From a virus (Duplodnaviria; Heunggongvirae; Uroviricota; Caudoviricetes): a DNA stretch of 64,000 nt. Position numbers and translations under genes: made by a program. The stretch lies in IMG/VR virus record IMGVR_UViG_3300029288_000055, positions 96,001 to 160,000 of that record; one strand, written 5' to 3'. The notes beneath the pieces are model-generated. The model did not search any database. It had not been told where the DNA came from and saw only the letters and a program-made list of their open reading frames with translations. Positions 1 through 64,000 of this stretch are shown one piece after another (within the stretch, counting starts at the first letter, position 1; every line of letters starts with the position of its first letter).

Positions 1-714
1 TTCTGTAACTAAAACCCAAATTGTGTTACTATGTGTACTACCAGTAATTACAGGTATTAATGCACCTTGAACAGTTTCACCACTTGGACTTCCATCAAAA
101 TCAGAACTACGAGTAAATCCTGATGTTGATGCAGAATATATATAAATACCATTTTGTTTTCCAAGTATTTGATTTTTAATTAAAACTCTCCAATCATTTT
201 GAACAATAATTCCATCAATAGTTGAACCACTTACAAAAGTACCACCAGTTAAATCAATATTACCATCACTTAAAGTTGTTGTTACTTCAACTGCTAACTT
301 AGGGTCAAGTCCTGTTGCAACAATATCTACATATTTTTTATCAACAATTTGTGTATCACTACTAAAAAATGGATGTGTTGAATAACTTAAAATACCATTA
401 CTAAATGAAGTATCACCACTCAATACACCACCTAATGCAACCTGTGTACCATTATTTGCAAGATGTAAACCGTTTGTAGTACCAGTTAAAGTACCAATAT
501 TAGTTTTGAGAACTAAATCTCCATTAGTGATTCCATTAGCATACCAATATTCAGCACCCAATATATTTACAGTTAAACCAGTATATCTATATGATAATGG
601 AATACCAGCATTTACTGCACCAATTGTTGTCCAAGGTGTAGATATATTTAAATATTTACTATCTATTGGTTTTCCTATATTAACCGCTAAATTATCATTA
701 ATAATTATTGCCAT
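1..714 (-). CDS. Tail fibre/virion structural protein (partial, runs off window start)
   Basis: Open frame from ATG at 714 (MAIIINDNLAVNIGKP...), N-terminus paralogous to 750..2564; contains RVLIKNQ...QNGIY...FTRSSDFD motif common in phage fibre proteins. Not in ORF track. Confidence 0.7.
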   Translation of the reverse strand, partial: MAIIINDNLAVNIGKPIDSKYLNISTPWTTIGAVNAGIPLSYRYTGLTVNILGAEYWYANGITNGDLVLKTNIGTLTGTTNGLHLANNGTQVALGGVLSGDTSFSNGILSYSTHPFFSSDTQIVDKKYVDIVATGLDPKLAVEVTTTLSDGNIDLTGGTFVSGSTIDGIIVQNDWRVLIKNQILGKQNGIYIYSASTSGFTRSSDFDGSPSGETVQGALIPVITGSTHSNTIWVLVTE

Positions 715-749
715 TTTATTCTATTTTTTATAATCTTTAATTTTTATTA

Positions 750-2564
750 TTAACTCATGCACATTGGTACTCCTACTGCAGTTCCTGTTGGAGCACAACT
801 AACATATACCATAAAATTACAACCTATCCAACAACCACTTCCTGAAGTTACAGTAACACTACATGATGCTGCAAATAAGTTACCAACGCCACCAATACAA
901 CCATTATTTGTTCCATTAACATACCAACAAGTTTTTACAGGAGTTCCAGCAGGTACTGCAAACCAAAGATAATCCGTTGATGCACTATTATATGTAATTG
1001 GTAATGTACCACTTGCTGAAGCAACTATTTTTGTTCCAGCAGCAACACATGCACCATTAACTATTCCTGAAGCACTTTTTCCCCAATACCAAGGTAATAT
1101 ACCAGTAATACTAACACTTGCAGAAGGTGTCATTCCTGCAGGACATGCTGAATTAAAAACAGTTCCTTTTGTACTTATTGGCTGAACACCAGCACCATAA
1201 CATGTTTGAACACTCCAAGTTTGACTACCACCTATAACTGTATAGCCAGCTATTGATCTTGTATCTGTTAATGCACTGCTTGCATATGCAGCACCAATTT
1301 GAGCACCAGTATATATGTAACAACTTGGTAAACCAACTCTCTTATCTGAAGTACTACAACCTTGTGGATTTATACAACCTCTGTTAAATGCACCAATAAC
1401 ATTAAATGAAGCACTACATCCAATTTCATATGGTGAAACTGCTGTTGTACTTATTGAACCAATAGGAGCAGTTAATGTACCAAATATTTCTGGCACTAAT
1501 ATTTCTTCAAATAATTGAAACGCTGTTTTTCCTGTTAAAATTGTTCCAGCACAAATACCACCAACAGGGCAAACTGAAGGTGAACTTAAATCATATGTAC
1601 CACCACCAGTACCACCAGTTGAAGATATCACAATATTATTTCCAACTTGACTAACAACAGTATCACCACCACCACAAATACTTTTAAATTGAAGAGTATT
1701 ATTTGTAACACCACTATAAATACCAACACCCGTACCAATATTAATACCTTTAACTGTTGCACCTGACAAATAAACAAATGCTTCATCAGATGTTACACTA
1801 ATAATATTTGGAGTTATTGATTGAATTGTTTTAAAATCTAAAATTTTACCCTCTTTTTTTGCAAAAACACCACCACCAATAGTAATTGTAGTTCCTGTTG
1901 TTAAACTACCAAGAATTGTATCAACAACTATATCTGAACCATTATTAGGATTAGTTCCAGTAATCCAAGAAGTTTGAATATATGGAATTGCTGGTGGATA
2001 ATATGCTACACCATTTTGAAATGTTCCAATTTGTTCTGCAATATTGCCATCAATTAAAATCCAACCAAGCAAATTTCCACTACCAGTATATTCATTCCAA
2101 ATCCATGACTTAACTGGTGATGCTGTCTTTACATAACCTCTTTTTAATATACCGTCACTTGGTGTACCAACATGAATTTTACCATCAGTACCTCTATAAT
2201 AATAATTATATAATGAATAATAATCACCATCATAAGCATTAAGACTTACATGATTTAATGGTAATATTTGTACACCTGTTTTGCCACTAAAGAATCCAAC
2301 ATTTGTTGCACCCGTGACAAAATCTCCACTTGGTATTATACTATCATATTTTTTTTCAATTAAATTGATATCAGCAACACCACCATTATACCAATATTCA
2401 ATACCTAATATATTTACCGTTAAGCCACTATATCTTATTGGAATTGGTAATTGTAAGTTTGCTTGTGCAACACTTATATATGCGGTATTTCCTGTACTCA
2501 AATATCTTGATTCACTTGGTTTACCAGCATTGATTTTAATATTGTCATTTAATATTATTGCCAT
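750..2564 (-). CDS. Gly/Thr/Cys-rich virion structural (fibre-like) protein
   Basis: 604 aa; N-terminus shared with 1..714, C-terminal domain shared with 2577..3734. Confidence 0.6.
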   Translation of the reverse strand: MAIILNDNIKINAGKPSESRYLSTGNTAYISVAQANLQLPIPIRYSGLTVNILGIEYWYNGGVADINLIEKKYDSIIPSGDFVTGATNVGFFSGKTGVQILPLNHVSLNAYDGDYYSLYNYYYRGTDGKIHVGTPSDGILKRGYVKTASPVKSWIWNEYTGSGNLLGWILIDGNIAEQIGTFQNGVAYYPPAIPYIQTSWITGTNPNNGSDIVVDTILGSLTTGTTITIGGGVFAKKEGKILDFKTIQSITPNIISVTSDEAFVYLSGATVKGINIGTGVGIYSGVTNNTLQFKSICGGGDTVVSQVGNNIVISSTGGTGGGTYDLSSPSVCPVGGICAGTILTGKTAFQLFEEILVPEIFGTLTAPIGSISTTAVSPYEIGCSASFNVIGAFNRGCINPQGCSTSDKRVGLPSCYIYTGAQIGAAYASSALTDTRSIAGYTVIGGSQTWSVQTCYGAGVQPISTKGTVFNSACPAGMTPSASVSITGILPWYWGKSASGIVNGACVAAGTKIVASASGTLPITYNSASTDYLWFAVPAGTPVKTCWYVNGTNNGCIGGVGNLFAASCSVTVTSGSGCWIGCNFMVYVSCAPTGTAVGVPMCMS

Positions 2565-2576
2565 TTTCTATATTTT

Positions 2577-3734
2577 TTAACTATTTCTTAATTCCATTAA
2601 TAAATTTGCAGCAGTTTGATAGTTACTTACATAAACTTTATATGCTTGACCTGACCAACATATTGTTGTTACTGGCGTTACTGTTGCTGGAGAAGGAAAT
2701 AAATTACCACCGGGAGTTACTGCACCACCAATAGCACCATTATTAAGATTATTAACAAACCAACATGTTTTTGTTGTTGAAACATTTGGCGTTGCAAACC
2801 ATATATAATCATCAGAAGTACTATTAAAATTAATAGAAACTGTACCTAAACTATCAGCAACTATTTTATTACCTGCAATCACTAATGCACATGTTGGTGT
2901 AGGTCTATTAACACCAGTAGGAACACCACCACTTGCTACTTTACCATAAAAATATGGATAAATACCAGAAATTATTCTTTGAACTGCAGGTGCTGTAGTT
3001 CCTGCAGGTGTTGCACCTGAAAAAACACCACCTGAACTGTTATATGCTGGTGTTGCACCTGAAGTATATGCCACCCAACCAGCCAAAACATTATTAGCTC
3101 CTGCAACAATTGTATGTAACGGAGCAGCACATGAATTACTTAAGCTACTTGAAACTACTGGTGCTAATGATATACCATAATACGTATATAAATATGAAGA
3201 AGGAAGACCACTTCTAAATGGTGAAGTACCACAATATTGAGGGCAAATACTACCCCTGCTAAAAGTTGCATTACCTGTTATCGTTACCTGACAACCAACT
3301 TCATATGTTGTATCAGATGGAGAAATTGTAAATGTACTTGAAGGTGGTACTATTGTAGGATTTAATGTAGGAACTAACATTGTTTCAAGAATACATGATA
3401 ATGTTTTTCCAGTAAGTACAAATCCAGCACAAATGCCACATAAACTTACTGCAGCAGGTGATTTACATATCGCTGGATATATAGGGTCACCACCAGCACC
3501 TGAAGGTAATAATTTAATTTTACCTACGCCATCATATGTTAACACATCACCAACATGTGAATCTGCATTTTCTGCGGTAACAATAAGATCAGGATGTAAA
3601 GTACCAATTGAATCATTGTGTAGTGTTAGACCGCTTGTAGTTGCAATACGAGTTTGACCAGAAAGAGTTAATGTACTACCAACTTCTTGTCTGAATTGTA
3701 TGTCTTCTAAATTTGGACGTGCGAAAAATGTCAT
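2577..3734 (-). CDS. Virion structural protein, paralog of 750..2564
   Basis: 385 aa; shared GICAGxxLTGKT and YxWFAxP..KTCWxVN..NNGxIGG..GNLF motifs; GTATTTAT motif upstream. Confidence 0.6.
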   Translation of the reverse strand: MTFFARPNLEDIQFRQEVGSTLTLSGQTRIATTSGLTLHNDSIGTLHPDLIVTAENADSHVGDVLTYDGVGKIKLLPSGAGGDPIYPAICKSPAAVSLCGICAGFVLTGKTLSCILETMLVPTLNPTIVPPSSTFTISPSDTTYEVGCQVTITGNATFSRGSICPQYCGTSPFRSGLPSSYLYTYYGISLAPVVSSSLSNSCAAPLHTIVAGANNVLAGWVAYTSGATPAYNSSGGVFSGATPAGTTAPAVQRIISGIYPYFYGKVASGGVPTGVNRPTPTCALVIAGNKIVADSLGTVSINFNSTSDDYIWFATPNVSTTKTCWFVNNLNNGAIGGAVTPGGNLFPSPATVTPVTTICWSGQAYKVYVSNYQTAANLLMELRNS

Positions 3735-3867
3735 ATGTTTTTAATTAAATTCTTATTATAATTTTTCGTAACTTACAAACCGTCCAGTAAGTTACCTAAA
3801 CCGACCATTTCTGATCGGTTTTATTTATAATAAATACAAAAGAACTTGATTAAAAACATCATAAAAT

Positions 3868-3902
3868 AAAAAAACCCTGTAAGAATAATTTTCTACAGGG
3901 TT
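3868..3902 (-). terminator. Intrinsic terminator downstream of the vWA/ARPP operon
   Basis: aaccctgta..tacagggtt hairpin followed on minus strand by a T run. Confidence 0.6.
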
Positions 3903-3908
3903 ATAAAA

Positions 3909-3944
3909 AAATTAAGGTCCGCAAATATTTGCGGACCTTAATTT
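3909..3944. repeat. 36-bp perfect palindrome, core GGTCCGCAAATATTTGCGGACC (copy 1 of 3)
   Basis: Direct reading; same core at 41244 and 42677. Confidence 0.9.
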
Positions 3945-3957
3945 ATAATATATTAAA

Positions 3958-5055
3958 TTACAAACTAAAATTTTTCTGTTTACGTGCTTTATTTCTAAGT
4001 TCACTTATCTGTCTGTATGCATTTGGATTAAACCTTTCCCTCTTAATGATGCTTACAAGATGATTAAATTCATTTTCAGTAAGAACCTGTCCAACATAAC
4101 CTTCAGTCTTAAGAACATAACTCTTTGGAGCAGTCCTTGATGTAGACTGACCTTCTGTATCAAGTTCAGCATCAAACTGAAGTTCAAGAACTTCTTGAAT
4201 CTTTTCATGAACGCTTGCAGTCATTCTTTCCTTTGTTTTCTTCAATGCTTTTTCAAGCAAATCAACAACGGTAGTACGATTATCCTTCTTAAGTTCTTCA
4301 TATGACTGAGTAAACTCATTCACAGAAGTCTTGTGCTGCAATTCACTTATGATTGCAAGTGAGCCATAACAGTCCCTGATCATCAAATCCCATACCTGTT
4401 CAGCATATGTGAATGAAGGAAATTTGTCTATTGCAACAATTTCACCATCAATCAATACGATAATACCGATAAGATTTTTTGGACGTTCAAAATGTGCAAT
4501 GAACTGTTCAAGTTTCTTGTCATACTTGTTAAAATAAACATCAAGATAGTTACCTGCACCTGAATTAGTATCTCTACCTAATTTTTCAATTGCAGGATAA
4601 ATTCTTGAATATGAATTTGGCTTTCCGATTGAATCAAAAAGCATTTCACGCATTGAAACAGGAATCATTCTGAACTCCTGAGTACCACGGAAATAACCGC
4701 CCTGACTACCCTGAACACAACCTGCATCATGGTAAGTTACATTTGCCTTTGGAGAAACATAACCAGCTTTAATCATGCCGTGATTCTGGGCAACCTGCTT
4801 AGTAATAACAGCCATTTGTGTAGGAAGAATAACTTCCTTATTTTCGTTATTAGAAAAGCTGATTTGACCATATTGTGAGTTACTTGATGTCAATGATGTC
4901 AATGGATTCGCAAAACGATCATCCATTGAATATTCAACATCAGTTGTAAGGCAAACAACTTGCATATTTAATATGCTTTGTACCACAATATTACCATCTT
5001 TGTCTTTGACAGGACGGCAACCTTTTAACATTTCTGATAAATCTTTTGTATTCAT
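3958..5055 (-). CDS. ARPP-1/DUF6569-like protein
   Basis: 365 aa; N-terminal AQNH...GCVQ motif and LIGIIVLIDGEIVAIDKF strand resemble ARPP-1 family pattern (recognition only). Confidence 0.5.
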   Translation of the reverse strand: MNTKDLSEMLKGCRPVKDKDGNIVVQSILNMQVVCLTTDVEYSMDDRFANPLTSLTSSNSQYGQISFSNNENKEVILPTQMAVITKQVAQNHGMIKAGYVSPKANVTYHDAGCVQGSQGGYFRGTQEFRMIPVSMREMLFDSIGKPNSYSRIYPAIEKLGRDTNSGAGNYLDVYFNKYDKKLEQFIAHFERPKNLIGIIVLIDGEIVAIDKFPSFTYAEQVWDLMIRDCYGSLAIISELQHKTSVNEFTQSYEELKKDNRTTVVDLLEKALKKTKERMTASVHEKIQEVLELQFDAELDTEGQSTSRTAPKSYVLKTEGYVGQVLTENEFNHLVSIIKRERFNPNAYRQISELRNKARKQKNFSL

Positions 5056-5066
5056 GGTATAAATAT

Positions 5067-6707
5067 TTAAGCGTTAATACTAATTTTTTTTGTTCTCTTA
5101 ACAGGTGCTGCTTCAAGAGCAAGAACCTGATTTTCTAACCAACGTTTTGTGTCGATTTCAAGTAATCTTGCATTGATCTGTGTTTGAATTGCAACAGGAT
5201 TGTTAATCGCCATTGTAACCACTCCAGCACCTAATGCTCTTACATTACCACCTGTTTCAGCACCAGTGATTGGTGAAATCTGGAAGATAGGTATTACACT
5301 ACCAGATTCGGCTTTCCAGATTTGAATAACTTCGTTAGTCATACCATCGTAAGCATTTTCGTAACCATCAGTTATAATAAAAATTGCATCGTATGGTTTT
5401 TCTGGACGTTCTTCCTTCAAAAGTTCAATGAATGAACTTGCAAGATCACTTGCGAAACCTTTAGTATCTACTCTATTAGATTCATTTGCCGAAGCCATAA
5501 GAACCAATGAAGTAAAATCAGCGATTGCCCGTGGAGTATTCTTTGATTCTAACTTATTACCAGTCATCGACACACTGTCGTCAACTACAATACCAATATT
5601 CTGATAAAAGAAATTATTAATTTTCTTCTTTAGAGCAAGTTTTACAATTGCAGACCTAATTTCCTCAGTAAAAATAGTTTCATAACCAGTCTTGTAAAGT
5701 GCCATGAAGTCAGTTGCTTTTTCAAGTTCAACGTGTTTTTCAACGCCTAACTTTGCAGTTGACTTAGTTTGACGTACTTGCTGGTTTACAGAAGTAACTT
5801 CAACTGTTGATCTGATCATAGCCTTTGTAGCTTCTTTCTGAAGATCAGTTGACCACATAGTATGATACTGTGGGTGCTTTACAGATGAAATTAACCCAAG
5901 CAAAACTTCTTCTGGAACACTTTTAATACCCCTGATATCAACCTTTGCCTTCTGGTATTCACTCAAAAGAGGAAATTCGAAGAAATCAACATCATTATCC
6001 TTTTTAAATAAAAACAATAACAATTTGAATGCCTTTGTTGCATCACCATTAAAATATCTTACAATACATTCATTAACAATTTTAGCTTCTTTTTCGCTAT
6101 AAACGTTATTGAAAAGAATAGTATTATTGATAGCAACCTGCTTTTGTGCAATTGAAAGCAATATAGAAGTTTTTTTCAAACCATATACATGCTTCAATAC
6201 TTGTGCAATCTTATTACGATATTTCACTGCATAGAATTCAATATTAGGCTGACCCCAAATAAAGCCAAGCATAATTTTTCTTGATCTTTCGTTATTGATT
6301 TTCTTGTTTTTCAATTCAACGAAAAGACGAAGAACATATGGAAGACCGTTTTCAGTATAAAGATTACTTAATGCAGAAAGCACGGCTTTATCACTGATGC
6401 CATTATCATACCAGTCGATTGGGTTAACAATATTACATGCTCCGCCCTTTAAAGTCTGCTTAAATTCATTAAGCAACACTTCTGATACGAATTGACCAGT
6501 TGCTCCTTTCTGGGAAGCAATAATCAATGGAAGTTCCTTTGAAAGTTTATACAGTTTATCGATTTGAGTCTGTATAGCCTTCATCTGTTCGTCTCTGCTG
6601 TGGTAGTAAGTTGCTGAACTTTTGCTACCTGAAGCAATTGTTAAACCGTCAATTAATGACTGCTTAACTGCTGGAAGTGCCTTCTGTGTTAATACCAAAT
6701 TTTCCAT
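5067..6707 (-). CDS. Helical N-terminus + vWA (MIDAS) protein, TROVE/Ro60-like architecture
   Basis: C-terminal vWA motifs IVVDDSVSM (DxSxS) and IFIITDGYEN after ~370 aa helical region; start moved to MENLVL (6707) because a promoter motif lies at 6742-6772. Confidence 0.6.
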   Translation of the reverse strand: MENLVLTQKALPAVKQSLIDGLTIASGSKSSATYYHSRDEQMKAIQTQIDKLYKLSKELPLIIASQKGATGQFVSEVLLNEFKQTLKGGACNIVNPIDWYDNGISDKAVLSALSNLYTENGLPYVLRLFVELKNKKINNERSRKIMLGFIWGQPNIEFYAVKYRNKIAQVLKHVYGLKKTSILLSIAQKQVAINNTILFNNVYSEKEAKIVNECIVRYFNGDATKAFKLLLFLFKKDNDVDFFEFPLLSEYQKAKVDIRGIKSVPEEVLLGLISSVKHPQYHTMWSTDLQKEATKAMIRSTVEVTSVNQQVRQTKSTAKLGVEKHVELEKATDFMALYKTGYETIFTEEIRSAIVKLALKKKINNFFYQNIGIVVDDSVSMTGNKLESKNTPRAIADFTSLVLMASANESNRVDTKGFASDLASSFIELLKEERPEKPYDAIFIITDGYENAYDGMTNEVIQIWKAESGSVIPIFQISPITGAETGGNVRALGAGVVTMAINNPVAIQTQINARLLEIDTKRWLENQVLALEAAPVKRTKKISINA

Positions 6708-6741
6708 AGTCTCAAATTTATTAGTTAAAATTAATGTGCAA

Positions 6742-6772
6742 TTATACGAATAATATTTTAATAAGTTACAAA
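6742..6772 (-). promoter_or_regulatory. ECF-sigma-like promoter TTTGTAAC-N16-CGTATAA
   Basis: Same motif at 61753-61784 and a variant at 8164-8195. Confidence 0.55.
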
Positions 6773-6789
6773 ATAATATAAAAAACACA

Positions 6790-6840
6790 AAAAAAATGGG
6801 TGAGTTAACGCATTTCTACGTTAAGTCCCCACCCATTTTC
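6790..6840 (-). terminator. Terminator closing the ncRNA array
   Basis: AAAATGGGTG..TTAACG-loop-CGTTAA..CACCCATTTT long hairpin followed by T tract on minus strand. Confidence 0.65.
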
Positions 6841-6868
6841 CTAAGAAAAACAAACACTTCTCATAATT

Positions 6869-6964
6869 GAGAAGAAGTTTAGTTGTAATTTGGTAAGTTT
6901 GTCCCGTCTCTCAATGGACGGGATTACATGTTTCAATCTACTGTATTCACAACAAGTTCTTCTT
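6869..6964 (-). ncRNA. Array unit A: conserved stem module + GC hairpin cargo
   Basis: AGAAGAAC-TTGTTGTGAA-TACAGTA...TCCCGTC/GACGGGA hairpin...TTACAAC-TAAAC-TTCTTCT. Confidence 0.65.
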
Positions 6965-7223
6965 TGTAATTGTTGCTTCATAGTGGCACGCTCCGAAGAA
7001 CCCGACACTTCAACACAACAATTATTTCTTTTTTTAAAAAACACTACACTTCTGCAGTGAAAAACCATTCTTAACCTGCGAATATATCAACATTCGCTCA
7101 AATGTTAGGCGGTATGCCCCGTTTTTATTTAAAAACACTGATACCAACAGCCAAAAACTTTAAACGGGTTGGGTTTAATGTGTCCGATTAGCGTTGACAC
7201 GACCCATTTCCGTTTTAAAACTT

Positions 7224-7366
7224 AGGGAACAATTTAAAAGTATTTTTTGTTTTTGATTGCAAGTTTAGCCGACTTGTGACTTAACCGCTTGTCTAATTCT
7301 CCAATTGTGGCGGAGGATGATGGATTCGAACCACCGAAATTACTATAAACACTTTTCGTTTTCCCT
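7224..7366 (-). ncRNA. Array unit B: Y-RNA/YrlA-like RNA with circularly permuted tRNA-Ser(GCU)
   Basis: GGGAAAAC-GAAAAGTGTT-TATAGTA, then T arm GGTGG-TTCGAAT-CCATC, ATCCTCC-GCCA, linker, GGAGAAT, D arm, anticodon arm CAAGT-CGGCTAA-ACTTG, then AATACTTTT-AAAT-TGTTCCC. Confidence 0.8.
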
Positions 7367-7401
7367 TTGTATTTTTAAAGAACACTTTTAATAAAATTAA
7401 G

Positions 7402-7527
7402 ATGGCGCAGACCTATTGTGGCTGTCTTTACTCTCTCATTGCATGAGAACCATTCAATTACGGCTGACTTAACAACTACTACCCAAGTTCTTGTTCTCAA
7501 ACTGTACAGTAATCAAACAATCGCCAT
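7402..7527 (-). ncRNA. Array unit C (divergent structured RNA)
   Basis: Closing stem ATGGCG/CGCCAT, internal TGAGAAC/GTTCTCA pairing, TACAGT present but upstream AAC missing. Confidence 0.35.
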
Positions 7528-7560
7528 TTGGCATTTCGTAATCTTAATTTCAAATAACTT

Positions 7561-7640
7561 TGAAGAAATTCGTTGGTCTTGTTTTAGTTTTACTCTGATT
7601 TCAAGTCAAATTGTTTACTGTAAAAACCACCAGTTCTTCA
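7561..7640 (-). ncRNA. Array unit D: conserved module + isolated Ser(UGA)-like anticodon stem-loop
   Basis: TGAAGAAC-TGGTGGTTTT-TACAGTA...TTTGA-CTTGAAA-TCAGA...AAGACCAACG-AAT-TTCTTCA. Confidence 0.7.
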
Positions 7641-7645
7641 TTTTG

Positions 7646-7720
7646 TAGCGGAGGGTGGATTCGAACACACCGATCTTAACGTTATGAGCGTCACGAGTTA
7701 ACCACTGCTACTACCCCGCA
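7646..7720 (-). tRNA. tRNA-Met(CAT), initiator-like, slightly degenerate
   Basis: TGCGGGG..CTCCGCT-A acceptor with 1:72 mismatch, TGACG-CTCATAA-CGTTA anticodon arm, TTCGAAT T loop; irregular D and T stems, no encoded CCA. Confidence 0.75.
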
Positions 7721-7761
7721 ATGTTATGAGATTTTGTGAAAATCCCATGAAAACTATAAGG

Positions 7762-7888
7762 AAAATGGACAGTTTGTTTGTTATTTTTGTTTACAATGAT
7801 GGGGTTTCGACACCCCGACCTTCTGCTTTAAATGCGGACGCTCTACACTGAGCTAATTATTTACTGTAATAACAAACCGTTTCCATTT
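7762..7888 (-). ncRNA. Array unit E: conserved module enclosing a degenerate tRNA cloverleaf
   Basis: TGGAAAC-GGTTTGTTAT-TACAGTA, GCTC/GAGC D arm, TCCGC-ATTTAAA-GCAGA, AGGTC, GGGG-TGTCGAAA-CCCC, then ATAACAAAC-AAAC-TGTCCA. Confidence 0.75.
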
Positions 7889-7893
7889 CTTTG

Positions 7894-8029
7894 TGGGGAA
7901 GGGTGAGACTGAGTCACCATACAACTGTTTTACTGACAATTTGCTGTACCTTTTTCTGTAAACACAATCAGTTCTCCAGTAAGGAGTATTACGATTATAT
8001 TTTTTGAATTTTTATTCGCATACTTCCCC
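7894..8029 (-). ncRNA. Array unit F: acceptor/T-arm scaffold with the module inserted inside-out
   Basis: GGGGAAG...GGTGA-CTCAGTC-TCACC-CTTCCCC-A; internal ATATAATCG-TAAT-ACTCC-loop-GGAG-AAC-TGATTGTGTT-TACAGAA. Confidence 0.65.
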
Positions 8030-8074
8030 ATTTTAAATTTCATTTTTACAAAGAACATTTGTCCTAAGACGATG

Positions 8075-8105
8075 CAAACATAATACACATTTTTTTAATG
8101 TGCAA
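8075..8105 (-). promoter_or_regulatory. Bacteroidota housekeeping promoter for the ncRNA array
   Basis: TTG-N20-TATGTTTG matching -33/-7 consensus TTG/TAnnTTTG; boxA-like TGTTCTTTG follows at 8049-8057. Confidence 0.7.
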
Positions 8106-8209
8106 GTATTTTCCAAAATATTTTTAAAAAAAATTTATTTCCGTGCAATCGTATTCGGATTAATAAATACACAATTTTTTTAAAAAAGTTACAAATTAAT
8201 GAAAATATT

Positions 8210-11200
8210 TTATTTTTTCTTCATTAAATTTTGATGAATTTCTGCTAATTTTAATCTTTCATGCATCGTCATATGCTCAGTAGATGGTTCATCAGGATTT
8301 TTCATATTTTTTTCTGCTTCTTCAATTTCTTCTCTACTTAAAATAATTTTTTCTTTTGGGGGTGAATATGATCGATTATTTTTATTTATTTCGTCATATT
8401 TTTGTACAATTCCTTCAGCAATTATTTCCTTTGGCAATGAAATATCTTCCAATTTTATTTCAATTTCATTCGTTTTTACAGTTTCAGTCTTTCCACTCCA
8501 ATCCAATAAATCATCTTTTTTTGGTGGATTTGTAATATTATTTACACCCTCATTTACAGCATCAGTTACAGCATCATTTTCATCTATTTCAATTAATCCA
8601 TCATCATTTTCAGTTTCATTTAATGCTTCTTTGGCAATATCATATATTTGTTTTATTTCATTTATAGATTGATCAGTTCTGGTTGTTTCAATATGCATAT
8701 TTATAATTTCAGCATCTTTTTTTTCAGTAATTTTTTCAAATTGTTTTAAATCAACAGGGTCATCATTAATTGTTGGGTCATTTACCATTTCAGTTAAACT
8801 TATCACACGCTTATTTATTGCAGCATGCATATCAATATCAGATGACTTTTTTATTATTTCATTTGCAGTATTGTTTATTTCATTAACATCTTCGGAATCA
8901 TGATGCTTCAGTATTGTTCTTACAGGATATCTTTTATCTTCAATTATAATTTGCATTGTATCATTATTAAAAATACAGTCAGTAAATGTTTGTCCATCTT
9001 GTGCGAATCTTGCTTTAATAATACGTATACTTGCAAGATTTGCTTCTTTTTGATCTGCAGTCTTTGCAACACTCATAAAAAAATGTGCTTTTTGTACTCT
9101 TTTAATGCTTCCACCAGATTGATATGCTTCCACATATTCCGCATTAAAACCACTACGATTGGTTTGTATTGCTGTCCATGCAGGTATATCAAAATCAGCA
9201 GCCAATGCTTCAAAAGATTTTATTATTACAAGTTCAGCTTCGTTTCTGTCTGGTGTTTTTTTATGTGATTCAAGACAATCCAAATAATCAAGAACTAATA
9301 TATCAAATTTATATCCATACTTTTTTTGATGTCTAAGCATCCAAGAACGAATATCCATCATTGTGGTATTCTCCTGACTAAATCTTTTTATAATAAGGTT
9401 ACCCTTACCTACCATTTCACTGGCTTTCTTATATGTAAGTTGTTTTACCAATTCACAATTTTCGTCAGTTTTACTTAATGCTATATTTGACCATATAGTA
9501 AAATGTTTACGTTGAATCTGTTCTTTAGTATCTTCAAATATTATCTGGCAAACATTTTTACATTCATCATATGCAGTATTTGCAATCTTGGTTAAAAGAG
9601 TTGTATTATGTGTTAAAATATAATCATCGATAACATATAAATGATTTTTATTTTCAACATATATACATTGTGCTTCTTCTTCATGAGAATATGAAATATT
9701 TGATATATATTTATTGAATTTATATTTATCTCTATATACAACACGATCTTGCTTTCTTTTTAAAAAAAATGGTTTTATTTCATCATTTAAAAATGATATT
9801 GTTAAAATATAAGATTTTTGTCCAATTTTAATTTCATTCTTATATTTATATTTTGGTAATTTTTCACACATACGACAAAATCCACCTAATGATAACACTA
9901 ATTCTCTAACATCATATACTAAATCTTTTGATGCCGTGGTAAATTGTATTCTTCCAGATTTTGAAGTGTATCCATCAGTATCCATCAATCCTTGTAACAA
10001 CGATATTCTATCCTCAATTGATGAATATAAATATTCTTTTGGAATAAATTTTTTGTTAGAAGTAACATTAAGTTTCAAATCTTTAATTAATTCATATAAT
10101 TTATTTTTTTTACCTTTTTTGCCAGTTATCGAATAGGATATAGTCTTAGAAATTTGTTTTAATGATAAATCTTCATATTGATCATTAATGATATTATTAA
10201 TACGATTAATAATATCATCATCAATTGATGTAAATCTTATTGAAGATTGAGTTAAACCACCATCACCAATTAATGCACCTAATAAATATGAGTTTATTAA
10301 TAATTCTTTTTTATTAAATTCTACGGCTTTAACAATTGGTATTCTATAATTTAATTTTTTATGATTTTTATTATAAATCACATAATTTTTAATTAATTCT
10401 TTTGTTGTAATTGGATTATATGAAAAATCGGGTGTTTTTATATGTTTTGGTTTACCATCAATATAATGTGTAGTATTTGCAGTACGTTGATTTAAAGAAT
10501 TGACTGACCATATGTGTTCTTCATCACAATATGCTGTCGTTTGGTCGTTAAATTCTATTTTATATATTGGTCTCTTGCCTTGTGGATAAACGCCCAATAC
10601 TTTTGTTGGTCTACCATCACTGCCTACAACCAAATCATTTAATTTAACATCACCCATTTTAATCCAACCTTCAGGAGTTAATAAATTAGCTGATAACGGT
10701 AAGCTCTTACCAACACCTGAAGGAGTTAATATAACACCAATTTCACCTTTTCCTAAACCACCACCTGTAAGAGTATCAATTACACCAACGCCAGTAGCTA
10801 TTGTTTGACGAAACTCTTTTCTTAATGCATGATCAATATTATCAAATACACTTATGCCATAATCTTCTTCATCGCCAATATGTTGAATTTTATGAAATTT
10901 TTCTTCAATTGAAGCAATTGTAGTTTTTTTTCTAATATCACCATTTTTTGTCGATGTAATAATAAACTCTCCAGTCTTTCGATACTCCTGTTGTTTAATA
11001 AAATTGGTTGTTTCAGTTCTAATTACATCGCCATCATGCAATATTTGTTTATTAAGAACTCTTTCATTCCACATTTCGATTCGCTTAATTACAGCAAATA
11101 AAGATTCTTCCTCAATAATATTATTGGGAGTTTTATAAGTATTAATTGCCTGTAATATGCTTTGATTCTGAAGATTTGGAACTTTTCCGTGTGCTTTATA

Positions 11201-11377
11201 GAATTCAAGTATTATAATAAAAAGTCTTTTAAGATTTGGGTCATCAAAATATTCAACTGCTAAATTTGGAATTGTTTTTTCTGCAAATTCTGGTTCGACC
11301 AGTAATTGCCACATCAAACGTTGTTGAAATTCGGGACCTAAGTATGCAGTTAGTGTATATTCAGTATTTTCAGCCAT
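8210..11377 (-). CDS. dnaB: Replicative DnaB/gp41-like helicase with intein and acidic C-terminal extension
   Basis: Walker A PSGVGK|T split by intein, ILVLDYLD Walker B, AIQTNR, IIKARF. Confidence 0.9.
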   Translation of the reverse strand: MAENTEYTLTAYLGPEFQQRLMWQLLVEPEFAEKTIPNLAVEYFDDPNLKRLFIIILEFYKAHGKVPNLQNQSILQAINTYKTPNNIIEEESLFAVIKRIEMWNERVLNKQILHDGDVIRTETTNFIKQQEYRKTGEFIITSTKNGDIRKKTTIASIEEKFHKIQHIGDEEDYGISVFDNIDHALRKEFRQTIATGVGVIDTLTGGGLGKGEIGVILTPSGVGKSLPLSANLLTPEGWIKMGDVKLNDLVVGSDGRPTKVLGVYPQGKRPIYKIEFNDQTTAYCDEEHIWSVNSLNQRTANTTHYIDGKPKHIKTPDFSYNPITTKELIKNYVIYNKNHKKLNYRIPIVKAVEFNKKELLINSYLLGALIGDGGLTQSSIRFTSIDDDIINRINNIINDQYEDLSLKQISKTISYSITGKKGKKNKLYELIKDLKLNVTSNKKFIPKEYLYSSIEDRISLLQGLMDTDGYTSKSGRIQFTTASKDLVYDVRELVLSLGGFCRMCEKLPKYKYKNEIKIGQKSYILTISFLNDEIKPFFLKRKQDRVVYRDKYKFNKYISNISYSHEEEAQCIYVENKNHLYVIDDYILTHNTTLLTKIANTAYDECKNVCQIIFEDTKEQIQRKHFTIWSNIALSKTDENCELVKQLTYKKASEMVGKGNLIIKRFSQENTTMMDIRSWMLRHQKKYGYKFDILVLDYLDCLESHKKTPDRNEAELVIIKSFEALAADFDIPAWTAIQTNRSGFNAEYVEAYQSGGSIKRVQKAHFFMSVAKTADQKEANLASIRIIKARFAQDGQTFTDCIFNNDTMQIIIEDKRYPVRTILKHHDSEDVNEINNTANEIIKKSSDIDMHAAINKRVISLTEMVNDPTINDDPVDLKQFEKITEKKDAEIINMHIETTRTDQSINEIKQIYDIAKEALNETENDDGLIEIDENDAVTDAVNEGVNNITNPPKKDDLLDWSGKTETVKTNEIEIKLEDISLPKEIIAEGIVQKYDEINKNNRSYSPPKEKIILSREEIEEAEKNMKNPDEPSTEHMTMHERLKLAEIHQNLMKKK
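9605..10705 (-). mobile_element. Intein with LAGLIDADG endonuclease in helicase P-loop
   Basis: Starts SLPLSANLLTPEGWIKMGDVK, ends YILTHN before Thr; LLGALIGDG and LLQGLMDTDG motifs; 367 aa. Confidence 0.9.
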
Positions 11378-11487
11378 TTAAATTTGTTTATTAAAAGAAA
11401 GCAGTTGTTGGAGTAGAAACACAATATTAACCAAGTATGAGTACACAAACAAAGATACTTCCAACAACTGCCCAAGTAATTTTAGAC

Positions 11488-12102
11488 TTAATTACGTCTA
11501 ATTCGTCTCAGCATTTCCTCTCTTTTAGCAGGAGAAAGTTCTCTGATTTGGTTGATCGATAATCCTTTAATATTGATTAGGTCATAATCGTCCCACATGT
11601 TTTTAACATCCGTATGCAAGATTTTTGCCCAGATATTGTCTGCAATATTCGATACTTCATCAACTATTTCGGTTGACCAACGTGCTATTGGATTAAAACC
11701 GTCAACATAAAAAGTTCTTTCAACAATAGGTTTATTGTTAATATAAAAGCCAATCTTACACTCAACGCCTCTGATTGTTTTTTCCTCAATCTGTTGAACG
11801 ATTGGTTGCGGACTATAATACATTCCATCTCTTTGTTCTTTTGGATAAGCATTTACCATAGTTTGATAATACCCAAATAAACCATATGCTTTGGTTTTAC
11901 TTATATTAAATGATGTATTATAATTTCTTCTGGAAAGTGTTTTTTGCAAACGAGTGATTGTACGTGGTAAAATATCCCTAATATCAATTGAATATCTTGT
12001 GAAGGGATTAAATTGATCTGCATCAAATATTTTTTCGCACAATAAAACATTTTCCTGATACAGTGAAAATCTAAACATATTACTGCGTTCTTTTTCGTTC
12101 AT
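11488..12102 (-). CDS. Hypothetical protein
   Basis: Long ORF in replication cluster; start moved to MNEKERS since TATATTTG promoter element lies at 12136-12143. Confidence 0.7.
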   Translation of the reverse strand: MNEKERSNMFRFSLYQENVLLCEKIFDADQFNPFTRYSIDIRDILPRTITRLQKTLSRRNYNTSFNISKTKAYGLFGYYQTMVNAYPKEQRDGMYYSPQPIVQQIEEKTIRGVECKIGFYINNKPIVERTFYVDGFNPIARWSTEIVDEVSNIADNIWAKILHTDVKNMWDDYDLINIKGLSINQIRELSPAKREEMLRRIRRN

Positions 12103-12172
12103 TTTTATAATTTTTAAATTGTTAATAAACCAATACAAATATATATACTATCCACCGTAAGTGGAAGACTTT

Positions 12173-13225
12173 TTATAAACTTTTCCTTTTGTTTTTACGA
12201 TACTCTGTAAGTAGCTCTCTTTCTGCTGAAACAACAGTATAAAATGGTTCAATATAATTAACATATGTGCTACCATATACTGTTAAAAATTCATCTTCTG
12301 TCATCATTGGTAGTAAATTTCTACTACCTCTGTCACCCATAGTTAAAGATGCATCTAAATCTTTTAATGCTTCTCTTGCCTGATCAGTAAGCAATGGTTG
12401 TCTTAAATTAACCAATTGAAAATTCATTTTTAATCTATCAATATTATTTAATAAATTTTCAAGTGCTTTTAATGGTTTCTTTTTATTTAAAACTCTTTCT
12501 TTATTTATTTCATCAGCTTTCTTACAAATTTCCCTTACTGTCATGTGTTTATATTTCAGTTCAGGAAAATGTTTCAAAAGAGTATCTTCTCCCATGCCTT
12601 CAATGCCTTTAACATTATCTGATGTATCACCACAAATTATTTTTAATATCAATGCATTTGAATAATAATGATTAAAATGCATCATATAATTTGTACTATT
12701 TACTGGCACTGAAATGTTTGGAAATAATATTGTAATATTTAAATCCAACAATTGTGCAAAGTCTCTATCATTTGAGTATAAAAGAATTTCTTCAATATTA
12801 TTATGATCAATACAATATGCTGCAATTAAATCATCTGCTTCAACATCATCAATCTCAATTTGCCTTAAAAATAATTCTTCCGCATATGCTTGTATTCTCA
12901 ATCTTTGTTTTAAAATTGATTGTTCTTTTTCTCTTTCTTTACGAATTTCAGCAGCAGTTAATTCAATTCTTCTATACCATTCCTTAGTTTTGCGATTAGC
13001 TTTATATTCTTTATCAATACGATGACGTTGAATACCACCACCTTCACCATCCCAAACAAGAACTACTTTATTAATCATATGCTCTTTAATCACTTTACGA
13101 ACGGTTGTCAGAAATTGATACAAACCCCCAATATGTCCAAATTTTGGAGTATATGTATCTTTTGCTCCATGATAAGAACGTTGTAAAAGATATGATGCAT
13201 CAACTAATAGAGTACGAATTTTCAT
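12173..13225 (-). CDS. 5'-3' exonuclease / RNase H (FEN/PolI-N family)
   Basis: LLVDAS, YKANR, EADDLIA, SNDRDF, GDTSDNVKGIEGMG motifs. Confidence 0.9.
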   Translation of the reverse strand: MKIRTLLVDASYLLQRSYHGAKDTYTPKFGHIGGLYQFLTTVRKVIKEHMINKVVLVWDGEGGGIQRHRIDKEYKANRKTKEWYRRIELTAAEIRKEREKEQSILKQRLRIQAYAEELFLRQIEIDDVEADDLIAAYCIDHNNIEEILLYSNDRDFAQLLDLNITILFPNISVPVNSTNYMMHFNHYYSNALILKIICGDTSDNVKGIEGMGEDTLLKHFPELKYKHMTVREICKKADEINKERVLNKKKPLKALENLLNNIDRLKMNFQLVNLRQPLLTDQAREALKDLDASLTMGDRGSRNLLPMMTEDEFLTVYGSTYVNYIEPFYTVVSAERELLTEYRKNKRKSL

Positions 13226-14370
13226 TCTTCTGGTTGTGTTTCACTTCTTTCAACTATTTCATCTTCAAATGAAATTTTACCGTTAGCATCGATATTTTTT
13301 GTCGATAATGTAACTTCATCAGCATTAATAGTATCATCTTCAAATAAATTGCGAAAATACAATATATTTTTCTTTTTGAATGCATCTACATCGTCAGGAG
13401 AAACAAAGCCAAGCGGTGTTGAAATAATTGTACCTTGCATTGATATGCCACCAAGAGGACCGTCCACATGGTTTTTTGCAACACTAATTTTGGTTTCAAT
13501 ACCATAACTAACAGTACGTTTTTTGCTGTCAGCAGTTGCAGCTTTTGTTCCATGTGTTACAATACCGCCAAAATGATAAATAAGTCTTGCACCAAGATTC
13601 CATGTTTCACCACCTTTATGTTTAACAACACCTTTATTCATATTGTCAATCCAAATTTTCTGGGTTGCAACAACAGTATTAGTATATGGTCTATTGATTT
13701 TTCTACTACTTGGAATAGTATTATTAAGTAAATACATAAATGCTTTTTCATATGCACCCGCATTCCACATATTATTATTTGCTTCATCTTTTTCAGCAGC
13801 ATTAATTGTTTTAATACAATTCAAAGTACCTATTGAATCGATTGCAAATAATAAATCGTATGGTAAATCACCATTTGCTTGCATATCAAGAAAATAATAA
13901 AAACATTTTGCAAGGTCTTCAATTGCAGCTTCTTTTCTGTCTTTGTCTTGTACAATACCAAAATTTTTAAGAAGATAATCATTATCAATTCTAATATAAT
14001 TATCAAAATCAAATCCCAATTCAGTTAATCTGTAACTACCTTTTCCCATATTGTTTTCAGTATCAATAAGAATTGGTAAAATACCCATTTTTTGTGATGT
14101 TACAAGTACTTCACAAATAGCAGTTGATTTACCAGTATTGGTATGTCCACGAACTTGATTAACATAACCCTTAGCAAAACCGGGTAAACCACATGCCTTT
14201 TTAAATCCATCTGACATTTGTATCCAAATTAATGGTTTGTCTGGTACATCATCTACCTTTGCTTTTTTCTTAAAATTATCGAGCGAAAAAGTTTTTTTAG
14301 CAACAGGTTTTCTCATTTTATTATTAGCGGGAACGTTTTCTTCGTCTATGTGTAATAATTCTTTTGACAT
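13222..14370 (-). CDS. RecA/UvsX-like recombinase
   Basis: GHTNTGKS Walker A, IDTE, AIDSIG, KGG, KNHV. Confidence 0.8.
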   Translation of the reverse strand: MSKELLHIDEENVPANNKMRKPVAKKTFSLDNFKKKAKVDDVPDKPLIWIQMSDGFKKACGLPGFAKGYVNQVRGHTNTGKSTAICEVLVTSQKMGILPILIDTENNMGKGSYRLTELGFDFDNYIRIDNDYLLKNFGIVQDKDRKEAAIEDLAKCFYYFLDMQANGDLPYDLLFAIDSIGTLNCIKTINAAEKDEANNNMWNAGAYEKAFMYLLNNTIPSSRKINRPYTNTVVATQKIWIDNMNKGVVKHKGGETWNLGARLIYHFGGIVTHGTKAATADSKKRTVSYGIETKISVAKNHVDGPLGGISMQGTIISTPLGFVSPDDVDAFKKKNILYFRNLFEDDTINADEVTLSTKNIDANGKISFEDEIVERSETQPEE

Positions 14371-14381
14371 GTTAATTATTT

Positions 14382-14873
14382 TTAATAAATCAATTTTAAT
14401 TTTTCAATAAATTCTAAATGTTTTCTTTTTGTGTCTAACACTTCACCATTTTTTGTTTCAAAAATTAAAGAATTTTCATTTAATATTAAATATCGATGAA
14501 TAAATCGATGAAAATTTTTATCTAATATAATTACATCTTCAATTAAAGAATAATTCCAGTGATGCGCATTTTTGTCTGAAGGTAATTTTAAGTCACGTGA
14601 AAGATTTTTATATTTACCATTTTTATATATTTTTAATTTGTTTTGTTCAAATTGTAATTCTTTATAGTTTAGACGATAATATTTTTCTTGACTTCTTAAT
14701 CTTTCTTTTTCACAAAATTCTTTAGAATTTTTTCGTAATGTTTTTTCTCGTATATTTGCTACTTCTTTACAACATTCTTTACACTTATTTAAATGTCCAT
14801 CCCGCATTTGGGGATGGACATAAAAATCATTCAATTCTTTATCGTTTCCACATCTAATACATCTTTTTTTCAT
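14382..14873 (-). CDS. Zn-finger HNH-like homing endonuclease
   Basis: CxxC...CKEC N-terminus, AHHWNY...HRFIH. Confidence 0.55.
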   Translation of the reverse strand: MKKRCIRCGNDKELNDFYVHPQMRDGHLNKCKECCKEVANIREKTLRKNSKEFCEKERLRSQEKYYRLNYKELQFEQNKLKIYKNGKYKNLSRDLKLPSDKNAHHWNYSLIEDVIILDKNFHRFIHRYLILNENSLIFETKNGEVLDTKRKHLEFIEKLKLIY

Positions 14874-14905
14874 TTTTTACGATAACTAATTGATAGTTAA
14901 TCAGA

Positions 14906-16147
14906 TCAAAAGGGAAGATCATCATATTCATTACCGCCACTACTACTACCTTCATTTTCTGGTGCTGTTTCAGCAGCAGGTGCAGATGCTTGAGCAGGTG
15001 CAGATTTTAATGCTGATTCGCCAACGTTTACTGCATCATCAGTATATGTACCAACCTTATCAGGGGTAATATTACTAATTGTAACACGTGGATATTCTTC
15101 ATCAATCAAATCTGATGCCTGTTCAAATGCTGCATCTTCATCTGCGTCAAGATTACGGTTACGAGTATTAGCTGCTTCTTCCAAATCAGGACGACCCGGG
15201 AACACCCAATGTTTGTTGTTTGCATCAGTATCATCCCAATAAGGATTAGTACCATTTGCCACAGCTTCAAGAAATTCATAAGGTGGCATACCCGGTGCTT
15301 GTTTTGGCTTAAATACTTCTCTCCAATTGATATTATCTTCAAGCCACTGTTGCATAACGAGAGCGTCAGCATGAAGCGGTGACTTGCCACGGAAAGTAAT
15401 TGCAGATATCTGTTTGTATACATGACCATTAAATTCACTATCAGACATAGTAATACTTAAATCAGTTCCGATTTTAATGTCTGAAAAATCTGCCTGATTA
15501 ATCTCCATATATTCTTTCAATATAGGAAGTAACTTATCAAGAGTACCTTGATTTTTAAAGTTGTGCTTAAATCTCCAGAATTTAACACCGTCTTTTTCAG
15601 CACCTTTGTCAATTCCACGAACTATGTAGAATTTTTTTGCTTCCCACTTATTAGCTTCTGTAAAGATTGCTCTATTTTTTTCGTAGATTACTAATTCATC
15701 TGCATTTAGAGTTTCTTTCTTTCTACCTTTTAATGAAGGATTCTGCTGTGCAAGCATTTTCTTTGCTTTGTCACATAATGGACATGGAGCAGGAATCATG
15801 ATAGGTTGACCATTTGTATCAAAACATGGTTTATCATTTGCCATTTTTTGAACCTTTTGATCATTGTGGGCAGGACAATAGATAACTGTGCCGTGTTTTT
15901 TCTTTCCCCCTGATGCATTTGTTGGAGCAACATGGAAGAATGCTTCTTCAATGTGTTTCTTGTTTGGTTTTGGAGGGAGAATTCTGAAAATCTCTTTGTT
16001 TTTACGAGGAACGAAATACTTCGCTAAGATTTCCTCACTTGTTCTACGCTTTTTTTGATTTTGTTTGTTCTGATAATCAGAAAACATTTCTTTCAATTTT
16101 GACAAATCGCCACCTTGTGGGTTTGTCACACTTTCATTTTGTGCCAT
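14906..16147 (-). CDS. Single-stranded DNA-binding protein (gp32-like)
   Basis: FRILP, H..C..CPLC Zn site, GTDL, acidic tail ending YDDLPF; TTG-N20-TATATTTG promoter at 16199-16229. Confidence 0.75.
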   Translation of the reverse strand: MAQNESVTNPQGGDLSKLKEMFSDYQNKQNQKKRRTSEEILAKYFVPRKNKEIFRILPPKPNKKHIEEAFFHVAPTNASGGKKKHGTVIYCPAHNDQKVQKMANDKPCFDTNGQPIMIPAPCPLCDKAKKMLAQQNPSLKGRKKETLNADELVIYEKNRAIFTEANKWEAKKFYIVRGIDKGAEKDGVKFWRFKHNFKNQGTLDKLLPILKEYMEINQADFSDIKIGTDLSITMSDSEFNGHVYKQISAITFRGKSPLHADALVMQQWLEDNINWREVFKPKQAPGMPPYEFLEAVANGTNPYWDDTDANNKHWVFPGRPDLEEAANTRNRNLDADEDAAFEQASDLIDEEYPRVTISNITPDKVGTYTDDAVNVGESALKSAPAQASAPAAETAPENEGSSSGGNEYDDLPF

Positions 16148-16286
16148 TTTAATAAAATTTTACAGTAAAGTTATTTTTCAATTATAAAAATTGTGCTACA
16201 AATATAGCCTTCATTTTCTATAAATACAAGACTTTTTTTATTTAGACTAAATAAAAATAAAATTTTTTATCTTTTTTTATAAAATT

Positions 16287-17723
16287 TTACGCTTTTAAAT
16301 TACCGTCAGAAACAACAGTAAATGAAAGTGTTTGTTTGTTTTCGTAATATGAACCATTTTTCAATCTAATCTGCAAATAATAATCTTGCGGAATCAACCA
16401 TGATGTGTCAAGATTAAACTCATATCCTTTATTTGTTCTATTCACTGATGTAAATGGTATTAGATCAAGCTCATATTTTTTTCCTATCGTTGTAAATAAT
16501 CTATATTCAATATCCAAAGGTAAAAAATTATTTTGATTTGCATAGAGTTCTTTAATAGTTAATTTAATTTTTCTTACTGTACCTACTCTAACATTCTCTT
16601 TTTCATTAATTCCCCAAAAATAGAAATAATAATTATCAAAATTCATCTGATTTGATTGATCAAATGTATAATACTTATCTTGTGATATAAGATAAAACTC
16701 ACCTTCAAAAGTAGTTGTTCTACTATTAACAGTTAATGTCCACACATCCTTGAATAAAACAGCATCTGGGTAAGTATTAGAATCAACATTTAATGTAATC
16801 TTATATACACCTTTACTTACATTAATTATTGAACTACCAGTAAGTGTTGCAACAAGATTATCTTCATAATCAAATATTTGTACCTGATTTACAGTAACAT
16901 TTTGTTGAAAATTACCAATATTAACATATAAAAACAAATCATTATCTTTGTCGAGATAAAAATAATTTCTATCATCTTGAATTATATCATCAATTGTTGT
17001 TTCAATATATGGTTCATAATAAGTATTTGTATGTTTTGCATGAAATGCAACTGCCTGTCTAAAGTTAGTTTCAAGTACTTCAAAACTATCTGGAAATTTA
17101 ATACCAAGACCATATGAACTACCAGTAAATGTGGTTGTACCAGTATAACCTGTACCAAATATTCTCTGATTTATATAATCTGTAATATCAATTTCAATAT
17201 CTTCATCACCTTTTTCAAAATGTTCAGTTCCTATTATTTGAGTTACACCACTAATATAAGCACCTTGTACAGTCCAGCCACTTGTTGTTGTTCTGGCTGA
17301 CCAATTAGATGCCTGTGGTATTAAAACAGGGTCTACAACATCCACAAATTGAAAATTGGGGTCGTTATATTCAAACTCATAACCACTACCTTCGTCCCAA
17401 CTTTGATTAATATTAAATAATTCAAGATCAAAACTACTTGCCCTATCAATATTTAAGCTATATGATTTTTTTCCAACATATTGTTGTGCATATCTAATTG
17501 TATTAGTCATATGTAATACATGCTTAACAATTCTACTTGGATTTATTGACCCATCAGCAATTTTAACACGTATATCATCAAAATCTACATCAAAGATAAA
17601 TCTACTTACCTGTGTATTCAATGTACCATATGATACTTCTGTTACAGGATTTTGTGAATTGTTGCTTAGATTATTACCTATCAACGTATTATTTTTCAAG
17701 AAATATGATCTAAAGATTGACAT
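16287..17723 (-). CDS. Probable virion structural protein
   Basis: 478 aa beta-rich, SWDEGSG motif; GTATTTAT upstream. Confidence 0.5.
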   Translation of the reverse strand: MSIFRSYFLKNNTLIGNNLSNNSQNPVTEVSYGTLNTQVSRFIFDVDFDDIRVKIADGSINPSRIVKHVLHMTNTIRYAQQYVGKKSYSLNIDRASSFDLELFNINQSWDEGSGYEFEYNDPNFQFVDVVDPVLIPQASNWSARTTTSGWTVQGAYISGVTQIIGTEHFEKGDEDIEIDITDYINQRIFGTGYTGTTTFTGSSYGLGIKFPDSFEVLETNFRQAVAFHAKHTNTYYEPYIETTIDDIIQDDRNYFYLDKDNDLFLYVNIGNFQQNVTVNQVQIFDYEDNLVATLTGSSIINVSKGVYKITLNVDSNTYPDAVLFKDVWTLTVNSRTTTFEGEFYLISQDKYYTFDQSNQMNFDNYYFYFWGINEKENVRVGTVRKIKLTIKELYANQNNFLPLDIEYRLFTTIGKKYELDLIPFTSVNRTNKGYEFNLDTSWLIPQDYYLQIRLKNGSYYENKQTLSFTVVSDGNLKA

Positions 17724-17754
17724 GTTCTTTTTCTATATAAATACCTCACAAACA

Positions 17755-17781
17755 AAAAAGACTACACTTCGTAGTCTTTTT
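17755..17781 (-). terminator. Intrinsic terminator
   Basis: aaaaaagactac-actt-cgtagtcttttt hairpin with flanking A/T runs. Confidence 0.7.
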
Positions 17782-17801
17782 ATTATTGATATTTACAATT
17801 A

Positions 17802-19964
17802 TTATAATATCTTTTTCAAATTATTGTTCATTAGTATCTGTACCGCTTCTTTTTTAGTCATTCCAGTTGGGACTTTTCTATTACTTAATGTTATTTTAGC
17901 AATTTTAATCTGTTCTTCAGTAATTAAATTATTAATTTTATCGTTTTCTGATTCATTTAATTTCTTCATGAATTGTAAATCTCTTGTTGCTATTTCTTTT
18001 TCACCACTTTGACCCCTTAATGTCACACCACCTTTTACTTTATCTTTTACAACAAATTCATTACCATCTTCATCAGCATATCTGTCACCAATATTTCCAT
18101 TATATTCTTCAAAACCTTGTTCTTCATCAACTTCTTCAGGTTTTTCTTGTGATGTTTTTAGAGAACTGATATCTTGATCTGGATTAGTCATGTCAGATGT
18201 TTCTTTATCACTTTCTGGTTCATCACCCACATTATGTGGTTTGAAACCAAGCAAAATGTCTTCCATATTCTTATCATCACCTTCTTCACCACCAGTCATT
18301 GCATCATTTGCTGCATTTGCTTGTGCCAGCAATTCAGGATTTTGGTCAGCTTCGCCATAATAAAGTTCATCTTCAGTTAAGTGGTCTAAAGTAATTTCCA
18401 ATGCAATCATTGGGTCATTAGTATGTTCCATTTCAACTCTCATACCCTTTAATATCTGATCTGGACTGAATTCAAGTAGTGATTTTCCTTCACCCTTGCC
18501 ACCGGGTATCATTTCACCAGCTTCTTCTTTATCTTGTGCAATCTGTTCAATTTCATCACTTTCTGGTTCGTGTGACATACCACCCATTTGTGAAATATAT
18601 GGGTCTAAACCATGAACAGGTTTATCAGAAATATATGGGTCTAAACCATGAACAGGTTTATCATCACCTTCAGGTTCATTATCCATTGATTGATGTGATA
18701 TTTGATCTTCACCATTATCCATTTCATCACCTTGAAGACCTTGACGTTCAGTATCAATAAAATCAGTATTTGCTACTTCATCATCACCAGTTTCTGGTTC
18801 TTCATTTTTTTCATCCATATGAAAATCACTACCCACTTCAACTTTATCCTTATCATCATAAGCACCGCTTATATCATGTTTTGCCATTCTTGCTGCTCTT
18901 TTGTCAGTTGGAATTTCTAAATCAGGTATTTCTTCATATTCATCATCTTCATTTTCACTTAATTTAACAGAAGTTGTTGGTTTTTTTCTTTTCTTTGGAT
19001 AATGTTCTTTTGGTTTAAATTTCTTACCCATTGGAATTGGATAATCGCCTAACTTTATTTCATCATCTTCATTCATTGTGCTGTAATTACCAATTTCGCC
19101 AGCAGCTTGCATTCTCTGGATTTCTGCATTTATCTCTGCAGCACTTGGAGCATATTCACTTTTACCTACTTTACGTGTTAAATTATGATATGCCTGATGA
19201 AATATCTTTTTCTTTTCAGGTGACAAAGCATCAACGGGTGATTTTGTGCTTACAGGAAAACTTGGTTTTGGTTCACCAATTACTTCTTCGGCAACAGTAG
19301 TCGGACCAACCATTGGTTGCATTTTTAATTTCATGGCAGGTTTATCATATTCATTTACTGGAGCAAATTTTTGTAATTCAGGTGCTTTAGTCCTAATTAC
19401 AGGATTTGTTGGCTTTTCATCACCATATGCCTTATTTGTTTGCATTCTTTCAGGAGTGCCACCAAAAGGATATGAATCAATTTTTTTAATAGCATCTTCA
19501 TATAAACTATCTATTGGTTCACTTTCTTCAACATCAATATATTGATCAATTACATCAAATAATTCGCTGCCATGTTGTGCATTGAATTGTTGTAATCCTT
19601 TTTCATCCATTTCAACTGATTCATCATCTGTTGCTGAATCAAATGTAAAACTTGTCATTATAACGCCATTTACATTATATACGCCTTCCTGATCTCCGCT
19701 ATTTGCATTTACTTTAAAAGTAAATGTTATATTATTACCTTGTTTATCAGTACAAACTAATTCAACAAAACTTATTTCACCTTTCGCTTGACTATTGCTA
19801 CGTTCAATATTAAGTGCACCACTTTTAAGTTGATTAAATGATACGTCAAGAACTGCTTGAGGATTAAAACTCTGTCCAAAATCTTCATTCAATTGAACTT
19901 TATTAACTCTCTGAAATATTTCAGTGAATCTCTCTTTACTACCAATTGGTTTAAATACTTTCAT
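17802..19964 (-). CDS. Large acidic protein with DUF5661-like motif, probable internal head protein
   Basis: GMRVEMEHTNDPMIALEITLDHLTEDELYY; very acidic. Confidence 0.55.
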   Translation of the reverse strand: MKVFKPIGSKERFTEIFQRVNKVQLNEDFGQSFNPQAVLDVSFNQLKSGALNIERSNSQAKGEISFVELVCTDKQGNNITFTFKVNANSGDQEGVYNVNGVIMTSFTFDSATDDESVEMDEKGLQQFNAQHGSELFDVIDQYIDVEESEPIDSLYEDAIKKIDSYPFGGTPERMQTNKAYGDEKPTNPVIRTKAPELQKFAPVNEYDKPAMKLKMQPMVGPTTVAEEVIGEPKPSFPVSTKSPVDALSPEKKKIFHQAYHNLTRKVGKSEYAPSAAEINAEIQRMQAAGEIGNYSTMNEDDEIKLGDYPIPMGKKFKPKEHYPKKRKKPTTSVKLSENEDDEYEEIPDLEIPTDKRAARMAKHDISGAYDDKDKVEVGSDFHMDEKNEEPETGDDEVANTDFIDTERQGLQGDEMDNGEDQISHQSMDNEPEGDDKPVHGLDPYISDKPVHGLDPYISQMGGMSHEPESDEIEQIAQDKEEAGEMIPGGKGEGKSLLEFSPDQILKGMRVEMEHTNDPMIALEITLDHLTEDELYYGEADQNPELLAQANAANDAMTGGEEGDDKNMEDILLGFKPHNVGDEPESDKETSDMTNPDQDISSLKTSQEKPEEVDEEQGFEEYNGNIGDRYADEDGNEFVVKDKVKGGVTLRGQSGEKEIATRDLQFMKKLNESENDKINNLITEEQIKIAKITLSNRKVPTGMTKKEAVQILMNNNLKKIL
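18592..18663. repeat. Exact 36-bp tandem duplication in CDS (DKPVHGLDPYIS x2)
   Basis: Direct reading. Confidence 0.9.
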
Positions 19965-19975
19965 GTCTTATATTA

Positions 19976-20422
19976 TTATTCAAAAATTATTGGATATTTT
20001 GTGCCAAATTCTCTCATAAATACACCAGCAAGAGCATTTGCTTCATTTTCATGCTCACTGCCAGTATCGTTAGAATCTGGATTTAATATGCCTTTTAGAC
20101 GTTGCATATGATGTATTAGTTCATGTGCCAATGTTCTTAGTACGTCTGCCAAGTTTCTGTTTATTGCAACTACCCTTAATTCATTTGTTTCTGGTGTGTA
20201 CTTACCAAAAGAATGCATACCTTGTGCTTCTTTTTCATCATAAGATATCACAATCTTTGGCATTTTGTCACCAAAACCAAGTTTTTCTTTTAAAAATTCA
20301 ATAAATTTTTCGATAATCTCATTTTTCTTCTCAACTGGAAGAACTTGTTCATTAAGATTATTAACTCTCTTCATCATTTCAAAGAGACGTTCTGGAGTAC
20401 CATATGCATTAAAAACTTTCAC
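19976..20422 (-). CDS. HExxH zinc metallopeptidase-like protein
   Basis: TLAHELIHHMQ...ENEANALAG. Confidence 0.65.
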   Translation of the reverse strand: MKVFNAYGTPERLFEMMKRVNNLNEQVLPVEKKNEIIEKFIEFLKEKLGFGDKMPKIVISYDEKEAQGMHSFGKYTPETNELRVVAINRNLADVLRTLAHELIHHMQRLKGILNPDSNDTGSEHENEANALAGVFMREFGTKYPIIFE

Positions 20423-20423
20423 T

Positions 20424-20675
20424 TTAAACTTGTTTCAACTGAGGATATTTATCTTCCAGTGCTGATGTTATAATATCAACGGCAACTGATTGTTCATAAT
20501 ATTTTAATTTCCATAATAATTCAGCGATAAATGCTCTCAATTCTTTATTTGTGGGTGGTGTTTTAAATGACCAATCACTATCAAATTCTTGTTTTTCATC
20601 CATCCATTCTTTAAGGTTAATTTTATTTACCTTTTCAAATGTTTCAAACAACTTTCTTTTATCACTATTTGCCAT
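20424..20675 (-). CDS. Hypothetical protein
   Basis: 83 aa, abuts neighbours, shares N-terminal motif with them. Confidence 0.6.
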   Translation of the reverse strand: MANSDKRKLFETFEKVNKINLKEWMDEKQEFDSDWSFKTPPTNKELRAFIAELLWKLKYYEQSVAVDIITSALEDKYPQLKQV

Positions 20676-20681
20676 ATTATT

Positions 20682-21461
20682 TTATATCTCATTAAAACTA
20701 TTTTGTACATCAATCTTAGACTTCTGTGGTAAATCATCAAAATCCGCAACAAACGTACCGTCTGGCAATTCATTAATGCCCTTTTCATTTTCTTTTGATC
20801 TTTGTTCATTAAACCAATTACCTGACCAAAAATCATTTAAATTAAAATAATACGGATAACTTACATTTTTTTTACTCATAAGTTTTTCAGTATTAGTCGG
20901 TTCACGGACTTCTTCAACCTCATTACTTAATGTTGCAAATTTATTATCCAAACCTTTCACAGTACTATCCAGACTTTCTAATTTGTCATGAATGCTTTTC
21001 ATTGCTTCGATATTACTTTTAATAATATCGTTTTGTATAGTATTAACTTCTTGTGCTGGGTCAGGAATACCCATAGGGTCTGCTGCTTGAGGACCGCCAA
21101 TCAATGTGTCGGCATTCATATCACCAAGTTGCTCACCACCACCTGTTTTATCAAATGCTGGTACTGGAGCATCAATAGGTGCGTTTGTATTTTGTGGTTC
21201 ATCGTTCGATGGCGCAGGAGGTTCTTGTCCTTCTGGTTTAGGAACATCTTCTTGATCACCAGCTTCCATAGTTAATCCCTGACTGGTAGGAACAGGTTGA
21301 CCGTCCCTTGTCATATAATTGCTATCTGGAACGGAATCAAATTCCTCATTATCACCAACCAACGGACGATATTTAGGAGATTCGTTGATCTTATAACCAA
21401 CACGAAATTTAATCTTTCTTAGATGTTCCGCTAAAAGATTATCATTTTTTTCATTTTTCAT
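20682..21461 (-). CDS. Hypothetical acidic/Pro-rich coiled-coil protein
   Basis: 259 aa ORF in operon. Confidence 0.65.
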   Translation of the reverse strand: MKNEKNDNLLAEHLRKIKFRVGYKINESPKYRPLVGDNEEFDSVPDSNYMTRDGQPVPTSQGLTMEAGDQEDVPKPEGQEPPAPSNDEPQNTNAPIDAPVPAFDKTGGGEQLGDMNADTLIGGPQAADPMGIPDPAQEVNTIQNDIIKSNIEAMKSIHDKLESLDSTVKGLDNKFATLSNEVEEVREPTNTEKLMSKKNVSYPYYFNLNDFWSGNWFNEQRSKENEKGINELPDGTFVADFDDLPQKSKIDVQNSFNEI

Positions 21462-21474
21462 TGTCGAATGAATA

Positions 21475-21666
21475 TTAATATCTTTCTCTCAATAATTGTT
21501 TGCCGTCTTTTGTAACGAAAACCTTATCTACTCTTTCAATTAAGCCTTCACGTTCATCGAGAACAACTTTTTTTGAATTTTCGATCTTTGCCTTTTCTAC
21601 TAATTCTTCTTCAGTTTCAGGAGTTTTGACAAAATTATCAAGTGCTTTTTCTACTTTATTTTCCAT
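21475..21666 (-). CDS. Hypothetical protein
   Basis: 63 aa; GTATTTAT motif upstream at 21687-21694. Confidence 0.6.
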   Translation of the reverse strand: MENKVEKALDNFVKTPETEEELVEKAKIENSKKVVLDEREGLIERVDKVFVTKDGKQLLRERY

Positions 21667-21704
21667 AGTACTTATAATTATTTCATATAAATACTATGTT
21701 GTAT

Positions 21705-22340
21705 TCAATTTGACAAGATAACTATTAGATATCTTTTAAGGTGAGCAAAATTTGGAAGTATTTTATAATATGATAGATATGTATTGCCATCCAAATCATC
21801 AATACATTTTTTTGTTCTTTCAGTAATTTTAATTATGATTTCTTTAACATCAAACTTAAAAAAGTCATACATTTTTAAATTAATACCAGTAATTTTATTT
21901 TCATAAAGAAGATATATCATTTCATTTTTAAAATTATATAAAAAATCAATTTCTTTTGGTAACACATCCATTAATCCTTGAATATCAACTATTTGAAAAA
22001 ATACAGGGTCTAAATTAATATAAGTATATTTGGGTTGAAAATAAAATTGTGGAACTAAACTAACAAATTTATCAACACCCTTAACATGTGATGGCTTACT
22101 TTCTTCAAAACTACATTCCCAATATAATTCATTAAAAATGATTTTCTTTTTTAAAATGTCAGCATTTTGAATTATTGAATTGTTTGGATTACATACCTTC
22201 ATAAATGACCAACCAACGTATAATGTTGGTAATGATTTGTCTACTTTATCATACTCAGTTGGCGTATTAATATAATTTACATAATCTACTTTAGTATGAT
22301 TTACCAATTCTTTTTCATAAATAATATTAGCGAGTTTCAT
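21705..22340 (-). CDS. Hypothetical protein
   Basis: 211 aa ORF overlapping upstream gene. Confidence 0.65.
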   Translation of the reverse strand: MKLANIIYEKELVNHTKVDYVNYINTPTEYDKVDKSLPTLYVGWSFMKVCNPNNSIIQNADILKKKIIFNELYWECSFEESKPSHVKGVDKFVSLVPQFYFQPKYTYINLDPVFFQIVDIQGLMDVLPKEIDFLYNFKNEMIYLLYENKITGINLKMYDFFKFDVKEIIIKITERTKKCIDDLDGNTYLSYYKILPNFAHLKRYLIVILSN

Positions 22341-23235
22341 ATTTTAATTTATTTATATACTTTAAAACACCGTCTTCCAATTCATGAAATGGTTTATTAT
22401 AACCAACACTTCTTAACTTAATAATCTTTGCCTCAGTAAAATATTGATATTTATTTCTTATTTTAATTGGAGTGTCAATATATGTAAATTTTTCGGGTTT
22501 TCCAAGACATTTAAAAACTGCTTTTGCCACATCATTAAATGAACGTGCTTTTCCTGTACCAACATTATATAAACCAGATATTGGTTTTTCATTACCCATA
22601 AATAAACAAACATCTACAATATCGTCAACATAAATAAAATCTCGTAATTGTTCACCATCTGCATAATCTGGACGATGTGATTTAAACAATTTTACCTGAT
22701 CTTCAGTAGTTACTTGATTATAAAAATGAAATATTGTTGATGCCATGTTGCCTTTATGTGCTTCACCATAACCATAAACATTAAAGAATTTTAATCCATA
22801 CCAATATGACGGTTGTTCTTCTTGCATTTCTGCCCATATATCAATTTGTTGCTTTGACCAGCCATATGGATTAAGTGGATTAAGATTTAAAATATCCATT
22901 TCATCATCAAAACCTTGCTCACCATTACCATATGTTGCTGCAGAACTTGCATAAACTAACGGAATTTTATAATTAACGCACAAACACCAAATAAATATTG
23001 TGGATTCTACATTAAACCTATCAAATATTTCACTATTCATTTCAGTAGTATCAGTATTTGCGCCAAGATGATATATAATATCAATTTCTCTGGCATGCGT
23101 CATAAGCCAGCCATATATTGAATCTAACGATTCGTTTCGAGTATCAAGAACTACAATACCAATATTACCTTGTCGTTGTAATTCTTTGACAAGATTTTGT
23201 CCAATAAACCCTTCACCACCAGTTACTACTATCAT
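22327..23235 (-). CDS. hldD: ADP-L-glycero-D-manno-heptose 6-epimerase
   Basis: VTGGEGFIG, YASSAATYG, PLNPYGWSK, FFNVYG..E.HKG.MAS, GEQLRDFIYVDD. Confidence 0.85.
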   Translation of the reverse strand: MIVVTGGEGFIGQNLVKELQRQGNIGIVVLDTRNESLDSIYGWLMTHAREIDIIYHLGANTDTTEMNSEIFDRFNVESTIFIWCLCVNYKIPLVYASSAATYGNGEQGFDDEMDILNLNPLNPYGWSKQQIDIWAEMQEEQPSYWYGLKFFNVYGYGEAHKGNMASTIFHFYNQVTTEDQVKLFKSHRPDYADGEQLRDFIYVDDIVDVCLFMGNEKPISGLYNVGTGKARSFNDVAKAVFKCLGKPEKFTYIDTPIKIRNKYQYFTEAKIIKLRSVGYNKPFHELEDGVLKYINKLKYETR

Positions 23236-23672
23236 AAATTCTTTATTTTTTCAATAACATTTGTTGTTGATCTGTTATCTACTTCGTAATATACCACTCC
23301 ATATTTCGAATTCTCATAACCAATTACTTCCCTGTTTTTATATTGATCACCAACAATCATATAATCAATATTCAATATTTTAATCAAGTTTCTTAATTCA
23401 TCATCTGTGCTAAATATAAATACTTTGTCAACCATTCTCAAATTACGCATTATTGTTAACCTTGTGTTAAGGTCATTAATTGGTCGTTTATTTCCTTTTA
23501 ATTGCTTAACCCTTTCATCTGTATCAAGTCCAACAAATAACTTATTAAATGGCTTAAATCCTACAATATCGTGGTGTGTTTTAAGACCATCATTATAATT
23601 CTTCGCATACCACAATAAATCAATGTGCCCTGTGTGTAATATGTCAAAACATCCATTTGTCCAGATATTCAT
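23232..23672 (-). CDS. RfaE domain II-like heptose-1-phosphate adenylyltransferase
   Basis: TNGCFDILHTGH, VGLDTD..V..LKG..RPIN, STT. Confidence 0.85.
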   Translation of the reverse strand: MNIWTNGCFDILHTGHIDLLWYAKNYNDGLKTHHDIVGFKPFNKLFVGLDTDERVKQLKGNKRPINDLNTRLTIMRNLRMVDKVFIFSTDDELRNLIKILNIDYMIVGDQYKNREVIGYENSKYGVVYYEVDNRSTTNVIEKIKNL

Positions 23673-23673
23673 T

Positions 23674-23961
23674 TTAAATTTCTTCTATTCTCTTACTCTT
23701 ATCATCGATCAGCAAATCATATGCAGGTTTCTGTCTCATAACTACATCATGAAATTTACAACCCCAATCAGTGAGTTGCATTGCTGTCAATTCAGTCCAG
23801 TTTCTACCTGTATTCTGACCTCTGGCTGACCAATAAATAATTATGTTTCCTTCGTCATAAAGTTTATTGATCTTTGCAATAGCAGCATGATCTGGTTTTG
23901 AATTATCATAACCACCTTCAGTATGACAGATTGTTCCGTCAATATCACAATATATCAGCAT
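23674..23961 (-). CDS. Minimal HAD phosphatase
   Basis: DIDGTI, WSARG, KP.YDLLIDD. Confidence 0.75.
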   Translation of the reverse strand: MLIYCDIDGTICHTEGGYDNSKPDHAAIAKINKLYDEGNIIIYWSARGQNTGRNWTELTAMQLTDWGCKFHDVVMRQKPAYDLLIDDKSKRIEEI

Positions 23962-23965
23962 TATT

Positions 23966-25102
23966 CTAATCTCCTTTCTCTATTCTTATTGAGTCTTCTG
24001 GAAAATCAGTTGTTGAAACTTCAACAATAATTGAATTTGATAAAGCCATTAACTGATGTTCCATATTCGGTTTAATTTCAATCTTATCACCTGCCTTGAA
24101 TTTAAAGTAATCGAAAATTTCATTATCTTCGGTATTCAGCACACATTCAAAACTACCCCACATACAAAACCATAGTTCTTGCTTTAATATGTGTTTATGC
24201 CAGCTAAACTTCTTTCCCTTAAAAAAAACCAAGTATTTCAAACAATACTTATCGTTATTAACTAAATGTATTTCCAATCCCCACCCCTTTTTAACTATTT
24301 TAGAGTTTGAACATAATCCGATAAAAACCAGAGTCCAAAACTCTCTATTATAGTTGGTGATATTGTGGCATCTTCTACATAAGGTTATTAAATTATTTTC
24401 GTCCTTATTTTTCTTATTATAATCAATATGATGCACATGTAAATCTTCAGTCGCACCACATAGTTGACAACAATTGTTATCTCTTTTTTTAATTTTATTT
24501 TTTAATTTCTTATTAAATCCAAACGAATATTTATGATCCCCATTAATATTAGTAGTAAATTCTTTATTGTTACCATTATTCCTCGAACAATCCAATGAAC
24601 AAAACACTCTTTCCTGTCCTTTATGTAGATTTCTTCTTGTGTATTCGAATTTCTCACCACAATCCTCACAAATTCTATTTTCTTTATCGCCAATCCACGC
24701 AGGATTATTTTCATTTAACCTCTGTTGACTCATATATATGCTTAAACATTCTCTGGAACACACAATTCTTTCACCATAATGTTTAAACTCTTTACCACAA
24801 ACCAAACAATTCGATGTTGTTCGTGAATCACCCTTCTCTATTGCTTCTAACTGACATTTCTTTGAGCAATATTGTCTGTCTTTTTCCCAAGTCGGTACAT
24901 TAAATTCTTTTTGACATTTTTTACAAACCAACGTTAATTTACGATTTTCATTGGTTTGTTTTTTATTTTGAATTCGTTTACATGTATAACAAATATCAGT
25001 GTTCACATATCTCTTATCAACATGTCCGTGTTTACAAGGTTCGCCAGTAAAATACCATTTTTGACCAATTTTTTTTGCTTCTTCCCTTGTAATTATTTTC
25101 AT
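23966..25102 (-). CDS. HNH endonuclease/Zn-finger repeats fused to sugar-isomerase-like cupin
   Basis: CxxC..CS repeats, RDNNCCQLCG..HVHHIDY..NLITLCRRCH, then KGWG.E..N.DKYC.K...FSWHKH..K.E...H cupin. Confidence 0.75.
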   Translation of the reverse strand: MKIITREEAKKIGQKWYFTGEPCKHGHVDKRYVNTDICYTCKRIQNKKQTNENRKLTLVCKKCQKEFNVPTWEKDRQYCSKKCQLEAIEKGDSRTTSNCLVCGKEFKHYGERIVCSRECLSIYMSQQRLNENNPAWIGDKENRICEDCGEKFEYTRRNLHKGQERVFCSLDCSRNNGNNKEFTTNINGDHKYSFGFNKKLKNKIKKRDNNCCQLCGATEDLHVHHIDYNKKNKDENNLITLCRRCHNITNYNREFWTLVFIGLCSNSKIVKKGWGLEIHLVNNDKYCLKYLVFFKGKKFSWHKHILKQELWFCMWGSFECVLNTEDNEIFDYFKFKAGDKIEIKPNMEHQLMALSNSIIVEVSTTDFPEDSIRIEKGD

Positions 25103-25103
25103 T

Positions 25104-25877
25104 TTATTGTATTTTATTTAAATCAATAGTAACTACCCCCTTTTGTGTAACTACCCATGAAGCACATTTATTTGCAAAATCTATCGCTTTTTCCATGTTT
25201 TTATTTTCCAAATACTTTGCCACCAGTGCAGCCATAAAAGTATCGCCAGCACCACTTAAATCTCTTACTGGATGATCTTCATTAATTGAAATTAGATGCT
25301 GTACAATTTTTTTCTTCAAATTTGAATACATTGCACCTTTATCACCAAGAGTAATAATTACATTATTTTCAAACATATGATCTAACCATGCTTGGTTTCT
25401 CTGATATTCTTTGTTATTTACTTTGATACAAAATATATTACTACACCAAATACTAATTTCTTTTTTAGTGTCCATAAATACATGATTGTGATTTTCTGTT
25501 AAATATTCAATATCGTCTATGTCAAGAAATCCTTTATTATAATCACTAACCACAATTGCATCGTATTTTTTAAAATCAATATCTGCCAGTCGTTCTACAG
25601 TAACTTCATCAACTTCATCGTTTTCATCAACCCTGAGTAACATTTGATTGCTGGTTTCATCAACATAACGAGTTTTAGTTATACCACTATCAGTAATAAT
25701 ATCACATTCAACACCCAACGCTAATAAATTAGCATATACATTCATTGCCATACCGCTATTATGATTCTTTTTTGTTGGCTTAAATATAGGAACTGGTGCT
25801 TCAGGACTCAGCCTATCACACTTACCGTATTGAAATACATCTTTACAACCATCACCAATTACTAATACTTTTTTCAT
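25104..25877 (-). CDS. RfaE domain I-like heptose-7-phosphate kinase (PfkB)
   Basis: IGDGCKD..RLSPEAPVP, SDYNKG, DLSGAGDTF. Confidence 0.85.
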   Translation of the reverse strand: MKKVLVIGDGCKDVFQYGKCDRLSPEAPVPIFKPTKKNHNSGMAMNVYANLLALGVECDIITDSGITKTRYVDETSNQMLLRVDENDEVDEVTVERLADIDFKKYDAIVVSDYNKGFLDIDDIEYLTENHNHVFMDTKKEISIWCSNIFCIKVNNKEYQRNQAWLDHMFENNVIITLGDKGAMYSNLKKKIVQHLISINEDHPVRDLSGAGDTFMAALVAKYLENKNMEKAIDFANKCASWVVTQKGVVTIDLNKIQ

Positions 25878-25879
25878 AA

Positions 25880-26359
25880 TTAAAATTCTTCTCTTAATAT
25901 CGACATTATTATTGAATTAACCCAAACACCATTCTTTTGTACTTCTTCTCTTTTAATTCCTTCTATTATAAATCCAATTTTTTTATATAATGAAATTGCT
26001 CTTATATTTGTTTCCAATACTTCTAATGATATTTTATGTAAATTTAATTTATTAAACAAAATTGGTATAAATATACAATAGCTTGCATATGCAATTCCCA
26101 TACCTCTATAATCCTTATGTAAATCAGCACCAATGTAAATATTTTTGTTTTTAATTGAATAATTGCTTGTTCTAAAGTATCCTACATTTTCTCCTAAAAA
26201 TTTAATCATCCAGAACATCGGCTTAGTCTTATTAAACCAATCAATTGTTTGTTTAAGCGTATATTTGTCTGAATCATGTAAATATTCTTCACAACATTCA
26301 TTTCTAACTTCATTTAAAAAAGATAAATCATCAAATTTTATTTCATTAATTTCAATCAT
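25880..26359 (-). CDS. GNAT N-acetyltransferase (PseH-like)
   Basis: YRGMGIA, LEVLETNIRAISLYKKIGF..EG. Confidence 0.8.
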   Translation of the reverse strand: MIEINEIKFDDLSFLNEVRNECCEEYLHDSDKYTLKQTIDWFNKTKPMFWMIKFLGENVGYFRTSNYSIKNKNIYIGADLHKDYRGMGIAYASYCIFIPILFNKLNLHKISLEVLETNIRAISLYKKIGFIIEGIKREEVQKNGVWVNSIIMSILREEF

Positions 26360-27063
26360 TTACATACATTTTGAATTGGTGTAAATATTTTTGTTTTATT
26401 TTTAACATTTGTAGAAGTAAAATCAGTAATATATCCATTAGCATAATAATCAACTATATATTCTATTGAATAATCTTCAATAAAAATTTCATTCTCAATA
26501 AAATATCTTGAAAATGCTCTTTGATAATTTGTACCTCTAAAAATAAGATCGGGATATTTTTTACCATAAGTATCAAACCATTCTGAATATTTTATATTAG
26601 TTATAAGATTTCTAATTGTATTCTTTGAAATGATACCATTAGATATTTGGCAATGTTTTAAATCATTTTCTCCACCAACTTTTGAACATAAAAAAGTGCC
26701 TTCTTTATATATTTGAATTAATTTCATGTCAAAATTATCAATTGCTGGAACATAATCATCTTCAATAAAAATAAAATAATCAAAATCGTTTAAAAATAAA
26801 TTTGCTGCTTTCAGCCATTGCCCATATGATTGATATTTGTTTTCACAATCAACTATTTTAATTTTATCATTTAAATTAATATCATCATAATATGAATTTA
26901 CCACATTAGATTTTGGTTTCATTATTGTTATTTGTACTATTGAATTTAAGGTGTTATTCAATATTTTAATATGATTTCTTAAAACTTGTTCATAATATGT
27001 TACATTACAAACTGGTTTCACTCTAATTCCATTCCATGTGGCAATAATATAATTAATTTTCAT
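26356..27063 (-). CDS. Putative glycosyltransferase
   Basis: FDYFIFIEDDY; cluster context. Confidence 0.5.
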   Translation of the reverse strand: MKINYIIATWNGIRVKPVCNVTYYEQVLRNHIKILNNTLNSIVQITIMKPKSNVVNSYYDDINLNDKIKIVDCENKYQSYGQWLKAANLFLNDFDYFIFIEDDYVPAIDNFDMKLIQIYKEGTFLCSKVGGENDLKHCQISNGIISKNTIRNLITNIKYSEWFDTYGKKYPDLIFRGTNYQRAFSRYFIENEIFIEDYSIEYIVDYYANGYITDFTSTNVKNKTKIFTPIQNVCK

Positions 27064-27743
27064 TATTTTTTTGTTACTCTATATATTGAATGTAATGCTC
27101 CCGCATCAAATGTATCAATCAAATCAATATTGATATTCAATTTAATTTTTAAATCATTAACTTGTTGTAGTGTATTATATGTTATTTGATAATTATCAAC
27201 AAAATCATATGCTGTACCTCTTAATTCATATTTATCACCATGAATCATAGAAAATATAATATTTCCGCCTCTTTCTACTATTGGAAGAAGTTTATTTAAT
27301 ATTTTTTCTGTTTCTTCAATAGTGGTATGAGTAAAAACACTAAGTAATAACACAGTTTCACTGATTTCTATTGCTTTTTTTTCTAATTCGCTTTCGGTAA
27401 ATCCTAATTCTATTCTATTATCATTTCCAAATAATTCTATTGCTTTACTTATACAAGCATTAGTCCAATTACTTTCAAATTTTTCTAAACCAATATAATG
27501 AAAAAATTTTAATCTTTTACTTAAAAAATTAGAAACTCTTGCAGACCCACAACCATAATCCAATATTTTCATTTCCTCTTTATATTTCTCACCCATTGCA
27601 TTAATAAAAGATGCAATACATAATGACGCTTTTGGTTCGGGGTCAGTTCCTACAATTATACCAACATTTTCGTAATTATTCACAATTGGACTATAATATT
27701 CTTTACTCCAATTATTTATCCATAAATTATCAGTAAATTTCAT
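27063..27743 (-). CDS. Class I SAM-dependent methyltransferase
   Basis: ILDYGCGSAR, SVFTH. Confidence 0.8.
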   Translation of the reverse strand: MKFTDNLWINNWSKEYYSPIVNNYENVGIIVGTDPEPKASLCIASFINAMGEKYKEEMKILDYGCGSARVSNFLSKRLKFFHYIGLEKFESNWTNACISKAIELFGNDNRIELGFTESELEKKAIEISETVLLLSVFTHTTIEETEKILNKLLPIVERGGNIIFSMIHGDKYELRGTAYDFVDNYQITYNTLQQVNDLKIKLNINIDLIDTFDAGALHSIYRVTKK

Positions 27744-27768
27744 TATTATTCTTTATTATAAAATTATT

Positions 27769-28956
27769 TTACCAACCCTTTTTAATACAATCAACAATAT
27801 ATTCTCTATCTTCTTCAGTAACCCACCAACCAACAGGAATTGATATTAGTTTTGATGTGATTTTATCTAAATTAGGTAGTATTGTTTTATAATCACGAAC
27901 ACAACTATGAATATCGTTTCTTTCATGTACTTGACTAACAACAATCCCACACTGTTTCATATAATCCATAAAATCTTGCTTTTTATCAACAAGCATTGAA
28001 TATATCCAAAATGATGAATCCATTCTTGAATCTCTCTGTAAAAGAGTAATACCTGCAATATTTTTTAAATTATCATCATAATATTTAGCATTATTCTTGT
28101 GAATTTTAATTACATTTTCATCAACCTCTTTTAAATTTTCAATACCTACCGATGCATTAACATCATTCATGTGAAATTTAAATCCCCATTCAGGAATGTC
28201 TGCTTCACATCGAAAATCTTTTTTATTAGTTTCTCGATTAATGCCATACCATCTTACTAATTTTGCTCTTCTGTATAAATTTTCATGTGGAAGTACCAAC
28301 GCACCACCATCCACAGATGTTAAATGTTTAATCGCTTGAAAACTAAAAGTACAAATATTACCATGACTACCCATTGGTTGTCCTTTAAAAGTACTTCCAA
28401 ACGCATGTGCACAATCTTCAATAACAGATGGTTTAAAACCAAAATTTTGATATGATTTAATTTGAATTTCTTCAACTTTATCCAAATCAACAGGATATCC
28501 ACCCCAATGAACCAACATTATTGCCTTTGTTATTGGACTTATTTTTCTTGCTAAATCATCCAAATCCATATTTAAATTATTTGAATCAATATCAACCCAT
28601 TTTATTTTTAAATTATTTGCTAATATTGGAAAATTACTTGCAGTACAAGTTAATGGAGTAGCTAAAACTTCATCACCATCTTTAATACCTTCCCAATGGC
28701 TTTCGCTAAAGGCAACACCACCATAAGATTTAACTCCTTTAAATGGCTTTTTTAATAAATGCAATGCCAAATGTTCTGCAGATGTTGCAGAATTTGTTGT
28801 TACAACATAGTCATTTTTAAATCTTTCTTTTAATAAACATTCAAATTCTTCGACTTTTTGTCCCTGACCAACATATCCTGAGTCTAATACATCACCAACT
28901 GCTTCTCTTGCTAATTTTGACATGTAAACTTTAAATAACAAAATTGTTTTATTCAT
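27769..28956 (-). CDS. DegT/DnrJ/EryC1/StrS sugar aminotransferase
   Basis: NSATSA, VHWGG, IEDCAHA, FSFQAIKHL. Confidence 0.9.
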   Translation of the reverse strand: MNKTILLFKVYMSKLAREAVGDVLDSGYVGQGQKVEEFECLLKERFKNDYVVTTNSATSAEHLALHLLKKPFKGVKSYGGVAFSESHWEGIKDGDEVLATPLTCTASNFPILANNLKIKWVDIDSNNLNMDLDDLARKISPITKAIMLVHWGGYPVDLDKVEEIQIKSYQNFGFKPSVIEDCAHAFGSTFKGQPMGSHGNICTFSFQAIKHLTSVDGGALVLPHENLYRRAKLVRWYGINRETNKKDFRCEADIPEWGFKFHMNDVNASVGIENLKEVDENVIKIHKNNAKYYDDNLKNIAGITLLQRDSRMDSSFWIYSMLVDKKQDFMDYMKQCGIVVSQVHERNDIHSCVRDYKTILPNLDKITSKLISIPVGWWVTEEDREYIVDCIKKGW

Positions 28957-28985
28957 TTTAATTTATATTAAATATTTAATTATTT

Positions 28986-29753
28986 TCATATTCCGACATG
29001 CATAAAAAATTTTTTTGTTAAATCGAATTTTTTTATGTTTTGCCATTTAACATTTGGTGGAAATTCTTCCCAATTATCCGCCAAAGTAATAAAATCTGTA
29101 TTATTTGGTATTCTAACCTTATATCCCATTTTATAATAACAATTTGTAAACATTACTTCTGAAAATCCTATTTGAGCATAAGTACCAATTCCCATTCCTT
29201 CATCATATGGTAATTTTCCATATTTTGCTTTAACCTTTTCTAATATCTCTTTTTTTGTTGCGCCAAAACCACCAGATACAAATGCAATTGCAGGATTATT
29301 TTCTTCATTAATTAATGTTAATGATAAAAATCCAAGATTTTCATTTTCATTGGCAAATTCATCAATAATCATTTTATAATAATTCGGATAAATTATTTTT
29401 AAATCATCTTCGATAAAAAGCCAATAATCATAATTATTACCAAATTTATCAAAAGCATAACTATATGCACCCATTGATGCACCAATATTTTCTCTTTCTA
29501 CTACAAATATTTTTCCAAATTTAGTTTCACTATTATTTAAATTTTCTAAATATTCACAGCATTCTTTAGTTATTGTGTCTGCATGATTATTAACAATAAT
29601 AATATCCATATTGTCAACACCACATTCAAATGTTAAATCATGCTCAATATTTTTTTTAAAAACAATAAGTGCTTCTGTGGCATTTGCAGGACTTGCAGTA
29701 AATTTTCCTCTTCGATTTCCAAAATATGTGCAATATACTTTACAACATTTCAT
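28986..29753 (-). CDS. Putative glycosyltransferase
   Basis: RENIG..GAY, YDYWLFIEDD. Confidence 0.5.
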   Translation of the reverse strand: MKCCKVYCTYFGNRRGKFTASPANATEALIVFKKNIEHDLTFECGVDNMDIIIVNNHADTITKECCEYLENLNNSETKFGKIFVVERENIGASMGAYSYAFDKFGNNYDYWLFIEDDLKIIYPNYYKMIIDEFANENENLGFLSLTLINEENNPAIAFVSGGFGATKKEILEKVKAKYGKLPYDEGMGIGTYAQIGFSEVMFTNCYYKMGYKVRIPNNTDFITLADNWEEFPPNVKWQNIKKFDLTKKFFMHVGI

Positions 29754-30499
29754 TTATTTTTTATAGTATTACAATAATCAATTATTTTTCGTATTCTTTT
29801 ATTCTGACTTGGAGTATCATTCCAGTTTCTTGCAAACCATGTATGATATGCAAAATCAACATCATTATGATTTTTTACTACAGTTGTTAAATCATCATCA
29901 GAATAGTCATATGCATTTAAATACTGCATTTTATATCCATTTCTTAACAGCCAAAAAAATAATTTATATGTTGGTTCAAAATTATCATAAATAATACCAT
30001 ATGGTGAATATCCTTTAGCAATTGTCCTACTAAATTTTTCATGATATGATCTATTTGAATTAATTATATGATGTGGAATAAATTTATCTAAATCATGATC
30101 ATATTTCATAGAATTTGCGTTATTATAATTATATGTTTTTCTTAATTCACCAATTTTAATAATCATGAAAAAGGCAATTATTGAAATTGGATTATGAAAT
30201 CTATGACTAATAACACCGCCATCTGGAACACCAGAACAATGAATATCATTATTAATTTGATAATTTAATAAATCAAGTAATGCATTTTTATTAGTAATGA
30301 AACAGTCTTCATCCACATATATTGCCCAATCACAATCGGCAAATAATTTATCCGTCATCATATAATTAAAAAATGGAAATCCATAAAAACGATTTTTTCC
30401 ATTAACACCAATCATTTCAAATCCAAAATCTTTATAAAATTCTTTAGATATTGAATATAATTCATCACTTAAATAATTTGTTATAAATTTTATTTTCAT
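29750..30499 (-). CDS. Putative glycosyltransferase
   Basis: AIYVDEDCF (DxD). Confidence 0.5.
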   Translation of the reverse strand: MKIKFITNYLSDELYSISKEFYKDFGFEMIGVNGKNRFYGFPFFNYMMTDKLFADCDWAIYVDEDCFITNKNALLDLLNYQINNDIHCSGVPDGGVISHRFHNPISIIAFFMIIKIGELRKTYNYNNANSMKYDHDLDKFIPHHIINSNRSYHEKFSRTIAKGYSPYGIIYDNFEPTYKLFFWLLRNGYKMQYLNAYDYSDDDLTTVVKNHNDVDFAYHTWFARNWNDTPSQNKRIRKIIDYCNTIKNK

Positions 30500-30512
30500 T
30501 ATTTTTTTGTAT

Positions 30513-31259
30513 TTATTTTTTCAAATGATTAAATCCAATACTATTAATAATTGTGTTATTGTCTTTATTTAAATATTCTGTATAATAGTTATAATTATTA
30601 TTATAATACGGATTATTTGTACCATCATTAACACCCTTTGGATGATTTAAATGAAATAAATCTGAATTCAATCTAACTACTCCAATTGTCTTAATTGCTT
30701 TAACATAAAAAGCATCATCTTCACCACCCCAACCAATAAATCTTGGGTCATGTCCACCTATTTTATAATAATTATCTGAACTTATCATAACTACTCCACC
30801 ATTTGACTGACAATTTCTTCTAATTAAATTTAAATCAAAATTGTTAAATGATTTATGATTATTAATAAATTGAACTGTCTGATTTTCATCAAGATTAAAT
30901 ACTGGTTTATTATATGGTAATATTATTTTTCTATCAAGAATATTCAACAAATTATTTATACTTAATAAAATGTTTTTATCTACAACACAATCAGTATCAA
31001 TAAAAAACACATATTTATTTTTGTTTCCATTATATCCTTCATTTAGTAAATATGACTTACAAAATAATTGTTCAGTTATTTTCAATTTCAAATGTGTACC
31101 AATCAAATCTTTAATTTCATTAATATCTGTTTCAGTATTTTGTTCGACAATAATAATATTTGAATCAGGTAGATATTCTTTATAATATTTTACAATAAAA
31201 AATAAATTTCTTTTTCTATATTCATCAATATTACTATGCGGAATTACAATATCAATCAT
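30513..31259 (-). CDS. GT2/GT7-like glycosyltransferase
   Basis: FFIDTD, GGHDPRFIGWGGEDD. Confidence 0.8.
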   Translation of the reverse strand: MIDIVIPHSNIDEYRKRNLFFIVKYYKEYLPDSNIIIVEQNTETDINEIKDLIGTHLKLKITEQLFCKSYLLNEGYNGNKNKYVFFIDTDCVVDKNILLSINNLLNILDRKIILPYNKPVFNLDENQTVQFINNHKSFNNFDLNLIRRNCQSNGGVVMISSDNYYKIGGHDPRFIGWGGEDDAFYVKAIKTIGVVRLNSDLFHLNHPKGVNDGTNNPYYNNNYNYYTEYLNKDNNTIINSIGFNHLKK

Positions 31260-32305
31260 GATTGACTATTTTTATTTATCTCACCAAAAGATTCGATACT
31301 ATTAATTTTATTTTTAAGTTCATTTATTGACATATTTTTATACTTATCTACAAGTAATATATTTTTATCTCGAAACGAATAATACTCATTTTTATTATTT
31401 TTAGAATAAACATCTTCATGAAATACATGTACTGCAATATCATTAACATTATATAATAATAAATTCATTTTTTTTATTTTAAAGTCAAAAATATCGTCTT
31501 CACCGCCCCAACCATAACAATCTTCATCAAAACCTTTTAATTCTAAATATTTATTCTTTTTCATCATAAAAACACCACCAGATATTACGGGTGCATTATA
31601 TGTTCTTTCAAGTGTTTTAACCACATTAAAATCATAGTCATTTGACATAAATAATTTACTTTTTTCTTTATTTAAATAATATAATATTTTATATGGATTT
31701 ATTATATCAAACTTATCTAATAAATCTATTGTAATTCTATAAGTATTCAATTTTAAAAATAAATCAGAATCGCTAAATACAAGATAATCACCTTTTGCTG
31801 CTTTTACTCCAATATTATATCCCCAACCTTTATTAAAAACACCATCATTTTTAACAAATATGTGATTTATGTCTTTATATCCTTTAATTGTTGACAACCA
31901 ATCTACTTTGCTTTTACTATCTTGTTCAACTAAAATAATTTCTGTTTTACCATTTAATAGCCATGATAAATAATCCAATAATTTCATAAGATTAATTTTC
32001 CTATCAATATAACTTTCTTTATATGATATTATAATTGATTGCTTTATACTTTCATCAATAATATATTTAAAATTTTTAATAAAATCAATATTACTTATCT
32101 CATCTATATTTGATTCAATTTGAACATTAATCGGTATTTTATTTGATATTTTAGTAATTGGTGCTGTACTACCAAATATTCTTAATCTATCTCTTTCATT
32201 CATATTTTTATTATTTTTACGTTTTTCAATAAAAGTATATTGCTGATGCCTAAGTTCAATTCTTTTTTTAATTGTATTTTTTGTATAAATACTCTGTCTC
32301 TTCAT
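31256..32305 (-). CDS. GT2/GT7-like glycosyltransferase
   Basis: FNKGWGYNIG, FSDSD, GFDEDCYGWGGEDD. Confidence 0.8.
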   Translation of the reverse strand: MKRQSIYTKNTIKKRIELRHQQYTFIEKRKNNKNMNERDRLRIFGSTAPITKISNKIPINVQIESNIDEISNIDFIKNFKYIIDESIKQSIIISYKESYIDRKINLMKLLDYLSWLLNGKTEIILVEQDSKSKVDWLSTIKGYKDINHIFVKNDGVFNKGWGYNIGVKAAKGDYLVFSDSDLFLKLNTYRITIDLLDKFDIINPYKILYYLNKEKSKLFMSNDYDFNVVKTLERTYNAPVISGGVFMMKKNKYLELKGFDEDCYGWGGEDDIFDFKIKKMNLLLYNVNDIAVHVFHEDVYSKNNKNEYYSFRDKNILLVDKYKNMSINELKNKINSIESFGEINKNSQS

Positions 32306-33024
32306 ACTTTATAATTTGTTGTATTATAATTAATTTTACCATTAGTTTTTGGACGGTTACTAAAATAAATCGGATATTTCTTTTCTTGAAGTTTTAAATT
32401 TAATTCTGGAAAATTATCAATATGTACAACTCTAATATTTTCAATTTTTTTAATTTCATAACCACGTTTTTTCATTTCATTATTTAAATTAAAATCCCAA
32501 AATTGTGATTCGTCAACAATCCACGAATTTATCTCTTCAACAACTTTTCTTCTTTGCATATTAACACAAGTTACAATATTTGAATCACCAAACACTATAC
32601 TTTCAAATTCAATTTTATTTGTAGTCTGCAACACATTATATACTCCATTTCTTTTAAGCATTAACTGACCAATCTTAGGAAATGTATCCATTATATGCAC
32701 CATATTTGCTAAGAAATGCGGTGTAATTGGTGGACAATCATTATCCCATTGCATTGTATATTCACAATCTTCATCAAGATTATTATAACCTACTTTCGTG
32801 CCACCAAAATCTCCAGTATTTTCAGTAAGATAAATTGGTTTGATCTTATAATAACCTTCTTTTTCGAGTGATTTAAGCCATTGACTTGTACCATCAGTTG
32901 ATGCTTGATCGATTACAATCATCTTATAATCATTATAACCAGCCAAACGATCAATTTCACGAATAGTAAGTGATGTATATTCCAAACGATTAAACGCTCT
33001 TATTATAATATTTACTCTTGCCAT
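32302..33024 (-). CDS. GT2 glycosyltransferase
   Basis: IDQASTDGT, WDND. Confidence 0.8.
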   Translation of the reverse strand: MARVNIIIRAFNRLEYTSLTIREIDRLAGYNDYKMIVIDQASTDGTSQWLKSLEKEGYYKIKPIYLTENTGDFGGTKVGYNNLDEDCEYTMQWDNDCPPITPHFLANMVHIMDTFPKIGQLMLKRNGVYNVLQTTNKIEFESIVFGDSNIVTCVNMQRRKVVEEINSWIVDESQFWDFNLNNEMKKRGYEIKKIENIRVVHIDNFPELNLKLQEKKYPIYFSNRPKTNGKINYNTTNYKV

Positions 33025-33662
33025 TAGAAATTATGTTTAGCTCTGATCGCATTTATAGCGTCAATTTCACTGTTATTGTTTGAGGTAATACCAGAATCAA
33101 GGTAGTATGCATAAAATTCATTATTAAACACTGCAACACCTTCTCTGCCACTTTTAAGCATTGTCAAATACATATCCCAATCTTGTAACCTTTTAAGATT
33201 TTCGTCAAAACCACAGAATAATTCTCTACGTATTAATGACATAGTAGAAATATAATTACCATATTTTAAATTATTTCCATTAAAGGGTATTGTTGGTATC
33301 ATAAAATTATTTTTTAATGGATGATTGATGGCATTAATTACAATGCCAATATACCCACTATATGCATATGCCTTGTTTGGATTTTTATTTAAAGCATCTA
33401 ATAATTTTTCAAAATGATTTTTTGGTAAAATAATATCATTGTCACAAAAAAATATAAATGGTTGGGTTGATTTTTTAAACCCATCATTTCTCTTTTTAGG
33501 TGCACCACCTAAATCATCATTAATAATAATTTCTTTGGGTTGATTTGCATCAATTAACGGAAGTACGTAATTTTCAAAAAAATCTTTTCTTACTTTATCC
33601 TTACTGGTTGGAATTATTACCGATATTGGTAATCCTTCATCATATTCAATAACATTAATCAT
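33024..33662 (-). CDS. GT2 glycosyltransferase
   Basis: ISVIIP, FCDND, FDENLKRLQDWD. Confidence 0.8.
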   Translation of the reverse strand: MINVIEYDEGLPISVIIPTSKDKVRKDFFENYVLPLIDANQPKEIIINDDLGGAPKKRNDGFKKSTQPFIFFCDNDIILPKNHFEKLLDALNKNPNKAYAYSGYIGIVINAINHPLKNNFMIPTIPFNGNNLKYGNYISTMSLIRRELFCGFDENLKRLQDWDMYLTMLKSGREGVAVFNNEFYAYYLDSGITSNNNSEIDAINAIRAKHNF

Positions 33663-34203
33663 TTTTCCATTGTTTATTTCTAATTATTCTTGATATGGTT
33701 AATTCAGATACATTATATTTTATTGCAAGTTGTTTATATACTTCAGTTTTTAATTGATCATTAAAATTAAATGTACGAATCTCATGAACCTGATTTTTTG
33801 TTAATTTAGCATTTATATTGTTTTCACCAATCATATTTAATCCATTCGAATGACCTTCAACTTTTTTAGCAATATTATATAATTTATCTTTATATATTTT
33901 AAAATACTTATCTAAATATTGTTGTTCAATTTCATGTAAATTATTTTTGTTAAAAATTTGAATAATTATTGAAAATATAAAATTCTTAGACCCATATTTA
34001 TTCCATGCACGCTGTAAGTGTATGTTGTCATGTTTATTTTTATTTAATAAATGTATATGATGACTCCATCGATTTTTATAATTAAAAGCACTTCCAATAT
34101 AAAAACATCCATTTATTATATTTAAAATACGATAAATTGAACGTGGTGCTGCTTCAATGTAAGAAGGAAAATCATTATTTATTCTAAGCACATTACTTAT
34201 CAT
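33655..34203 (-). CDS. GIY-YIG homing endonuclease
   Basis: SIYRILN...FYIGSA...RW..H...LQRAWNKYG; C-terminal HTH. Confidence 0.85.
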   Translation of the reverse strand: MISNVLRINNDFPSYIEAAPRSIYRILNIINGCFYIGSAFNYKNRWSHHIHLLNKNKHDNIHLQRAWNKYGSKNFIFSIIIQIFNKNNLHEIEQQYLDKYFKIYKDKLYNIAKKVEGHSNGLNMIGENNINAKLTKNQVHEIRTFNFNDQLKTEVYKQLAIKYNVSELTISRIIRNKQWKND

Positions 34204-34886
34204 GCTTGATATATTATTGGCAATTCGTCTTTATATTTTTCTACGAATTGAAGTCTATTATTTTCCCATTGCTGGTTTGTCATTCCTACTGACTGGTGTA
34301 AAATTCTTATGTCTGTTGTAACACCAATATTACATCCAGCCAAATAATTGGGTACACAAAATGCAAGATCATAAAAATGAAAGCCTTTAAATTCTTCGTC
34401 CCACGGATGTACAATATTATTACAATCAACTGCCATAAATACACCATCGACCAAAACAACAGGTTTTGTATAACCTTTAATTGGTACTGCATATTCACTT
34501 ACCCAAACATTTGCTCCGTCTGTATGTTCAACAACACCACACATTTTTGTTCTATCTGCCCACCATTGACCACTTTCATGAAGAAATGTTGTACCAGCAA
34601 CACCAATAATGTCAAAGTTAGTGCTATTAAATTTACTGAGAAGTAATTTTCCCCAAGTACGAGTTCTGATTGTAATATCATTATGACAAAACACGAAAAT
34701 TGAATCAGGGTCATTATATTCTTTAATGGCTCTGTTATATACTTCACTAAGGCTAAACTGATTGAAGTTGGTATAGCACACTGTCTGATGTTTAACACCT
34801 ATTGTGTCATTAATATGCTTAATAAATTTTTGATTTTCTTCCTCTGACAAATGTGAGGAAAAAACTACGACAATATTATTTTTCAT
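34200..34886 (-). CDS. GT2-like glycosyltransferase
   Basis: YNRA, FCHND, IGVAG, VDGVFMA, FHFYD. Confidence 0.75.
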   Translation of the reverse strand: MKNNIVVVFSSHLSEEENQKFIKHINDTIGVKHQTVCYTNFNQFSLSEVYNRAIKEYNDPDSIFVFCHNDITIRTRTWGKLLLSKFNSTNFDIIGVAGTTFLHESGQWWADRTKMCGVVEHTDGANVWVSEYAVPIKGYTKPVVLVDGVFMAVDCNNIVHPWDEEFKGFHFYDLAFCVPNYLAGCNIGVTTDIRILHQSVGMTNQQWENNRLQFVEKYKDELPIIYQA

Positions 34887-35475
34887 TTTTAATTGATTTT
34901 TTACTAAATTCAATAAATTTATTCATTTGTAACTCATTATGTTTACTTAAAACATATTGTGTTTTTTCAAGATCATATATAATTTTCTTAATATATGGTG
35001 GATATGTATAATATGGTTTCATTTCTTCTAACATTATTGAATTTCTATCACCATATCCGAAATTACGTACTTTTGCTATTTTTTCGAATTCATTTCCGAA
35101 AATCCAACTATAAATATATCCATATCTTTCCTCTAAATTTATTTTAACAAACACATATATATTTGAATAATTTTTATCTTGATATTCAATAAGATGTTCG
35201 GCTTTTGATTCTTCGCTGCTTTTTACATCAACACCATGTTTAAAGTCAAATCCTTCATCACCATCAATTAATAAACGATGATCAAATACTTCATTAAGCT
35301 GAATTTGATATATTATTTCACCTAATACGCCAACTATTTCATAATTTGGACTTAATTGTTTACAAGATGCAAAACTTTTCTTTTGTTCATGACGTTGTTT
35401 TGCAATAAATTTAGCAAATTCTAAATAAGGTGATATATTAATTTTTAAAAAATCAGGAACTTCAAATTTTTCCAT
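34876..35475 (-). CDS. Hypothetical protein, possible PD-(D/E)xK nuclease
   Basis: GE...GDEGFDF...VDVKS; promoter TTG-N20-TATGTTTG at 35497-35527 supports start at 35475. Confidence 0.5.
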   Translation of the reverse strand: MEKFEVPDFLKINISPYLEFAKFIAKQRHEQKKSFASCKQLSPNYEIVGVLGEIIYQIQLNEVFDHRLLIDGDEGFDFKHGVDVKSSEESKAEHLIEYQDKNYSNIYVFVKINLEERYGYIYSWIFGNEFEKIAKVRNFGYGDRNSIMLEEMKPYYTYPPYIKKIIYDLEKTQYVLSKHNELQMNKFIEFSKKSIKNEK

Positions 35476-35537
35476 GCATGCAATTATTAATAACCGCAAA
35501 CATAATCATTTTTATTTAAATTGTCAAGATATTTTAT

Positions 35538-35819
35538 TTAAACATTAGTAAATATTCCATTTATCAACCAACCATGATAATCACACTTAACTCCAGCATT
35601 AGTTATTGAATTGCAAATAATTGACGGATGTAATGTAAATGTCTCAGGATTGTACATATGCGGACCCGTTGAAGTCTTCTCGCATTTCGGACAGCAAATA
35701 ATTAAACCATGAGATATTAATTTACCATCTTTATTATTTCTGATATAAACAATGCATTCTCCCCCAACCAATTCATCTGGATATGCATCTTGCTTTATAA
35801 CTGCCTTTATTTCACTCAT
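35538..35819 (-). CDS. Small Cys/His protein (DUF6527-like)
   Basis: CPKC...TLHPSI...C.YHGWLING. Confidence 0.5.
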   Translation of the reverse strand: MSEIKAVIKQDAYPDELVGGECIVYIRNNKDGKLISHGLIICCPKCEKTSTGPHMYNPETFTLHPSIICNSITNAGVKCDYHGWLINGIFTNV

Positions 35820-35821
35820 AT

Positions 35822-36136
35822 TTATTGATTTTTAAAAGCGGTTAATATTGCCTCATAATCTCCTTTAACTTTAGATAATGGAAATGGTATTCTTATAAGA
35901 GTGCCATCAGGTATATCAAATTCACTTGCAAAATTACCATTAGCATATAAAATAAAAAAATCATAAAATGAATTTCCATAATATTTTTGACTAAGTTTAT
36001 CCATTCTACTAAAATCCGAATTCCAATATTCATACTTATCACTTGGATTCATAGGTAAATTAACAAATGGCATAGCACTAATTGTACCGTCACCATTCTT
36101 TAAAATTGCATATCTATCATAATCAATATTTGGCAT
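35822..36136 (-). CDS. LysM-like baseplate protein
   Basis: RMDKLSQKYYG...ILYAN...G..IRIP. Confidence 0.65.
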   Translation of the reverse strand: MPNIDYDRYAILKNGDGTISAMPFVNLPMNPSDKYEYWNSDFSRMDKLSQKYYGNSFYDFFILYANGNFASEFDIPDGTLIRIPFPLSKVKGDYEAILTAFKNQ

Positions 36137-36142
36137 AATTTA

Positions 36143-39100
36143 TTAATGTAAAAGTAATCCATTATTTATAATTGCAGCAATAATTGCCTTCACCTGTCTT
36201 TCATCATATGATTTATTTAATCTTTGTTGTTCAGCAGTTAATATTTCTTTAATGTATGATTCTTGTAAATCAGCTTGTTTTGAAGGTAATTTATACATAC
36301 CAGCATTTGAAAATGAAGAATTTGCATAATAATTGAATGTAACTGCATTCTGCAATGCATCAATAGGTCCTTTCAATGATTGACCACCAATTATTTTTAT
36401 TTGCAATGTAACTTTAGCCATCATTGGTTGCATACCAAAACCTTCTGGATTCATATCCCAAGTTGTATCAGAATAATCAATTGTATAATTTTCAATTATT
36501 ATTTTTGTATAAAAGAAATCACCTACTCTTAAAACACATATTGGTTGACGACCAAAAACAGAATTTTTTGCAGTAATATTGTTAACACCAGTCGCATTAT
36601 CTACACTGTTCCATGATTTTGCAGCACCCTGTCGTTGACACTGATGCAAGAAAGTAAGTCGTTTATGAAAATCTTCTGGTGTTTGACTATGAAATACTGG
36701 ATAAAAATAATTACCACTAACTGAATCAAAACCATGAAGAATTCCAGTATCAGAAATGCCATTTGCAGTTGTTGCACCCCTTTCATTTAACACGCAAGAT
36801 TGACTATTTTTTATTTTTTGAAGTTGAACTTTTGCTGCTTCAATTTCTGCTTGTAATTTAATTATATTTTGTTCATCAGTTGGTGATAATTCAGCTTTCT
36901 TTGGTGGTTGTGCCTTATCATTTTTTCTAATTTCAATAAAAGCATGTCTTTCCTGTTTAGTTTCTTTTGCTGGAATTCTTGCAATTGTAGCATTAGTATC
37001 AGTTGCTTCAACATCACCAGTACTTTCACCAAGAACTAAATCCCAAATAACTTCAATACCATTAGCTACCGAACTTCCAAACATTGTTGCTAATTTTTTC
37101 TTTATTAAATTTTGTACAGCTACTGCTCTTCTTTCACCTAATTTTTTATTATAATTGCTACCAGCAACCACATCAGTTTCAATTGTTGGAGTAAATAATT
37201 TTGATGCTGCACCATGTATATAAACACTATAATATGGTCTATTATTTTCATCATTAAATATATTAAAAAGTGCATTATTTAATATATTTATACCAAATTG
37301 ATCAGTAAGTCCTGTTGCAGTATATTGTGAAGGAGTATTTGTATCTAATGCATATTTTTGTGCACCATCAATAAAGCCAAGATCAATAATACCTGTTTTA
37401 AAATATGCACCAGCATTTAAACCCCAACTTGTAATATCTGAAGAAGGTAAACCATCGATAATTTCGTATGTATATTTTTTATAAAGATCATCAATAATTG
37501 TATTAAGATTATCATTTACTGCTGGTACATCATTTGGAAACACAACATCAATATCTACTGGTTGAATATTATTTGGCTCTGCAGGATTAGTTTTTCCTTT
37601 AATTATTTCAATATCATTTGTTAATTTTGCTATTTTAAATTCATAGTTTTCAATTGATACAAATTTATCTATAAATGGCTGACCACCAAATGCAAAAAAT
37701 TCTGCAATTTCTTTTTGCTTACCAGTTGTATTTGCAAAATTTTTAAGTTGTTGTGGATAATCTATAAGTAATGTAAAACTAAGAGTTGCACCCCTTTCAG
37801 AATTCATATAATTATACATTGGTTCATTTCTACCAATAATCGATGTTGGTTCAAATTTAGCTACACCAGTTTCTTGTATTTCAAGATTATATGGCGGAAA
37901 CCACATAATTCGCCCATTGAACGGACCGACCTCACATGCTGGTATTGGAGAACCATATTCATCATCAATAATACCATATGTACTTTTACTGAGAACTCTA
38001 ACTGCAAGGTTTTCAATTGAAAACATTAAATTTTTTGGGTCTGGTTTTCCATCCTTATCTAATGTGGGATGAATACGGGGTAATACACTCTTATATAGTA
38101 CAGAATCTTTATTACCACCATAAACCTGATTACCATTAAATCTAATTGCTTTTGTAAATTTGCCATATTGATCTAATACACTATGCTGACGAATACCTTT
38201 ACGTCCAGCAAAATCAGGAAGTGCAGTTGAAGGTGCTCTCCATAATGCTGACCCATTAAAACCTACAAGTTTATCACCATCAGTAAATGCTTTTCTTGTA
38301 ATATCGCCAATCTTACCTTCAGTTGCATTTATTAAATTTCTTGTATACTCCAATAAACCAGTTCTAATTTTAAAACCAGCTTTTAAATTCTGTGACTGAA
38401 GATTATTTAAAACTTCAGGTTCTGAAACTCCACGTAATTGGGTTAATTTATCTTCAGTTTCTGGTGTAGTACCATCTCTACCCCAAACAACTTTATTTAA
38501 TTGATTGTCATTACTAAATTCAGTATTATTATCAATCCAACTATTTATGGATTGATCATCTGAAAATCCTAATAAATCACCAGTTTTTTCCGTACTTTTT
38601 GCTAATGTATTTCCAAAATTATTATTAATAAAATCAGCATCTGGTGCATATTCTTGAGTATTTGTTGAAGTACTATCATATGCTACAACCATCTGATTAT
38701 CCGATTCTACTGCTGCAGAACCTGAAGGATGATTAGTCAAATAAGGATATTCTTTTGCACTATTAAAATTAAAATATGTTTTATTACTAACAATATTACT
38801 TCTTGGTTGAATTGGACTTCGTGCAATAACGCTATATTGTGTTAATGTAGTGTCATTTTGTTTATAAATGTTCTGATTAATTGCACTATATAAAAATGTT
38901 AACTGTCCAGTACCTGTATTTTTAATAAAATCAGCATTTGTTGGATTTTTAGTAAATGGATAATCTCTATTTGGATAATTATAAATTAAATTATCAATAA
39001 AATTCTGAAAACTTGTTTGTTTTTTTACTGTTATACTGAAATTAATATTATTAGTAAAGAGTTTAGTATCTTTTGAACCATCAAATAAATTAGCTAATTT

Positions 39101-39496
39101 TATCGTAGGAAATGTTTGCTGTGCAAGATGTGAGGCTGAATTCATAGCAAATTGTTTGCCTAACATTACAAGACCAATTTCACTAAGTGGTGTACTATTT
39201 CCAGCAAGACTTGCAATTCTGCCAATTGCACTGTTTTTTAAATCAAAACCTTTAAACGGAGCAAGTGCAGAACCGATACTGCTAATAGCATTAACTACCT
39301 TTTGTATACTATTCGGATTAAGCGGATATTCAACATCAGGAGTATATAAATTTCTTGATTGTAGTATGTTTCTTAAATTATTAGAATCAACCAATAATCT
39401 TGAATTACCACCACTATCATTAACATTAATATTATTATTTGAAGTTGCTCCCGCAAATACAGTTTGTGGTTGTCTTCTGCTATTATTATCTGCCAT
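36143..39496 (-). CDS. Large baseplate/tail-associated protein with OmpA-like insert
   Basis: 1117 aa; IIGRNEPMYNY..SER and PICVLRVGDFF tube-like motifs; NKKLGERRAVAV. Confidence 0.55.
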   Translation of the reverse strand: MADNNSRRQPQTVFAGATSNNNINVNDSGGNSRLLVDSNNLRNILQSRNLYTPDVEYPLNPNSIQKVVNAISSIGSALAPFKGFDLKNSAIGRIASLAGNSTPLSEIGLVMLGKQFAMNSASHLAQQTFPTIKLANLFDGSKDTKLFTNNINFSITVKKQTSFQNFIDNLIYNYPNRDYPFTKNPTNADFIKNTGTGQLTFLYSAINQNIYKQNDTTLTQYSVIARSPIQPRSNIVSNKTYFNFNSAKEYPYLTNHPSGSAAVESDNQMVVAYDSTSTNTQEYAPDADFINNNFGNTLAKSTEKTGDLLGFSDDQSINSWIDNNTEFSNDNQLNKVVWGRDGTTPETEDKLTQLRGVSEPEVLNNLQSQNLKAGFKIRTGLLEYTRNLINATEGKIGDITRKAFTDGDKLVGFNGSALWRAPSTALPDFAGRKGIRQHSVLDQYGKFTKAIRFNGNQVYGGNKDSVLYKSVLPRIHPTLDKDGKPDPKNLMFSIENLAVRVLSKSTYGIIDDEYGSPIPACEVGPFNGRIMWFPPYNLEIQETGVAKFEPTSIIGRNEPMYNYMNSERGATLSFTLLIDYPQQLKNFANTTGKQKEIAEFFAFGGQPFIDKFVSIENYEFKIAKLTNDIEIIKGKTNPAEPNNIQPVDIDVVFPNDVPAVNDNLNTIIDDLYKKYTYEIIDGLPSSDITSWGLNAGAYFKTGIIDLGFIDGAQKYALDTNTPSQYTATGLTDQFGINILNNALFNIFNDENNRPYYSVYIHGAASKLFTPTIETDVVAGSNYNKKLGERRAVAVQNLIKKKLATMFGSSVANGIEVIWDLVLGESTGDVEATDTNATIARIPAKETKQERHAFIEIRKNDKAQPPKKAELSPTDEQNIIKLQAEIEAAKVQLQKIKNSQSCVLNERGATTANGISDTGILHGFDSVSGNYFYPVFHSQTPEDFHKRLTFLHQCQRQGAAKSWNSVDNATGVNNITAKNSVFGRQPICVLRVGDFFYTKIIIENYTIDYSDTTWDMNPEGFGMQPMMAKVTLQIKIIGGQSLKGPIDALQNAVTFNYYANSSFSNAGMYKLPSKQADLQESYIKEILTAEQQRLNKSYDERQVKAIIAAIINNGLLLH

Positions 39497-39560
39497 TAAT
39501 ACTTTTTTAAATAAATACTTGCAATATAAATTTAAAAAAGAATGAATTTGTTATGACAAA

Positions 39561-40127
39561 CTAAAAAGGTATATCAACGTAATTATCTTTATCAGCTTCA
39601 AAATAAATTTTAATATTCAGATTTTTTTGTTTTAAACGCTCCCACTCAATGTATATAAATTTGGCATTTGATTCATTTTCACCAAATTCTTCACGATGTA
39701 TTCTATAATATTCAAACAGATCAACTGTTTTTATTATTGCAATACTATATAACTTAAGGTCTATTGAATTGTCAAAATACGCTTGTAAAGTAAATTCAGG
39801 ATAAAGATATCCATGTTCAATTGCATAAAGTCTTTTTTCTAACTCGGTAGTATTACCCGATTCTCTTTCAGTTCTTATAGTAAACGTATTACATTTATAT
39901 ACAAATTGTACTCTTGATGCAATACCTTGCAATCCGTGTTCATCTTCTCGAAAATAATCAATGCCTGACTTTACGTCAAGCATTTTTTTTAATTCATCTT
40001 TTTCTGATTCAACTTCAATAATATTACCAGCTATTAATCTTGGAATAACAGTATATTCAATACTTCTAATTGCTCTGACACTATCTGTAATTTCTTTTTC
40101 TACCTTTTCTTGTAAATCCTTATACAT
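39561..40127 (-). CDS. Hypothetical protein (possible nuclease) coupled to methylase
   Basis: 188 aa, overlaps upstream methylase stop. Confidence 0.6.
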   Translation of the reverse strand: MYKDLQEKVEKEITDSVRAIRSIEYTVIPRLIAGNIIEVESEKDELKKMLDVKSGIDYFREDEHGLQGIASRVQFVYKCNTFTIRTERESGNTTELEKRLYAIEHGYLYPEFTLQAYFDNSIDLKLYSIAIIKTVDLFEYYRIHREEFGENESNAKFIYIEWERLKQKNLNIKIYFEADKDNYVDIPF

Positions 40128-41679
40128 TATCCTCTTCAGCTAATTTTTCAGTTTTTGTTTTTCTCTCAACTAATATACATCCTCTACTAATAGCAATATC
40201 AAGATTTTCTTGATCGTTGTCACAACCTTTACCAATTCTTCCTAACGTATTGGCTGCAATTATAAAACTACCTGTGCATGTGAATGGGTCAACTACAAGA
40301 TTATTAAGTTTTGATGTGTGTCTGATCAATCTCATTGATAAATCATCGGACTTCTGCCATTCATGTAATCTGTTACCAATACGACCATCAGGTGCATTAT
40401 CTTCCTGTACAGAAAACATTTCACTTGTAATAGATATATCAAGTTCGGGAGAATTGTCACTATATAAGTGCCATATCATTTGATAATTAAGATTATATTT
40501 CATTTTGGGTGTAACACCAAGAGTATTTTTATATGTCCAGATTAAAGGATTATCAACCTTAAATTTGGTCTGTTTTAATAATACATTTAAAAATGCTTGA
40601 ATTTCTTCTGGATATGAACCACTAAATACAAGCATCCTGCCAGATTGTTTGGTTTTCTGAATTGCCAGTGTAAGCCATTTTTCTGTAAACTCACCAATGT
40701 TTGAAATGTCTGTTGAATATGGGGGGTCAGTAAAAAGTAAATCAATTGAGTCATCTTCAAAACTGTTAAGAAAATCGTTGGCATCCATTAAACTTACTTC
40801 AGGTGCGTCAACCATTATTTTTTTGGCTTGTTCAATATAAATTTCTTTTTTCTTTTCAAGTTGTTTAGTTTTTTTATTCTTTTTTATTTCTCTGAGAGTT
40901 TCATTAAGTATTTTTTTACCTGCTCTTAATTCATCTACTGTTTTATCATTGGTTTCATTTTTTATTATTTCAATTGCTTTTTTAGCTTTTTCCAAAGTTT
41001 TTTTATCAGTATTTTTATCAACTAATAAAGATGCTTGACTAATTTTAAGCGAACCAATTTTTGTAGCATTTATTATAATTTCTTCACCACTATCATCAAT
41101 TTTTTTAATATCACTAATTAAGGTATATGAAATACCAGCTTTTTTGGCAAGTTCATCACGGGAATCTCTTGTTACTGTTTTAATATCACCTTTAATTTCC
41201 CCTTCTTCTTCATTAGGTGAAAAAATGGTAACCAATTTGGTACGGTCCGCAGATATTTGCGGACCTCTATCAGGTATTTGAGTCTTTATTTCCTTTTGTT
41301 TTTCTGTAAACCTTTTTTGTTCAATATCTTTAAGAATATTAGCTAAGTGTCCTCTTTCATAAGAATTAATATTTCTTCTACCAAATTGATTAAGAATTAT
41401 CCATTCCTTGGCATATTCAATATTTTCAAATTCTTTTTGAATTGTATTAAATGAAATATTATGTTTGGTACATATTTCATATCTGTTATGTCCATCTACA
41501 ATTGTTTTATTCCAAAGTATAATTGAATCTCTACAACCATCATCAATTATACTTTGTTCAAGAAGTTGATATTCTTCTGAAGATAAAGGATAAATTAATT
41601 TTTTTAATTCAAGATTTATTTCGATTATTGCCATATCAATTGAATTTTCGTTTTCTATTGGATTTACATTTTCACTCAT
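40120..41679 (-). CDS. ParB-like N-terminal domain fused to N4/N6 DNA methyltransferase
   Basis: IVDGHNRYEIC...NQFGRRN; TDPPY; H..QK; DPFTCTGS; promoter TTG-N20-TATTTTTG at 41727-41757. Confidence 0.8.
   Translation of the reverse strand: MSENVNPIENENSIDMAIIEINLELKKLIYPLSSEEYQLLEQSIIDDGCRDSIILWNKTIVDGHNRYEICTKHNISFNTIQKEFENIEYAKEWIILNQFGRRNINSYERGHLANILKDIEQKRFTEKQKEIKTQIPDRGPQISADRTKLVTIFSPNEEEGEIKGDIKTVTRDSRDELAKKAGISYTLISDIKKIDDSGEEIIINATKIGSLKISQASLLVDKNTDKKTLEKAKKAIEIIKNETNDKTVDELRAGKKILNETLREIKKNKKTKQLEKKKEIYIEQAKKIMVDAPEVSLMDANDFLNSFEDDSIDLLFTDPPYSTDISNIGEFTEKWLTLAIQKTKQSGRMLVFSGSYPEEIQAFLNVLLKQTKFKVDNPLIWTYKNTLGVTPKMKYNLNYQMIWHLYSDNSPELDISITSEMFSVQEDNAPDGRIGNRLHEWQKSDDLSMRLIRHTSKLNNLVVDPFTCTGSFIIAANTLGRIGKGCDNDQENLDIAISRGCILVERKTKTEKLAEEDNV
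41244..41265. repeat. Palindrome copy 2 (GGTCCGCAGATATTTGCGGACC) inside ParB-methylase CDS
   Basis: 21/22 match to core. Confidence 0.85.
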
Positions 41680-42086
41680 GTTAATTGAATTTTAATATTT
41701 TTTTAATTAAAATTTTATTTGAGTGGCAAAAATATACATAATAAAATTAATATCCAATTATTTTTAATTTTTTATTAAAAGTCCTTTGAAATCAAGATAT
41801 TAATTATTATCTTTGAATTATGATTCAAAATTTGAAAAAATTTGGAAATTCTTATCCTGTGTTACAAATTTTGATTAAATTCGCAGAAGTTAAACACAAA
41901 TGTTGTAATCTTTGTTATCGATTTGCAAAATTGATGAAGAGTTTGAGTGATATTGATTCTCTGTCCGCCTGTGGACAGTCCGCTTGAGTTTTAACGAAAA
42001 ACTCGTCAAAATTACAAAAAATAAATGACATTTCCAAGAGTTTTTAAGTAAATTAGTATTTATTTTAAAAATAATTTAATTATTAA

Positions 42087-42674
42087 ATGAAATTAAATAC
42101 AAATAAATTTGCTAAATTATGTAATGTAAGTACTGGTACTATTAGATATTGGGCGAGAAAGAATAAATTAAATTTTGAATATACTAAAGGAGGTCAAAGA
42201 AGATTTGATGAATCTGAAGTTATAAATTTTTTAAATAAAAGTAAAAGAAATACTATTTTTGTAATTGAAGATTTAAAACTGTATAATACATCAACTCCTG
42301 AATATCATAAAGCATGGAGAAATAATAAAAATAAATGCAGAGCATATTCAAGAAATCGTAATCATAAAAATCTTGAATTATCTGCAATTAAGTGGATGCG
42401 AAATTTTTTATATAGAACAGAAAAACAAGGTTTTAATAAAACTAAATTAAATACTATTACTGAATTTGGATATACACCAAAACAATTAATTAATAGAATT
42501 GAATATCAATTTAAAAATGGTATGTCATGGAATAACCGTAAAGAATGGCATATAGATCATAAAAAACCAATTTCTAAATTTACTAAAGAAACTTCTCCAA
42601 GAATTATTAATATGCTTTGTAATTTACAACCCATATGGGCAACTGAAAATTTATCTAAAAATAATAAATTTTAA
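42087..42674 (+). CDS. MerR-type HTH + HNH-like endonuclease
   Basis: VSTGTIRYW..TKGGQRRF; WHIDHKKP...NLQPIWATENLSK. Confidence 0.75.
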   Translation: MKLNTNKFAKLCNVSTGTIRYWARKNKLNFEYTKGGQRRFDESEVINFLNKSKRNTIFVIEDLKLYNTSTPEYHKAWRNNKNKCRAYSRNRNHKNLELSAIKWMRNFLYRTEKQGFNKTKLNTITEFGYTPKQLINRIEYQFKNGMSWNNRKEWHIDHKKPISKFTKETSPRIINMLCNLQPIWATENLSKNNKF

Positions 42675-42676
42675 TT

Positions 42677-42720
42677 AACATAATAAAGGTCCGCAAATAT
42701 TTGCGGACCTTTATTATGTT
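42677..42720. repeat. 44-bp perfect palindrome (copy 3) between convergent genes
   Basis: aacataataaaggtccgcaaat|atttgcggacctttattatgtt. Confidence 0.9.
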
Positions 42721-45242
42721 TGATTAACGCTTTGAGTACGTAGTTCTTCCTGATGTATTACAGCAAGTTTATTATTAAATACTTTCTGCATAAATTTTTG
42801 ACCATCAATATTTAAAGTAATATCATTTGCAAGTTGTATATTCTTATCAGCAAATTGAACTTTCAATGGAGTTTTCAATAATGCAGCTAATTGAGCAAAT
42901 ACATTTCCACCATTTGTATTCATATTTGAAATAGCATTAACTGCATTTTCAACAGCAAGAAAGTCATCTTTACTTCCATGCATAACTGTATTAATTTCTT
43001 GAAATGCTGTACCAACTTTTTCAAGTTCAGGAGCATGCTTACTAATTTTATTTAAAGTTGCACTAAATGCAATTAAACCTAAACTGCCAACAGTAAACAT
43101 TGCCATACCTGCTGCCATTGATGCAATACCACCACCCAACATTAACATATCTTTACCAGAACCTTTAGCAGCAGTAGCTAATTTAGCAAGTCCCATACCC
43201 ATTAATCCAATACCTGCAGCAGCAGCACCAATACCCACACCAACTAATGCAACTGCACCACCAAATGCAAGTAATCCAACTGATGCTACTGTTGATGCAC
43301 CACCAAATACCATTATAGCAGCAGCAGCAGCAGCACCACCAATAACAAACCAACCAAGGGATTTAACAACACTTGATAAAGTTTTTGCTTGTTCAGGAGT
43401 TAATTTACTCATTGCATTTGCCAATAATGAAATGCCTGTAGCTGCAGCACCTATACCAGCACCTACACCTAATGCAGCAGCACCAAGTCCAGCACCTATA
43501 CCAGCACCAGCTTTTCCAAGACCTGTCATTTTAGCACCTTGACCTTCCAATAATCTTTTACCAGCAAGACCACTCATACCTTTTGTACCTGTTCTTGCTG
43601 CAATAGTTTCAGTTTCTCTTGCTGCAGTTTTACCAAATCCACCACCTAAACCACCGCCCATTGCACGATCTACTCTACCCTTTATGAAATTTTCAGCAGC
43701 ACGATTAAGTCCCATTGAAATACCTTTCCATATACCAGCAGCAGTAAGAAGAATTCCAGCAGCACCTGCCATTCCACCCCAGCCTTTCATAGCAAGGTCT
43801 GCAAGTGGTTTAAGTGTAATATTTAATACTTTATTAATTGTATTTAATAAAGGTAATAATGATGCTTTTAATATTTCTATTGTTGCTTTAAATGTTTGAT
43901 CAAATGTCATTGCTTGTTCTGCACGATCTTTAAGAGTTTTTTGTTCTTGTTCAAATGATTTTGCTTGTGTTATAGTTAAACTACTAATATCTTTCATACT
44001 ACCAGCAAGTTCAACCTGAAATTTACCTGATTTTGCATTAAAAATAGCAGCACCTTGTACAAGTTCTTTTTCACGATCACTTAAACCAGTACCTGCTAAT
44101 TCTTTATTCATTTTATCAAGATCAGCACGTCTTTGTGTTATTTTAATCATTTCTTCATTTGAAATACCTAAAGATTTTGCAACACTTTCAAGTCTTTGAC
44201 GATCTGCAGGACTAATAAACTTTTCAAATACACCTTCACTATTTTTCTTAAATGTAACTAAACCTCTGGTCATTTCAGAAATTTTTGTAGTAAGTTTTTC
44301 AGGTTCATTACGAGCCAAATACATCCATTCAAATGGGTCAGTTTTTGCAAATTCTCCACCCATTACTTGCAAATTTGCAGCAAGATCAATTGCTTTTTCC
44401 AATCCTTTTGCAGCATCGGCTGCACTAAGTGCATCTTGCATACTAACTTGCATTTTTTCGGCATCCATTGCCATTTTAGCCATACCTTTAACACCAGCAG
44501 TAAAACTATATGTATTTAATTTCTTGAAATTATCGGATATATTTTTTAATACTTTGGTTGTATTAACACCCATTCTTTCACTGGTATCAACAACACCCTG
44601 AACATAATCCATGCTTCTTTTAGCATCAAGACCCATAAATTCAAATTGTGCTCCAAGTTTTGTTGCTTGTTCAACACCCAAACCAGTACCTTTACCAATT
44701 AAGATAATATCTTCAACCATACTTGCAGTCATTGCACGTGCCCTGCCAGTTTCATCAGCAAAACCTTGTTGAATTAATTGTATATCAGAAAGAGTTCCAC
44801 CAAGTCTTGCAGCAAATTTTGCTGAATCTTCAAAAGAAGTTCGCATTGCTGTAGCCTTTGCGCCAGACATTCCAAGACTAAGAATAGTACTTTTAATTGT
44901 TTTATCTTGTTCTTGTAAATATTTCCAACCTTCTTTTATTGCATTACCTACGCCTTTTGCAAGTCCAACAATTGCTTCTCTACTTTTTCTTTCCTTATCT
45001 AATTGGTCATTAATTTTTTTCTGATTTGCAATTTCTTTTTCTTGTTCAGTAACCAGTTCTTTTAAATAATTTTTTTGTTCATTACTTAATTTAGCCGAAT
45101 TGGATAATAATTCATTGATAATCTTTTGTCTTTCAGAAATAAGAGACTGATTTTGACTTCTTTGACTATCTAAACCATTAAGTTCCTTTACTAATTCAAG
45201 TGTTGATTTGTATTCTTCAACTGTTTTATTTTTTATTGCCAT
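42714..45242 (-). CDS. Tape measure protein
   Basis: 842 aa helical, Ala/Gly-rich hydrophobic C-terminal part, downstream of chaperone pair. Confidence 0.75.
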   Translation of the reverse strand: MAIKNKTVEEYKSTLELVKELNGLDSQRSQNQSLISERQKIINELLSNSAKLSNEQKNYLKELVTEQEKEIANQKKINDQLDKERKSREAIVGLAKGVGNAIKEGWKYLQEQDKTIKSTILSLGMSGAKATAMRTSFEDSAKFAARLGGTLSDIQLIQQGFADETGRARAMTASMVEDIILIGKGTGLGVEQATKLGAQFEFMGLDAKRSMDYVQGVVDTSERMGVNTTKVLKNISDNFKKLNTYSFTAGVKGMAKMAMDAEKMQVSMQDALSAADAAKGLEKAIDLAANLQVMGGEFAKTDPFEWMYLARNEPEKLTTKISEMTRGLVTFKKNSEGVFEKFISPADRQRLESVAKSLGISNEEMIKITQRRADLDKMNKELAGTGLSDREKELVQGAAIFNAKSGKFQVELAGSMKDISSLTITQAKSFEQEQKTLKDRAEQAMTFDQTFKATIEILKASLLPLLNTINKVLNITLKPLADLAMKGWGGMAGAAGILLTAAGIWKGISMGLNRAAENFIKGRVDRAMGGGLGGGFGKTAARETETIAARTGTKGMSGLAGKRLLEGQGAKMTGLGKAGAGIGAGLGAAALGVGAGIGAAATGISLLANAMSKLTPEQAKTLSSVVKSLGWFVIGGAAAAAAIMVFGGASTVASVGLLAFGGAVALVGVGIGAAAAGIGLMGMGLAKLATAAKGSGKDMLMLGGGIASMAAGMAMFTVGSLGLIAFSATLNKISKHAPELEKVGTAFQEINTVMHGSKDDFLAVENAVNAISNMNTNGGNVFAQLAALLKTPLKVQFADKNIQLANDITLNIDGQKFMQKVFNNKLAVIHQEELRTQSVNQT

Positions 45243-45285
45243 GAAATGTTAATATAGATATAAATACAAAAGACCGAGTTTTTTA

Positions 45286-45462
45286 TTATCTCGATCTTCT
45301 ATTATTTTTTCTTTGTGCTTCTTCTTGCAATTTTTCAATTTCTTCATTTTCTTTTTCCAGTAAATGCAAAAAATGTCGTCTACGATATACTGGAAGATTT
45401 TCGATATAATCTGCCTGAAACTTAGCGTGTTTGGTCAATATATATATCTCTTCATTAACCAT
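45286..45462 (-). CDS. Small tail-assembly chaperone ORF (probable frameshift extension)
   Basis: 58 aa MVNEEIYILTKH...ENLPVYRRRHFL; below ORF-track cutoff; frame open back to the T9 run. Confidence 0.65.
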   Translation of the reverse strand: MVNEEIYILTKHAKFQADYIENLPVYRRRHFLHLLEKENEEIEKLQEEAQRKNNRRSR

Positions 45463-45479
45463 TTTTTTATATTCACCCG

Positions 45480-46406
45480 CTAAGTGCTTGGGAAAAAAAA
45501 ATCTATGCCCACAGATAAATTAGCTCTAAATTTATATCCATCTTTAGCCATAAATTCATATGCCATATCAACATCAGGACTTACAGTCAATATTTTTTTA
45601 CGAATAGTATATGCATCCAATGCTGGCATTGCATCAACAAATTTATCAATATATGATCTATCAGTTTTATCATCAATAGAAATAATATGTGATTTTAATT
45701 TCATTGTACTATATTCACTAAATTCTTGACCATATGCTTCTTTAATTGCTTCTGCTTTTCTTTGAAGTATATTATCTTCACCAGAAGTAAGTAATCTGAT
45801 TGTAATTTTTTTCTTACGCATTGGTAATTCAACACTAAAATGACCAAATTCATCTGGTTCTTCAGCAACTTCTTTATATTGAAGTTTTAATAAATCTATT
45901 TTAGTTGTAAAAGGAATACCAGTCCTTGGGTCAGATACTTGTACTGTATAATCTGCACCATAACTTGAAGTACGTAAAAACAAGATGATTGCATTTCTAT
46001 CACCTTCAAGAAGGTCTTCAACAACAATACCTTGTGTTTTAATTTTTCGTTTTAGTAACATATTAATTACATTTCCACTATCAATTAATGAGGGTGTTGT
46101 TAACAGGTCTTCATCTCTTGAAGTCATGTATTCAACATTAACTTCTGATATACCATGTGAATAGAATTTACCTTTTGATGGAAATTTAACAATTTCATAA
46201 GATGTCATCAGATCAGGGTCTGTTTCTTTAGACATTGTTTTTTCAAATTCCTGTTGATTGAAATTTGTTCTTGGTGTCTGAGTTGGGATAGATGTACCAA
46301 CGGCAGGTTTGTTTTCATTAACAATACCATGTTGTTTTTTGTATTTTTCTAATGATGCAGCAATACTTTCTTTTGAAGGTGTATTCTTTTCTAATTCGTT
46401 TTCCAT
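45480..46406 (-). CDS. T4 gp26-like baseplate hub / tail assembly chaperone
   Basis: PSKG.FY, MT..DEDLL, DLLEGDRNAI..FLR..SYG, ends DFFFP. Confidence 0.7.
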   Translation of the reverse strand: MENELEKNTPSKESIAASLEKYKKQHGIVNENKPAVGTSIPTQTPRTNFNQQEFEKTMSKETDPDLMTSYEIVKFPSKGKFYSHGISEVNVEYMTSRDEDLLTTPSLIDSGNVINMLLKRKIKTQGIVVEDLLEGDRNAIILFLRTSSYGADYTVQVSDPRTGIPFTTKIDLLKLQYKEVAEEPDEFGHFSVELPMRKKKITIRLLTSGEDNILQRKAEAIKEAYGQEFSEYSTMKLKSHIISIDDKTDRSYIDKFVDAMPALDAYTIRKKILTVSPDVDMAYEFMAKDGYKFRANLSVGIDFFFPST

Positions 46407-46579
46407 AAAATTATAAATTTTTATACTTTATTATTGTTTTCGATAAATACTGCAAAAAAAATTTTTGAATTAATTCAAGATTTTTAAATAAAAACCGTAT
46501 TTGCATATGTAGTTAATAATTATTTAAATAAATAATGTTATATAAAGCAATACATTAAGTTAAAAATGAGTAGAGACAA

Positions 46580-46870
46580 ATGGAAGTAAAAATTTTAGTA
46601 ATATATGTCGGTATAGCAGGTGTCAGAAGTGAAGATATTGACAGTTATGTGCGAAAAGTAACTGAAAGGATTATGCCAACAACTTTTGAAGGTGAAATTA
46701 TTATTCTTCCAACACAAATGTTAGAAGCACCCGATACAAGAATAGAATGTATTAATCCTGTTTATATTACAGATACTGAATTAATTATCAAACATACTGA
46801 ATTAATAAAAAAATTACAAGAAGAGTTACAAATTCAACTTAAATTATTAAAAGAAAAAAACAATGAGTAA
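46580..46870 (+). CDS. Hypothetical protein
   Basis: 96 aa, first of plus-strand operon. Confidence 0.6.
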   Translation: MEVKILVIYVGIAGVRSEDIDSYVRKVTERIMPTTFEGEIIILPTQMLEAPDTRIECINPVYITDTELIIKHTELIKKLQEELQIQLKLLKEKNNE

Positions 46871-47603
46871 AAAATTAATGATAGGAATTGATGTTGATGA
46901 AGTCCTAAGAGCAAAATGGTTTCAATTTGATAAACATTACATAGAAGAATTTGGTGAAGAAGGAACACCTAAAGGAAATCCATATGTATATGATTATTTC
47001 AATGCATATAAATTTGAAGACACTGTTGAAGTTGAAAAAGAATTAAAAGAACCTGAAGATATACCACAAGATATTAATCCACTGGATTATCAAGTGGATA
47101 AAAAACTTGGTGAACCACCCGCAGATATCTTTTTATTTAAAGCACCTGTTAAAACTAAATTAACCTCAAAAGAAGTTTATAATCGTTTTGTTAATCAGGA
47201 TTTTCTTTTTGAAATATTTGCTGCTGCACCAATGATGTACAGAAATATGGATGTATATGTAAATAAATTTCTTGAACAGTATCAGAATTTTACAAATTTT
47301 ACTGTAATATCTATTGAAAATAAATTTACAATACCACCAACACTTTTTTTCCTAAGTAAAATATCAATGAGATTCAAAAATTATCATTTTGTTGACAAAG
47401 CAATTGATGTATGGAATCATGTGGATGTATTAATAACAACCAATCCTGAAATTCTTAAAGGGGGTGCTCCTTGGGGCAAAAAATTAATTAAAATAACAAG
47501 ACCTTATAATGAAAACATAAAAGTAGGGTCAATTGAAGTAAAACAAGTTGCCGATTTAATTGACAACAAAAAATTCGAAAAAATAATTAAATATAAAAAA
47601 TAA
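46863..47603 (+). CDS. HAD 5'(3')-nucleotidase-like protein
   Basis: IGIDVDEVL, RPYN. Confidence 0.6.
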   Translation: MSKKLMIGIDVDEVLRAKWFQFDKHYIEEFGEEGTPKGNPYVYDYFNAYKFEDTVEVEKELKEPEDIPQDINPLDYQVDKKLGEPPADIFLFKAPVKTKLTSKEVYNRFVNQDFLFEIFAAAPMMYRNMDVYVNKFLEQYQNFTNFTVISIENKFTIPPTLFFLSKISMRFKNYHFVDKAIDVWNHVDVLITTNPEILKGGAPWGKKLIKITRPYNENIKVGSIEVKQVADLIDNKKFEKIIKYKK

Positions 47604-47608
47604 GTAAA

Positions 47609-48829
47609 ATGAGTGAAGAATTATTAGTTAACGAAGCACAAAAAGCTGAATTAGAAAAAATAGAAAAGATTAAAGTATCTTTAGCTAAGATTACAAACAA
47701 AAAATCAAAATTTTTGTTTTGTGTACCAGAATCACAAACTCCTACTGCATCAGTATATGAAATTTATTTTCATGCTACTGTTGTAAAAAATATGGGATAT
47801 GAAGTAATTGTTCTTGTAGAAAAAGGTGACTATGTTGTACCTACATGGATTGAAAAAGAACTTACCAATCATAAACACATATCAATGGCAGACCCAAAAC
47901 TTACTGTCGGTCCTGAAGACGTAATGGTTATTCCTGACATTTATTCAAACGTTATGGAACAAACCAAAAACTTACCTTGTGTAAGAATTGGCTTATTACA
48001 ATCGGCTGATTATATGACCAGTGCATTAATACCGGGTACTGATTGGACTGCTTTTAATATTCATGATGTCATCACTACATCACAAACACTTAAAGAATGG
48101 CTTGAAACTTTCTATGGTAAGGGCAAATATAATATTAAGACATATAATATTGGTATACCTGATTATTTTGAAAAAACTGATTTTCCTCAAAAGCCAATAA
48201 TTTCTATTATGGGAAGAAATGCAAATGAGATCAGTAAACTTGTAAAATTGTTTTTTGCTAAATATCCTCAATATTCTTGGGTAACTTTTGACCCTATGTT
48301 AACAAAAAGCAAACCACCACAAGCAATGCGTAGAGTTGATTTTGCAAAAAGACTTCAAGGTAATTTTGCAGCAGTATGGATTGACAGAATTTCATCATTT
48401 GGTACTTTTCCACTTGAATGTATGAAAGCTGGTGTTATTCCAATTTGCTTAAAACCAGATATTATGCCAGAATACATGCTTGAAAGAGATGAAAATGGTG
48501 TTGCAACAAAAGTTGTTGAAGGTGCTGGAGTATGGACAGAAAATTTCTATGATATTCCAGTATTAATTGGTGAAGTACTTGTTAAATTTCTTGATGATGC
48601 AATTACTCCTGAATTATATGAAACAATGAGTAATGTTGCAAATAAATACAGTCAGGAAGCAAGTGAAAAGAGATTGGTTGAAATTTACACCGATGTTCTT
48701 AACCAGAGAGTTGCACTTCTAAGCGCAGCAATCAATCCTCCACAGCCAGTAGTGCCAACAATACCATATGAAACACCAACACAGACTGTTGATATATTAT
48801 TACCACCAGTAACTGAAGAACAAAACTAA
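47609..48829 (+). CDS. GT-B (GT4-like) glycosyltransferase
   Basis: SSFGTFPLECMKAG resembles E.FG.P.LEAM..G. Confidence 0.6.
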   Translation: MSEELLVNEAQKAELEKIEKIKVSLAKITNKKSKFLFCVPESQTPTASVYEIYFHATVVKNMGYEVIVLVEKGDYVVPTWIEKELTNHKHISMADPKLTVGPEDVMVIPDIYSNVMEQTKNLPCVRIGLLQSADYMTSALIPGTDWTAFNIHDVITTSQTLKEWLETFYGKGKYNIKTYNIGIPDYFEKTDFPQKPIISIMGRNANEISKLVKLFFAKYPQYSWVTFDPMLTKSKPPQAMRRVDFAKRLQGNFAAVWIDRISSFGTFPLECMKAGVIPICLKPDIMPEYMLERDENGVATKVVEGAGVWTENFYDIPVLIGEVLVKFLDDAITPELYETMSNVANKYSQEASEKRLVEIYTDVLNQRVALLSAAINPPQPVVPTIPYETPTQTVDILLPPVTEEQN

Positions 48830-48852
48830 TTTTAAAATAAAAAATTTATACA

Positions 48853-49653
48853 ATGAATATAACAGTAATAATTCCAGTACATGAATTTAACATGAAAGTT
48901 TCAGACTTGTTAGACAAGGCAATCGATTCAGTACTTAAACAAGAAAAAATTGAAGAAAAACCACAGGTTATTGTGGTATATGGTGATGCAGCATCGTCTG
49001 ACATGTTGGACTATGAACACAAATTTAAAGATAATCCAAATATAACATTTAGATTTAATACTGGTAAAACAGATTATCAATCACAAGTTAATTTTGGGGT
49101 TAGTTTAATAACTACCGATTATTTCTCGGTACTTGAATTTGATGATGAATACGGCTTGACATATTTTAAAAATGCTGAGATATACACCAAAGCATATCCT
49201 GAAATTGATGTGTTTCTCACCATGATGATCGAAGTCAATGAAAAGAATGAAGGTATTAAGATTACAAATGAAACCGTTTGGGCACAACAGTTTGTTGGTG
49301 AGAATGGTGAAATGGGTTATCTGAATTCAAAATCACTTCAGCAATACACTGACTTTAAATTAAGTGGTGCAGTAATAAAGAAATCAGAATTTTTGAACCT
49401 TGGTGGATATAAATCAAACATTAAGTTAACCTTTATGTATGAGTTCTTACTTAGAGCATTAAATAATGCAAGTAAGATATTCTCAATACCAAAAATTGGT
49501 TACAAACATCTTGCAACCAGAGAAGGTAGTTTGTTTGATACTTATTTAAAAACAATGCCAATTAATGAAAGAAAATTTTGGTTTGAAACAGCAAATAAAG
49601 AAGCAAACATAATGAATGACAGATCAATTGATATGTCAAGACTTCAAAAATAA
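48853..49653 (+). CDS. GT2 glycosyltransferase
   Basis: ITVIIPVH, LEFDD. Confidence 0.7.
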   Translation: MNITVIIPVHEFNMKVSDLLDKAIDSVLKQEKIEEKPQVIVVYGDAASSDMLDYEHKFKDNPNITFRFNTGKTDYQSQVNFGVSLITTDYFSVLEFDDEYGLTYFKNAEIYTKAYPEIDVFLTMMIEVNEKNEGIKITNETVWAQQFVGENGEMGYLNSKSLQQYTDFKLSGAVIKKSEFLNLGGYKSNIKLTFMYEFLLRALNNASKIFSIPKIGYKHLATREGSLFDTYLKTMPINERKFWFETANKEANIMNDRSIDMSRLQK

Positions 49654-49678
49654 TCTGATTTTATTAACTTATAAGTAA

Positions 49679-50446
49679 ATGAAGAAGAAAATCGATGAAG
49701 AGATTAGTGCGCCATATTTTGCAGAAAGGGAAGAACAAGCAGTTATAGATTATATCAATGCTACTACGGCAGAAGAAAAAAATAAAATTTATAATGAAAT
49801 TTTATTAGTGCCGTTTCGTAAAATGATAGAATCAATATTAAGAAAATATCCAATACATATTGGTAATTATGATATTGTTGAGGTTGAATCAAATGCTCGA
49901 AGTCACCTGATTGAACACATGATTAAATTTGACCCTGACAGAATTACTAAGTCTGGTAATAAAACCAAAGCATATAGTTATTGTCAGACAATAATTCGAA
50001 ATTATTACAAAGATCATAGCAAAAAAAGCTATATTGAAAAGAAAACTAATCTGTCTTTTGACGATCATATTGATGAAATTAATGAAAATATTGAATATTC
50101 ATATGAACTTGAAATGGAAACTCATCATCAATTTGAACAGTTAATCAATACAGTGGTTGCTAAAATAGAAGAAAAAATTAATCCACCAAACGATGTGTTA
50201 ATGAAGAGAAATGAGGTTATTGTTGGTGATGCAATAGTAAATGTGTTGAAAAACTGGCATGTATTATTCATGGAAGACACACCAGAAGGTAAATATAATA
50301 AAAGAGTAACAAACAAATTTGCAAAAAATAAAATTTTATTATTTTTAAAAGAACAAACTGGTTTATCAACAAAAGAAATACGTATTGGAATAAAACCATT
50401 TAAAGAAATTTATTTTATTGAAAAAATGGACTATCTCGATGATTAA
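49679..50446 (+). CDS. Phage sigma factor (gp55-like late sigma)
   Basis: KFDP...KAYSYCQTIIRNY resembles sigma region 2 of phage late sigmas. Confidence 0.6.
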   Translation: MKKKIDEEISAPYFAEREEQAVIDYINATTAEEKNKIYNEILLVPFRKMIESILRKYPIHIGNYDIVEVESNARSHLIEHMIKFDPDRITKSGNKTKAYSYCQTIIRNYYKDHSKKSYIEKKTNLSFDDHIDEINENIEYSYELEMETHHQFEQLINTVVAKIEEKINPPNDVLMKRNEVIVGDAIVNVLKNWHVLFMEDTPEGKYNKRVTNKFAKNKILLFLKEQTGLSTKEIRIGIKPFKEIYFIEKMDYLDD

Positions 50447-50538
50447 AGTATATTAAAACAAAATTGATATGGAATTATAAATATTTTAATTATAAATCCC
50501 AAATAACCTGTATTTATATGTACTAAAACTATAAAGCC

Positions 50539-50955
50539 ATGCCAAGACCAATCAGACGCAGATTACAATTTGATGAAGATAGCGTGAATAAACTACTTCA
50601 AGAAATATATGATGAAAGTCATAACATAAAAGCTAAAATTACCAGACTTTTTACTAAATGGGAATTAAAAGTAAAAGAAGGCGGAGAAATTGCTGCAATC
50701 GGTGATCAAATAGTTAAACTTATTGCTGCTGAAGCTAAGAACCAAGATCAAAAGATTATGTTATTGAAATACTTAAAAGAAGTTGTTTTCGATAATTATG
50801 TAAAAGCTGGAAATAGTCCAAATAATACTGCCAATAGTTCAAAATCTTCTGAAGAATCTGGTGATATATCAGCAGAAAGAAGACTTGAATTATTAAATAT
50901 GGTTCAAGAACATTTTGTAAAGAAAGAAGCTGAAAAGCAAAAAGAAAATGAATAA
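50539..50955 (+). CDS. Hypothetical protein
   Basis: 138 aa; GTATTTAT at 50510-50517. Confidence 0.65.
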   Translation: MPRPIRRRLQFDEDSVNKLLQEIYDESHNIKAKITRLFTKWELKVKEGGEIAAIGDQIVKLIAAEAKNQDQKIMLLKYLKEVVFDNYVKAGNSPNNTANSSKSSEESGDISAERRLELLNMVQEHFVKKEAEKQKENE

Positions 50956-50957
50956 GA

Positions 50958-52274
50958 ATGAGCTTAAGTGACGACAAAAGAAATATTTTTACGACCATTG
51001 GTTCATATACTTCGGTAATAGAAGCAACAAAAATGCCTAATACTACTGATCTATTTCCTTCAATTAATAATAAAAAAGATATTGTACCGTTTTTACTCGA
51101 CATACTAAAAACAGTTGCTGGCACTGATGCCTTACAAGGATTAACGGGTGAGTTATTTACTAATTTTATTGATAAAATTGAACCACAATTGAAAGTAGCA
51201 TTAAAAAATCAAGTAGCACAATATAATGCAAGCCAAAATCTTCCTAATTATTTTCTCAGTACTGGAACTGGTGTTAGAGTTAAAGCAAAAGATATTGATA
51301 TTAGTGGCAAACTTAAAACTAATCCACAATCTGTAGGTGGAGAATTATTATATGATAATTCAGCACCTAATTTTGATAGTAGTGCATATAATGCAATTGT
51401 AAATGGAAATGCAACATTTGGTAATTTAAATATGAAATATCTGGCATCAACTGATGAATTGGTTTTTAATCAAAATGGTGGTGTTTCAACAATCGGTGGT
51501 TGGGCAAATGATTATATTGACGGTCTTAAAATTATTAATAAAAAAGAATTCATAAGCAATGTTATGAATAAAATGTATGGCACAATTACTAAAAGTCAGG
51601 GCAAAACAGTTAATGATGCTTATCAAGAATTAGTTGTTGATCAACTTATATTACAATTAGTTAATGATGATGATAGTTTTGAAATTTCGGCTGAAGATAA
51701 CGCTGCCTTACTTAGACGTGCTGAAGAAATAATAAATGGTACTGTAAATTATGATATGGGTTGTGGAGTAATGAGTGCAAATTTACCTTTAAGTGGATTA
51801 ACCAATTTAATTAATAATATATCAGGTACAACTGGTCAAGCGACTGACCCAAATTATGTCGGAAATCAAATAAACAATACAATTGATCAAAGCGTACAAA
51901 ATAAAGAAGTTGCTGATGCTAATAAACAAACCGTTAAAGACGGATTTTTTCAAAGATTAATTAATTTAATTACTCAGACATTAGCACAAGCATTAAGTGC
52001 AACACCACAAATACGTGCATTACTTGCAATTATAAGTGCATTTCAAAATCAAGGTATTACTAAAATTGGTAATGCAAAAGATGATCTTGTAAAATTCAAA
52101 ACACTTTTAAAATGTATTGTTAATATGGCAATGCGATTAATAAATGAATTTATATTTAATTTAATTAAAAAGTTTTTGGTAATACTTTTAAAACCATTGA
52201 TATTAAAAATAATAAAAGAAAAAATAACGCAATATAGTGCGATCATCAAAAGTTTAATACCTTTAAAAATATAA
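50958..52274 (+). CDS. Probable virion protein
   Basis: 438 aa ORF in late operon. Confidence 0.5.
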   Translation: MSLSDDKRNIFTTIGSYTSVIEATKMPNTTDLFPSINNKKDIVPFLLDILKTVAGTDALQGLTGELFTNFIDKIEPQLKVALKNQVAQYNASQNLPNYFLSTGTGVRVKAKDIDISGKLKTNPQSVGGELLYDNSAPNFDSSAYNAIVNGNATFGNLNMKYLASTDELVFNQNGGVSTIGGWANDYIDGLKIINKKEFISNVMNKMYGTITKSQGKTVNDAYQELVVDQLILQLVNDDDSFEISAEDNAALLRRAEEIINGTVNYDMGCGVMSANLPLSGLTNLINNISGTTGQATDPNYVGNQINNTIDQSVQNKEVADANKQTVKDGFFQRLINLITQTLAQALSATPQIRALLAIISAFQNQGITKIGNAKDDLVKFKTLLKCIVNMAMRLINEFIFNLIKKFLVILLKPLILKIIKEKITQYSAIIKSLIPLKI

Positions 52275-52278
52275 TTAT

Positions 52279-52686
52279 ATGGCAATTGATTTTACTAATT
52301 CTAATGCAATTATTGGCGCATTTAACAAAATATTAAATCTATCAAGTATTGGCGGTCCACCTACCGTGCCAACACCTTTAATTCTTATTGGTGTAAAATC
52401 ACGTTCAGGATTGTCACCAACTAAAATTGCTTCACGTATTATTGCAAGAAAAAGTGAAGCAGGATTGCCAGTTGGTGTCTTACCATCTGGTGGTATTTCC
52501 CCAGATGAAATAATGGAAAGAATTAGAATTGAAGAAATCATCAAAGCATTTCAACAAGATGCTGTGATTACTGTGGCAATCCCACCCGGGATTACGCTGA
52601 CGGCTGCTGGTATATCACCTACAGGACCGGTTACAGTATTTGGTTCAACAATAAGATTTGTAAGTGGTTATGGAGTTATACAATAA
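52279..52686 (+). CDS. Hypothetical (baseplate-associated) protein
   Basis: 135 aa ORF in operon. Confidence 0.55.
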   Translation: MAIDFTNSNAIIGAFNKILNLSSIGGPPTVPTPLILIGVKSRSGLSPTKIASRIIARKSEAGLPVGVLPSGGISPDEIMERIRIEEIIKAFQQDAVITVAIPPGITLTAAGISPTGPVTVFGSTIRFVSGYGVIQ

Positions 52687-52892
52687 TGGAAGATTTAAGC
52701 AAATATACACCAATTGAATTAAATAAATTATTTAATGATATCAAATTAAAACATGATACATTAAAACAAGAGATTATTGATCATACTTTTGAAGCTGATG
52801 AACTTGAAAAAACGATTAATAATAAATTATTACTTTTAGATGAAGCAGAAAAAATTTATATTGCATTAATTGAAGAAATAAGCAAAAGATAA
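52686..52892 (+). CDS. Small coiled-coil protein
   Basis: 68 aa, TAATG overlaps on both sides. Confidence 0.6.
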   Translation: MEDLSKYTPIELNKLFNDIKLKHDTLKQEIIDHTFEADELEKTINNKLLLLDEAEKIYIALIEEISKR

Positions 52893-53779
52893 TGTCATTT
52901 GATAAACCTATAGTACAAACAAGTAATCCTTTTAAAAAGGTAGGCACTTACCAAGTCACCAGAACGATTTATTATGGCGAAGTAATATCTATTACCGATA
53001 ATACTGATGGTGGCAGAATTCAAGTTAAAATACCTGATTTGGATAATAAAACTGCAAATACTGATTTGCCATATTGTTATCCTATGTTGCCAAAATTCTT
53101 TCATTTACTTCCACAAGTAGGTGAAATGGTTAGAGTTTTTATTGAAGACATAAAATATCCTGAAAGAAGTAGATATTGGATGGGCAGCATTATATCACAG
53201 CCACAAAAAATTGGTTTTGATACAATTTACACGGCATTATCAACAACAAATATGGGATTAACAATACCAGAACCAGCACCTTCAACATTACCAGATGCAA
53301 AAGGAGTGTTTCCATTATCTACAGATGTTGCAATAATTGGTAAAGTTAATACTGATGTTATCTTACGTACCAATGAAGTGCATATAAGAGCAGGTAAACA
53401 TGAAAATGGTAATGTATTAAAATTAAACACTAAAAATCCAGCATCAGTTAATCTTGTTTTTGAACAACAGAAGGGAAATGCTAATTTTTATAGTAATACA
53501 GTTGTGTTTAGCGACAAGATTGCTCTTATATCACATACTGGAAAACCACAATTTAAAGCAGCAGAATTAACAGCAGACGATAGAACAAGAATATTTACTG
53601 AAGGACATCCAATTGCCAGAGGCGATGTATTAATTGAAGCACTAAACATATTGAGAAATGCAATTATTAATCACATTCATGGTTATTCAAATCTACCTGC
53701 AGACAAAAATGCACTTATAAAAGATTTAGAAAATATTAATTTCGATAATATTTTACAAAAAAACATTGTGATTAATTAA
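52892..53779 (+). CDS. gp5/VgrG-like baseplate spike (OB fold)
   Basis: GEVISITD..GRIQVKIP...PQVGEMVRV; C-terminal HIH. Confidence 0.75.
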   Translation: MSFDKPIVQTSNPFKKVGTYQVTRTIYYGEVISITDNTDGGRIQVKIPDLDNKTANTDLPYCYPMLPKFFHLLPQVGEMVRVFIEDIKYPERSRYWMGSIISQPQKIGFDTIYTALSTTNMGLTIPEPAPSTLPDAKGVFPLSTDVAIIGKVNTDVILRTNEVHIRAGKHENGNVLKLNTKNPASVNLVFEQQKGNANFYSNTVVFSDKIALISHTGKPQFKAAELTADDRTRIFTEGHPIARGDVLIEALNILRNAIINHIHGYSNLPADKNALIKDLENINFDNILQKNIVIN

Positions 53780-53801
53780 TTTTTAAGTACTTTTGCTTTT
53801 T

Positions 53802-54584
53802 ATGGAAAAAATACCCAATGAATTATTTACAGCATTTAATGATGTGACGTTTTATGACGAACCACATAAATATTTTATTAATAATAAAGAACTAATTTCA
53901 GTAACTACATTAATTCACAAATATCAAGAAGAATTCGATGAAAAATTCTGGTCAGAATTTAAAGGAGCACAACACAAGATCAGTCCAGTTGAAATAGTCA
54001 GGGCATGGAAATTTATAAACAGAAAAGGCACAATCAGAGGTTCTGCAATACATGATTATGCTGAAAATTTGTTTCAAAATAAAAAATATGAATATCCTAA
54101 ACAATTAATATTAAACGAATTTGGCTTTGACCCTGTTCAACATACTTATGATATTTGTAAAAAGCATGTTGATAATTTCTATAATACAGTTCAGGGTGTA
54201 TTAATACCAATTAAAACGGAAATGGTTGTATATGATTGTGAAACATTAATTGGTGGGATGCTTGATATATTATTTTGGAATAAAAAATCACAACAATTTG
54301 AAATTTGGGACTGGAAAACTAACAAAAATTTTACAAAAACTGAACCTAAAAGACATTTGCTTAATGATTTGTTTATGCTGGAAGATTGTGACTTAGAATT
54401 ATATTCATTACAATTGGAAATGTATAAGCAGATTATTGAAAAGAATGTACCAATCAAACTTGGTCAATCACATATTGTTTGGTTTTCACATAATAATGAA
54501 AAATTTGAAGTGATGAAGACTCTGGATAGAGAATATTACGTTAAACTTATCCTCAATAACAGACTTCTTGAATTAGCTGCATGA
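53802..54584 (+). CDS. PD-(D/E)xK exonuclease
   Basis: SVTT, GSAIH, GMLD..IWDWKT, YSLQLEMY; TTG-N19-TACTTTTG promoter at 53766-53795. Confidence 0.75.
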   Translation: MEKIPNELFTAFNDVTFYDEPHKYFINNKELISVTTLIHKYQEEFDEKFWSEFKGAQHKISPVEIVRAWKFINRKGTIRGSAIHDYAENLFQNKKYEYPKQLILNEFGFDPVQHTYDICKKHVDNFYNTVQGVLIPIKTEMVVYDCETLIGGMLDILFWNKKSQQFEIWDWKTNKNFTKTEPKRHLLNDLFMLEDCDLELYSLQLEMYKQIIEKNVPIKLGQSHIVWFSHNNEKFEVMKTLDREYYVKLILNNRLLELAA

Positions 54585-54725
54585 AATTTTCTGAAAAATT
54601 CATGCAAGTATAAAAGATAAAATAATAGCTGTTATGATATAAGGACCTCATATAACGTATAAAATATTATATGTTATATCCAGCCAAAACTCATTAAAAA
54701 AGATAGTTTTGGCTGGATATAAATA

Positions 54726-54754
54726 ATAAAAAAAGCCACAACTAAGTGGCTTTT
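54726..54754. terminator. Terminator between convergent genes
   Basis: aaaaagccac-aactaa-gtggctttt; adjacent 15-bp inverted repeat at 54676-54720. Confidence 0.7.
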
Positions 54755-54773
54755 GAATTTCTTTTTGTAACTC

Positions 54774-55262
54774 TTACATATTAAGAATACATCTCCAAGG
54801 CTGTATCGTAAGTTGAATTGTTGTTAAACCATCTTCTTCATAACTGTTTTCACCAAAATCAATTGCTGTAACCATACATTGTTCTAAAGTCCATTTTTCA
54901 ACTTCAACACCAGTTGGGTCAACTGCTTTTAATAGAATATTTTTCTTGTAACCTGCTGCGTAACCCATACGACCAGTCAAAGATTCTGCATGTAAACGAA
55001 CCCACTCCATTAATTGTTGTGATGTAGATGGTCCTATTGGGTCAAGGAATGTCAATTGCATTTCTTCCCAATTATATCTACCAGCAACATAGTTCTGTTC
55101 GTTCATGAACTGAATTTGTACTGAGTTAATTTTCATTGAAGGTCTTTTGAACTTTTGAATTTTCCAGACTTCAATGCCCAATTCATCTGCAAATTCTGCA
55201 AAGAATCTATTAATTCTCTTGGGTTCATATTGAAACGGGATTCCCCTTATCATTTCTGCCAT
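54774..55262 (-). CDS. Tail tube protein (gp19-like)
   Basis: YEPKRINRF, AGRYNW, DPIGPS, GYKKNI.L...DPTGVEVEKW. Confidence 0.85.
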   Translation of the reverse strand: MAEMIRGIPFQYEPKRINRFFAEFADELGIEVWKIQKFKRPSMKINSVQIQFMNEQNYVAGRYNWEEMQLTFLDPIGPSTSQQLMEWVRLHAESLTGRMGYAAGYKKNILLKAVDPTGVEVEKWTLEQCMVTAIDFGENSYEEDGLTTIQLTIQPWRCILNM

Positions 55263-55342
55263 ATTTCTGCATATTTAAATTATAATACTTATTTTTCTAA
55301 TAAATACTATAATGTTTGAAAACAATTCACAAAAAATAATTC

Positions 55343-55945
55343 TTATCTTGGCATTTGACCAGTTCTATGAAAATGTCTTAACTCTGCATTACTTAAACTT
55401 GCTAAAGTTTTCGCTTTTGGTGGTTCAGGAGCTAATGCTTTTAATTCATTTAAAATTTGGTCATTCACCATATCAGCAACTATTTGTGCACCTTCTTCAA
55501 TTTGTTTTTCAGTAAGAAAATATTCAATAGCTGGGGTTTCAAGTTCTTTTTTCAATTCTTCTGCAGCATCAATACTTAACTGTTCACCACTTATTTCTGT
55601 CTGAAGTACTTTTTCTATTTCAGTTTGTGCATCAACATTATGATATTGTTCAAGAACTTCAGCAATTTTTTCACCTTCAATATGAGGTTCAATTTTTATT
55701 TCTTCTTCCACAACCTCACTGGTAAACTCTGGAAATTCTTCAACAAATTCTTTTACTTCATTATTAAGCTCAGAAGTAGATTCTGGTTCTGAAGTTGCAA
55801 GTGTTTCTTCTACGGGTTTTACTGGTTTTTCTGCAGTAAGATTTAAATCTGCAATTATTGGTTCAGATGTTACTGATTTTTCTTCTACGGGTTTCTCAAC
55901 TTGTATTGGTTTAGAATATACCCTTTTAGTTTTTTTATTACTCAT
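55343..55945 (-). CDS. Acidic hypothetical protein
   Basis: 200 aa Glu-rich. Confidence 0.6.
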   Translation of the reverse strand: MSNKKTKRVYSKPIQVEKPVEEKSVTSEPIIADLNLTAEKPVKPVEETLATSEPESTSELNNEVKEFVEEFPEFTSEVVEEEIKIEPHIEGEKIAEVLEQYHNVDAQTEIEKVLQTEISGEQLSIDAAEELKKELETPAIEYFLTEKQIEEGAQIVADMVNDQILNELKALAPEPPKAKTLASLSNAELRHFHRTGQMPR

Positions 55946-56043
55946 TTTTATAAAAAATTATAATATTATTTTATCATAAATACTCAAACATAAAAAAAAA
56001 GACCCACAATGTTGTAGGTCTCTTTATTTAAAGTTATTATTTA

Positions 56044-58845
56044 TTATGCTCCAACGTCAGCGAATGATGCACCAGAAGGTGTAATTGTAAATGTAATTCC
56101 AATGAATTCAACAGCACGTGTTGGTTTCAAGAATAATTCACCATATAATTCATTTCTGTCGTTAGTTTCAGTTGTGTTATTGCTATTATCCATCTTGATT
56201 CTATAATCATTCAAACCTCTTTCTCTCTTAATTGTATCAAGTACTGGAGTAGCTTTTGTTATAAATTGGTCAATTGTTGTTTGATCATCTTGTTCGAATA
56301 CAAGTCTGATTGCAATATTTGCAATAAGAACTTTGATTTGAAGTAATAATCTACGAACATTAATTCTATCAAGAGCACTTTCTTTAACTTGTAATGTCTT
56401 CTGTCCAAAGATTGCTGTGCCAGCATCTGCAAAATCAGCCATTGGGTTAATTCTACCTTTATATAATACATCACGAGCATCCTGTGATAATTTAAATTTT
56501 GATTTTCTTGCATCAGTTACACCCCTTTGTAAACCAGCAGGTGCAAACCAAGGGAATTTTGTATTATCAGTAAATGCCATTGCTTTAACTACTTCACCTG
56601 TAGGTGGAATATAAACATTGACATTATTCTGAGTATCCCTGATTTGAATCCAAGGGAAGTATGTGCATGAATAACTACTATCAATGCCAGTATTATCAAG
56701 TAAATCAACAACATCTGTTGCAAATTGAACATCTTGTTTTTGTTGACCAACAACTGGTGAAGTTCCAATATCAGGAGCATCAATTACATATAATGTATCT
56801 GTTCTTTGTTGTTCAACCATTTCAATTGTATCTTGAACCATAATTGTGTTATTTGACCAATCAATACCCGGAGTTGAAAATAAGTTAATCGTAACTTCTT
56901 CAGGATTTGAAAATGTGTCAATTGCTGTTTCCCATGCTTGAAAGTCATTTATTGCAGTTGCATTAGGTGCAACACCGTCATAAATACCGCCCTGACGATA
57001 TAAGTCGCCATATGAACGATAACCTCTGTTAACATCCCAACCATCAAAACCGCCAGCAGGAACAAGAGTGAATTTTCTTGAATTTATATCAAAATAAGGA
57101 TTTGTATTATCTACAACATCATTAGCTGTCTGGAATTTACCAGCACCAACTTCGAATGTACCAAGATTAATAGTTCCTTCAGTATAACCAGTACCAGTTG
57201 CACCAGAATCCATATGGAAACCTTTAGTTTTTACAAAGCCACCACTTAAGCTACTTTGACCATTAAAATTAAAGAAGTTTTGATTAATACCAGTACCTAT
57301 AACGTTTGCTGTATTATAACCATTTTCTGATATTCCCAAATATACTTTTCTAAATTTATCTGTTTGTGTATAACCTGTTTTGTAAATAATTATTGGTGTT
57401 TTACCAACAGTAGTACCATCGCTTGTTGCAGATAAAGCATAATTATTAAATTCGTAGCCTTCAAAACCAGCAGGGAATAAATCAGGAGCAATATTGTCTG
57501 CAAGTTCAAGCATAACATAATTACTTTGAATATCATACTCACCATCAGCAGTACCAATACGCTGTGCTATATAGTTTGTTAAACCTTGAATTAATGAACA
57601 TCTCGTATATGATTCCAATACAATTGGATTTGCATCAGTATCATTAAAATCACGAATAACAATATCAAATTCAAGAGAAATTGGATTAATGTTTTGAATA
57701 CTAATTTTAACTTCTTGGTTTGCTGCATTACCATCAGAAATACTAATGAATTTGAACAATCTGTCAATTTCACTACCTTTTAATTGTGATACAACCCAAG
57801 GAGTTTCAGGTGTCTGGAATTGAGTCTTATAGTTTTTATAAAAATTAGACCTTAATTTAATTACAACATCATTTATGCCATAACCATATGGTGCAATACC
57901 AGAAATACCATAACTTGTTAATCCTGTTGGATATGTAGCACCTGCAGAATCCAAATATTTAATTAAATCAGGATATACCGCTTCTGTCCATATCTTTGTG
58001 TTTTTATCTTTTGGCAAAGAACCAATTACATTTGGTAAGAAACTACTTGCATCTGGATTTAATGTTGCAGTATATGTTGTACCGCCAGACACTAATATAG
58101 TAAATTGACCAAATAAATCACCACTATCAAGATTAGTACTATTTGCAGGTATTGAAAGTATACTTGTTTGGAATGCAGTAGTTGCTGGCAGATTTACATG
58201 ATCAGTAACATCGCCTCTACTTCTAATTACAGCAAGTACCATCTTTTCATATGCAGTATATGAAGTACCTGAGAATAATGTTCTGGTAAAATAAGTAGTC
58301 CCACTACCAATACTACCATTAAATGTGGTTACTGTCCAAGTATATGAGTATCCGCTAAAAGCAGTACTACTATATTTATGTAAACCTAAGAATGTAGTAC
58401 CAGTTTGACCACTTACACTTATCATAACACCTAAATATTGGAAGTTAGTAAATGTAGAGTTACCAGTTGTTACGCTTTCAATACCTACAGTTACGGGGTC
58501 AACACCTGCATTTAATGTAAGTGTCCATCCTGTACCAGCATCATATCCAGATAATCCCAATACTCTTGTTACATACAATTGATTAGTTTCATCCAAATAA
58601 GCATTTGCCACATATGGTAATTGATATTTAAGACCTTTATTTCCAAGTGGAAATCTTTCAGTGCTTTGTACGCCGAACCTTGTTGAAAATTGAGTTTTAT
58701 CTTGAATGAAAACAGGTTCAAATGCAGGTCCTTTTAGCGTTTCACCTACTAAGCCTAATGTGGTGATACCTACGTTACGTGTCACAAATGTGAGATCACG
58801 TTCTTTAAATTTTACTCCCGGAGAGGTAAATACAAAATCTGCCAT
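56044..58845 (-). CDS. Tail sheath protein (gp18-like)
   Basis: SPGV..ERD, GPAFEP, PWFAPAG..RG, GQKTLQ..SALDRINVRRLL. Confidence 0.95.
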   Translation of the reverse strand: MADFVFTSPGVKFKERDLTFVTRNVGITTLGLVGETLKGPAFEPVFIQDKTQFSTRFGVQSTERFPLGNKGLKYQLPYVANAYLDETNQLYVTRVLGLSGYDAGTGWTLTLNAGVDPVTVGIESVTTGNSTFTNFQYLGVMISVSGQTGTTFLGLHKYSSTAFSGYSYTWTVTTFNGSIGSGTTYFTRTLFSGTSYTAYEKMVLAVIRSRGDVTDHVNLPATTAFQTSILSIPANSTNLDSGDLFGQFTILVSGGTTYTATLNPDASSFLPNVIGSLPKDKNTKIWTEAVYPDLIKYLDSAGATYPTGLTSYGISGIAPYGYGINDVVIKLRSNFYKNYKTQFQTPETPWVVSQLKGSEIDRLFKFISISDGNAANQEVKISIQNINPISLEFDIVIRDFNDTDANPIVLESYTRCSLIQGLTNYIAQRIGTADGEYDIQSNYVMLELADNIAPDLFPAGFEGYEFNNYALSATSDGTTVGKTPIIIYKTGYTQTDKFRKVYLGISENGYNTANVIGTGINQNFFNFNGQSSLSGGFVKTKGFHMDSGATGTGYTEGTINLGTFEVGAGKFQTANDVVDNTNPYFDINSRKFTLVPAGGFDGWDVNRGYRSYGDLYRQGGIYDGVAPNATAINDFQAWETAIDTFSNPEEVTINLFSTPGIDWSNNTIMVQDTIEMVEQQRTDTLYVIDAPDIGTSPVVGQQKQDVQFATDVVDLLDNTGIDSSYSCTYFPWIQIRDTQNNVNVYIPPTGEVVKAMAFTDNTKFPWFAPAGLQRGVTDARKSKFKLSQDARDVLYKGRINPMADFADAGTAIFGQKTLQVKESALDRINVRRLLLQIKVLIANIAIRLVFEQDDQTTIDQFITKATPVLDTIKRERGLNDYRIKMDNSNNTTETNDRNELYGELFLKPTRAVEFIGITFTITPSGASFADVGA

Positions 58846-59147
58846 GTTTATTAATTATTAATGTTTTTATTATTATTTTCTAATATAAGCTCTGTGTTAC
58901 TTTTCAAATAAATACTAAAAAAATATGCAAAAGGTATTTAAGATTGATTATTATCACACTGTTGTTCTTGCTCATAAAATCAAATCTTTAAGTTTTTTAT
59001 CTTTTTTGGATTAGATTTTCAAATTTTTCTTTTTTTTTAGGTTAAATTTTCTAAAATTTCTCGAAAAAAAAATTCATTTTTTTTTCGAGAAATTTTTACT
59101 ACATATAAGAAATTCTTTACTTTAGTATTTATTTGAAACATTATTGT

Positions 59148-61211
59148 ATGAATAAATCACAACGTATTTTTTTAAACAACAATGCTGCAATTGCAGATAG
59201 TCATATAACTGTTAAACTTGATCAGGATGTTGATACACTTGAATTTCTTTCTATGAGTCTTAGCACTAAAGATGTATATCAAGATTTTAATGCAGATTAT
59301 GGAGTTTTAATAGGAAGAGTTCTTGCCAATGGTGGTATTGGCATACCAAATGCTAAAATAAGTATTTTTATTCCATTAACAGATGAAGATGCTAATAACA
59401 GTGAAATTAGTAGCATTTATCCATATATAAATCCAACCGACAAAAATAACGAAGGCAAGAGATATAATTTATTGCCACGTGTTTCTCAAGTTAATTCATT
59501 TGGCATTTCATCTCCTAAACAACCCTTTGGCTCATTTCCTATTAAACCCGAACTTGTAACTAATCTTGAATTTCTCAATGTTTATAAAAAATATTATAAA
59601 TATACTGCACTAACTAATGGTTCTGGTGATTATATGATTTTTGGAGTACCAATAGGAACACAAACAGTTCATTTAAGTGTCGATATAACTGATATTGGTA
59701 AATTTAGTATGACACCTGCTTCTATGGTAACAAATTTAGGGTATTCACCAAATTTATTTACTGATAACGGTTCTAAAATAAAACTAAGTACCGATTTGAA
59801 TGACTTACCAAATATTGAAACACAAGAAATTAGTGTAGATATTGTACCTTTTTGGGGAGATACTGAAAATTTTACTATTGGCATTACTCGTCAAGATTTT
59901 AGAATTCGTTCAGTATTAAATAATACTTTTGTTTTATTTGGCAGTTCATTTACTGATGGTGATAATTCAATGTGGGGTGAAGAATCGCATTCTGCGGTAC
60001 GTGTAGGTGAATTATTTCGTGCCAGAAATGATGCAAATACTACAGTTGGTATGTATTCTAAAAGAAATGGTAGAATTACTGAAAAAATTTATTACTATCC
60101 CCCAACAGTTACAGACGCACAAATTAATTCAGGCAGTGTTGACCCAACAACCCAAATGTTAGTATTAGACCCTTCTGAATATTCAACATATAAAAGAGAC
60201 GGTGATTTTGTATTTATTGTTAGTTGTAATCGTGCTAAAATAATTACAGATGATTTTGGAAACGAAGTATCAGTGCCATTTGATTCAATTAACGGTATTT
60301 TTACTGAATTTAGAGGATTTGTTACACTTGAATATACTAACGATGCAATTCCAATGAATTTTACTGGAAGTATTGGTGCAGATTCAAAACTCGTACCATT
60401 AAGATATAAATTAAAATTTCCACAATATGCTGCACGTAATGCAAGTTTCGCTAAAGCGGAAAATACTAACACTAATAATTGGAGAAAAATAAGTTTTAAA
60501 TTTATTGGTGGAAAATTATATAGCTTTGCAAAATTTCATGGATTAACATATAATGAAGATTATCCAGATGCTGATCAATTTTTTCAAGATCATAGTGATA
60601 ATAATGGATTTTTTAGAAAAACCACACCTAATCTACCAACAAACGACCCTTTCTGGAACGTAGGTATAATAGTAAACGGTAATTATGGTAATTATATCAA
60701 TTCAAATCAACAATTTCCATCTAATGCTACAAATGGTAGTATGGGGGGAGTTTTTGGAGCAAACTGGATGAATTTAAGTATATATTTTCCACAAATCGGA
60801 TTTCAATCTGAAGGTTCTTGGAGAAGTTTACGAGTTTATTCAGCAGATAACTTTGCAAGACAAACAGAAGATAACACAGATAATAGTTTCTTTTTCTTTG
60901 ATAACACACAAAAAATTGCAGCAAGTGAATTTAATACAAAATGGTTTGCCCGTTCAGACTTAAATTGGACAGATATTATTGAAATACCTAAACAAGATAT
61001 ATTGGCAATGAATAATGTTACAAAAAAAGGATTTACCGAATTAGACCCAGCAACGCCACTTGGTAATACATATCGTAATAAAACAAAAATACCAACTGGA
61101 TGGGCAGCAGCATGTCCAATTACCGCAGGGGTTGGTTCGAACACATATTTTTACAAGGGTATTAATAAGGCTAATTGTATTGAATTTGTTGTTTCTTTAG
61201 GACTTGTATAA
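59148..61211 (+). CDS. Probable virion structural protein
   Basis: Long ORF, GTATTTAT at 59125-59132; start taken at MNKSQ. Confidence 0.55.
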   Translation: MNKSQRIFLNNNAAIADSHITVKLDQDVDTLEFLSMSLSTKDVYQDFNADYGVLIGRVLANGGIGIPNAKISIFIPLTDEDANNSEISSIYPYINPTDKNNEGKRYNLLPRVSQVNSFGISSPKQPFGSFPIKPELVTNLEFLNVYKKYYKYTALTNGSGDYMIFGVPIGTQTVHLSVDITDIGKFSMTPASMVTNLGYSPNLFTDNGSKIKLSTDLNDLPNIETQEISVDIVPFWGDTENFTIGITRQDFRIRSVLNNTFVLFGSSFTDGDNSMWGEESHSAVRVGELFRARNDANTTVGMYSKRNGRITEKIYYYPPTVTDAQINSGSVDPTTQMLVLDPSEYSTYKRDGDFVFIVSCNRAKIITDDFGNEVSVPFDSINGIFTEFRGFVTLEYTNDAIPMNFTGSIGADSKLVPLRYKLKFPQYAARNASFAKAENTNTNNWRKISFKFIGGKLYSFAKFHGLTYNEDYPDADQFFQDHSDNNGFFRKTTPNLPTNDPFWNVGIIVNGNYGNYINSNQQFPSNATNGSMGGVFGANWMNLSIYFPQIGFQSEGSWRSLRVYSADNFARQTEDNTDNSFFFFDNTQKIAASEFNTKWFARSDLNWTDIIEIPKQDILAMNNVTKKGFTELDPATPLGNTYRNKTKIPTGWAAACPITAGVGSNTYFYKGINKANCIEFVVSLGLV

Positions 61212-61214
61212 AAT

Positions 61215-61241
61215 AAAAAAATCCCTCAATTGAGGGATTTT
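61215..61241. terminator. Terminator between convergent genes
   Basis: aaaatccctcaattgagggatttt palindrome. Confidence 0.7.
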
Positions 61242-61251
61242 GTTCTTGGAA

Positions 61252-61719
61252 TTATTTTTGCTTTGTCAGCGTATATATTCCATGTATTGGAAATAAATTA
61301 TTTGATGAAGGTGCGCTTTCAAATTTTAACTTAAGTATCGTACCATTAAATGTTTCAGCATTTTCAATTACGAAATTATATACTGGTGTACCTTCAGTAA
61401 GTGTATTTTTCAATGTTATTATGTTATTGGACAAAGTATAAGGGTACTCTCTATTATCAGATTTACATGCATCCTTAACTATCACAGTAGTTTTTGTCAT
61501 ACTGTTAAGACTAAGAGTTGTCAAATAGTATAAATCCAATGCGATATCACAACCAGTCATTGTTTTACCATTAAACTCAAGAGAAGTAAAATTCCAATTA
61601 CCAACTAAATCATTGGTAGTAATAGCATTTGGAATAGGAGTGTCATTTGATTTTTCACAACTGGTACTCATGAGTATCAGTGAAAACATTAAAGCTAAAA
61701 CATAAGTAAATTTTTTCAT
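61252..61719 (-). CDS. Lipocalin-like lipoprotein
   Basis: Signal MKKF..hydrophobic..STSC lipobox, LVGNW motif. Confidence 0.7.
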   Translation of the reverse strand: MKKFTYVLALMFSLILMSTSCEKSNDTPIPNAITTNDLVGNWNFTSLEFNGKTMTGCDIALDLYYLTTLSLNSMTKTTVIVKDACKSDNREYPYTLSNNIITLKNTLTEGTPVYNFVIENAETFNGTILKLKFESAPSSNNLFPIHGIYTLTKQK

Positions 61720-61829
61720 AATTTTAAAATTTTTATTGGTTAAACATAATACTTATACGTATTCTTATTTAAAAAGGTTACAAATTTCATAAAAAATTTT
61801 CAAGGTATTTATAGTAAAGAATTAATAGC

Positions 61830-63011
61830 GTGGAAATATTACTTAACAGCTTAAAGAATGTCAATTCAGTCAATGTTGATAACTATGAAAAGATTGAACT
61901 ATCACGTAAAGTATCATTAATTAACGAATACGATATCGGAAACATTCTGAGTGCCACTGAATTATTTGACACTGAAAGAGAAGCAAATGAAAACTATAGA
62001 ATTTATGGTAAAATTGAATATATGTCATTATTAAATGGTTTAAGAAATAATTATAAAATATTCTCCGATTTTTTCAGTCCACAATATAGTGGTAATAGTA
62101 AAAATGTTCTCAATTCATTTGATTTTTATCTTGTTAAACCAGCAATCAGTGGATACACACAAATTGTTAGTGGTGGTAGTACTATATTATGGACAAGATA
62201 TTTTCAAGTTATTGCAACACCAAATGACTTTGAAATATTTCCTGTAGGTTTTTCAAATAATGTTTATGGTGAACAAGCATATGCATTTAATTTCAATAAA
62301 GATTTTGATGTTTCATCATATGTTGATCAATTTGGATTTCCTCTAACTGAATTATTTTTATATGCACAATATAAACCAACATCAAACGGTAATAATAGTT
62401 CTGAAATATTATCAGGTACTGTATGGTCATCAGTGGGAGTACCAAGTAAGTTTGCTTTTGCGCCAATAGCATTTAATACTGGTGATACTATACAATCATT
62501 TTTTGGTGCTAAAATTGGTGATTTAATCGAATATTCAAAATCAGAATTTCTTCAATTAGAATTATCACCACAAACATTTTATATTCAAACCTCTTATAAA
62601 GATAATTTAAATGTTATACGTACATTATTGTGGAAATATAATCCTTTTATTCCATTTCATTTAAGATATTTTGCAAGCGAATTAAATCTTGTGAATACTG
62701 GAAATACATCATATGATCAAACTATTGCAATTCCATATTATGCAACAAAATTAGATAATTTTGGAAATTATGTATGGAGAGATATTTTGTCACAAGGATA
62801 TATAGACCCTACAAGCAATTTAGGCGTTGATTATCCTTTTGTGAATAAAAGAAGATATTTATTTTCAAATATAATATTAGATATAACACCAGATTTGAAT
62901 GACCCAAATACTTTGGCTGCATTCCAAGAAGTATGGTTCAGTAGATTTGCAACTAAATTAACAGTAACTCCGACCAGTGACATTAATAATATTGGAAAGC
63001 CATGTCTATAA
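61830..63011 (+). CDS. Probable virion structural protein
   Basis: 393 aa; GTATTTAT at 61805-61812. Confidence 0.5.
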   Translation: MEILLNSLKNVNSVNVDNYEKIELSRKVSLINEYDIGNILSATELFDTEREANENYRIYGKIEYMSLLNGLRNNYKIFSDFFSPQYSGNSKNVLNSFDFYLVKPAISGYTQIVSGGSTILWTRYFQVIATPNDFEIFPVGFSNNVYGEQAYAFNFNKDFDVSSYVDQFGFPLTELFLYAQYKPTSNGNNSSEILSGTVWSSVGVPSKFAFAPIAFNTGDTIQSFFGAKIGDLIEYSKSEFLQLELSPQTFYIQTSYKDNLNVIRTLLWKYNPFIPFHLRYFASELNLVNTGNTSYDQTIAIPYYATKLDNFGNYVWRDILSQGYIDPTSNLGVDYPFVNKRRYLFSNIILDITPDLNDPNTLAAFQEVWFSRFATKLTVTPTSDINNIGKPCL

Positions 63012-63826
63012 TAAGAGAAAAAATAAAATTTAATAGTAGTGGTTCGAGTCTCAACATTTCTTTAGGTTCAAACAGTAATTTTATTGAATATCAACAAGAT
63101 ATTGATAGATTAACACAATTTACTGGTCTTGATTTGGTAAATCCTGTTATTGATGGAGAAGAAAGAAGATTCAAATTAAATCCAACTCCAAATGCTGTAA
63201 TAACACTAAAATTTCAATTTTATGCTTCATTTATGTCTGCATATGATACATCTGGTTATGGATTTATTGCTGCTGGCTTTACATATGATGAAATACATTT
63301 ATTTAGTGCCAATTTGCTTAATAGTTTTTTTATTTTGGATTTCTATGATACTTTTGATATTAATAATCAGACAAAAATATTTACCACATATTTAACTAAA
63401 TTAACTATACCGCCAACTTCATATTTACCCGAATATACAATTGGTGCAAGTACTAATAATCAATTATATCGCTGGTATGTTCCATTATCATATTTTACTG
63501 GCTCAACAATGATAGGATATGTTAAATTTAGTTTTTTTAATGCTAAAACAGGCAAAGTAACATTATTTTTTAATGAAGATAATGACATTGCTGGAATTCA
63601 GGAAACACCAATGAAAATATTCTTCAAAACACAATTGGATATAACCAACATGACATGGAAATTCATAACCACATCATATCCAATAATAAAAGCGAAAGAA
63701 GTTATAAATAACACATTGTATATCAATAAGGTTAATAATACTATTGTTAATAAAGATAATTTACAACAAAATCCTCCAAGTGGTACTACTTATGATTATA
63801 AGACAAATACTTATCTCATAATATAA
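63002..63826 (+). CDS. Probable virion structural protein
   Basis: 274 aa, overlaps upstream gene. Confidence 0.5.
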   Translation: MSIIREKIKFNSSGSSLNISLGSNSNFIEYQQDIDRLTQFTGLDLVNPVIDGEERRFKLNPTPNAVITLKFQFYASFMSAYDTSGYGFIAAGFTYDEIHLFSANLLNSFFILDFYDTFDINNQTKIFTTYLTKLTIPPTSYLPEYTIGASTNNQLYRWYVPLSYFTGSTMIGYVKFSFFNAKTGKVTLFFNEDNDIAGIQETPMKIFFKTQLDITNMTWKFITTSYPIIKAKEVINNTLYINKVNNTIVNKDNLQQNPPSGTTYDYKTNTYLII

Positions 63827-64000
63827 CCAATTTTTGTTTTTCTAAGAGTTTTTACAATTTCAAATTCTTTTTCATCTTGAATAAAACCAAGAATTTTAAG
63901 AGCATATTTTGATACGAAGAATCTATCACCATCAATATTTTCAATAGGATTAGCTTCAGCAAAACCTTCAAATAATAATGGTAATGGATTGCCCTTAATA
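63811..64000 (-). CDS. 3' end of a gene entering from beyond the window (possible neck/tail-completion protein)
   Basis: Open frame IKGNPLPLLFEG...LGFIQDEKEFEIVK..IMR*. Confidence 0.55.
   Translation of the reverse strand, partial: IKGNPLPLLFEGFAEANPIENIDGDRFFVSKYALKILGFIQDEKEFEIVKTLRKTKIGYIMR

What the first reader, a model, noticed from the sequence alone, without database searches (positions are those of the whole stretch)
6869..8005. Conserved fixed-spacing module RRARAAC-N10-TAYAGWA with covarying stem, in five units
Minus strand: A GAAGAAC-TTGTTGTGAA-TACAGTA; B GGAAAAC-GAAAAGTGTT-TATAGTA; D GAAGAAC-TGGTGGTTTT-TACAGTA; E TGGAAAC-GGTTTGTTAT-TACAGTA; F GGAGAAC-TGATTGTGTT-TACAGAA. The N10 differs each time but is always complemented by a partner strand (TTACAAC, AATACTTTT, AAGACCA, ATAACAAAC, ATATAATC) using G-U pairs. 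That strand is followed by an AAAY/TAAT bulge and a closing stem. Covariation with G-U pairs valid on the minus strand argues for RNA structure and a protein-binding or processing site.
Basis: seen in the sequence. Interest (0 to 1): 0.85.

Follow-up and report, generated by a model that had tools for sequence, protein, structure and literature searches.

The report
Phage Ro60-like protein's five partner RNAs
A 363-kb phage encodes five small RNAs that share one conserved protein-docking stem but carry tRNA look-alikes wired in different ways, just upstream of a very diverged Ro60-type RNA-binding ring and an enzyme-like partner; this looks like an undescribed, widespread branch of the known Ro60/Y-RNA machines.

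Summary
The motif is real. It is the 5' strand of a bulged RNA stem (a 'handle') shared by five small RNAs (F, E, D, B, A) in one minus-strand transcription unit (about 8080 to 6790) of a jumbo phage. In structure-blind alignments of homologues the stem covaries in all five types, and G-U beats A-C 137 to 14, which favours RNA over a DNA site. Three units carry tRNA mimics in different topologies; B has the YrlA order T-acceptor-D. The next gene (5067-6707) has no Pfam hit but folds like Ro60 (Z 18.2). It is followed by ARPP-1, which is predicted to dock on the ring's vWA face (0.67, best control 0.01). Handles lie upstream of this gene pair in 70 of 71 phage loci and 38 of 61 prokaryotic-genome loci. 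Best reading: Y-RNA-like tethers or gates for a divergent Ro60-ARPP particle acting in tRNA-related RNA repair or anti-defence. They are not YrlA members (no GNCGAAG motif, no Rfam hit). Corrections: unit E breaks the stated consensus, F's partner lies upstream, N10 is partly fixed, and the spacer is mostly 11 in bacteria. Expression and binding are untested. I found no paper on it; this scan noted the system before on other phages.

The parts
8073..8082 (-). Bacteroidota-type -7 promoter element (TAnnTTTG) heading the RNA array
   Evidence: the same element precedes the first unit in most homologous loci; the promoter type is from established knowledge
8050..8056 (-). boxA-like antitermination element (second copy 7377-7383, before unit B)
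   Evidence: recurs about 25 nt after the promoter and before B or F units in most loci; function inferred
7891..8029 (-). RNA unit F: tRNA body with free acceptor ends (8023-8029 with 7895-7901), anticodon arm 7923-7941, T arm 7902-7918; permuted handle (7983-8001 with 7954-7977) inserted in the D loop
   Evidence: 13 of 34 pairs with two-sided change, 0/500 shuffles; z -4.1
7764..7887 (-). RNA unit E: handle closing a tRNA-like D, anticodon and T-arm domain (7793-7862) in place of the acceptor end
   Evidence: Rfam tRNA 37.5 bits; z -3.9
7646..7717 (-). degenerate tRNA-Met(CAU)-like gene without handle; present at this place in most homologous arrays
   Evidence: 24.7 bits, below cut-off; ARAGORN none
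7561..7640 (-). RNA unit D: handle closing a short anticodon-arm-like hairpin (7594-7610)
7403..7526 (-). unit C: structured insert without the UACAG motif; shared only in part with L034 and L035
7224..7366 (-). RNA unit B: handle closing a circularly permuted tRNA: T arm 7319-7335, looped acceptor stem with encoded NCCA 7296-7318, D arm 7278-7294, anticodon arm 7260-7276
   Evidence: (NCCA in 17 of 28)
7030..7109 (-). conserved structured element X between B and A, no handle, no Rfam match
6870..6963 (-). RNA unit A: handle closing a G-C-rich hairpin (6902-6923) with a mostly GAGA-containing loop
   Evidence: z -3.4
6789..6839 (-). intrinsic-terminator-like hairpin with U run, ending the RNA array
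   Evidence: (z -6.1)
5067..6707 (-). 546-aa Ro60-fold protein: helical ring (about 1-360) plus vWA domain with MIDAS D376, S378, S380, D447; conserved basic patch R141, R143, K162, R164, K166, H173
   Evidence: pLDDT 93; Z 18.2, rmsd 4.2, 405 aligned to 1yvp
3958..5055 (-). 365-aa ARPP-1 protein (PF20208), invariant Q26, Q90, H92, C113; 11 nt downstream of the ring gene
   Evidence: (E 1.4e-14)
3909..3944 (-). terminator after the two-gene operon

Best explanation
The module is the docking stem of a family of Y-RNA-like small RNAs. The array is transcribed as one stable-RNA precursor and cut into RNAs of about 80-145 nt (inferred). In each, a 6-7 bp outer stem, a bulged C facing three unpaired nt, a 10-bp inner stem and an unpaired UACAG form one handle (structure shown by covariation) that binds the basic outer helices of the neighbouring Ro60-fold ring (inferred). 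The rest of each RNA is exchangeable cargo showing different faces of tRNA: free acceptor end (F), elbow plus anticodon arm (E), looped and cleavable acceptor (B), lone hairpins (D, A). As with Y RNAs, the RNA tethers tRNA-recognising enzymes to the ring and gates its cavity, while ARPP, docked on the vWA MIDAS face (predicted), is the built-in catalytic partner. Most likely role: handling damaged tRNA or other stable RNA during infection of a Bacteroidota host. I put about 0.75 on the handle being the ring's binding site, and about 0.4 on repair or surveillance, 0.3 on decoy, 0.3 on other for the downstream role.
For: Covariation above all 500 shuffles in each of five types, 87-93% of cells paired against 37-68% in slid controls; at least 37 WC-to-WC changes over 19 pairs on the protein tree; G-U 137 against A-C 14 cells, 24 against 8 columns, p 0.007. 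Handles in 70 of 71 phage loci, mostly 3-6 each. In distant prokaryotic loci (24-38% protein identity) 66 handle hits upstream on the sense strand in 38 of 61 loci, against 1 antisense, 3 further upstream and 7 downstream. Ring protein: the top 12 Foldseek rows are all Ro60, Rsr or phiLo Ro60; Z 18.2, 14.5 and 12.1; TM 0.57-0.64 to TROVE clusters. Unit B has the T-acceptor-D order of YrlA and often an encoded CCA, as processed in M. smegmatis YrlA (PMC4201824; 10.1101/312249). Anticodon triplets vary freely while arms are kept, so shape, not decoding, is selected. ARPP follows the gene in 58 of 58 phage loci with downstream DNA and 54 of 61 prokaryotic loci. Ring-ARPP model: score 0.67, best of 3 controls 0.01; this mark was reached by 58 of 80 solved complexes and 2 of 110 mismatched pairs; runs agree in at least 62% of contacts, partner pLDDT at least 85. 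The phage contig has over 50 tRNA genes and four RNA-ligase-family hits; in two myxobacteria a canonical Ro60 gene lies a few kb upstream in the same tRNA array.
Against: No binding or expression data. The handle lacks the GNCGAA(N)G motif of YrlA and the YrlA model finds nothing. The protein has no TROVE or vWA_Ro60 Pfam hit in 88 members, and profile comparison with true Rsr proteins aligns only the vWA part (46%). Most handle pairs are invariant within a type, so within-type covariation rests on 2-6 pairs, and related sequences can beat shuffles without structure. About 23 of 61 prokaryotic loci show no handle by my pattern (some are truncated). The bacterial scan required pairing, so it shows enrichment, not covariation.
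Confidence: 0.75

Rival explanations
1. The handle binds the ring, but the RNAs act mainly as decoys or baits for host anti-phage tRNA nucleases, with ARPP inactivating or trapping the enzyme or the cut RNA end.
For: Several tRNA faces are displayed in parallel and anticodon loops are highly variable; phiLo Ro60-Yrl dampens host PNPase (PMC12135203); ARPP was found in conflict systems and proposed to react with ribose via a conserved Cys (PMC9503650).
Against: The same system sits in tRNA arrays of bacterial genomes beside canonical Ro60; the protein is very conserved among the phages (59-89%), unlike typical arms-race proteins.
Confidence: 0.3
2. The bulged stem is a processing signal, cut by a host or phage nuclease to release the enclosed tRNA-like pieces.
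For: Long imperfect stems flank tRNA-like cores in E and B; the array has boxA-like elements as in stable-RNA operons.
Against: In F the handle is an internal hairpin in the D loop; D and A enclose only short hairpins; released pieces of E would lack an acceptor stem; strict linkage to a Ro-fold gene is not expected.
Confidence: 0.1
3. The handle is bound by ARPP or by a host protein, not by the Ro-fold ring.
For: ARPP is as tightly linked as the ring gene, so co-occurrence cannot separate the two.
Against: The ring has a conserved basic patch and its structural relatives bind bulged RNA stems; ARPP's predicted interface is with the vWA domain.
Confidence: 0.08
4. The motif is a double-stranded DNA site (operator, recombination or packaging repeat).
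For: Fixed spacing between two short conserved words looks like a bipartite DNA site.
Against: A DNA site needs no complementary partner 40-130 nt away, no compensatory changes and no G-U over A-C bias; the partner switches side in F.
Confidence: 0.02
5. The array is a cis-acting leader (tandem riboswitch or attenuator) controlling the ring-ARPP operon.
For: It lies directly 5' of the operon and ends in a terminator.
Against: Many homologues carry a 180-300 aa unrelated ORF between terminator and ring gene; a promoter-like element lies within 130 nt of the gene start in 45 of 71 loci; I saw no complementarity between the handle and the terminator.
Confidence: 0.05

Closest known systems
Bacterial and phage Ro60 (Rsr; PF05731 + PF25045) with YrlA/YrlB Y RNAs (Rfam RF02553; PMC4201824; 10.1101/312249)
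   Same: Small RNAs encoded within 4 kb on the same strand as a ring-plus-vWA protein; two-module build with a 5'/3' bulged stem plus cargo; unit B has the permuted T-acceptor-D tRNA mimic, often with a 7-bp acceptor stem and CCA.
   Different: Different handle sequence (AAC-N10/11-UACAG, no GNCGAAG); five RNAs in at least three tRNA topologies; B keeps an anticodon arm and the handle sits at the variable-loop junction; protein 11-14% identical, no TROVE hit; fixed partner ARPP instead of RtcB, RtcA or PNPase.
Thermus phage phiLo Ro60 with Yrl1 and Yrl2 (PDB 9KOP, 9L5Y; PMC12135203)
   Same: Divergent phage Ro60 with several RNAs upstream of the gene; stem-bulge-stem binding; structural match Z 14.5, rmsd 5.5, 402 aligned.
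   Different: phiLo RNAs use a CGAA motif and recruit host PNPase; the passages I read describe no tRNA-topology series and no ARPP.
Dictyostelium Class I and II RNAs (RF01414; PMC7919456; PMC3188802)
   Same: A terminal stem followed at once by an unpaired motif that contains UUACAG, then variable sequence.
   Different: Class I RNAs are 42-65 nt with a 5-6 bp stem and no second stem or tRNA cargo; the Rfam model gives no hit at this locus even at E 10; the known partner is the RRM protein Rnp1A. Resemblance only.
ARPP neighbourhoods (ARG, HIRAN, WYL, deacetylase; PMC9503650)
   Same: ARPP-1 domain with conserved Cys and Gln.
   Different: Linkage to a Ro60-fold protein and small RNAs is not among the contexts listed there.

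Membership tests
YrlA / bacterial Y RNA | Encoded within about 4 kb of a Ro60-type gene on the same strand | tested here: met
   Units end 160-1300 nt upstream of a Ro60-fold gene; met by fold, not by TROVE annotation
YrlA / bacterial Y RNA | GNCGAA(N0-1)G motif in the 5' strand of the Ro-binding stem | tested here: not met
   No such motif in 6781-8090; the handle consensus differs
YrlA / bacterial Y RNA | Long bulged stem joining 5' and 3' ends around a cargo module | tested here: met
   Units E, D, B, A; F has it permuted
YrlA / bacterial Y RNA | Permuted tRNA-like domain in the order T arm, acceptor stem-loop, D arm | tested here: met
   Unit B only; with an extra anticodon arm
YrlA / bacterial Y RNA | Match to Rfam RF02553 | tested here: not met
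   No hit in the genome at E 0.001, none at E 10 in the region, none in 10 related loci at gathering score
YrlA / bacterial Y RNA | Bound by the Ro60 protein in vivo; tRNA-type modifications | not testable with these tools
   Needs pull-down and modification mapping
Ro60 / Rsr proteins | Helical-repeat ring closed by a vWA domain | tested here: met
   AF2 model pLDDT 93; Z 18.2, rmsd 4.2, 405 aligned over residues 16-515 to 1yvp
Ro60 / Rsr proteins | MIDAS motif DxSxS with downstream acidic residue | tested here: met
   D376 and D447 invariant, S378 and S380 at least 90% in 138 sequences
Ro60 / Rsr proteins | Sequence match to Pfam TROVE PF05731 or vWA_Ro60 PF25045 | tested here: not met
   0 of 88 members; none in the genome; hhalign only 46% over the vWA part
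Functional tRNA genes | Intact cloverleaf with free acceptor end and conserved anticodon | tested here: not met
   ARAGORN finds none in the window; anticodon triplets vary among orthologues, 9 kinds in 21 E units
Dictyostelium Class I RNA | 42-65 nt with a single 5-6 bp terminal stem; match to RF01414 | tested here: not met
   Units are 80-145 nt with two stems; no RF01414 hit at the locus at E 10
Dictyostelium Class I RNA | Unpaired 11-12 nt motif right after the 5' stem strand | tested here: inconclusive
   Core UUACAG is shared and mostly unpaired but the flanking C positions are not kept; six shared nt can be chance

The most novel reading that the evidence does not exclude
A separate class of modular ribonucleoprotein: one Ro-fold ring with a permanently docked ARPP enzyme is re-targeted by interchangeable RNAs, each presenting a different face of tRNA to capture a different tRNA-acting enzyme (for example host anticodon nucleases), with a UACAG handle shared in ancestry with DUF2828-linked phage RNAs and the Class I RNAs of social amoebae.
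Probability: 0.12. Interest if true: 0.88.

Novelty: new variant of a known kind. Interest (0 to 1): 0.6.

Why it matters
The role of tRNA mimicry in bacterial Y RNAs and the identity of their effector are open questions (10.1101/312249 calls the effector unknown). Here one locus supplies a natural series: one handle, five cargos in at least three tRNA topologies, a Ro60-fold protein invisible to Pfam, and a fixed candidate effector (ARPP) predicted on the MIDAS face, whose role in Ro60 is described as unclear (PMC12135203). All parts are small and can be reconstituted. The family occurs in uncultured jumbo phages and in Planctomycetota, Myxococcota and Bacteroidota genomes, including cultured strains, and has no Rfam or Pfam model.

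Tried and rejected
Rfam at gathering score and at E 10: only tRNA-like hits; the snoRNA, HAR1A and sRNA rows are chance. Sequence searches of the ring protein in Pfam, PHROGs and PDB: nothing. Sequencing runs: no RNA holder listed; this is no evidence either way. Sigma-70 promoter scan: uninformative for this host type. RtcB: no match in the assembly. ARPP fold search: best Z 6.2 over one 45-residue helix pair, no meaningful match; no sequence match in PDB. My first partner search by longest duplex and a loose bacterial scan were dominated by chance pairings and were replaced by fixed-register searches with controls. A covariance model of unit B finds the other downstream-paired window units (E 6e-6 to 3e-4) but only weak bacterial hits. 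Minus against plus folding energies alone do not fix the strand; the G-U test does. Ideas from memory that unit A mimics the sarcin-ricin loop or a double T-loop, and that element X is a twister or pistol ribozyme, were dropped: loop variants and pair layout do not fit and Rfam gave no such hit. Literature searches for ARPP with TROVE, DUF2828 with Ro60, and phage Y RNAs found no description of this family; the library is incomplete. Only one annotated-collection phage record (uncultured, LR756500.1) has the gene.

Full report
Setting. The window is part of a 362,763-nt contig with a tail sheath gene, DnaB, RecA-like and gp32-like genes, over 50 tRNA genes and a tmRNA in a separate cluster at about 196-237 kb: a jumbo phage. 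The finding lies in a 1.5-kb non-coding gap on the minus strand between an intein-bearing DnaB gene (8210-11377) and a 546-aa ORF (5067-6707) that is followed after 11 nt by an ARPP-1 gene (3958-5055; PF20208, E 1.4e-14). A TAnnTTTG element, the -7 promoter type of Bacteroidota (own knowledge), heads the gap and suggests the host phylum (inference).

Observation. Four match the title pattern exactly, all within 1.04 kb on one strand, against 1.95 expected in 64 kb even with a mismatch allowed. Unit E does not fit the title consensus. From 71 phage loci encoding the 546-aa protein at 59-89% identity I collected 106 distinct handles. They share one register: a 6-7 bp outer stem, an invariant C opposite three unpaired nt, a 10-bp inner stem whose outer three pairs are loose, then UACAG-x-A, largely unpaired. 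Outer positions -5, -4 and -3 are paired in 106 of 106 handles while switching between G-C and A-U among types.

Is it RNA? Because that collection chose partners by pairing, I re-tested on MAFFT alignments made without structure, one per type. In every type the paired fraction (87-93%) and the covariation score exceeded all 500 shuffles, and slid registers fell to 37-68%. Mapped on a tree of the neighbouring protein, 19 handle pairs need at least 37 Watson-Crick to Watson-Crick changes, two of them 6 and 7 times (the alignments mix some paralogues, so this is approximate). G-U cells outnumber A-C cells 137 to 14, in 24 against 8 columns (p 0.007), which fixes the minus strand and argues against a DNA site. 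Caveat: most pairs never vary within a type, and relatedness can inflate shuffle tests.

Anatomy. The handle carries different cargo. F is a tRNA body with free acceptor ends, and its handle is circularly permuted and inserted in the D loop. E encloses D, anticodon and T arms in native order, with the handle replacing the acceptor end. B encloses T arm, a looped acceptor stem, D arm and anticodon arm; 17 of 28 copies encode NCCA right after the acceptor strand. D and A enclose single hairpins. Anticodon triplets vary freely among orthologues while stems and 7-nt loops persist, so these are shape mimics. The usual order is promoter, boxA-like element, F, E, tRNA-Met, D, boxA-like element, B, A, terminator; 70 of 71 loci have handles, the exception being truncated. 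Endonuclease or antirepressor-like ORFs are often inserted.

The neighbouring genes. The 546-aa protein has no Pfam, PHROG or PDB sequence hit, but its model (pLDDT 93) matches Ro60 proteins in the top 12 Foldseek rows and by VIA-align at Z 18.2 (rmsd 4.2, 405 residues; Xenopus Ro60), 14.5 (phiLo) and 12.1 (Deinococcus Rsr), above all vWA-only rows. Atlas searches agree. It keeps a MIDAS motif and a basic patch on helices 122-175. ARPP follows it in all 58 phage loci with downstream DNA and in 54 of 61 prokaryotic loci. A complex prediction places ARPP on the MIDAS face: score 0.67, best of 3 controls 0.01; the mark was reached by 58 of 80 solved complexes and 2 of 110 mismatched pairs; runs agree in at least 62% of contacts and partner pLDDT is at least 85. 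This supports binding but does not show it. No solved ARPP-like structure was found from which the model could have recalled it.

Reach. Relatives at 24-38% identity occur in genomes labelled Planctomycetota, Myxococcota, Bacteroidota and others. A stricter handle search found 66 hits within 1.5 kb upstream on the sense strand in 38 of 61 loci, against 1 antisense, 3 further upstream and 7 downstream; the spacer there is mostly 11. Cargo again includes native-order and permuted tRNA mimics, with a further topology that starts at the anticodon arm. Several loci lie in large tRNA arrays, one near a GOLLD RNA, and two myxobacteria have a canonical Ro60 gene a few kb upstream.

Mechanism. Shown: the stem, its strand, the cargo topologies, the Ro60 fold by prediction, and the linkage of RNA, ring and ARPP. 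Inferred: transcription and processing into separate RNAs, binding of the handle to the ring (about 0.75), and a tether-and-gate role as for Y RNAs (PMC4201824; 10.1101/312249). The downstream purpose is open: repair or surveillance of damaged tRNA (about 0.4; the contig has four RNA-ligase-family hits and no RtcB), decoy against tRNA nucleases (about 0.3), or other. ARPP was proposed to act on ribose through a conserved Cys (PMC9503650); C113 is invariant here.

Comparison and novelty. It works like Rsr with YrlA but is not a member: the GNCGAAG motif and the RF02553 match are absent, and the protein fails the TROVE profile. The UUACAG core resembles the Dictyostelium Class I motif (PMC3188802) but RF01414 does not hit. 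I found no paper on this RNA family or on the Ro-ARPP pair; a Listeria phage study guesses at Y RNAs near a distant Rsr-like gene (PMC12282133), and I did not test whether that is related. Earlier notes of this scan describe the same system on other phages; they are AI notes and not independent support, and my first reading was recorded before I saw them. Verdict: real, a new variant of a known kind, interest 0.6.

Noticed in passing
window 7030-7109 (-): Element X: two invariant blocks (12 and about 16 nt) around a variable hairpin, then a second covarying hairpin and a U/A tract; conserved in at least 40 loci, possible pseudoknot, no Rfam match. Could be a sixth RNA or a processing element.
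   Followed up: partly
window 7403-7526 (-): Unit C, a structured insert with a handle-like start but no UACAG, at the place where many homologues have a second F-type unit; only L034 and L035 share part of it.
   Followed up: partly
window 7646-7717 (-): A tRNA-Met(CAU)-like gene is kept inside nearly all arrays, far from the phage's main tRNA cluster; degenerate here. In L004, L005 and L018 a 254-aa ORF without Pfam hit sits between two such Met loops.
   Followed up: partly
L001:4090-4977, L005:4277-4984, L009:4160-4987, L002:2807-3235: The array and its 3' flank are frequent insertion sites for AntA/KilA-N, GIY-YIG/NUMOD and PD-(D/E)XK genes.
   Followed up: partly
L114:139-577 and 6302-6520: A GOLLD RNA and a group I intron flank the system in a Bacteroidales contig.
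   Followed up: no
L134:1378-3075, L135:1202-2794: Canonical Ro60 (TROVE + vWA_Ro60) genes a few kb upstream of the divergent gene in Minicystis and Haliangium tRNA arrays, with no YrlA hit at gathering score.
   Followed up: partly
window 8210-11377 (-): DnaB-like helicase interrupted by an intein with a LAGLIDADG domain, plus a long acidic C-terminal tail.
   Followed up: no
G000:C1 195944-237385: Phage tRNA cluster with many doubled isoacceptors, several over-long calls (81-96 nt), a CUA-anticodon tRNA and a tmRNA.
   Followed up: no
G000: The 1.27-Mb assembly holds the 363-kb phage contig together with 37 contigs of mostly higher G+C; the phage may be mis-binned, so the assembly's taxon need not be the host.
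   Followed up: no
L133 (LR756500.1) about 900-2500: A 462-kb uncultured phage with a 26% identical ring protein also has four handle-like motifs upstream, at least two with tRNA-like cargo.
   Followed up: partly
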